A DNA stretch of 27,354 nt from Thermoplasmatales archaeon SW_10_69_26 (GTDB lineage: Archaea; Thermoplasmatota; SW-10-69-26). Positions within the stretch are counted from its first letter, which is position 1. The number at the start of each line of letters is the position of its first letter. The stretch covers positions 1 through 27,354 of the forward strand of contig PXUB01000035.1 in NCBI GenBank assembly GCA_003009755.1. Reading direction: 5' to 3'. Below are positions 1 through 27,354 of this stretch, piece by piece. The notes beneath the pieces were generated by a model that did no database searches, was not told the DNA's origin, and saw only the letters and a program-made list of their open reading frames with translations. The position numbers were made by a program, and so were the translations under genes.

Positions 1-1
1 G

Positions 2-956
2 GCGAGCCTCTCGCGGGCCTTCGACCGCGCCGGCACGTTCCACGTCAGCGTCGTCACGCCCCTCCCAGGCGAGGAGGCGTTCCAGCCGGTGGCCCCACGG
101 ACGCGATCGAGGTCGAGGAGGGTCCGCCCTCGCCCGGGGCGCCGGTCGACCAGCCCCTCGTCAACGAGCGCGAGGCTCCAGCTCCGGGGACTACGAGCTG
201 TTCGGCACCTACGACCCCTACACCAGCGTGGGTCCCCACGGTCGCCTGCGGTTGGGCATGGTGACAGTGAACGCGACCACGCACGCGCCGGTGCCCGACG
301 TCGACTACCGGGCCTCGGTGCTCGATCCCGAGGGCGAGCTCGTGTTCCAGGCCAGCGGGTTGGCTGGCGCCGACGGGTTCGAGTACGTGACGACCAGCCG
401 GGCACAGACCGGCGAGTGCACGATGAGGGTCGACGCCATCAAGGACGGTTGGCGGGATCACGTCGAGCTGTCGTTCACGGTCGTCCCGCCGGCTGCGGCC
501 ACGAACGGGGGCCCGCTGTTCGTGTCGCCGAACGCGAGCGCGAGCCTCGAAACCGGTCAACCGGCTCGGTTCCCGATCGCGGCCGAGGATGGCGCCGGCG
601 CGCCGTTGACGCACGGCGAGGTCGATGTGCGTCTCCTGGACGAGCGCGGCGTGCCCTCGTTCGTCGGCAAGCTGCACGTGCACGAGAACGGGGCGCTGCC
701 GCTCACGGTCTCGCCGGTCGCCGAGGGCGAGCACGAGCTGCAGCTTCTGCCGCAAAGCTTGCAGCCGGCGCCCACGCCCGCGACCTACGGTGAGGACGTC
801 GGGCAACCGCCGACGTTCGCGCTCGACGTGGCGGCGGCGGGCGACCAGGCGGTGCCGTTGGGGGCCGACAGCGCCGAGCTGGAGCCCGACGAGACGCCGG
901 CGGCCGGCGCTTGGCTGGGCCTGGCGGTGCTGGCGCTGACGGCGGCGGCACCGTGA
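2..956 (+). pseudogene. 3' part of a large secreted/surface protein with a C-terminal membrane anchor; frameshifted and probably 3'-truncated
   Basis: Protein-like reading switches frame twice: frame 2 (ASLSRAFDRAGTFHVSVVTPLPGEEAFQPV), frame 1 from ~97 (TDAIEVEEGPPSPGAPVDQPLVNERE), frame 3 from ~180 (SSGDYELFGTYDPYTSVGPHGRL...). Ends ETPAAGAWLGLAVLALTAAAP* with no basic tail. Start lies outside the window. Confidence 0.6.
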
Positions 957-1473
957 ACTCGACCGACTGCGCCGGGCTGTCCTCGGCGAACACGCTCGCG
1001 GTCCAGTTGCCCGGCTCGATCGTCTGTGGGTCCGTGACCGGCTGGACGATCGGGCTGTCGCCGCTGGTGCTCTCCGGCGGGCAATCCTCGTTGAACCCGG
1101 CATCGCACGTCTCGAACGGGATGTCCATGTCGAAGAACATCGACGTGTCCGCGTCCCAGACGACCTCGGCCTGGATCGCCGTCGTCTCCCCGGAGACGTT
1201 GAATTCGAAGCTCGAGGATCCGCAGTCGAGGTAGCACACCGGTCCGAGGCCAGGCACGGTCCGCCCCTGGACGCTTCCGTTGTGCCAGGCGACCGTCACG
1301 TTGAGGCCCGAGTCCTCGGGCTGGACCTCGGTCCCGTTCGTCTGCGTCTCGTTGGATCCCTCGGAGGGGTCCTGGGAGGCCGCTTGGGCGTCCTCGCCGC
1401 TGTCGCCCATGCATCCGGCGAGCCCGGCGGTCACCAGCAGGAGGCCAACGATCCACGCTCGCGAAGCGGTCAT
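950..1473 (-). pseudogene. Small 4-Cys lipoprotein, paralog 1, C-terminally truncated
   Basis: Signal peptide with lipobox LAGC, acidic linker, WHNGSVQG, CYLDC, C-x7-CPP, GNWT; GGAGG and TTAAG upstream. Similarity to its paralogs stops at SVEFTV (~950); the ORF then reads through the opposite gene to a stop at 703. Confidence 0.7.
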
Positions 1474-1533
1474 CGCCTCCTCGTTCCCCCAGGCGGGCTT
1501 AACGGTTCCCGATGCGAGATGAAACCGCGGCTC

Positions 1534-2103
1534 TCACGGGGCGGGGGCCTTCGTGTAGCCGGTGGGGACGCTGTCGCCGGTGAACTCGCTCACGACGACG
1601 GTCACGTCCACGCTCTGGTCGGGGGTGTCGCGCGGCCAGATCTCGAGGTTCCACTCGCCGCCGGGGACCTGGGTCGGGCGGACGGTCAGCGAGCTTTGAC
1701 CGGTCGCGTCCTCGGGAGCGCAGTCGTCGTTGGCGGTGTTGAACTCGCAGTCGTCGCCAGGCGCGTTGACGCCCAGGCGCATGCTGGCCGAGGTCTCCCA
1801 GAACGCCTCGACGAGCAGCGCACCGGTCCCGTTGGGGACCTCGTGGGTCCACTCGTGCGTGTCGCAGGGGTAGCAGTACTCGCCCAGGCCGGGGATGTTG
1901 TTGCCCTGGACAGTCGCGTTGAACCAGGTGGTGTTGATCTGCGGGCCCTCGGGCTCGGTGACGTCGGTCTCGTTCGTCTCGTTCGCCGGCTCGTCCAGGT
2001 CCGTCGACGAGGGATCGACCGCGTCGTCGCTGGCGTCGTCGCCCATGCATCCCGCCAGGCCGGCGGTGAGGAGCAGGACCGCGAGGATCGTCGTCCGCTG
2101 CAT
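1534..2103 (-). CDS. Small 4-Cys lipoprotein, paralog 2 (unknown function)
   Basis: MQRTTILAVLLLTAGLAGC lipobox; WFNATVQG, CYPC, VEAFW, C-x8-CAP, GEWNLEIW. Confidence 0.85.
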   Translation of the reverse strand: MQRTTILAVLLLTAGLAGCMGDDASDDAVDPSSTDLDEPANETNETDVTEPEGPQINTTWFNATVQGNNIPGLGEYCYPCDTHEWTHEVPNGTGALLVEAFWETSASMRLGVNAPGDDCEFNTANDDCAPEDATGQSSLTVRPTQVPGGEWNLEIWPRDTPDQSVDVTVVVSEFTGDSVPTGYTKAPAP

Positions 2104-2162
2104 CGGAGGCCTATCGCGGTCGGGCACCTAAGCTTGTCGTGCCCATCTCTTGGCCAGGGCGC

Positions 2163-2771
2163 CTACCCAGTCGGCACCTTGGACCACTGCCGCGGTGGGT
2201 CCTCGGCCGCGAACACGCCGACGACCATCGTGACCTCGGCCGGCCTGTTGGGGTTGTTCTCGGGCCACGCGGAGAAGGACCAGTCGCCGGCGTGCAGGTC
2301 GGCCGGGTTCGTGATCCGGAACTCCACCGGGCTCGAGCCGGTCTTGGTGTCCGGTTGGCAGTCGTTGTCGGAGGGGAAGTTCGTCTCGCAGGCCTCGGAG
2401 GGCACGTCGAGGTCCACGTCGAGCTGGACGTCGGCCTCCCAGAAGGCCTGGGCGACGATCATCGTGGTCTCGTTCGTGGCGTTGAACTCCATGCCGTTGT
2501 CTTGGCAGGGGTTGCAAAGCCAACCGAGGACGGGCAGGTCCTGGCCGCCGACGGTCGCGTTCTGCCAGTGGATCTCGGGCTGGGGGCCGGTCTCCGCCGA
2601 CGCGCCGGTCGTCTCGTTGGCGGTCCCGTTCGTCCGGTTGGTCTCCGAGGCGAAGGGGTCGTCGCTGCTGGCGGTCTCGGCGTCGGTCCCCTCGTCGCCG
2701 CCGAGGCCCAGGCAGCCTCCCAGGGCAGCCGCGAGGAGGATCGTGGCGGCGAAGAGCGCTCGTGTTCGCAC
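2163..2771 (-). CDS. Small 4-Cys lipoprotein, paralog 3 (unknown function)
   Basis: GTG start preceded by GGAGG; VRTRALFAATILLAAALGGC; WQNATVGG, CNPC, AQAFW, C-x9-CQP, GDWSFSAW. Confidence 0.85.
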   Translation of the reverse strand: MRTRALFAATILLAAALGGCLGLGGDEGTDAETASSDDPFASETNRTNGTANETTGASAETGPQPEIHWQNATVGGQDLPVLGWLCNPCQDNGMEFNATNETTMIVAQAFWEADVQLDVDLDVPSEACETNFPSDNDCQPDTKTGSSPVEFRITNPADLHAGDWSFSAWPENNPNRPAEVTMVVGVFAAEDPPRQWSKVPTG

Positions 2772-2894
2772 GGGGAAGCCTCCAGCTGGGAGTCGCGTTC
2801 TGGCGTCATAAGCTCTGGGATGGCGGCTCGTGGCCGACCGTGGCTTGCGAGGGCGGGACAACCCTTGAAGGGTGGGAGGGGATTGGCGCAGGCG

Positions 2895-4046
2895 ATGGAC
2901 TTCGAGCTCAGCCCGCAGCAGGAGCAGATCAAGAAGGCGGCCCGCCAGTTCGCGGAGGAGCACTTCCCCGACCACGCCCGCGAGATGGACGAGGAGGAGG
3001 CCTACCCGCACGAGCTCGTGCAGCGCGCCGCCAAGCAGGGGTTCGTCGGGGCGACGCTGCCTCAAGAGTACGGCGGGGCCGGCGTGGATCTGCTGACGAG
3101 CGTGCTCGTGGCCGAGGAGTTCAACGCCGTCGATCCCGGGCTGGCCGGCGCGATCGGCAGCGTCGACTTCGGGACCGAGGCCATCCTGCAGCTGGGCACC
3201 GAGGACCAGCAACAGCGGTTCCTGTCGGGTGTGGCCGAGGCTGAGACGATCACGGGGGCCGCGATCAGCGAACCCGAGGCCGGCTCCGACGTGGCCGGCG
3301 CCACCTGTCGGGCCGAGAGGGACGGCGACGAGTTCGTCGTCAACGGCACGAAGATGTGGATCACGAACGGGACCGTGCTCGACCACATGGTCACGCTCGT
3401 GATGACCGACCCGGAGGCCGAGGACCGACACGATCGGCACTCGCTTTTGGTGATCCCATCGGAGGCGGAGGGCTTCACGGCGAACAAGATCACCGGCAAG
3501 CTGGGGATCCGCGCCTCCGACACGGCCGAGATCCAGCTCGACGACGTGCGCGTGCCGGAGGAGAACCTGCTCGGCGAGCCCGGCGAGGGCTTCGGCTACA
3601 TCATGAGCTTCTTCAACGAGGCCCGGATCGGCGTCGCCGCCCAGGGCGTCGGGATCGCGAAGGGCTGCATCGAGATGGCGCGCGACTACGCGACCCAGCG
3701 CCGCCAGTTCGGGCAACCGATCGCCAACTTCCAGGCGATCCAGTTCAAGCTCGCCGAGATGGCGACGAAGGCCGAGGCCGCCCGATTGATGACGTACAAG
3801 GCCGCCCGCCACTGCGACGAGGGCCAGCCCGTGCCCGAGATGTCGAGCAAGGCCAAGTGGTACGCCGGCGAGACCGCCGTCGAGTGCGCCGACGAGTGCG
3901 TGCAGATCCACGGCGGCAGCGGCTACGTGAAGGAGATGGACGCCGAGCGCTTCTACCGCGACGCGAAGATCACCGAGGTCTACGAGGGCACCAAGGAGAT
4001 CCACAAGCTCATCATCGCGCGCGGCCTGCTCGACCAGATCGGGTGA
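2895..4046 (+). CDS. acd: Acyl-CoA dehydrogenase
   Basis: MDFELSPQQ start; AISEPEAGSD, NGTKMWITNG, KLGIRASDT, RRQFGQPI, QIHGGSGY, YEGTKEIH motifs. Confidence 0.95.
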   Translation: MDFELSPQQEQIKKAARQFAEEHFPDHAREMDEEEAYPHELVQRAAKQGFVGATLPQEYGGAGVDLLTSVLVAEEFNAVDPGLAGAIGSVDFGTEAILQLGTEDQQQRFLSGVAEAETITGAAISEPEAGSDVAGATCRAERDGDEFVVNGTKMWITNGTVLDHMVTLVMTDPEAEDRHDRHSLLVIPSEAEGFTANKITGKLGIRASDTAEIQLDDVRVPEENLLGEPGEGFGYIMSFFNEARIGVAAQGVGIAKGCIEMARDYATQRRQFGQPIANFQAIQFKLAEMATKAEAARLMTYKAARHCDEGQPVPEMSSKAKWYAGETAVECADECVQIHGGSGYVKEMDAERFYRDAKITEVYEGTKEIHKLIIARGLLDQIG

Positions 4047-4108
4047 GGCTCGAGCCAGCTGTGGCCATCCCCCAAACGTCTTCGTCCCGCGGAGGTCATC
4101 GTCCCCCG

Positions 4109-5143
4109 ATGGTTCCCCGGCCCTGGTTGGTGGCGGTGCTCCTGGTGGCAGCCTCGGCGCTGGCTCCCCTCGGTCAGGCCGAGCATCCGGCCGAGGAGGT
4201 GACGCTCGTCGTCGTGGACGGGCCACGACACGATCTCGCCTTCGACCGCGAGGGCCCGATGCAGCCGCTCTACGAGGCGCCCGGTGTCACGTTCGCGAAC
4301 GACACGTGGACGGCGGGTCCGGCCAAGACCGTGCCGGGCCACGCCGCCTTGCTCTCTGGCAAGGCGCAGCCGGTCGCCAACGACGGCTCCCAGCGCCCCG
4401 AGGAGCCGCTCGTGTGGGACCAACTGGCCGAGGACCGCGGCTGGGGCGCCGATGAGATGCGCTGGCTGTACCAGAAGGACAAGCTGGTGGTGGTCGCCAG
4501 CGATCACGCCGGCGGCGGCCGGGTCGCCGGGGGACCGCCGGACGAAGCCATGCTCGAGGCGCTCGAGGCGAACACCAGCCAGGCGCAGGCTCGCCTGGTC
4601 GTGGCCGCGTTCGCCCGGCCCGACGACACCGGGCACGAGGGGGATTGGTCGGCGCATCGGGCCTCGCTGGCCACGATCGCGGAGGGGATCGCGCCGTTGC
4701 TCGAGCAGGCTGGCGAGGACGAGCTGGTCGTCGTCACAGCCGACCACGCTCGCTACTGCCAGGAGCCCGACGATCACGGCCGCGTGGGCCCGCTGGGCGC
4801 CGTGGACGAGTGCGATGCGCACGTGCCGCTGTGGGTCGCCGGCTGGCACACGCGGTCGAACGCGACCGTGGACGCGTGCCTGACGCAAGCCGACGTGGGC
4901 GTGCTCGTCGCCGAGGCGGCGGGGGCCGGCCTTCCCGAAGCCGAGGGGGCCTTCCCCGAGCCGCTGGTGAACAGCTCCGCGGCGTGGCCCGGGCAGGGAT
5001 GCCCGCCCGAGCGCGGCGGGGGCCCGCTGGGGGTGCCCGGCCCGGGGCTGGCGCCGATCGTGATCTCGGCCGCGATCGCTGCGGTGCTCCGCCGGTCAGC
5101 TCGAGCTGCCGTTGGCGGGCAGCGCGGAGTACCCTTGGGGTAG
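4109..5143 (+). CDS. Secreted alkaline-phosphatase-superfamily (phosphodiesterase/metalloenzyme-like) protein with a C-terminal sorting signal
   Basis: Signal peptide; VVVDG, KTVPGHAALLSG (Thr nucleophile position), PDDTGH, VVVTADH, HVPL; C-terminal VPGPG + hydrophobic helix + RR. Confidence 0.8.
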   Translation: MVPRPWLVAVLLVAASALAPLGQAEHPAEEVTLVVVDGPRHDLAFDREGPMQPLYEAPGVTFANDTWTAGPAKTVPGHAALLSGKAQPVANDGSQRPEEPLVWDQLAEDRGWGADEMRWLYQKDKLVVVASDHAGGGRVAGGPPDEAMLEALEANTSQAQARLVVAAFARPDDTGHEGDWSAHRASLATIAEGIAPLLEQAGEDELVVVTADHARYCQEPDDHGRVGPLGAVDECDAHVPLWVAGWHTRSNATVDACLTQADVGVLVAEAAGAGLPEAEGAFPEPLVNSSAAWPGQGCPPERGGGPLGVPGPGLAPIVISAAIAAVLRRSARAAVGGQRGVPLG

Positions 5144-5698
5144 TTGGCCCTCCTCGACGACGGTGGCCACGATCGTGGGCTCGATCTGGGCCGTCGTCGT
5201 CTCGTCGACCCAGATCTCGGCCGACCAGGTCCCGGTGTGGTTCGTGCGTTCGCCCTCGAAGGTCAACGCCAGCGGGCTGGCCCCGTCGGTGTTGTCGCTG
5301 GGGGTGCAGATCTCCCCGAGGAGGGGGAAACTCTCGCAGTTGGGGCCGCTGACGTTGAACCACGCGTTGGCGTCGGCCTCCCAGGCGGCCTCGACGACGA
5401 TCGCCTGAGCGCCCTCGGCGACCTCGAACTCCATCGTGTTCTCGCACGCGGAGGTCGGTGTACAGTAGTAGCCGTCGGAGGGGATCGATCCGCCCTCGAT
5501 CGAGCCGTTGAACCAGGTCCTCGTCAGCTCCTGCATCGGCTCATCGGGTTCGTCGGTCGCGTTGGGCTCGGTCTCGTTGGGGTCCTCGTCCAAGCCCTGG
5601 GGATCGGTCGCCCCGTCGTCCCCGTCGCCGATGCAGCCCGCCATCCCGGCCGTGACGAGCAGGATGGCGACGATGAGCGTGCGCGCGTGTGCGGACAT
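5096..5698 (-). CDS. Small 4-Cys lipoprotein, paralog 4 (unknown function)
   Basis: MSAHARTLIVAILLVTAGMAGC; WFNGSIEG, CTPTSAC, VEAAW, C-x9-CTP, GTWSAEIW; alternative start at 5701. Confidence 0.85.
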   Translation of the reverse strand: MSAHARTLIVAILLVTAGMAGCIGDGDDGATDPQGLDEDPNETEPNATDEPDEPMQELTRTWFNGSIEGGSIPSDGYYCTPTSACENTMEFEVAEGAQAIVVEAAWEADANAWFNVSGPNCESFPLLGEICTPSDNTDGASPLALTFEGERTNHTGTWSAEIWVDETTTAQIEPTIVATVVEEGQLPQGYSALPANGSSS

Positions 5699-5809
5699 CA
5701 TCGTTAGCCATGGCTTGGCGTCCTTCAAGAGCTTGGGCGTCACGCGGCGGACAACAAGGTACCTCGGCCCCTGGCTGCGGGCGTCCGACCGACTCCTCCC
5801 CCGACGGGC

Positions 5810-7015
5810 TCACGCCCGCGAGGCCATGACGATGGGCGCGGTGATGCCGTGAACGAGGATCGAGACGAGGACGACGAACCCGGCGAAGGCCCACAGCCGG
5901 TCGGCACCCACGAACCCCGTCTTGTTGATCGCGAACGACAGGTAGTAGAAGGAGCCGATCCCGCGGATGCCGAAGAACGCGATCGCGTTCCGCTCGGCAG
6001 GGTACCCGACGAGGCCCGCCACGCCTGCCAGCGGTCGGACGAGGAGCACGATCGCGAGGCCGACCGCCGCCGCCTCCCAGCTGAGCGAGGACAGCAGGCC
6101 CGCCCCGATCGCGCCGCCGAGCAGGATCAACAACAGAGCCATCAGGCTCCGCTCGATGGCCTCCGAGAAGTCGTGCATCTCGCGGTGGTACTGGTGTCGG
6201 CGCTCGTGGGCGCGGATCGCCGCGGCGGCCACGAACACGGCCAGGAACCCGTAGCCGCCGAGCAGCTCGGTCACCCCGTAGGCGAGCAGCGTGGCGGCCA
6301 ACGCCTCCACGCCCTGCATCGCCCGCTCCAGCTCCGTGTCGGCCGAGAACTCGAGCACGAACCGTGCCATCAGCTCGCCGATCGCCCACCCCGCCAGCAG
6401 GCCGACCGCGACCCGGTAGACGAGGTCGACGGCCAGCCAGTCGAGCAGCCAGTCCGAGGGGGCCAGCCCCTTCTCCGCGAGCGCGATGGCGAGGTAGGTG
6501 AACGGGAAGGCCAGCCCGTCGTTGAGGCCGGCTTCGCTGGTCAGGCCGAACCGGATCTCGTCGGCGGGGCCCTCCTCGGGGCGTTCGATCTGGACGTCGG
6601 CGGCGAGGACGGGGTCGGTGGGGGCGATCATGGCGCCGAGCAGCATCGCGGTCGGGACGGCCAAGCCCATCGCCCACCATCCGAGGAGCGCGGCCGCTGC
6701 GATCGTCAGCGGCATCGTGATCGCCAACAGGCGCCATGTCGTCTGCCAGGTCCGCCAGCCGGGGGCGCGCCCGATCTTGAGGCCGGCCCCCATGAGGGCG
6801 ACGATGACCCCGAGCTCGGTCAGGTGCTCGGTGATCGTCGGCTGTTCGAAGGGGTTCGGTGTGGGAAGGCCGAGAGGGAGACTGAAGACCAGGATGCCGA
6901 ACCCGACGTACACGATGGGGAACGCGATCGGTCGGCCCTCAAGCAACCGTGGGAGCGCGATCGCGCCCACGATGGCCAGCCCGACGACCACGAGCCCGAG
7001 CTCGTAGACGACCAC
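5810..7015 (-). CDS. CPA1/NhaP-type cation:proton antiporter
   Basis: Many hydrophobic segments; APTDPVLA, SEAGLNDG, LLVRPL, FFGIRGIGSFYYL, LVHG motifs. Confidence 0.92.
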   Translation of the reverse strand: MVVYELGLVVVGLAIVGAIALPRLLEGRPIAFPIVYVGFGILVFSLPLGLPTPNPFEQPTITEHLTELGVIVALMGAGLKIGRAPGWRTWQTTWRLLAITMPLTIAAAALLGWWAMGLAVPTAMLLGAMIAPTDPVLAADVQIERPEEGPADEIRFGLTSEAGLNDGLAFPFTYLAIALAEKGLAPSDWLLDWLAVDLVYRVAVGLLAGWAIGELMARFVLEFSADTELERAMQGVEALAATLLAYGVTELLGGYGFLAVFVAAAAIRAHERRHQYHREMHDFSEAIERSLMALLLILLGGAIGAGLLSSLSWEAAAVGLAIVLLVRPLAGVAGLVGYPAERNAIAFFGIRGIGSFYYLSFAINKTGFVGADRLWAFAGFVVLVSILVHGITAPIVMASRA

Positions 7016-7121
7016 GATCTGCCTCGCCCCCCGGCCTCTGCCGGGAGGTGTCGGTCAGCGGAGCCCGACGCCAAGTCCGCTTGGACGGCCTAGCTTGTGG
7101 GCGTCCACCGATCGATCGCTG

Positions 7122-8342
7122 CTAGCCCGCGAACGTCCAGACGTCCATGCCGCGCTCGCGGCCGACGCCGAAGGCCCAGCCGTGGTGGACCTGGACGTCG
7201 ACGACCTCGCCGACGGGGTCGTGGTCGACGACCTGGGGCGCGGTCACGTCGGCGAAGTCGATCGTGTAGGTGCCGCCGGAGAGGAACCCGACGACCATCT
7301 TGTCGCGGTCACCGACGATCTCGCCGAAGTGGGCGGTGCAGGAGCCGGTCTCGGCGCGCATCTCGCTGGCGGAGATCCAGCTTTGCGGGGTCGGCGCTTG
7401 CTCCTCGCTGACGTCGTAGAACCACAGGGCGCCGACGGGGTCGGTCGTCGTGCCGCCGGTGGCGGGGTTCTCGGCGCTGGCGCCGGCGCAGCCGTTGGCG
7501 GCGTCGCTGGCGGCGCCGGCGAGCTCGTCGCCGATGACGAGCGTGTCCCCGTCGTTGGCGGGGATCGCCCAGTGGTGGATGTTGATCGCCGGGTTGGCGA
7601 TCCGGGTGACGATCTCGGGCCGCTCGGGGTCGGCGATTTCCCAGATCTGGGTCTCCCGGACGCCGGCGCAGTAGGCCCGGTCGTCGGGCATGTGGAAGCT
7701 GATGTCGTGGCAGGTGAGGTCGTTGAACGTCCGCACGAGCTCGGGGTTGGCGGGGTCGCTGGCGTCGACGATGTCGACGCCGGGCGTGTCGACGGAGCGG
7801 GAGTTGTAGATAAGGTGCGTGCCGGGGACGACGGCGATGTTGTGGACGTTGCCGTCGTCGCCGCCGAGGACGTTGGCGACCTTCTCGGGGTTGGTGGGAT
7901 CGGTGACGTTGATGATGTCGATCCCGCTGCTCGTGGCGGCGTTGGCGACGAACGTGCGGCCGTCGTCGTAGTTGAGGACCCAGGGGTCGTGGCCGAACGT
8001 GTCGGCGACGTGGCCGAGGACCTCGGGTTGCATGGGGTCGGAGATGTCGACGGTGTAGAAGCCGGCGTTCCAGGCGGAGATGTAGGCCATCTCGCCCTGC
8101 ACGGCGATCTGGTAGGCGCTGTCCAGGCCCTCGTCGGGGCCCAGCGTGAGCTCGTGCTCGACGCCGGTGATCTCCCCGGGCAGCTCCCGGGCGAACGTGG
8201 GCTCGTCGGGCGACGTCTCGGGACCCTGCTCCTCGACGCTGGCCGTCTGGGCCTCGTCGAAGCCGATGCAGCCGGCCAGGGCCGGCGTGGCGAGGGTCAA
8301 GGCGATCGCCAGAGCCAACCAACGGCGAGCACGCGAGCTCAT
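7122..8342 (-). CDS. LVIVD-repeat beta-propeller lipoprotein, copy A
   Basis: Lipobox LAGC; repeated (V/I)D(I/V)SDP..PE units; VHN, CHD, HHW, CTAHFG. Confidence 0.85.
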   Translation of the reverse strand: MSSRARRWLALAIALTLATPALAGCIGFDEAQTASVEEQGPETSPDEPTFARELPGEITGVEHELTLGPDEGLDSAYQIAVQGEMAYISAWNAGFYTVDISDPMQPEVLGHVADTFGHDPWVLNYDDGRTFVANAATSSGIDIINVTDPTNPEKVANVLGGDDGNVHNIAVVPGTHLIYNSRSVDTPGVDIVDASDPANPELVRTFNDLTCHDISFHMPDDRAYCAGVRETQIWEIADPERPEIVTRIANPAINIHHWAIPANDGDTLVIGDELAGAASDAANGCAGASAENPATGGTTTDPVGALWFYDVSEEQAPTPQSWISASEMRAETGSCTAHFGEIVGDRDKMVVGFLSGGTYTIDFADVTAPQVVDHDPVGEVVDVQVHHGWAFGVGRERGMDVWTFAG

Positions 8343-8422
8343 CGTGCGAGCAGGCGTGGCAGGCCTTCAAAAGCGTTGCTGTCCGCGGGGTGGTCGGTCT
8401 CACCCGCACCGTCGGCTCTCCC

Positions 8423-8640
8423 GTGGGCCTTCACGCTCGTCCCTGGCTGTCCGCCGAGGCCTGGCTCCTCGACGAACCGGCCGGGGAGTGGATCTTGCTG
8501 GGTCGGCGCACGCCGGGAGCCGACGGACACCGGGTCGACGCTGGTCGAGAACGCGTCACGCTGGGGGACCAGGACCGGTTGCTCGTCACGATGGAGCCCG
8601 CCGAAGCCGACGCCGGCCGGTCGGGTCCCCCTCGGCGCCG
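8423..8640 (+). pseudogene. Possible gene remnant resembling an RskA-type (anti-sigma-K C-terminal) domain
   Basis: Translation AEAWLLDEPAGEWILLGR...DRLLVTMEPAEADAGRSG resembles the YExWL...LG...VTxEP...PSG pattern; no proper start or stop. Recognised by eye only. Confidence 0.3.
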
Positions 8641-8701
8641 TCGAAGCCAGCTCGCTGTTCGACGTGTCCACGCCCGCCCTCGCCCGCGAGGCCGCCCGTC
8701 G

Positions 8702-9892
8702 TCAGTCGCCAGTGGGCACGACGACGTCCAGGCCGCGCTCGGTGTCGCCGCTGAACAGGTATCCGTTGTGGTAGCGGGTCTCCCAGTTGTCGCCCACGGG
8801 CAGCGCGTCGTCGAGGATCTCGGGGTTGCGGACGTCGGCGAAGTCGACGAGCACGGAGCCGGCAGCCCGCCAGCCGACGACGATCTTGTCCTGGCCGGGC
8901 AGGATCTCGCCGAAGTGCGCCGTGCAGGGGGCCGGCGGCGTGTTGTCGGCCGGGACCGGCGGTGCCACCCAACTGATCGGGACCGGCGTGGTGGGGTCGG
9001 ACACGTCGTAGAACCAGATCGCGCCCACCGGGTCGCTGGTCGTGCGCTCGAGACCCGGCGTATCCACTCCGGCCAGGCAGCCGGCGGCCGCGTCGGTCGA
9101 GCCGGCGAACTCGTCGCCGATGATCAACGTCTCGCCGTCCTCGGTCACGGTCGCCCAGTGCTGGATCTGCATCGAAGGGTTGTGGATGCGGGAGACGATC
9201 TGGGGGTCGAGGGGATCGGTGATGTCCCAGATCTGCGTCTCAGCGTGGGCCGGGCAATACGCCGTCTCGGCCTCGGGGCCGAAGCTCACGTCGTGGCAGG
9301 CCAGCTGCTCGCGCGTGTCGACGACCTCGGGGTTGGCGGGGTCCGAGACGTCGACGATGTCGACGACCTGGTCGCCGGTGCTGCGGGCGCTGTAAACGAT
9401 GTCCGTGCCGGGGACCTGGCCGACGTTGTGGACGAGGGCGTCGGTGAGGGCCTCGCCCACGATCTCGGGGGTGCGGGGATCGGTGACGTCGGCGAACAGC
9501 ATGCCGTCGCCGTTGGTGGCCAGCACGGCGATCGTGCGGTTGTCCTGAAAGACGAGGTCGACGTCGCGGGTGTACCGGCCGGTGATGTTACCGAGGACCT
9601 GGGGGTCCTCGGGCGTGCTGACGTCGACGACGTGGAACCCGCTGTTCTGGCCGCTGACGTAGGCGTGGTCGCCGTGGAGGTCGAGCCCGGCGCCGGCCTC
9701 GACGTTCTCGACGTGGGCCAGCGGCTCGAGCCCGGTGACGTCCTCGGGCAGCGGGCGGGCCCAGTCCTCGCTGGCGTTGGCCTCGGAGGCGGCGTCGGCG
9801 GCCTCCTCGATCGGCTCCTCGCTCCCGAGGCAGCCGGCGGCGACCAGCGCCAGGCAGGCGAGCCCGATCCAGGCGAGCTGGGACCGATCCAT
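8702..9892 (-). CDS. LVIVD-repeat beta-propeller lipoprotein, copy B
   Basis: Lipobox AAGC; VVDVSTPEDP and IVDVSDPANP repeats; VHN, CHD, QHW, CTAHFG. Confidence 0.85.
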   Translation of the reverse strand: MDRSQLAWIGLACLALVAAGCLGSEEPIEEAADAASEANASEDWARPLPEDVTGLEPLAHVENVEAGAGLDLHGDHAYVSGQNSGFHVVDVSTPEDPQVLGNITGRYTRDVDLVFQDNRTIAVLATNGDGMLFADVTDPRTPEIVGEALTDALVHNVGQVPGTDIVYSARSTGDQVVDIVDVSDPANPEVVDTREQLACHDVSFGPEAETAYCPAHAETQIWDITDPLDPQIVSRIHNPSMQIQHWATVTEDGETLIIGDEFAGSTDAAAGCLAGVDTPGLERTTSDPVGAIWFYDVSDPTTPVPISWVAPPVPADNTPPAPCTAHFGEILPGQDKIVVGWRAAGSVLVDFADVRNPEILDDALPVGDNWETRYHNGYLFSGDTERGLDVVVPTGD

Positions 9893-9894
9893 CG

Positions 9895-11112
9895 CTAGCT
9901 CCCCGTGGGGACGAAGACGTCCATGCCGCGGTCGGTGTCACCGCTGAAGACGTACCCGTTGTGGTAGCGGGTCTCCCAGTTGTCGCCGACCGGGGTCACG
10001 TGGTCGACGAGCTCGGGCGCGGACGGATCGGAGAAGTCGACGACGTAGGTGCCGGCGGCCCGCCATCCGATCACCATCTTGTCCTGGTTGGGGAGGATCT
10101 CGCCGAAGTGCGCCGTGCAGGGCGTCGGCGGGACGTTGTTGGCGGGCAGCTCGGGCGCGACCCATCCGAGCGGGACCGGTTGGCTCTCGTCGCTGATGTC
10201 GTAGAACCAGACGGCCCCGTAGGGATCGGAGACGGTGTGGTCGTCGGTCGGGTTGTCGGCGGTCGCGTAGCAGCCGGCGGCGGCGTCGGTGCTGCCGCCG
10301 AACTCGTCGCCGATCACGAGCAGGTCGCCGCCGTTGGTGACCGTGGCCCAGTGGTGGACGTGCATGAACGGGTTGTAGATGCGGGTGAGTACGTCGGGGT
10401 CCTCGGGATCGGAGATGTCCCAGATCTGGGTTTCGCGGACGCCGGCGCAGTAGGCGCGGTCGTCCTCCGCGGAGAACGTGATGTCGTGGCAGGTGAGGTC
10501 GTTGAACGTCGCCACGTGCTCGGGGTCGTCCGGGTTGGAGGCGTTCACGATGTCGACGCCGGGCGTGTCCACCGACCGCGAGTTGTAGACGAGGTCCGTG
10601 CCGGGCACGACGTTGGCGTTGTGGACGTTGCCCTCGCCGCCGCCGAGCGCCTCGCCGACGACCTCGGGCTGGGTGGGCTCGGTCACGTCGATGAACACCA
10701 TCCCGCCTCCACTGGCGGCGGTGACGACGACGCTTCGGTTCCCGTCGTGGAGCATCTCGACGTCGCGCGTGAACTGGTCCTTGATCTCGCCGACGACCTC
10801 CGGCTCGTTCGGTGTGGTCAGGTCGACCACGTAGAACCCCGTGTTCTGGCCGCTGACGTAGGCGTAGTCGCCTTCGGTCCAGAGACCGCCGGCCGCTTCG
10901 ACGTCCTCGACCTGGGTCAGGTGCTCGATGCCGGTGACGTCGTCCGGCAACGGGCGGGCCCAGTCCTCGGCCTCGTCGGCGGCTTCGCTGTCGGGCGTGC
11001 TGGCGGTCTCGGCGCTTTGCCCTGCGTCACCGATGCAGCCGGCCAGGACGGGTGTGGTCAGCAGCAGAGCGAGCGCGATCGCGACCCCCGGAGCCGTGGG
11101 CTTGCCTCCCAT
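9895..11112 (-). CDS. LVIVD-repeat beta-propeller lipoprotein, copy C
   Basis: ATG at 11112 (MGGKPT...LAGC) with CTTTA about 30 nt upstream; same repeats and His motifs; stop codon 2 nt from the copy B start. Confidence 0.85.
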   Translation of the reverse strand: MGGKPTAPGVAIALALLLTTPVLAGCIGDAGQSAETASTPDSEAADEAEDWARPLPDDVTGIEHLTQVEDVEAAGGLWTEGDYAYVSGQNTGFYVVDLTTPNEPEVVGEIKDQFTRDVEMLHDGNRSVVVTAASGGGMVFIDVTEPTQPEVVGEALGGGEGNVHNANVVPGTDLVYNSRSVDTPGVDIVNASNPDDPEHVATFNDLTCHDITFSAEDDRAYCAGVRETQIWDISDPEDPDVLTRIYNPFMHVHHWATVTNGGDLLVIGDEFGGSTDAAAGCYATADNPTDDHTVSDPYGAVWFYDISDESQPVPLGWVAPELPANNVPPTPCTAHFGEILPNQDKMVIGWRAAGTYVVDFSDPSAPELVDHVTPVGDNWETRYHNGYVFSGDTDRGMDVFVPTGS

Positions 11113-11169
11113 GGTAGCGGGGAGCCGGCCTCGCAGGACTAAAGGTTTGTGGGGGACGCGGCGGGCGTG

Positions 11170-11270
11170 GAGGGCACAGAGGGGGTAGAGGACGCAGAGA
11201 GCCACCCACAGAGACACAGAGGACACGGAGAACACACAGAGAGGAAGGAAGGGCGATGGGAGGGGAAGAG
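11170..11270. repeat. Left arm of the ~100-bp inverted repeat around the GxxExxY gene (CACAGAG/CACGGAG 8-9-mer units)
   Basis: gagggcacagag...ccacagagacacagaggacacggagaacacacagagaggaagga...gaggggaagag aligns with the reverse complement of 11931-12031. Confidence 0.85.
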
Positions 11271-11290
11271 GGAGGTAGTTGGGGGAGAGA

Positions 11291-11871
11291 TCAACGGGCC
11301 AGTCGATGGAGGCCCTCGACCAGCGTCTGGCGGTGGAAGTTGACGATGAGACCGAGGGGGAACTCTCCCTTGCTGAGGTAGGTGAGCAGCTGGGCTCGAT
11401 GGACCGGTTGGACCTCGCTGACGGCTTTGATCTCGACGACGACCCGCCCCCCGACAAGCAGGTCGAGCCGGTAGGAGGCTGACAGCTGTTCGCCTCGATA
11501 GCGCAAGGGCGGGGTTCTGTAGCTGTCTCAGCCAGACGGAGTCTATTTGATCTCCAAGGCCTCTAGCGGCTATATCCGGCCCCTTCATCGCTTCAGCCGT
11601 CACGATCGCTTCGAGCGACAAAAGTCCGTGGTGGAGGGCCTTGTTGTCGCTAGTTCCTCTCCCAACTGAGACACGTTTAGAACCTCGGCGCAAGGGTAGG
11701 TGGACCTGGGACCGGCAGCCGATTCCCTCGTCGGTCGAGCTCCGCCGAGAGCGCCTCCTCGCAGGCGCGCTCGAGGAGCCCAGGCCCGAGGCGGTCGTGG
11801 ACCTCGACCGCTGCACCGATGACGTCGTCAGTGACCTCGCTGAGTTTCGCGGGCGGCTCCTCATCCACCAC
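11291..11871 (-). pseudogene. GxxExxY protein (predicted PD-(D/E)xK nuclease), disrupted
   Basis: N-half VIGAAVEVHDRLGPGLLERACEEAL; C-half YRLDLLVGGRVVVEIKAV...HRAQLLTYL...GLIVNF. One extra base in the C run at 11725-11727 and an insertion at 11510-11687; removing both restores ...GIGCRSQVHLPLRYRGEQL... Confidence 0.9.
11510..11687. mobile_element. 178-bp MITE (non-autonomous insertion)
   Basis: Perfect 9-bp direct repeat GCGCAAGGG at 11501-11509 and 11688-11696; 22-bp terminal inverted repeats matching at 17/22 (11510-11531 vs 11666-11687); lower GC than the flanks. Confidence 0.9.
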
Positions 11872-11930
11872 CGACGAGTTGCCCCTCCAGCTCTTGAAGG
11901 CTCTCCGGGAGCTCTACGCGCTCCCGTATG

Positions 11931-12031
11931 CTCTCCCCTCGATTGCCCCCTCCTTCCCTCTGTGCATTCTCTGTGCTCTCTGTGCCTCTGTGGTTGGCTT
12001 CTCTGTGCCCTCCGCGAGGCTCCGTGCCCTC
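11931..12031. repeat. Right arm of the ~100-bp inverted repeat around the GxxExxY gene
   Basis: ctctcccctc...tccttccctctgtgcattctctgtgctctctgtgcctctgtggttggcttctctgtgccctcc...ctccgtgccctc; inverted counterpart of 11170-11270. Confidence 0.85.
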
Positions 12032-13232
12032 ACAACCCACTGATGGGCGTCGGGATGAACGTGATCACGATCAACAGCAGCGTCGCGATGGCGAGGATGC
12101 TGCGTTTCTTGTCCAACGGCGTGACGCTGTTGAGCGTCGGCGGGTGCTTGGCGCCGATGAACAGGATCAAGATCGCGAACACGAGCCAGCCGCCGTACCC
12201 GGTGATCCACTGGTCGGGCGAGAACGGCGGGATGCCGAGCCCGAGCAGGATGAGGCCGCCGAGGGCGACGTAGGACAGCGTGCGGGCGTGCTCGTCGAGG
12301 AGCGCGCTGGCGACGTGGCCGCCGTCGAGCTGGCCGCTGGGGATCAGGTTGATGCCGGTGACGAGCAGACCGACCCAGCCGGCCATCGCCACGGGGTGGA
12401 TGATCGCGTCCCCGGGGATGGCGAAGGGCCAGGCCAGCGCGTCGTACAGCAACGGCGTACCGAGCATGACGGTACCGCCGGCGCCGGCGGTCGTGACGGG
12501 GTCCTGGCTCATCAAGAACCCCCCCAACAGGACGGTCGGGATGGCGACGACGAGCCCAGCGAGGGGTCCGCTGGCGCCGATGTCGAACAAGGCCTTCTTC
12601 GAGGGGATCGGCTCCCGCAACGAGATGAAGGCGCCCAGCGTCCCGATGTTGACGGCGAAGATCGGCGGTAACGGGATGAAGTAGGGGAACGAGGGCGTGA
12701 GGCCGTGCTTGCGGCCGGCGAGGTAGTGGCCGGACTCGTGCACGCCCAGGATGAGCATGAGCGGAAGCGCGAACTGCAGGAGGCCGCCGAGCAGGAAGCT
12801 GGTGCCGGTCAACGGCAGCAGCGCGCTCTGAGCGCCGTAGCACTCGTAGCAGAACCCGGGGTTCTGGTAGCCGAACACGGCGAGCGCACCGGCCAGCGTC
12901 GTCGTGACCCACGTCGCCAGGAACAGCGCCCAGTTCACCCATTCCCGTCGGTCGGGGCTGCGGGGCTGAGGGAAGACATTGAGGATGCGTTCGCCGCCCT
13001 CTTCACGGATCGAGGCGGCGTAGCCGTGGGTCTCGGCTTGCGCGAGCACGGCGTCGAAACGGTCCTCGATCTCGCCTTTCTCCTCGTGTACGAAGTAGGT
13101 GCCGATCGGACGGTCCTCGTGGGCTTCGTAGGGGGAGAAGTGCTCGCGGACGGCGTCCTGGATCTCCTCGGGCACACCCTTGTGCCGGGGGGCGTCGACG
13201 CGATCCTGGAGCCATTCGGGGGGAGTGGCCAC
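12030..13232 (-). CDS. Site-2 protease (M50 intramembrane metalloprotease)
   Basis: HESGH zinc motif, FDIGASGPLAG, NLIPSGQLDGGH; GTG start inferred from CTTTTCA about 26-30 nt upstream. Confidence 0.92.
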   Translation of the reverse strand: MATPPEWLQDRVDAPRHKGVPEEIQDAVREHFSPYEAHEDRPIGTYFVHEEKGEIEDRFDAVLAQAETHGYAASIREEGGERILNVFPQPRSPDRREWVNWALFLATWVTTTLAGALAVFGYQNPGFCYECYGAQSALLPLTGTSFLLGGLLQFALPLMLILGVHESGHYLAGRKHGLTPSFPYFIPLPPIFAVNIGTLGAFISLREPIPSKKALFDIGASGPLAGLVVAIPTVLLGGFLMSQDPVTTAGAGGTVMLGTPLLYDALAWPFAIPGDAIIHPVAMAGWVGLLVTGINLIPSGQLDGGHVASALLDEHARTLSYVALGGLILLGLGIPPFSPDQWITGYGGWLVFAILILFIGAKHPPTLNSVTPLDKKRSILAIATLLLIVITFIPTPISGL

Positions 13233-13408
13233 CGAGGCCGGCCACCCGCAGGCCCCGTGAAAAGCGTGTCGGCTCGGCAGGCGCTCGCCGCGACCCGACC
13301 GCCGGTGGGACATCCAACGCCACCCGACCGTCTCCGAGATAAGTGAGGTGGCTTGATCGCCAAGTTCACCGACGAACCGCCGGTTGCGGGTCGCGGGTCG
13401 GTCTCCGG

Positions 13409-13846
13409 CTAAAATGAGAACGGGTTCACAGGCTTGGCGAGACGGTCGAGGTCGCCGACAACGTCGAAGCCAGGCTCGAAGCTGTCGATGTAACGGATCT
13501 CCTGCCTGCGAGCCTGCACGACCTGCATCGCGTCGACAAGGGACAGGACGTCGATGCGACGGAAGGTGTCGCGACCGTGCTCCCAATCGGCCTTGACGTG
13601 GTTGGCTAGCTCGAAACTGGGGCTGGCTTCGAGGCGCGAGAGGAGGTCCTCGGCTTTGTGTGCTCCGAGGTCGCGTTGGACGCCGTTGATCGTCTCGACG
13701 AGAGCGACGCCGGGAACGACGAGCTGGGGAAGCTCACCTGCGTCGGTCCTCCTGACGATGGAAAGGCCGGTCTGGTGTCGAGCTCGCTCCGCCCGGTTTG
13801 CGGCAGCATAGAGTACCGTCGTATCCACCAGTGCCTGCTGTGCCAC
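13409..13846 (-). CDS. vapC: PIN-domain (VapC-type) toxin
   Basis: GTG after GGAGG; ALVDTTVLYAA, LVETIN, LSLVDA, SFEPGFD; C-terminal PVNPF as in haloarchaeal-type PIN proteins. Confidence 0.85.
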   Translation of the reverse strand: MAQQALVDTTVLYAAANRAERARHQTGLSIVRRTDAGELPQLVVPGVALVETINGVQRDLGAHKAEDLLSRLEASPSFELANHVKADWEHGRDTFRRIDVLSLVDAMQVVQARRQEIRYIDSFEPGFDVVGDLDRLAKPVNPFSF

Positions 13847-13849
13847 ACT

Positions 13850-14092
13850 CTGTCCTCCGCACTCGCTCGATCGAGACCGAAACGATGGTCTCCTCGACGA
13901 CGTCCACGCCTGCCTCTGAGGAGCCGGGTTCGAAGTCCTCGAAGACGCCCGCTTCTTGCCGGACGACGGATACCTCGATTCGGTCTCCGAGGACTCGCCA
14001 GCGGAGGACATCTCCGTCCTCGATGTCGAGATCGTGGTGAACCACGGCGGCTCGATCGAGGCCGTCCCCTCGGAGGCCGAGGGTGCGCGCAT
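13850..14092 (-). pseudogene. AbrB/MazE-type antitoxin, apparently frameshifted
   Basis: Core HHDLDIEDGDVLRWRV...VSVVRQEAGVFEDFEPG directly upstream of the PIN gene; the plausible N-terminus (MRAPSASEGTASI) and C-terminus (DHRFGLD) lie in other frames. Confidence 0.7.
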
Positions 14093-14183
14093 CGTCGTCG
14101 AACGTCCGCTGTGAGCGCCTCGACCAAGCGTTCGCCAGGAAGGCTTTTCAACCGCCGGCCTCGCTGGTCTGTTAGGGAGTCCC

Positions 14184-15890
14184 ATGTCGGAGGTCAAGGT
14201 CGCCTTGCTCGCCGTCGCGATGCTCACGATGGGTCTGTCCGGGTGCATCGGGACCGGCGAGGATCTCGAGGAGCAACGCGTCGACGACGTCGGGGAGGAC
14301 GCCGTCGACAGCACGAACGGATGGAGCACGCCGACCGAGCCGCGGCGGTACGAGATCCTGCCGGGCATCGAGGCGTCGTTCACCAGCTTCGACGACACGG
14401 AGATCTCGGTGGGCGTCTTCTTGCCCGACAAACCGGCGTGCGACTGGAACGCCAGCGAGCAGCCCGAGGAGTGCCAGCTGCCGGTCGTGATCGACGCCGG
14501 CCCCTACTGGGGTGACGGCGAGGAGGACAAAAGCTTCCGTCCACCGCTCGTCGAGTGGCTGGTGCCCCGCGGGTACGCCGTGCTGCACATGAGCGTGCGC
14601 GGTACCGGTGAATCCGGCGGCTGCATGGAGTTCATGAGCCAGGCCGAGCAGGCCGACGTCGACGAGACGATCACCTGGGCCGCCAAGCAGGCCTGGAGCA
14701 ACGGCAACGTCGGCATGATGGGCCGCAGCTACGACGGCACCACGCCCCTGATGGGCGCCGCCAGCGGCAACGAGAACCTGGAGACGATCGTCCCCATCAG
14801 CGGCGTGTTCAGCGTTCCCGACCTCATGTTCAAGAACGGCACCAGCGAGACCCGCGGCCCCATCATGCACAGCGTCGTCTACTGGGGCCTGTTCGGGATG
14901 GGCGCCATCTACGGTGCCGAGGCAGCCGACTTCCGCGCCGAGCACTGGGCCGAGCAAGCCTGCGAGGAGGTCGTCGTCGGCCAAGCCCAAGGCGGCTACG
15001 CCACCGCGACCGGCGACGCCAGCGACGAGTACTGGCAGGTGCGCGACTTCACGGAACCGATCCTCGAGAACTACAACGGGTCCGTGTGGGTCGTCCACGG
15101 GATGCAGGACTGGAACGTGAATCCCAGCCAGGCGATCCCGTTCTACCAGGCGATGGAGGAGGATCCGGACATCGAGACGAAGGCCTGGTTCGGCCAGTGG
15201 GACCACGCCTACCCCGACCGCGTCGACGAGCACCGCAACGTCCGCTGGGACTGGGCCGACAGGACCCTGGCCTGGTTCGACCACTACCTCAAGGAGGACG
15301 AGCAGGCGCCCACGCCCGATCTGACCGTCGAGGTCGAGGACTCCCTGTACGTGTGGCGCACCGAGGACACCTACCCGCCCGAGGACGCCGAGCCGACCAC
15401 GCACGAGACCGACCTCAGCGGGACGGTGGCCGCCAACAACGCGGTGTCGTGGACCAGCGAACCGCTGGACGAGAACGTGCGCGTGGCGGGCCTACCGAGC
15501 GTGGAGGTCACGGCCACCCCGACGACGACCGAGGGCGGCTGGGTGTTCGCCGAGCTGTACGACGTCTACCCCGACGGCGTCAGCATGCGCGTCGGCTGGG
15601 GCGCCCTGAACCTGGCCTACCACGAAGGCGGCAACACCGACCCGGCCACGCTCACGCCCGGCCAACCGATCGAGACCGAGATCACGTTCGAACCGATGGA
15701 CGCCCACATCGGCGAGGACCACCGCCTGCGGTTGGTGCTCCACAAGGACGGCGTCGAGGACATCCCCCAAAGCCCCGACCCGTCGCCGGTCACCGTCGAC
15801 GACGTGAACCTCGTCATGCCGCAGATCGACCGCGACGAGACCCTGGCCGAGCCGACCCCGCCCGGGCTGAACGACATGGAGGTCCGCTGA
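14184..15890 (+). CDS. CocE/NonD-family (S15, X-Pro dipeptidyl-peptidase-like) serine hydrolase lipoprotein, copy 1
   Basis: Lipobox LSGC; GPY, RGTGESGG, WSNGNVGMMGRSYDG nucleophile elbow, HGMQDWNV, GQWDH. Confidence 0.9.
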   Translation: MSEVKVALLAVAMLTMGLSGCIGTGEDLEEQRVDDVGEDAVDSTNGWSTPTEPRRYEILPGIEASFTSFDDTEISVGVFLPDKPACDWNASEQPEECQLPVVIDAGPYWGDGEEDKSFRPPLVEWLVPRGYAVLHMSVRGTGESGGCMEFMSQAEQADVDETITWAAKQAWSNGNVGMMGRSYDGTTPLMGAASGNENLETIVPISGVFSVPDLMFKNGTSETRGPIMHSVVYWGLFGMGAIYGAEAADFRAEHWAEQACEEVVVGQAQGGYATATGDASDEYWQVRDFTEPILENYNGSVWVVHGMQDWNVNPSQAIPFYQAMEEDPDIETKAWFGQWDHAYPDRVDEHRNVRWDWADRTLAWFDHYLKEDEQAPTPDLTVEVEDSLYVWRTEDTYPPEDAEPTTHETDLSGTVAANNAVSWTSEPLDENVRVAGLPSVEVTATPTTTEGGWVFAELYDVYPDGVSMRVGWGALNLAYHEGGNTDPATLTPGQPIETEITFEPMDAHIGEDHRLRLVLHKDGVEDIPQSPDPSPVTVDDVNLVMPQIDRDETLAEPTPPGLNDMEVR

Positions 15891-15891
15891 C

Positions 15892-17697
15892 GTGCGCGCT
15901 CTCGCCCTCGGGCTCGCCGTCACGATGCTGACGATGGGCATGGCCGGGTGCGTGGGCTCCAGCGAGAACCTCGCGGAGGCCAGCGAGCCCACGGCCGACG
16001 ACGACGAGGACCTGAACACGACGCGCGGCTGGAGCTCGCCCAGCACGCCCCAGACGTACGACGTGCTCGAACCGGTGCACACCTACGTCGAGAGCGTCGA
16101 CGGCGTCGAGGTCTCGATCGCGTACTGGCTGCCGGACAAGGACGGCTGCGACTGGAACGCGACCGAGCTGCCCGAGGACTGCCGGCTGCCGACCGTGCTC
16201 GAGGGCGGCCCCTACTTCCTGGACGGGATCGACGAGGAGGGCTTCCGCCCGCCGAAGGTCCAGTGGTTCGCCACGCGCGGGTACGCTGTCGTCGACATGA
16301 GCCTGCGCGGCACCGGCGAGTCCGGCGGCTGCTACGAGTTCAAGAACCCCAAGGACGTCGACGACGTCGACCATGTCGTCGACTGGATCGCCGAGCAGGC
16401 CTGGAGCGACGGCGACGTCGGCATGATCGGCCGCAGCTACGACGGCACGGCCGCCTGGGCCGGCGCCGCCAGCGGCAACGAGAACCTGGAGACGATCGTC
16501 CCCATCAGCGGCGCGCTCGACGGCCCCGACCTCTACTACAAGAACGGGACCAGCGAGACGCGCGGCTTCGCCCAGCCGGCGTTCTACTACCTGTACGCGT
16601 TCGGGCTCGTCAGCGACGATCCGACCTACCGCGTGCCCGATTACATCAACACCCTGTGCCCGCAGGCCGCCGCCGAGGACTGGACCCGCGGACCGAAGGC
16701 CGGCATCACCGGGGACGCCTCCAGCGACTACTGGCAGTCGCGGGACATCAGCGACGAGATCCTCGACAAGTACGACGGCTCGGCTTGGGTCATCCACGGG
16801 ATGCAGGACTACAACGTGAACCCGAGCCAGGTCGTCCCCTTCACGCACGAGATGCGCCACGAAGGCATCGAGACGCTGGCCTGGCTCGGCCAGTGGGACC
16901 ACGCCTACCCCGACCGCGTCGACGAGCACCGCAACATCCGCTGGGACTGGGCCGATCGCCTGCTCGAGTGGTTCGACCACTACCTCAAGGAGGAGGGCGA
17001 GGAACCGTTCCTCGGCGTCGAGGTCGAGGACTCGTTGTACGTCTGGCGCACCGAGGAGGCCTATCCGCCCCACGACGCCGAGTGGCGGGGCTTCGAGCTC
17101 GGCGCCGACGGCGAGCTGACCGAGCCCGGCGAGGCCAGCTCGGGCCAGTTCGCGCTCGCCGGTCCGCCGGCGGGCGCGGCGGCGGACTGGAACGCGGGCG
17201 AGGCCGGCTCGCAGATCACGTTCACGTCCGATGCGCTCGCCGACGACATCCGCATCGCCGGTCTGCCGCGGCTGCACGTCGACGTGACGCCCACCACAAC
17301 CGAGGGCGGCTGGCTGTTCGCCGAGCTGTACGACGTCTACCCCGACGGCCAGTCGCTTTTCTTGGGCTGGGCCGCGATGGACCTGCGCTACCACGACGGG
17401 GGCAACACGGACCCGGCCACGCTCACCCCCGGCGAACCGGTCACCGCGAAGATGCAGTTCGAGCCGATGGACGCCCACGTCGCCGAGGGCCACCAGCTGC
17501 GGCTCGTCGTGCACAAGAACGGCGTCGCCGACATCCCCCAGAGCCCGAGCCCCGAGCCCAACGTGCTCAACTTCGGTGACGAGGCCAGCGTGCTCGAGCT
17601 GCCGACCGTGGAGCGCGACCTCGCGCTGCAGGGCGACGGCGAGCCCCGGCAACGCGACCCGGCACCGACGGCGCCGCCCGCCGACGTGACCCGGTGA
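15892..17697 (+). CDS. CocE/NonD-family (S15) serine hydrolase lipoprotein, copy 2
   Basis: Lipobox MAGC; RGTGESGG, GMIGRSYDG, HGMQDYNV, GQWDH; starts 1 nt after the copy 1 stop. Confidence 0.9.
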   Translation: MRALALGLAVTMLTMGMAGCVGSSENLAEASEPTADDDEDLNTTRGWSSPSTPQTYDVLEPVHTYVESVDGVEVSIAYWLPDKDGCDWNATELPEDCRLPTVLEGGPYFLDGIDEEGFRPPKVQWFATRGYAVVDMSLRGTGESGGCYEFKNPKDVDDVDHVVDWIAEQAWSDGDVGMIGRSYDGTAAWAGAASGNENLETIVPISGALDGPDLYYKNGTSETRGFAQPAFYYLYAFGLVSDDPTYRVPDYINTLCPQAAAEDWTRGPKAGITGDASSDYWQSRDISDEILDKYDGSAWVIHGMQDYNVNPSQVVPFTHEMRHEGIETLAWLGQWDHAYPDRVDEHRNIRWDWADRLLEWFDHYLKEEGEEPFLGVEVEDSLYVWRTEEAYPPHDAEWRGFELGADGELTEPGEASSGQFALAGPPAGAAADWNAGEAGSQITFTSDALADDIRIAGLPRLHVDVTPTTTEGGWLFAELYDVYPDGQSLFLGWAAMDLRYHDGGNTDPATLTPGEPVTAKMQFEPMDAHVAEGHQLRLVVHKNGVADIPQSPSPEPNVLNFGDEASVLELPTVERDLALQGDGEPRQRDPAPTAPPADVTR

Positions 17698-17813
17698 GGC
17701 CATCGCTCGCCCGGCCACCGATGACGAGCGTCGGTGAGGTGACCGGGCGGGCTCTTGCCACCGACCTCCAGCGTTCGAGAACGTTTTTCCGATGGTCAGA
17801 TGATGATCTGTTG

Positions 17814-18818
17814 ATGTCTGTGGGAGGACCTCGTGCTGTCCTGCTGGGAGCCTTGTTGTTGACCGTCGGTCTCGTGCCCACCGCGGCGAACGCGCAAGAG
17901 ATCTGCGCGGACGCCGGGCCCGCCGAGCTGTGCGTGGCCGATCCGCTCGTGCACGATGCCGGCGAGATCACCGTGACAGGCCAGGACGTGTCCGCCGAGG
18001 CCAACGGCGGGATCGCGACCGGTGTCGGAAGCGCCACGTTCGCGGTCGACTACACGATCGACGCGCCCGCCCTCGCCTCCGACGAGCAGCTCGTCGTCGA
18101 CGGCGACCTCGTCATCCGTGACAGCAACGGGTACCTGGTCGCCCGCGAGGACCTCACCGAGTCCCTGACCGCCGGCGAGTCGGTCACCGGCGAGCTCCAG
18201 ACCACCGTCGAGACCGTCGCTCCCCTCGTCGACGGCGGCTCGATCACCGTCGATTCCTCCGCCGACATCGTCCAGGGCTACGAGCGCACCAGAGTCGGCG
18301 CGGCCCAGTCGGCCTCCCCCGTCACCGTCGTCGCCACCCCGCACCAGGACGTCGCCGACCGCACCACCGCCGGCGACACGATCACCGTCGGCTACGCCGA
18401 AGCCGGCCCCACCCAAGCCGACGCCGACGTGATCGACGGCGAGCTGATCGTGGCCACCGACACCGCCGTCCGCCTCGAGATGACCGGCGAGCTATCCTCG
18501 AAGACTTTCAACGGCGTCGACAACCTCCGACAGGACGCTAGCGCCTCCCTCCGTGCGTTCAACGCCGACGGCTTCTACGAGCGGGTCCGGCTGGCGCCGA
18601 TCGAAGAGCGGTGCTATTCGAACTGCTCGACGCAAGACCAGACCGTCCCGGTCGAGCTCTCGATCGTCATCCCCGGCGACGCCGAGAACCCCGACCAGGA
18701 CCTCCGCCTGCAAACGGGGGCCAGCTGGTCGGCGTTTTATTACGACGGCTTCTACCAAGACGAAGCGTTCTCCGACAGCGCCGAGGGCCTCAACGACCTC
18801 CTCGCCGCGGGCACCTAG
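17814..18818 (+). CDS. Secreted acidic beta-rich hypothetical protein
   Basis: Signal peptide ending ANA|Q; strong host-like codon usage; Cys pairs near the N- and C-termini; no family recognised. Confidence 0.75.
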   Translation: MSVGGPRAVLLGALLLTVGLVPTAANAQEICADAGPAELCVADPLVHDAGEITVTGQDVSAEANGGIATGVGSATFAVDYTIDAPALASDEQLVVDGDLVIRDSNGYLVAREDLTESLTAGESVTGELQTTVETVAPLVDGGSITVDSSADIVQGYERTRVGAAQSASPVTVVATPHQDVADRTTAGDTITVGYAEAGPTQADADVIDGELIVATDTAVRLEMTGELSSKTFNGVDNLRQDASASLRAFNADGFYERVRLAPIEERCYSNCSTQDQTVPVELSIVIPGDAENPDQDLRLQTGASWSAFYYDGFYQDEAFSDSAEGLNDLLAAGT

Positions 18819-19388
18819 ACTGCCGGCTGTGCTTGGGTTAAGCTCTCGCTCGGCCTCAGGCGGTGAAAGCGCGGAGCCGAGGCGAAGGAGTAGCCGGAGG
18901 CTACTTCGATGTCGAAGGCGACAACGCTTGGAAAAAGTCACAACCTGCAAGGATTGCATCATCGCCGCCTGAGGACGGCCTCACGTGGAGGCGCAGCACG
19001 GATCGAAGATCTTCCCGAGCCCGGGAGGGCTCGGGTGCTCGCGCGGATCCGCGCGATCCGTACGCGTCGCGGGATCGGGCAGGGACGGGCCGATCCCGTG
19101 AGCGTCCGACCGCGAGTCGCGGTCGGGCGGACCACAGACGGCCGGCGGCCGTCTCTGGCGCCGGCGTGAGGCGCCCAATCTCTTTGTCGCGCCCGGAGAT
19201 CTCGCCCGAGGGCGATCTCCGGCGCGTCCGAACCCCCTGTGGTTCGGACAGCGTCCGTCGCAAACCATCCAGGTTTGCTTCCTTTTGCCTCGCTCCCTCG
19301 CACGAGCCCTCCGGGCTCGTCCTCTCGGCAGACCGTGCCCGGTCTGCCGAGACCGGCGCGAGAGCCTAAGCAAAACACGTCCGGCAGT
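18819..19388. mobile_element. ~570-bp TIR-bounded element without a transposase (MITE-like)
   Basis: Left end ACTGCCGGCTGTGCTTGGGTTAAGCTCTCGC matches the reverse complement of the right end at 25/31; flanked by CTAG (18815-18818) and TTAG (19389-19392); a further copy of the end sits at 27260. Confidence 0.75.
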
Positions 19389-19418
19389 TTAGTGGGGTCC
19401 TCGAAGGAGCCCGTCTTT

Positions 19419-19453
19419 CTCTGCGCCTCCGTGGCTCCGTGTCTCTGTGTGGT
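19419..19453. repeat. Solo arm of the CACAGAG/CACGGAG repeat family
   Basis: ctctgcgc ctccgtgg ctccgtgt ctctgtgt ggt: same unit as the arms around the GxxExxY gene. Confidence 0.7.
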
Positions 19454-19522
19454 CCGCGGCCGCCGTGAGCGCACCGCTGGCCGCCGCCAACGTCATACCG
19501 GCCTCCCGCCTTGGCCTCCGCG

Positions 19523-20110
19523 ATGGCGGAGTTCGACGAGGACGCCGTGCTGGACTTCATGTTCGAGATGGGCCAGCTGAAGCGCCTGCCTCGCACCGGC
19601 TGGTTCCGCGCCGGCGTCGAGGACCCCGAGTCCGTCGCCGACCACAACATGCGGGCTGCCCAGCTCGCCTACATCCTGGCCTGCATGGAGGATCATCCCG
19701 AACCCGAGCGGATCTGCACGATGATCGTCTTCCACGAGATCGGGGAGGCCCGCGTGACCGACCTCGACCACGTCGCCAAGCTCTACACGAGGCGCGCCGA
19801 GGACAAGGCCGCCGAGGCCCAGCTCGAGGAGTTCGGCGCACTGGGCGACGAGATCTACGACCTCTGGGACGAGTGCGAGCACGGGACGACCGAGGCCGGC
19901 GTGATCGCCAAGGACGCCGACAAGCTCGAGGCGGCCATCACGGCCCGCGAGTACGTCGAGAACGGCCACGTCGCCGCCGAGGCCTGGATCGAGGACACCC
20001 GCAAGATGCTCACCACCGACAGCGCCAAGCGGCTCATCGAGGCTCTCGAGGACAAGAGCTTCAACGACTGGTGGCAGGACCTAGACTTCTCCGAGATCCA
20101 CTCCCCGTAG
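19523..20110 (+). CDS. HD-domain hydrolase (YfbR/HDDC2-like 5'-deoxynucleotidase family)
   Basis: LKRLPRTGW, ESVADH, FHEIGEARVTD, KDADKLE. Confidence 0.88.
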   Translation: MAEFDEDAVLDFMFEMGQLKRLPRTGWFRAGVEDPESVADHNMRAAQLAYILACMEDHPEPERICTMIVFHEIGEARVTDLDHVAKLYTRRAEDKAAEAQLEEFGALGDEIYDLWDECEHGTTEAGVIAKDADKLEAAITAREYVENGHVAAEAWIEDTRKMLTTDSAKRLIEALEDKSFNDWWQDLDFSEIHSP

Positions 20111-20122
20111 GCGGGGCTGGCC

Positions 20123-20539
20123 TCACTCGCTCGGCTCGAACGCCAACGCGGCCGAGTTGATGCAGTAGCGCAGCCCGGTGGGCTCGGGCCCGTCGTCGAA
20201 CACGTGGCCGAGGTGGGCATCGCAGGCAACGCAGACGACCTCGGTCCGAACCATGCCGGCGCTGGTGTCCTTGCGCTCGCCGACGTGGTCGTCGACGGCG
20301 GGCCGGGTGAAGCTGGGCCAGCCCGACCCGGATGCGAACTTGTCCTCGCTGTCGAACAGCTCGGTCCCGCAACAGATGCAGCGGTAGGTGCCCTCGCGCT
20401 TCTCGTCGTACAGGTTCCCGCTGAAGGCGTGCTCGGTGCCCGCCTCACGCGTCACGCGGTACGCCTCGTCCGACAAAAGCTGGCGGTAGTCGTCGTCGCT
20501 GGCCTTCTGGGGATCCAGGAACTCGCGCTCTTCGGGCAT
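20123..20539 (-). CDS. msrB: Peptide-methionine (R)-S-oxide reductase
   Basis: GTEHAF, CICC and CVAC zinc pairs, SGSGWPSF, HLGHVFDDGP, RYCINS. Confidence 0.96.
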   Translation of the reverse strand: MPEEREFLDPQKASDDDYRQLLSDEAYRVTREAGTEHAFSGNLYDEKREGTYRCICCGTELFDSEDKFASGSGWPSFTRPAVDDHVGERKDTSAGMVRTEVVCVACDAHLGHVFDDGPEPTGLRYCINSAALAFEPSE

Positions 20540-20678
20540 CGCGAGCCCATCTGGGCCCAGGCATGGTGAATGTTGGCTTGCCGGCCCCGTCACCGCGGGT
20601 CTGGGCGGTCCACCAGCTCTGCGACCCCCTGGTACCGACCGAAAGCGTTTCCAGGGACGGGGCAGCCTGTCCTAAGGG

Positions 20679-21119
20679 ATGCCCGACGAACGCTCGGCCG
20701 GCGCCGTCGTCTACCGGCCCGTAGACGACGACCGGCGATACCTCCTCCTGAAGTACCGAAGCGGTCACTGGGGTTTCGTCAAAGGCCACATCGAGGAGGG
20801 TGAATCCATCGAGGACACGGTCCGTCGCGAAGCGATCGAGGAGACGGGTGTCTCCGACTTGACCTTCGACGAGGACTTCCGGGACCACGTCATCTACCAC
20901 TTCCAGCGGAGCGGTAACACCGTCGAGAAGCGCGTGGACTTCCTGCTCGCCCGCACCGAGACCGAGGAACTGGAGCTCGGCAGCCCCCAAGAGCACGTGG
21001 ACATGGCCTGGCTCACCTACGACGAGGCCCAGGACCGGCTGACCTTCGACGACATGCAGGACCTGCTGGCCTCGGCCCGCGAGCACATCGACAAGCGGTC
21101 GACGCTGAACAGCTACTGA
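20679..21119 (+). CDS. NUDIX hydrolase (Ap4A hydrolase-like)
   Basis: SAGAVVYR, HWGFVKGHIEEGESIEDTVRREAIEETG Nudix box. Confidence 0.9.
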   Translation: MPDERSAGAVVYRPVDDDRRYLLLKYRSGHWGFVKGHIEEGESIEDTVRREAIEETGVSDLTFDEDFRDHVIYHFQRSGNTVEKRVDFLLARTETEELELGSPQEHVDMAWLTYDEAQDRLTFDDMQDLLASAREHIDKRSTLNSY

Positions 21120-21718
21120 TCGGGTTCCTCGGCCGCCACGGGGCTGGGCTCGGGGGTCTCCGGGCCACCGTTCGTCCCGCCGGCCGTCTGCTCCAGCTCG
21201 GAGGGTTCCGGCGCCGGCCGGTGCTTCAACCGCTCCTCGCCCAACCACACCGCCATGAGCCGCGTCGATCGGTCGGGGAACGGCAACGGCGAGGCGCGCT
21301 CGACCCAGTCCCCGATCACCGATCCCACCGACGTCGATCGCCCCGGCACGAAGCTGACGGTGTGGAACCCGCGAGACCGAGCCAGCGCCAGCCCTTCCTC
21401 GTTGTCCAGATGGACGCCCAGCATCCCGATCCGGTTGCCGTGAAGGGCGATCTCGGCCAGCCCGGCATCCATCACGCGGCCGCCCAGGCCGCGACCGCGA
21501 GCCTCGGGTTCGACCCACAGGCCCCCGAAGACGCCGGTCCGCGCCGCCATGTCCCGCACCCAGCACGTCCCGACCGGCTCGCCGTCCCGCCGGGCCACGA
21601 TGAACTGCTTGGTCTCCCGATCGGCTAGGGGGCGCGTCAGGTGGGGGTGGTCGGGCACCAGCGACTCGATCAGCTCGTCGTCGCTGGTCCGGTGCACCTC
21701 GATCGTGTCCTCACCCAT
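21113..21718 (-). CDS. GNAT-family N-acetyltransferase
   Basis: LWVEPEARGRGLG acetyl-CoA motif A; LGVHLDN...SRGF motif B. Confidence 0.85.
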   Translation of the reverse strand: MGEDTIEVHRTSDDELIESLVPDHPHLTRPLADRETKQFIVARRDGEPVGTCWVRDMAARTGVFGGLWVEPEARGRGLGGRVMDAGLAEIALHGNRIGMLGVHLDNEEGLALARSRGFHTVSFVPGRSTSVGSVIGDWVERASPLPFPDRSTRLMAVWLGEERLKHRPAPEPSELEQTAGGTNGGPETPEPSPVAAEEPDQ

Positions 21719-21803
21719 CGGCCTGCCCCGCCATCGGGTTCGTCGTTCAAGAGTCCACGGGCAAGCTCAGCCCGCGCTGTAAGGATAAGAAACGGGGGGG
21801 GAC

Positions 21804-21918
21804 CACCAAGTACGCGAAGGGACGCCAGGGCACAAAGGGGAGCAGCTGCCGTGACAACGCCGCCCGGCGGCGAGTCACAGGCCCTTCGTGGCCTTGGCGA
21901 TCCTTCGTGTCCTTCGCG
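21804..21918. repeat. Inverted pair of CACGAAGG-type 9-mer arrays forming a long hairpin (REPIN-like)
   Basis: 21804-21839 vs the reverse complement of 21882-21918 match at 28/37 with one gap; the spacer holds an inner gtgac...gtcac stem. Confidence 0.65.
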
Positions 21919-22650
21919 ATGCGAGCGCCCGCCTCCTTCGGTCAACTCGCCCCGATCGCGATCCCCGGCCTCCTGCTCGTCGGCGCGCTCGGGATGCTCG
22001 TCATGGCGACCCCGATCGGCGGCATGATCTTCGGCGGGCCCTGGATCTTCGTGCTGCTCAGCGTGGTCGCCGGCACGCTGCTGGCCGGCTACCTCGTGAC
22101 CGCGCTCGCCCAGGCGTGGGCCGACCGCCGCGCCGGCTGGGCGCTGCCGCCGGCCGCGCACCTGGCCGTCGGCGACCGCGCAATCAGGCTGCCGGCCCGC
22201 GCCGTCGAACGAGCCGGCTTCGTCACCCAACAGGACGAGGTCCGCGTGCCCGCCCACGCTGCCTACGCGCTCGAGCGCTCGCTCGCCGGCGCCTGGGGCG
22301 TGCCCGAGGACCACTGGTCGCGGACCGCGTTCCTGCAGCGGCTGACCGTCGCGCTCGTCCTCTCCGTCGTCGCCGCGGTTGTCTTCCTCGTCGGCGACGC
22401 CCTCGCCGGCGCCGGCATCTCCCGCGGCATGCGCGAGCACGCCGGCACGGTCGTCATCGCCGGCACGCTCACCGGCTGGCTCGTCGCCACCTCCGTCGAA
22501 CGCAGCCGCCAGGAGGCCGCGGTCGACCTGCTGGCCGACGCCCGCGCGATGGTCATGGACCGCGGCGAGCACCGCGAGGTCCGCCGCGTCCTCGACGACA
22601 TCGGCATCGAGCTCGACAGCGGCGAGGCCGCCGTCGGCGTGCCCCCCTGA
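21919..22650 (+). CDS. Hypothetical membrane protein (about 4 TM segments)
   Basis: Two pairs of hydrophobic helices, host-like codon usage; alternative GTG start at 21907. Confidence 0.7.
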   Translation: MRAPASFGQLAPIAIPGLLLVGALGMLVMATPIGGMIFGGPWIFVLLSVVAGTLLAGYLVTALAQAWADRRAGWALPPAAHLAVGDRAIRLPARAVERAGFVTQQDEVRVPAHAAYALERSLAGAWGVPEDHWSRTAFLQRLTVALVLSVVAAVVFLVGDALAGAGISRGMREHAGTVVIAGTLTGWLVATSVERSRQEAAVDLLADARAMVMDRGEHREVRRVLDDIGIELDSGEAAVGVPP

Positions 22651-22712
22651 GCCGCGTTCCTCCCAGGCGTTGGCCCCGAAGGTTCTTCCCAGGTCCCTAG
22701 CGTGGCCCTCCC

Positions 22713-24155
22713 ATGGGAAGCAGGTGGCTGTGGGTCGCCGTGGCATGCCTGGCGCTGTTCGCCGGCTGCCTGGGCACCAGCGAGGACATCGAGAGCGAGT
22801 CGACCGCGGACGAGCCGGACACCGGCACCGGGGTGCCCGAGGTCGTCGGGCACCGAGCCGACCAGCTGACCGAGCCCGACGTCGAGGAGGTGGCCGCGCG
22901 CCTGATCGACACCGGCTACGACGCCTCCGAGCCCGAGATCGGCGTCACCTCGGATGGCGCGATCGTCTCCAACCCCAGCACGGGCGACGAGAGCCTCGTC
23001 ATCAGCGAGGATCACGGCCGCTCCTGGGAGCAGATCGGCTCGACCGTGCACAACCCCAAGGTCAACCTCGACCCCTGGATGCACGTCGATCCCGACACCG
23101 ACCGCATCTTCAACGGGCCCCTGTACGTCGCCTGCAGCCACCTCGCCTGGACCGACGACAACGGCGACTCCTGGATGTCGAACCCGATCGCCGGCTGCGG
23201 CCTCCCCGCCCACGACCACCAGAAGATCACGACCGGTCCCGGAGCCTTCCGCAACACCGCCGACGCCCCCGCCGAGGCCGCCGACGACGCCGACGGCACC
23301 TGGGTCCACACCAGCCGCGACGGCGGGCAGACGTTCACGACGAGCGCCCGCGTCTTCGAGCCCAGCCCGTGCACCAGCGGCATCAACGGCCCCGTCGAGG
23401 TTGGCCCCGAGGGCACCGCCTACCTCGCCAGCCCGACCTGCACCGGCACCGAGATCGCCGTCAGCCACGACAGCGGGTCCTCCTGGGAGAAAACCTGGGA
23501 GACCGACAACGGCATGTACAGCGGCCTCGCCATCGACAGCGACGTCGCCACCGACGAGGAGGGCAACGTCTACCTGTTCAGCCCCGGCGGCGACGGGCGC
23601 ATGCACGTCTCCGTCAGCCAGAACCGCGGCACCTCGTTCACCGACCCGATCGCCGTCAGCCCGCCCGGCGTCAACATGACCGTTCTCCCGCTCGTCGACG
23701 CCAGCGCCGAAGGCCACGTCGCCTTCGCCTACCTCGGCACCACCGACGACGTCTCCCAGTGGGACCGCCCCGAGCCCAGCTACGCTCGCGAGGAGGCCAA
23801 CTGGCACCTGTACCTGACGACGACCGCGGACGCGCTCACCGAGGAGCCCACGTTCACCACGATCCAGCTCACGCCCGACGAGGACCCCGTGCAGCGCGGC
23901 TGCATCTGGCTCAAGGGCGGCGGCAACGAGTGCCGCAACCTGCTGGACTTCAACGGGATGGTGCTCCACGAGGGCCGGCCCTACATCGCCTACACCGACG
24001 GCTGCGACGCCTGCCCCGAGGGCGAGCAATCCACCAACGACCTGCACCGGATCGCCGTGCTCGAGCAGGGCCCCAGCCTCACCGGCGGCGTGCTCGACCC
24101 GCTCGTGGACCTACAGAACGCAAGCGAGGACGAGAGCGCGACGGTCGTGGGCTAG
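22713..24155 (+). CDS. Asp-box (BNR)/sialidase-like beta-propeller lipoprotein
   Basis: Lipobox FAGC; Asp-boxes SEDHGRSW, TDDNGDSW, SRDGGQTF, SHDSGSSW, SQNRGTSF; RNLLDF. Confidence 0.85.
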   Translation: MGSRWLWVAVACLALFAGCLGTSEDIESESTADEPDTGTGVPEVVGHRADQLTEPDVEEVAARLIDTGYDASEPEIGVTSDGAIVSNPSTGDESLVISEDHGRSWEQIGSTVHNPKVNLDPWMHVDPDTDRIFNGPLYVACSHLAWTDDNGDSWMSNPIAGCGLPAHDHQKITTGPGAFRNTADAPAEAADDADGTWVHTSRDGGQTFTTSARVFEPSPCTSGINGPVEVGPEGTAYLASPTCTGTEIAVSHDSGSSWEKTWETDNGMYSGLAIDSDVATDEEGNVYLFSPGGDGRMHVSVSQNRGTSFTDPIAVSPPGVNMTVLPLVDASAEGHVAFAYLGTTDDVSQWDRPEPSYAREEANWHLYLTTTADALTEEPTFTTIQLTPDEDPVQRGCIWLKGGGNECRNLLDFNGMVLHEGRPYIAYTDGCDACPEGEQSTNDLHRIAVLEQGPSLTGGVLDPLVDLQNASEDESATVVG

Positions 24156-24703
24156 AGCTCCGCGTCCTCGAGCGCCTCGACGGCGCGCTGCACGAGCTGG
24201 GTCGGGATCGCCTCGCGCGTGGCCTCGGTCACCTCGAGCAGGGTCACGTCGTCCCGGTCTTTGACCTCGCCCAGGAACCCGCGCGAGGAGCGCTGGTGCA
24301 CCGTGCCAACCAGCGGCTGGCCGACGTCCAGGCAGGCCCGCACGCCCGCCACGAACAGCTCGCTTTCGACCTCCATCGGCGCGATCTCGTCCACGAGCAC
24401 GACGTCGGCCTCCTCCCGAGCCGCCGTCAACGCCTGCTCGGTGATGCGGTCGACCGCGGCCACGTCGACCCGGTACTTGCCGACCGAGGGTCCCTCCTCG
24501 CGGTCGACGTGGGCCATCACGGCATCCTGCCCGGTCGCCAGGTCCACGATCCGGAAGCCGATCCGGCCCTCGGCGTCCCGCATCTCGGGCGAGACGAGCC
24601 CGCCGACCTCGTAGCCGTGCTCGCGCAACCGTGAGGCCGCCTCGTCCACCGCGGTCGACTTGCCGACGCCGGGCTCGCCCGTGACGAGCAGGTTGTGGGG
24701 CAC
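24152..24703 (-). CDS. THEP1-family nucleoside-triphosphatase
   Basis: VTGEPGVGKST Walker A, RIGF, VGKYRV, LVDEIAPME Walker B. Confidence 0.92.
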   Translation of the reverse strand: MPHNLLVTGEPGVGKSTAVDEAASRLREHGYEVGGLVSPEMRDAEGRIGFRIVDLATGQDAVMAHVDREEGPSVGKYRVDVAAVDRITEQALTAAREEADVVLVDEIAPMEVESELFVAGVRACLDVGQPLVGTVHQRSSRGFLGEVKDRDDVTLLEVTEATREAIPTQLVQRAVEALEDAEL

Positions 24704-24749
24704 GGGCGATCAGAGCACTGTGCCCGTAGAGAAGGTTTGTCCACGGCCG

Positions 24750-24927
24750 ATCGAGATCCAGCTCGTCGGCGCGTCCGGGGCCGAGGGCGTCGGCGATGAG
24801 GGTGAACCCGCTCCAGACCTCCTCGACGTTCTTGTCGGTCCACTCGGCGAGCTCGAGCAGCTTGTCCTCGCTGATCCCCGCGCCCGTGTCCGCGTCCTCG
24901 ACGCGATCGCGCAAGGAGGGTTGACAT
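24750..24927 (-). pseudogene. Short acidic gene remnant of unknown family
   Basis: Coding-like codons for LRDRVEDADTGAGISEDKLLELAEWTDKNVEEVWSGFTLIADALG...; the nearest ATG (24927) is out of frame. Confidence 0.35.
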
Positions 24928-25362
24928 GTCGACACTCTATGGATAAGGGCTGCTAAGAGGGGCTTCAGCGCCGTCCGGGAAGAACGCCGGCCCCGTGCAC
25001 CCCCGAAGGGGCCAGTCGTAGCCGACGCCGAGAGTGAAGAACTCCCAGCACCCGCCCACTGGCCTTGCCTCATGTATCGCCCGCTCTTGCTCTGTCAACG
25101 TCGGCGAACATCGACAACCAGATTATAATCCGGCCGACGCCGACGATCGAGCCCCAAGTAGGGAGGATCGAGCGGTGAGGGGCCCCATCGGCCACATAAT
25201 CATGGCCACGAAGACGTATAGTGCGACGATGCCGGCCGCGGGGACGGGCCCGGCCGCCTCTTCGTTCTTCAAGGAGAGGCGGAGATAACCTGCCATAGTA
25301 TCGGTGGCGTTATGAGTCTGCTCCGGGCTACTAATATTACATCACACGGCAGGATTTCAATT

Positions 25363-25938
25363 ATGTCTGTTGGGGGCACGAATGGTTCGTCGAAGGTCAG
25401 CGTCTCTCGCCCGTTGTTGCTGGCTCTCGTCTTGCTCTCGGCGAGCCTCATACCCGGTTGCGTCGGGCAGACGACATACAGCCTCATCTGGGTTCACGGT
25501 GAGGAGAGGCTTGAGCCTGAACAGGCCCAACATGAGTCCTGCAGTTACCTCTTCGATCACGAGGTCAGCCCCGACCGCCAGCACCTCCGCTACCGATCCG
25601 AAGCCTACGAGATCGACGACGCGGACGACCTCGACCGGATAATCGCCTTCGACTACTTCCGGGAACCCTCTGGCTGTCCGGTCGTGTACGAACTCCGGCC
25701 GGATGATGCCGAGGCCACCGTCAGGCTCGGGGCGTACGGAACGTTCAATGTCTCCGTCGAGGACAGCGGAACGGTGAACGTGGACGGCCAACGATCCCTC
25801 GATCCGGGTGAGAAGGTCACGCTCACCTACAGCCAACGGGCCGACGAGAGTGAGGACGGGCAGTGGCGCAACGGGACAATCCACGTCACCGTCTTCGAGG
25901 GATGGCCGCGCTCTGGCTTGGTGGGAGAGGAGATCTGA
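25363..25938 (+). CDS. Hypothetical lipoprotein
   Basis: RPLLLALVLLSASLIPGC lipobox-like signal; acidic mature domain; start uncertain. Confidence 0.7.
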   Translation: MSVGGTNGSSKVSVSRPLLLALVLLSASLIPGCVGQTTYSLIWVHGEERLEPEQAQHESCSYLFDHEVSPDRQHLRYRSEAYEIDDADDLDRIIAFDYFREPSGCPVVYELRPDDAEATVRLGAYGTFNVSVEDSGTVNVDGQRSLDPGEKVTLTYSQRADESEDGQWRNGTIHVTVFEGWPRSGLVGEEI

Positions 25939-26468
25939 TGCTAGCTTCTGGGCATCCTCCATCTGGAGGAGCCGGCCTCCGTCCTGCACGAGATCTGGAC
26001 GCCGTCTGCAATTGACTCAAGGGATCCCCCGTATGCCTCCCCGGTGCCGAGGCGGTAGGTGGTCTTCCAAGGAGGGCGCTGAAAGGTAGGTCCGGACGCT
26101 TGCGCGGAGAGGGGATCGTGCTTCACCGCAACCCAACACTCCCCGCAACCCTCGACCCCGCCGGGGTCGGGATCGACGGATCAACGCGCTCCTCCTGCTC
26201 GGCACTCAACACGTCCATCGACCGCTGCGGCCCTCGCCCGCCTGGGTCAACGCCAGGCTCGTCGCGTCGAAGACGTCCTCGGGCTTCGACGAGGCGTGCT
26301 CGTCGGCCTCCTCGCGGCGCTCAACGCTGGGCAACGCGTTGCGGGGCTCTTCCTCGTCGATCGACCGAGCGACCGTCGGGGACCCCGCGTGGACCCCGCC
26401 GTTAGCCGCCTGCCCCCGCCCCGGGGTTCGGGCTGGTTCGCCACGGGTCGAAGCACACCTCGGGGCAG

Positions 26469-26855
26469 TCAATCCGCCAACAGTCGCGCCACCTTGTCCA
26501 CGAAGCTCTCCGCTGCGACCACCGTGGCCTCCACGTCCTCCTCCGTCGGTTCGAAACTCGGGTCGTAGTCGCTGACCTCGCGGAGACGTTGCGCCTCGGT
26601 GAGTGCCTCGAGGTGTTCGATGGAGAGCAGATCAGGGCCGTGGAACTCCTCGTGGAGCACGTGAACGAGACCCCGATGGGTCTGCGGGGGCTCGCGCTCC
26701 TCGACGATTAGGGCTCGGGCCGCGTGGTGAATCGCGTAGTAGGCTCGAGAGACCGCGTCGTCCCGATGGCCAAGGCGTTGCATGTCTCGAGCGGCGGCCA
26801 GGCGATCCCGGGCAGACGCGAGCAGGAGGCGTTCCTCGTCAGGCGAGGCCGACAC
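26469..26855 (-). CDS. HEPN-domain toxin (MNT-HEPN type)
   Basis: AVSRAYYAIHHAARAL, THRGL, REVSDY (Rx4Y-type motif); overlaps the MNT stop. Confidence 0.9.
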   Translation of the reverse strand: MSASPDEERLLLASARDRLAAARDMQRLGHRDDAVSRAYYAIHHAARALIVEEREPPQTHRGLVHVLHEEFHGPDLLSIEHLEALTEAQRLREVSDYDPSFEPTEEDVEATVVAAESFVDKVARLLAD

Positions 26856-27195
26856 CGTCCCGCTGGACGTTGCGGTAGAAGGACGTGTTCGCGTCGCGCA
26901 GGGTTTCCAGGCGCTCGGGCGAGACGGGGTGGACGGCGATGTCGACGCACGTGTCGAGGCGGATCCGCGTTGTGATGGGAACCAGCGAGCGGATCGCCTC
27001 GCCCTCGGGACCGTCCCACTCGACGAACAGGTCCACGTCGCTGGACGCACTGGCCTCCCCCCGGGCCACGCTCCCGAAGAGCACGACGTGGTCGAGCTTC
27101 TCCGGGAACGCTTCCTGCGCCTCGGCCAGGAACCGGTCGAGCGCGTCTTGCGTCTCGGCCGAGAGGGCGAGGTCGTCTAGACCCAGGTCTTGCAT
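26839..27195 (-). CDS. Minimal nucleotidyltransferase (MNT) antitoxin
   Basis: LFGSVARGEASASSDVDLFV = GS-x10-DxD; C-terminal FYRNVQRDGV. Confidence 0.9.
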   Translation of the reverse strand: MQDLGLDDLALSAETQDALDRFLAEAQEAFPEKLDHVVLFGSVARGEASASSDVDLFVEWDGPEGEAIRSLVPITTRIRLDTCVDIAVHPVSPERLETLRDANTSFYRNVQRDGVGLA

Positions 27196-27259
27196 CGACT
27201 CAGGTATACAGCCCGCGAGGTATGAAGGTGCCGTGACTGTCCCGGCCGTCAAGACCTAG

Positions 27260-27354
27260 ACTGCCGGACGTGTTTTGCTTACGCTCTCGCGCCGGTCTGA
27301 GCGAGGCAAGGTCGCGGAGCCCGAGGAAGGAAACCCCGAAAATTTCCGACCCTC
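27260..27354. mobile_element. End of a second copy of the 18819-19388 element family (runs off the window)
   Basis: CTAG then 27260-27298, which matches the reverse complement of 19350-19388 at 38/39; continues cgcggagcccgaggaagga, similar to cgcggagccgaggcgaagga inside the first copy's left end. Confidence 0.8.

Follow-up and report, generated by a model that had tools for sequence, protein, structure and literature searches.

A GxxExxY nuclease gene framed by two inverted arrays of short repeat units occupies the space between a site-2 protease gene and an LVIVD-repeat lipoprotein gene, and we interpret this region, with a probability of about 0.55, as a decayed copy of a small selfish mobile cassette whose arms are its working ends. 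The package of gene and arms recurs across bacteria and archaea and is present or absent in close strains, and it therefore looks like small mobile DNA. The window, i.e., the whole stretch of DNA that was analyzed, is an entire 27,354-bp contig (C35) of a 2.8-Mb genome with 69% G+C and a completeness of 95%. Ribosomal protein S8e (archaeal) is encoded in this genome, and the metagenome runs that matched the window are labeled as halite metagenome, with no RNA run among the matches listed. On the minus strand, the gene order is Peptidase_M50 site-2 protease (S2P; ending at position 12030), GxxExxY, and LVIVD lipoprotein (starting near 11112), which bears out the preliminary description, according to which the cassette fills the gap between the S2P stop codon and the LVIVD promoter. 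No Rfam families were detected in the window by an Rfam search. The features discussed below are listed in Table 1.

Table 1. Coordinates of the cassette, its lesions, its neighbors and related repeats in the window (X3 and X4, metagenome runs; C30 and C36, further gene copies in the window genome)
Feature	Position	Strand	Size	Details
LVIVD-repeat lipoprotein gene	9895..11112	-		downstream of cassette; ORF and profile search, relatives
Downstream arm (gene sense)	11170..11290	+		purine-rich on + strand; CACRGAG units
Segment absent from one X3 contig	11174..12015		842 bp	both arms and gene; joint 11173 to 12016
GxxExxY C-terminal fragment	11291..11506	-		profile positions 50-116, E 3e-19; D...ExK catalytic motif
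Target duplication of 178-bp MITE-like insertion	11501-11509 = 11688-11696		9 bp	
MITE-like insertion splitting gene	11510..11687		178 bp	inverted ends 11510-11531 / 11666-11687 (22 nt)
GxxExxY N-terminal fragment	11677..11871	-		profile positions 2-39, E 4e-8; motif G..E..C, not G..E..Y
One extra base relative to X4 allele	11723	-		omission restores frame
Upstream arm (gene sense)	11931..12031	-		CACRGAG-type units (+ strand: CTCYGTG); two outer GAGGGCACRGAG units
Outermost arm unit	12016..12031	-		directly after S2P stop codon; kept in cassette-free X3 allele
Site-2 protease (Peptidase_M50) gene	12030..13586	-		stop codon abuts cassette; ORF and profile search, relatives
Solo arm, subtype A	19419..19451	-		starts CACACAGAG; four 8-nt units; subtype flanks C36/C30 genes
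MITE-family copy, one end truncated	21777..21920	.		family 160-164 bp; core is a hairpin of CRCGAAG-type 8-9-mers

A repeat finder returned inverted arms at 11200-11264 and 11935-11999 (65 nt, 74% complementary) with additional outer matches at 11166-11181 and 12001-12016, and alignment of 11165-11295 with the reverse complement of 11925-12035 extended over ~102 nt with a score of 50, compared with 15.9 ± 2.8 (maximum, 24) in 300 shuffles. Each arm contains seven CA[CG][AG]GAG-type units, and the arm-arm duplex has a predicted energy of -156.8 kcal/mol versus -87.1 ± 6.5 kcal/mol for 200 shuffles and -107.5 kcal/mol for a reversed arm. The oppositely oriented, skewed arms of tandem CACAGAG/CACGGAG units, alignable end to end, that had been noticed earlier are thus confirmed. 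Chance or low complexity as the source of the arms was rejected on the basis of the shuffled duplexes and of the pseudo-gene positions described below.

Both minus-strand ORFs between the arms match PF13366 and TIGR04256 in a profile search. As they cover separate parts of the profile, the GxxExxY gene is split; the gene reported in the preliminary description is present, but the description left its division into two ORFs unsaid. The C-terminal fragment scored 69.5 bits and the N-terminal fragment 33.5 bits, just under the curated cutoff of 35 bits for a match to the family. Read through following the allele of metagenome run X4, the window copy contains no stops, scores 137.9 bits over profile positions 2-116 (profile built from A3) and includes the D...E-x-K pattern. 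Its name motif reads G-L-L-E-R-A-C, and the tyrosine at the last position is invariant in 60/60 aligned relatives; we read the cysteine as decay of this copy.

Contigs of four metagenome runs were compared with window positions 10800-12400. One contig each from runs X2 and X4 carries the cassette without the MITE; in each, 11500 is followed directly by 11688, the joint being ambiguous over 9 nt, so that 11510-11687 represents an insertion with a 9-bp target duplication. Four other copies of this 178-bp insert are present elsewhere in the genome. In the X4 contig, one base at 11723 is missing as well, and the X2 contig has lost 41 nt (11338-11378). The window copy is a decaying pseudogene, with a MITE, a 1-nt frameshift and a Y-to-C replacement in the name motif.

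A contig from run X3 (839 nt; depth, 6.35) lacks the cassette: 10801-11173 is joined directly to 12016-12272, with 6 and 1 differences from the window on the two sides. Only 1 nt is ambiguous at this joint, and the cassette therefore has no target-site duplication. Both breakpoints map to the base of the arm stem, with an offset of ~7 nt, and the allele retains one 16-nt outer unit beside the protease stop codon. An assembly artifact is unlikely, as the two arms have no long exact words in common. In G001, G003 and G004, three genomes of the same family, the protease is followed by a short spacer and an LVIVD homologue, with neither arms nor gene; an LVIVD homologue downstream of the protease was not found in G002 and G005 of this family. 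As an arm unit missing in the three relatives persists in the X3 allele, this allele probably reflects loss rather than a never-occupied site. This loss could be the product of palindrome-stimulated deletion instead of enzymatic excision. The empty S2P-LVIVD site that a mobile cassette leads one to expect was found in these three relatives and in the near-identical X3 strain.

The same architecture surrounds GxxExxY genes elsewhere. The window genome contains four such loci, with arms at three; the fourth lies at a contig end. Of these, the C36 and C30 copies are intact, with inverted arrays of subtype A on both sides, and the copy at the contig end (C20) has an array upstream only. The gene was present in 14 of 41 relatives, nearly always between inverted arrays with locus-specific units (CACGGAG, CACAGGG, CACAAAG, GCAGAGG, CGCGAAG, GCCAAGG, CACAGAT and others). 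A wider scan of one genome per species, with a 5-row alignment as the query, yielded at least 592 relatives, the best 80 of which were from Chloroflexota, Acidobacteriota, Planctomycetota, Verrucomicrobiota, Pseudomonadota, Bacteroidota, Cyanobacteriota, a Methanothrix and others.

Arms were counted at 101 loci with at least 200 nt on both flanks (27 from 14 genomes of the archaeal phylum and 74 from other phyla, with more than 12 bacterial phyla represented). At least two units were detected on both flanks in 77 loci and at least three in 51, and 96 loci had at least one arm; the identical detector applied to 150 pseudo-gene positions in those loci gave 12, 0 and 57, respectively. Inverted 8-mer arms are thus a common property of GxxExxY loci and not a peculiarity of the window. 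CACAGAG occurred 58 times in upstream flanks and, reverse complemented, 58 times in downstream flanks, compared with 1.0 expected from far flanks. Among 74 loci scored for the orientation of 3-unit arrays, 45 had the purine array first, 2 the reverse and 1 both, with 18 partial and 8 without arrays. The consensus arm end begins with (T)TCACC or AACC and continues with three or four C-R-C-V-R-A-G units, between which lie 1-3 nt. Within each cassette the arms match each other, and the unit varies between cassettes. Many bacterial genomes contain 7-9 diverged GxxExxY copies; in a complete Prolixibacteraceae genome, each of the 9 genes has its own unit, and nucleotide similarity between cassettes was found in three pairs only (66-73%). 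In no genome were two gene-bearing copies nearly identical, and recent full-cassette transposition is accordingly not documented in this set. None of 80 GxxExxY loci matched Rfam, which, together with the result for the window, indicates that none of them sits in rRNA. At 60 loci with clear neighbors, the upstream gene was co-oriented in 40 cases and opposite in 20, and the downstream gene was co-oriented in 44. As this neighbor orientation is ordinary, a dependence on read-through transcription was rejected.

Gene and arrays also co-occur at the level of genomes. Within the archaeal phylum, 18 of 151 genomes carry the gene (a class-level search returned 21 genomes, all already within this sample), and at least five matches to the array pattern were found in 13 of the 18 carriers versus 2 of the 133 noncarriers, although carriers are clustered in few families, so that these associations are not independent events. 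In this sample, arrays are not equally common in genomes without the gene; a dependence of the array population on the gene would have to be weighed against the clustering of the carriers and against the ordinary MITE-type spread of one array family in the window genome. The two exceptions are G008 (7 matches, which by eye look like coding repeats) and G030 (9 matches; 89% complete). Three of the five carriers with low counts (G039, G068 and G154) escape the pattern because their units end in T or A. In G003, the array count of 15 is barely above the reversed-pattern control (11).

A proposed covariation of arm motif and GxxExxY subclade was examined on a quick protein tree of 70 sequences, restricted to loci with both arms of at least two units, no stops and a unit ending in A or C and then G (34 of 104 loci omitted). 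The unit label required 43 changes on this tree, compared with 48.1 ± 1.6 after shuffling (7 of 1,000 shuffles reached 43), and unit position 2 required 13 compared with 20.2 (reached by 0 of 1,000). The unit therefore clusters on the tree, but so does host phylum (39 changes versus 46.5), and the association between protein columns and unit letters is modest (maximum z of 5.1 in 432 tests, not phylogeny corrected). The cassette evolves as a unit; direct co-evolution of protein and arm DNA would go beyond these associations.

In several genomes, gene-less hairpins are more numerous than genes. The window genome contains 56 strict arrays, compared with 4 genes, and a Nostoc genome contains 75, compared with 3 gene matches, with many of its hairpins of reverse chirality. 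The flanks of several loci include complete gene-less hairpins (array, 15-50-nt loop, inverted array), and G006 and G019 have dispersed hairpins with arms identical in kind to those of one GxxExxY cassette of their own genome. The empty arms postulated at the outset thus exist. No GxxExxY remnants were found near 33 solo or paired arms at an E value of ≤1. The two repeats in the window that had been taken as related differ in nature. The repeat at 19419 is a solo arm of subtype A. The repeat at 21804-21920 forms the hairpin core of an element with 28 copies, which accounts for 28 of the 56 strict arrays. A strict end pattern recovered 20 copies of this family (160-164 bp, with their own terminal inverted repeats), and those copies that were inspected by eye show the ends of an ordinary MITE with target duplications of 7-9 bp, from which we conclude that the family spread as an ordinary MITE by means of some other transposase. 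An autonomous/MITE relation between the C20 gene and this family was rejected, as they share only a 37-nt match of 81%. Genes for a PKD lipoprotein and for a 3-hydroxyacyl-CoA dehydrogenase likewise lie between arm pairs.

Of the catalytic residues of the family, D62 and E72 do not vary, and conservation of K74 is at least 90%. Pfam and NCBIfam searches returned PF13366/TIGR04256 only, the role of which is given as "Unknown" in the relevant entry of a 2012 superfamily survey (PMC3424549). The best structural matches of a protein model (pLDDT, 96.7) were all PD-(D/E)xK nucleases, none of which stood out clearly (Cas4, Z 7.8; restriction-enzyme domains; NucS; Hjc, Z 6.7; splicing endonuclease, Z 5.5), and a sequence search for solved structures found only Cas4 (E 0.09). 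As the Cas4-like matches were the only ones of this kind and weak, membership in a defense-system or phage family was rejected. A homodimer prediction scored 0.00 and was counted for neither side. Flanking inverted repeats were also found around genes of the four-helix-bundle family TIGR02436 (19 loci in five genomes; best scores, 16 to 86, with 13 of 19 at ≥30), which by eye consist of tandem 7-9-mers of quite different sequence. As this unrelated, nonnuclease family has the same flank architecture, the arms need not be nuclease sites.

Taken as a mobile cassette, the element would comprise a PD-(D/E)xK nuclease gene of ~130 codons bounded by inverted 8-nt arrays (C-R-C-V-R-A-G plus 1-3 nt), with arms and gene presumably moving, persisting and being lost together. 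The arms would serve as cis-acting ends. The nuclease would make the cuts, probably acting on the arrays either as hairpin or cruciform or as duplex, and the cut ends would be joined by host repair. Given the cassette model, we put the chance that GxxExxY is the enzyme acting on the arms at roughly one in two. Gene-less hairpins may be internally deleted, nonautonomous relatives. As in the intervening sequences of 23S rRNA, the arm stem may also allow the cassette RNA to be excised from host transcripts or insulated against them. Copies decay through MITE insertion, frameshift and a 41-nt deletion.

An unlikely alternative is that the arms act in RNA only, the long stem being cut by a host double-strand RNase that frees the cassette harmlessly, with a nuclease that is unrelated to the arms. 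The strong predicted pairing of the arms and the position of the window cassette between two same-strand genes are consistent with this, and the inverted tandem-repeat flanks of four-helix-bundle genes are found outside rRNA, too. Likewise, the element described in a passage of a Coxiella study has a 28-bp terminal stem with tandem GACAGAT heptamers and is cut by RNase III at the first repeat (PMC4990558). However, a Ribonuclease_3 domain was not found in the 95%-complete archaeal genome of the window, neither the window nor the 80 loci searched against Rfam are located in rRNA, and a third of the loci (20/60) have an upstream gene of opposite orientation. Moreover, a stem alone leaves unexplained why the C-R-C-V-R-A-G unit is retained with the gene across phyla, and RNA cleavage does not account for presence and absence in DNA.

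It is improbable that GxxExxY is a free-standing homing endonuclease that targets array hairpins of independent origin (host or MITE-type repeats) and lands in their loops. Arrays do outnumber genes in the Nostoc and window genomes, one of the array families spreads like any ordinary MITE, and the coexistence of intact, broken and empty alleles resembles a homing cycle. Nevertheless, the X3 allele, which has lost both arms except for one 16-nt unit, is not an empty hairpin, the empty sites of the relatives have no arms, and only 2 of the 133 noncarriers have five or more arrays. Inverted repeats around a gene are also the layout of invertible segments, which the flanks of the cassette fit, and the 5' and 3' untranslated regions are covered by the arms. 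That the arms are autoregulation sites or the ends of an invertible gene segment, in a cassette that is not mobile, is nonetheless very improbable: no recombinase is encoded, no strand-changing joints were present at the locus in the compared metagenome contigs (though contigs drop rare forms), and neither presence/absence nor the wide horizontal spread across phyla would be explained. We therefore retain the mobile cassette as the preferred reading.

A broader proposal, which we regard as doubtful and advance only tentatively, is that GxxExxY cassettes, four-helix-bundle (S23p) cassettes and classical 23S intervening sequences form one very large, unrecognized class of mobile DNA. Its members would consist of inverted 7-9-nt arrays around a small gene; a structure- and sequence-specific nuclease (GxxExxY where present) would cut the base of the hairpin or cruciform stem, leading to excision and to insertion without target duplication, and gene-less hairpins would be nonautonomous. 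The four-helix-bundle family with the same anatomy links the GxxExxY cassette to the 23S rRNA intervening sequences. For PF13366/TIGR04256, widespread with at least 592 relatives, the association with a conserved pair of arms provides a concrete candidate substrate, and a nuclease of minimal size whose repeat target is short and modular could be of practical interest. The filled, decayed and empty series within one population makes gain and loss directly measurable. No description of a GxxExxY gene with repeat arms was found in the literature searched (subscription journals and the notes of family curators lay outside the search), and the arm motif strings did not occur in the paper texts searched. 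"GxxExxY" is named in a passage on reverse transcriptase (RT) classification, which does not concern repeats.

The cassette is best described as closest to intervening sequences in anatomy and to REPIN/RAYT in logic and as a member of neither. As TIGR02436 genes have the same architecture, the 23S rRNA intervening sequence is the anatomically closest known element; the ORFs of these sequences, e.g., in Coxiella burnetii and Leptospira, encode four-helix-bundle (S23p) proteins. Nothing nearer than the Coxiella study was found, which calls the origin and mobility of intervening sequences unclear as of 2016 (PMC4990558). In both cases, a small ORF that decays lies within terminal inverted repeats forming a long stem, with terminal tandem heptamers, and the Coxiella GACAGAT is close to the CACAGAT/CACAGAG of the cassettes (PMC4990558). 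Unlike intervening sequences, the cassette encodes a PD-(D/E)xK nuclease, is intergenic rather than located in rRNA, has gene-less dispersed copies and resides in a host without detectable RNase III.

As in REPIN/RAYT systems, inverted copies of a repeat stand on either side of the gene, further copies are scattered as hairpin-forming doublets, repeat and gene tend to be found in the same genomes, and the repeat type varies between paralogues in one genome (PMC3116915). The REP/RAYT-like system suggested in the preliminary description is supported in this respect by the arms, the co-occurrence, the gene-less copies and the empty sites. It does not hold for the protein, which is of ~115-130 amino acids with a PD-(D/E)xK fold, whereas RAYT is an HUH tyrosine transposase, nor for the repeat at 21804, which belongs to a MITE; in addition, cassette repeats are arrays of 8-nt units and REPs are single palindromes. 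IS200/IS605 elements are gained and lost without target-site duplication and have an HUH TnpA, TnpB and two separate subterminal hairpins. The cassette may resemble them in a joint with at most 1 nt of duplication and in a plausible dependence on secondary structure at its ends, but it has neither HUH TnpA nor TnpB, and its ends are long complementary arrays. Homing endonuclease genes are likewise small intergenic nuclease genes with filled, decayed and empty alleles in one population; however, we know of none that bear long inverted repeat arms or leave gene-less repeat copies. Classical transposons with terminal inverted repeats and MITEs differ from the cassette in their target-site duplications, which measure 9 nt for the 178-bp insert and 7-9 nt for the 160-bp family.

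Arms of the kind that border the GxxExxY nuclease gene are also found around other genes, or around none, in the genome of archaeon SW_10_69_26. Subtype A, the second arm subtype of this genome, flanks intact GxxExxY genes on contigs C36 and C30. Two arm pairs of this kind each enclose an ordinary gene, one for a PKD-domain lipoprotein of 215 aa and the other for a 3-hydroxyacyl-CoA dehydrogenase of 526 aa; the arms on C29 are 95% alike to each other across 40 nt. Inside two short arm pairs, on C36 and C49, no gene remnant was recognisable by hmmsearch (E ≤ 1).

Features in the window (contig C35) and in other contigs (C-numbers) of the SW_10_69_26 genome
Feature	Position	Remarks
Subtype-A-kind arm pairs (L001, L002)	C29:20653-22151; C40:11421-13510	enclose ordinary genes
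Arm pairs, each ~275 bp	C36:36924-37201; C49:9431-9704	
160-164-bp repeat family	window 21777-21920	27 other places, e.g. C1:84831-84991
MITE-like element, 178 bp	window 11501-11696	splits GxxExxY gene; 22-nt inverted ends, 9-bp target duplication
MITE-like element, other copies	C43:32842-33037; C32:101586-101763; C2:48189-48368; C32:64102-64274	
LVIVD/choice-of-anchor-B-like lipoprotein genes	window 7125-11112	minus strand; three paralogues side by side
CocE/NonD hydrolase genes	window 14184-17694	adjacent pair

A hairpin of CRCGAAG-type 8-9-mers forms the core of a 160-164-bp repeat family, of which 28 arrays were counted by pattern; requiring a strict end pattern gave 20 full copies. Terminal inverted repeats specific to the family bound its members, and the flanks, read by eye, show duplications of 7-9 bp; the copy in the window is missing the terminal 20 nt at one end. 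The MITE-like element that splits the GxxExxY gene is absent from the variant alleles in two metagenome runs (X2 and X4), and its four further copies in this genome are 75 to 97% identical.

Genes of TIGR02436, the four-helix-bundle ORF family of intervening sequences, are likewise bordered by inverted tandem 7-9-mers (L169-L188; genomes G041, G042, G043, G045 and G006), with a best inverted score of at least 30 at 13 of 19 loci. The unit sequences differ from those around GxxExxY genes. As no Ribonuclease_3 domain was found in the whole SW_10_69_26 genome (95% complete), the arm stems, if RNA-processed there, would need a different enzyme.

Nine true CGCAAAG-type arrays were present in G030, a genome of the same phylum (89% complete) in which GxxExxY had no match at E ≤ 1e-5; either this is an array-only genome or the gene was unassembled. 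Tandem heptamer repeats have long been known from heterocystous cyanobacteria, and gene-less hairpins of reversed chirality in Nostoc (G041, L163-L167) may be related to them. Their order is pyrimidine array, GGTTCG, short loop, CGAACC, purine array, so that the arm ends that are normally outer now adjoin the loop.

Follow-up and report, generated by a model that had tools for sequence, protein, structure and literature searches.

The contig of Thermoplasmatales archaeon SW_10_69_26 analysed here carries a GxxExxY gene whose two halves are parted by 178 bp of DNA between two copies of a 9-mer, and this locus raises the question of what the insert is, whether it arrived recently and which enzyme could have brought it there. 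The window, meaning the whole 27,354-nt stretch of DNA that was analysed, is contig C35 of a 2.82-Mb assembly in 49 contigs (69% G+C, estimated to be 95% complete). A previous sequence-only reading of the window had described the insert as a MITE that lacks a transposase, is bordered by a perfect 9-bp target-site duplication (TSD) and must be mobilised in trans. The coordinates and counts given for the 9-mer proved exact, with GCGCAAGGG at 11501-11509 and again at 11688-11696, a spacing of 187, and between the two copies lie the 178 bp (11510-11687, plus strand). A scan of 11300-11900 for inverted pairs yielded 36, the longest of which reproduced the 22-nt terminal inverted repeats of the earlier description: the left arm at 11510-11531 (plus strand) and the right arm at 11666-11687 (minus strand) match at 17 of 22 positions and are thus 77% complementary. 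The sole open reading frame within the insert (40 aa) matched no Pfam family at E ≤ 1. We consider it likely that these 178 bp are a non-autonomous MITE derived from, or parasitic on, an insertion sequence (IS) of the IS1595 family, and the evidence for this reading comes from the copies of the element, from its empty sites and from a co-resident IS with similar ends.

The search for further copies in the genome, by BLAST and by profile, returned four full copies besides the one in the window, together with one terminal remnant. The five full copies, 100, 99, 97, 94 and 77% identical to the window copy when this is itself included, and the remnant are distributed over four contigs (C35, C43, C32 and C2). 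They lie at C43:32850-33026 (99%), C32:101586-101763 (97%), C2:48189-48366 on the other strand (94%) and C32:64102-64272 (77%), and all are 177-178 bp long save the last, the oldest, which is 171 bp. The remnant is a solo right end at C43:6529-6555, the 27 nt of which are identical to the right end of the MITE. An nhmmer profile built from the five copies matched exactly these six loci in the genome, extending the remnant to 45 nt at E 0.0016, while the next match had an E of 2.5. All four close copies preserve the terminal inverted repeats, which can still be made out in the 77% copy, and the flanks of the copies are either unrelated to one another or part of other repeats. The recurrence of the 178 bp at four other loci with the same ends is more than chance.

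All five copies are also bordered by a 9-bp direct repeat, which is perfect around the window copy (GCGCAAGGG, 9/9) and the C2 copy (CCCTCGCGG, 9/9) and imperfect around the C43 copy (CCGCAAGGG and CCCCAGGGG, 7/9), the C32:101586 copy (CTCACATCC and CCCACACCC, 7/9) and the oldest copy at C32:64102 (CACCTGCGG and CCCTCGCGG, 6/9). The locus at C43:32841-33035 is peculiar in that its MITE copy is 99% identical to that of the window, yet its target repeats differ at 2 of 9 positions although both flanks belong to one hairpin, and this discrepancy in an otherwise young copy counts against the reading proposed here.

Empty sites were found both within the genome and in related strains. The C32:101586 copy sits just upstream of the start codon of IS-D, an IS1595-family element of 1044 bp, and degenerate IS-D copies on C30 and C25 hold CCCACACCC once at the place where the filled copy has 9-mer, element and 9-mer, so that they constitute paralogous empty sites. 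For the window copy itself, the stretch 11200-12000 is present in public halite-metagenome runs, and we aligned Logan contigs of four such runs (X1 to X4) to 10900-12300. X2, X3 and X4 come from one study (P2), and X1 comes from another (P1) and is probably the sample of origin, hence not independent of the assembly. Contigs from X2, X3 and X4, 95-99% identical to the window, run from 11500 straight into 11688, so that 187 bases are missing, and 9 letters at the join fit both sides. These related-strain contigs thus lack the element and one repeat and are therefore orthologous empty sites. In X1 (share 0.79), the word depth was 38-105 inside the MITE versus 4.5-12 in its flanks, and the contigs break at the borders of the element, their loose ends at 11502 and 11698 being the flanks of the C43 copy. 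The joined, empty form was not seen among the X1 contigs, an absence that carries little weight because such contigs drop rare variants. The proposal of a transposase-free MITE with a 9-bp TSD, mobilised in trans, is accordingly supported by copy number and flanks as well as by paralogous and orthologous empty sites. The findings that would have overturned the earlier reading did not materialise, since the genome has other copies and an IS that shares the type of ends and the 9-bp duplication, and separately assembled contigs contain both the right junction and the precise empty allele.

These data allowed us to weigh two alternatives to a recent insertion. That the insert was produced by misassembly, with a repeat placed in this contig by mistake, is hardly credible: the X1 Logan contigs do break at the MITE borders and, among the pieces listed, which start at 11514, none bridges the left junction, but one X1 contig runs from 11658 through the right junction to 12180 (with the caveat that X1 is perhaps the sample of origin), the target 9-mer stands on both sides as a real insertion needs, four other copies share the structure and the contigs of X2 to X4 show the precise empty allele. 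Somewhat less remote, and still very improbable, is the idea that the filled and empty alleles differ because the other strains lost the element, through precise excision or through recombination between the 9-bp repeats, in which case the insertion in the window strain would not be recent. The empty allele was seen solely in runs from the other study, and contigs give no polarity, which leaves room for such a loss; against it, neither of the two paralogous genes is interrupted at the corresponding position, and the window copy, being 99% identical to another copy and flanked by a perfect TSD, looks as a young insertion is expected to look. Precise excision that restores a single 9-mer is, moreover, rare for DDE elements. 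We infer that the insertion is recent and strain-specific, and that the direction of change was insertion rather than excision. With a clean filled allele and a precise empty allele in different samples, the locus represents a population-verified case of recent transposition in an uncultured halite archaeon.

The gene that received the element, small and nuclease-like, is a GxxExxY/PDDEXK_3 pseudogene at 11291-11871 on the minus strand, both halves of which match PF13366 and TIGR04256. The N-terminal half (11677-11871) aligns to positions 2-39 of PF13366 (E 6e-8) and scores 33.5 bits against TIGR04256, below the cut-off of 35, and the C-terminal half (11291-11506) aligns to positions 51-116 of PF13366 (E 7.8e-18) and scores 69.5 bits. 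No full-length match in a single frame was obtained, the halves lying in different frames and being split by the MITE. The motif that gives the family its name reads GLLERAC in the window gene, with C in place of Y, and its counterparts in the two intact paralogs (C36 and C30) end in ESAY and ERVY. Removal of the MITE and one repeat had been said to restore ...HLPLRYRGEQL, which is true locally but not of the whole frame, as an extra base at 11723 (T run in GATTCCC), 27 nt from the insertion, separates the halves. Comparison with the paralogs places this frameshift between ...ELDRRG and ...QVHLPL, and dropping the MITE, one repeat and base 11723 in silico opens a frame of 130 aa whose alignment to each paralog is gap-free, with 63 of 127 and 60 of 126 residues identical. 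The extra base is absent from the X3 and X4 contigs and present in X2, which lacks the MITE and has, in addition, a 41-nt deletion at 11338-11378. Since X2 is frameshifted but free of the MITE, the simplest order of events is frameshift first and MITE later, and the gene was probably dead before the element arrived. In an annotation, the pair of GxxExxY fragments at 11291-11871 should appear as a single pseudogene that a frameshift and a MITE have disrupted, and not as two small genes.

The neighbourhood of the pseudogene has features of its own. On either side of it stand imperfect inverted repeats, about 100 nt long and composed of CACAGAG-like units (window 11170-11270 and 11931-12031), over which the depth in X1 roughly doubles, and similar CACAGAG-rich inverted flanks, of which 46-48 nt aligned, surround both paralogs (C36 at about 21650-22350 and C30 at about 80150-80800). 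Judging from this arrangement, the CACAGAG unit may be the other putative element within which the sequence-only reading had seen the MITE nested, its mobility being only putative. The X3 contigs end at 11381 and 11379 in mutually inverted loose ends that resemble the arms of a hairpin repeat, which amounts to a different insertion, and together with the other strain lesions it looks as if the gene is either a hot spot or decaying freely. Beside the pseudogene, on the minus strand, lie two adjacent paralogous ORFs (8702-9892, 396 aa, and 9895-11457, up to 520 aa) with signal-peptide-like starts and acidic composition.

A MITE without a transposase depends on an enzyme encoded elsewhere, and the sequence-only reading had advised looking for an autonomous IS with the same ends and 9-bp duplications. 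A search of the genome for both MITE ends, allowing up to 5 mismatches, returned the MITE copies and matches at contig ends, and no other end of this type. C28 terminates in CGAGGGTCTGTAGTTGTGTCAG, followed 58 nt on by an ATG and MTDEMSLTEFYERF, and C36 starts with the reverse complement of the same end. The end of C25 and the start of C22 carry GGAGGGTGTGTAGCTGTCTCAG and an identical 95 nt in which, read inward, a reading frame finishes as ...GFEQALSSLVSAKPVRWEGLVSGVN (last residues ...PVRWEGLVSGVN), its stop codon lying within the repeat. The 9-mers at these junctions pair as perfect duplications, C28 with C25 through CCCAAAGGG (reverse complement on C25) and C36 with C22 through CCCTTCGGG. 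The matching 9-mers at four contig ends therefore define two copies of one IS, which we call IS-X, and their rejoined flanks rebuild copies of a known dispersed repeat. An IS with similar ends and 9-bp duplications is thus present, in two copies with perfect TSDs and an unassembled interior: the assembly covers 122 nt at the left end, 96 nt at the right end and 14 plus 25 residues of the transposase. In addition to its practical use for scaffolding, since C28 and C25, and C36 and C22, are joined pairwise through its copies, IS-X is of interest for the similarity of its ends to those of the MITE. The left end of the MITE agrees with each IS-X end at 18 of 22 positions and the right end at 16 and 15 of 22, and the two elements share an 8-nt inner core in their ends. 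Alignment of the MITE interior with the subterminal DNA of IS-X revealed no convincing similarity, and the MITE is therefore not a simple deletion derivative of IS-X.

What remains visible of the IS-X transposase points to the IS1595 family, whose members carry a zinc ribbon and a DDE_Tnp_IS1595 domain and usually make 8-bp TSDs, as described in PMC8101967. The DDE_Tnp_IS1595 domain corresponds to PF12762, and the zinc ribbon, PF12760, is expected of members outside the IS1016 group. The 25-residue tail of IS-X matched no Pfam family alone, and it resembles a transposase fragment at the start of C10 (10/18, E 1e-6) that scores 28.8 bits against PF12762 (cut-off 27); by eye, the 14-residue head resembles the N-termini of two further elements of this genome, IS-D and IS-E. 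The family as outlined in PMC8101967 has a single DDE transposase with an N-terminal zinc ribbon, and both short pieces of IS-X resemble IS1595 transposases of the same genome. IS-D, which is positive for PF12762 and PF12760, has three copies (C30:47801-48844, C32 at about 101530-102760 and C25 at about 22100-23130), all with frameshifts or stops; its left end, the end used for the comparison, matches the left and right MITE ends at 14 of 22 positions each, inner core included. IS-E has two copies (C47:43620-44640 and C32:49229-50240) with 8-bp duplications and one intact transposase of 333 aa that passes PF12762, PF12760 and NF033547 (170.6 bits). A third element, IS-F, is seen at contig ends only (C10:1-290, the end of C36 and the end of C17), with left subterminal DNA similar to that found in IS-X. 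Because of the IS-X ends, the 9-bp stagger and the likeness of the transposase head and tail, we propose IS1595, via IS-X, as the family of the MITE, with the qualification that 39 residues do not prove the family or the intactness of the IS-X transposase; this transposase is presumably intact and the enzyme that moves the MITE. The stagger departs from the family norm: where PMC8101967 gives 8 bp as usual, the MITE and both IS-X copies make 9 bp, and their terminal bases are CG.../GG... with no uniform GG. Merlin elements, the eukaryotic kin of IS1595, are credited in the same source with duplications of 8 or 9 bp.

The MITE and IS-X also have their choice of target in common. Insertions at hairpin tips within one repeat superfamily account for 3 of the 5 MITE copies and both IS-X copies. 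The C2, C32:64102 and C43 copies sit in the terminal loop of a hairpin formed by a dispersed repeat of about 170-190 nt, and both IS-X copies sit in the loop of a related hairpin repeat. We aligned 13 further copies of the hairpin repeat, the stems of which covary; copies lie, among others, at C1:63105-63289, C3:54003-54189, C3:35283-35467, C19:72769-72919, C25:90418-90577, C38:41298-41455, C7:44084-44229 and C14:34348-34473. The repeats are dispersed and variable between strains. Rfam gave no match at E ≤ 0.1 for 11 loci with hairpin repeats or IS junctions or for the MITE region of the window. The assembly contains no gene matching PF07282 (TnpB/Cas12f-type), and the hairpin repeats are therefore not explained as IS200/605-type guide-RNA ends within it.

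For the target sequence we compared eight 9-mers, from the five MITE copies, the remnant and the two IS-X copies. The pattern SCSNNNSGS fits 7 of the 8 and CCSNNNSGG fits 6 of the 8, compared with 1.8% and 0.4% of genomic 9-mers, figures that are descriptive only, as the patterns were chosen after the sites had been seen and five of the sites are related sequences and not independent. The GxxExxY site has no hairpin of that family and shares the same TA-flanked type of 9-mer, a resemblance best explained by chance. A protein-level 'PLRY' likeness of the C2, C32:64102 and C43 flanks to the GxxExxY site was rejected, as it comes from the shared target 9-mer and TA, and the flanks are non-coding hairpin repeat. 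The MITE and IS-X might be served by an IS1595-type transposase that selects the tips of hairpin loops and cuts with a symmetric 9-bp stagger around CCC-N3-GGG, a suggestion that we put forward tentatively and rate at somewhat less than an even chance. The observed insertions show that the abundant hairpin repeats of the genome serve as landing pads for DDE elements.

The assignment to IS-X and the hairpin context call for two other explanations to be considered. The element could be a genuine MITE whose partner is not IS-X and perhaps not an IS1595-family element, the enzyme coming from an IS that has been lost, was not assembled or resides on another replicon, and the likeness of the ends being family-level or convergent. 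The missing interior similarity, ends that agree at 18 of 22 positions and are not identical, a transposase seen as 39 residues only and an assembly that is 95% complete and broken by repeats into 49 contigs all speak for this reading. It nevertheless has to account for three independent traits that the MITE shares with IS-X, namely the build of the ends around an 8-nt inner core, a stagger of 9 bp, which is unusual, and targets at hairpin tips, in a genome that yielded no other end of the type at up to 5 mismatches, and we judge it unlikely. Much less probable still is that the 178 bp are a hairpin or REP-like repeat module of the genome, spread by a non-DDE route or by recombination, that is a MITE in looks only. 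Dispersed hairpin modules are indeed abundant in the genome and vary from strain to strain, and a different, hairpin-type insert occupies 11379-11381 of the same gene in X3. The element itself, however, is no hairpin apart from its 22-nt ends: in a DNA fold it paired only there, with a z-score of -1.6, and 12 of 200 shuffled sequences folded equally well. Its 9-bp duplications, ends that match those of a transposase-bearing IS and the absence of PF07282 from the assembly count against such a module as well. An IS1595-type MITE with IS-X as its partner is the reading that we retain.

The unit is gene-less, with conserved ends, a fixed 9-bp stagger and precise empty alleles, and it shares its genome with an IS of like ends, stagger and targets. 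In the mechanism that we propose on this footing, a DDE transposase of IS1595 type, encoded by IS-X or a close relative and acting in trans, would bind both 22-nt terminal inverted repeats and either cut the element out or copy it, a chemistry that is itself conjectural. The element would then be inserted at a staggered cut whose two strand breaks lie 9 bases apart around a palindrome-like 9-mer of CCC-N3-GGG type, such 9-mers being presumed to occur mostly at the tips of the dispersed hairpin repeat, and repair of the stagger would leave the 9-bp duplication. The likeliest source of the enzyme would be IS-X, the two-copy IS whose ends lie at four contig ends.

Comparison with known systems shows that the element is an ordinary MITE; MITEs, IS1595-derived MITEs of halophiles and palindrome-targeting ISs are all already known. 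The closest precedent is the MITE of ISHwa6, an IS1595-family element of Haloquadratum walsbyi, which is given in Table 4 of Kamoun et al. 2013 (PMC3852290) as 165 bp long, in 7 copies, with 25-nt inverted repeats and 8-bp direct repeats. Going by that table, both are gene-less elements of salt-loving archaea and of similar dimensions (165 versus 178 bp, 7 versus 5 copies and inverted repeats of 25 versus 22 nt), and both are assigned to an IS1595-family partner through their ends (PMC3852290). The two differ in their direct repeats, which are 8 bp there and 9 bp here, a comparison made by description and not between sequences (PMC3852290), and a preference for hairpin tips, as seen here, is not reported in the ISHwa6 MITE table (PMC3852290). 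What the present element adds is a probable family and partner, a marked preference for hairpin-loop 9-mers common to MITE and partner, and direct population evidence of recent insertion.

If the selectivity for hairpin tips is real, it would give archaea a DDE-type equivalent of the bacterial transposases that recognise REPs. The bacterial REP-targeting ISs considered here belong mostly to the IS110 and IS3 families. ISPa11, ISPpu9, ISPpu10, ISPsy8, ISRm22 and ISRm19 are named as examples by Tobes and Pareja 2006 (PMC1525189), in which extragenic palindromes appear as insertion hot spots. As far as that account goes, the elements described here are alike in inserting into dispersed extragenic palindromes and unlike in being of IS1595 type, in residing in an archaeon and in cutting symmetrically, with breaks 9 bp apart, about the hairpin loop (PMC1525189). 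In a limited literature search, targeting of hairpin tips was described neither for IS1595-type elements nor for archaea.

Outside this genome, neither the relatives nor the sequence collections searched provided comparative support from other lineages. A search of 60 related genomes, including five members of the same family at 72-89% completeness, did not find the MITE. The left end of IS-X, the one end used as a query, had a single 22-nt match in this set, inside an RtcB-like ORF of genome G004, which we attribute to chance. We likewise discounted two loci that fit a degenerate pattern of the 22-nt ends among GTDB species genomes, one within an ORF of 799 aa in a Flavobacteriia MAG and the other in a Caldilineaceae MAG, with no transposase nearby. 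The 22-nt end pattern had 0 loci in JGI metagenome contigs, and an interior 20-mer had 26 there, of which 23 matched the MITE profile (E ≤ 1) over the seeded 20-29 nt only and 3 did not match it at all, again a chance result. These scans may not have covered records of the genome to which the window belongs.

Hairpin repeats also figure at the end of the window itself. Positions 27258-27354 consist of a hairpin-repeat arm that gives way, at the hairpin tip, to 17 nt from the start of another multi-copy element. The last 50 nt of the window recur at the ends of C15 and C11, and C45 starts inside the multi-copy element. From this pattern it follows that a second type of element lands at hairpin tips and breaks the assembly there.
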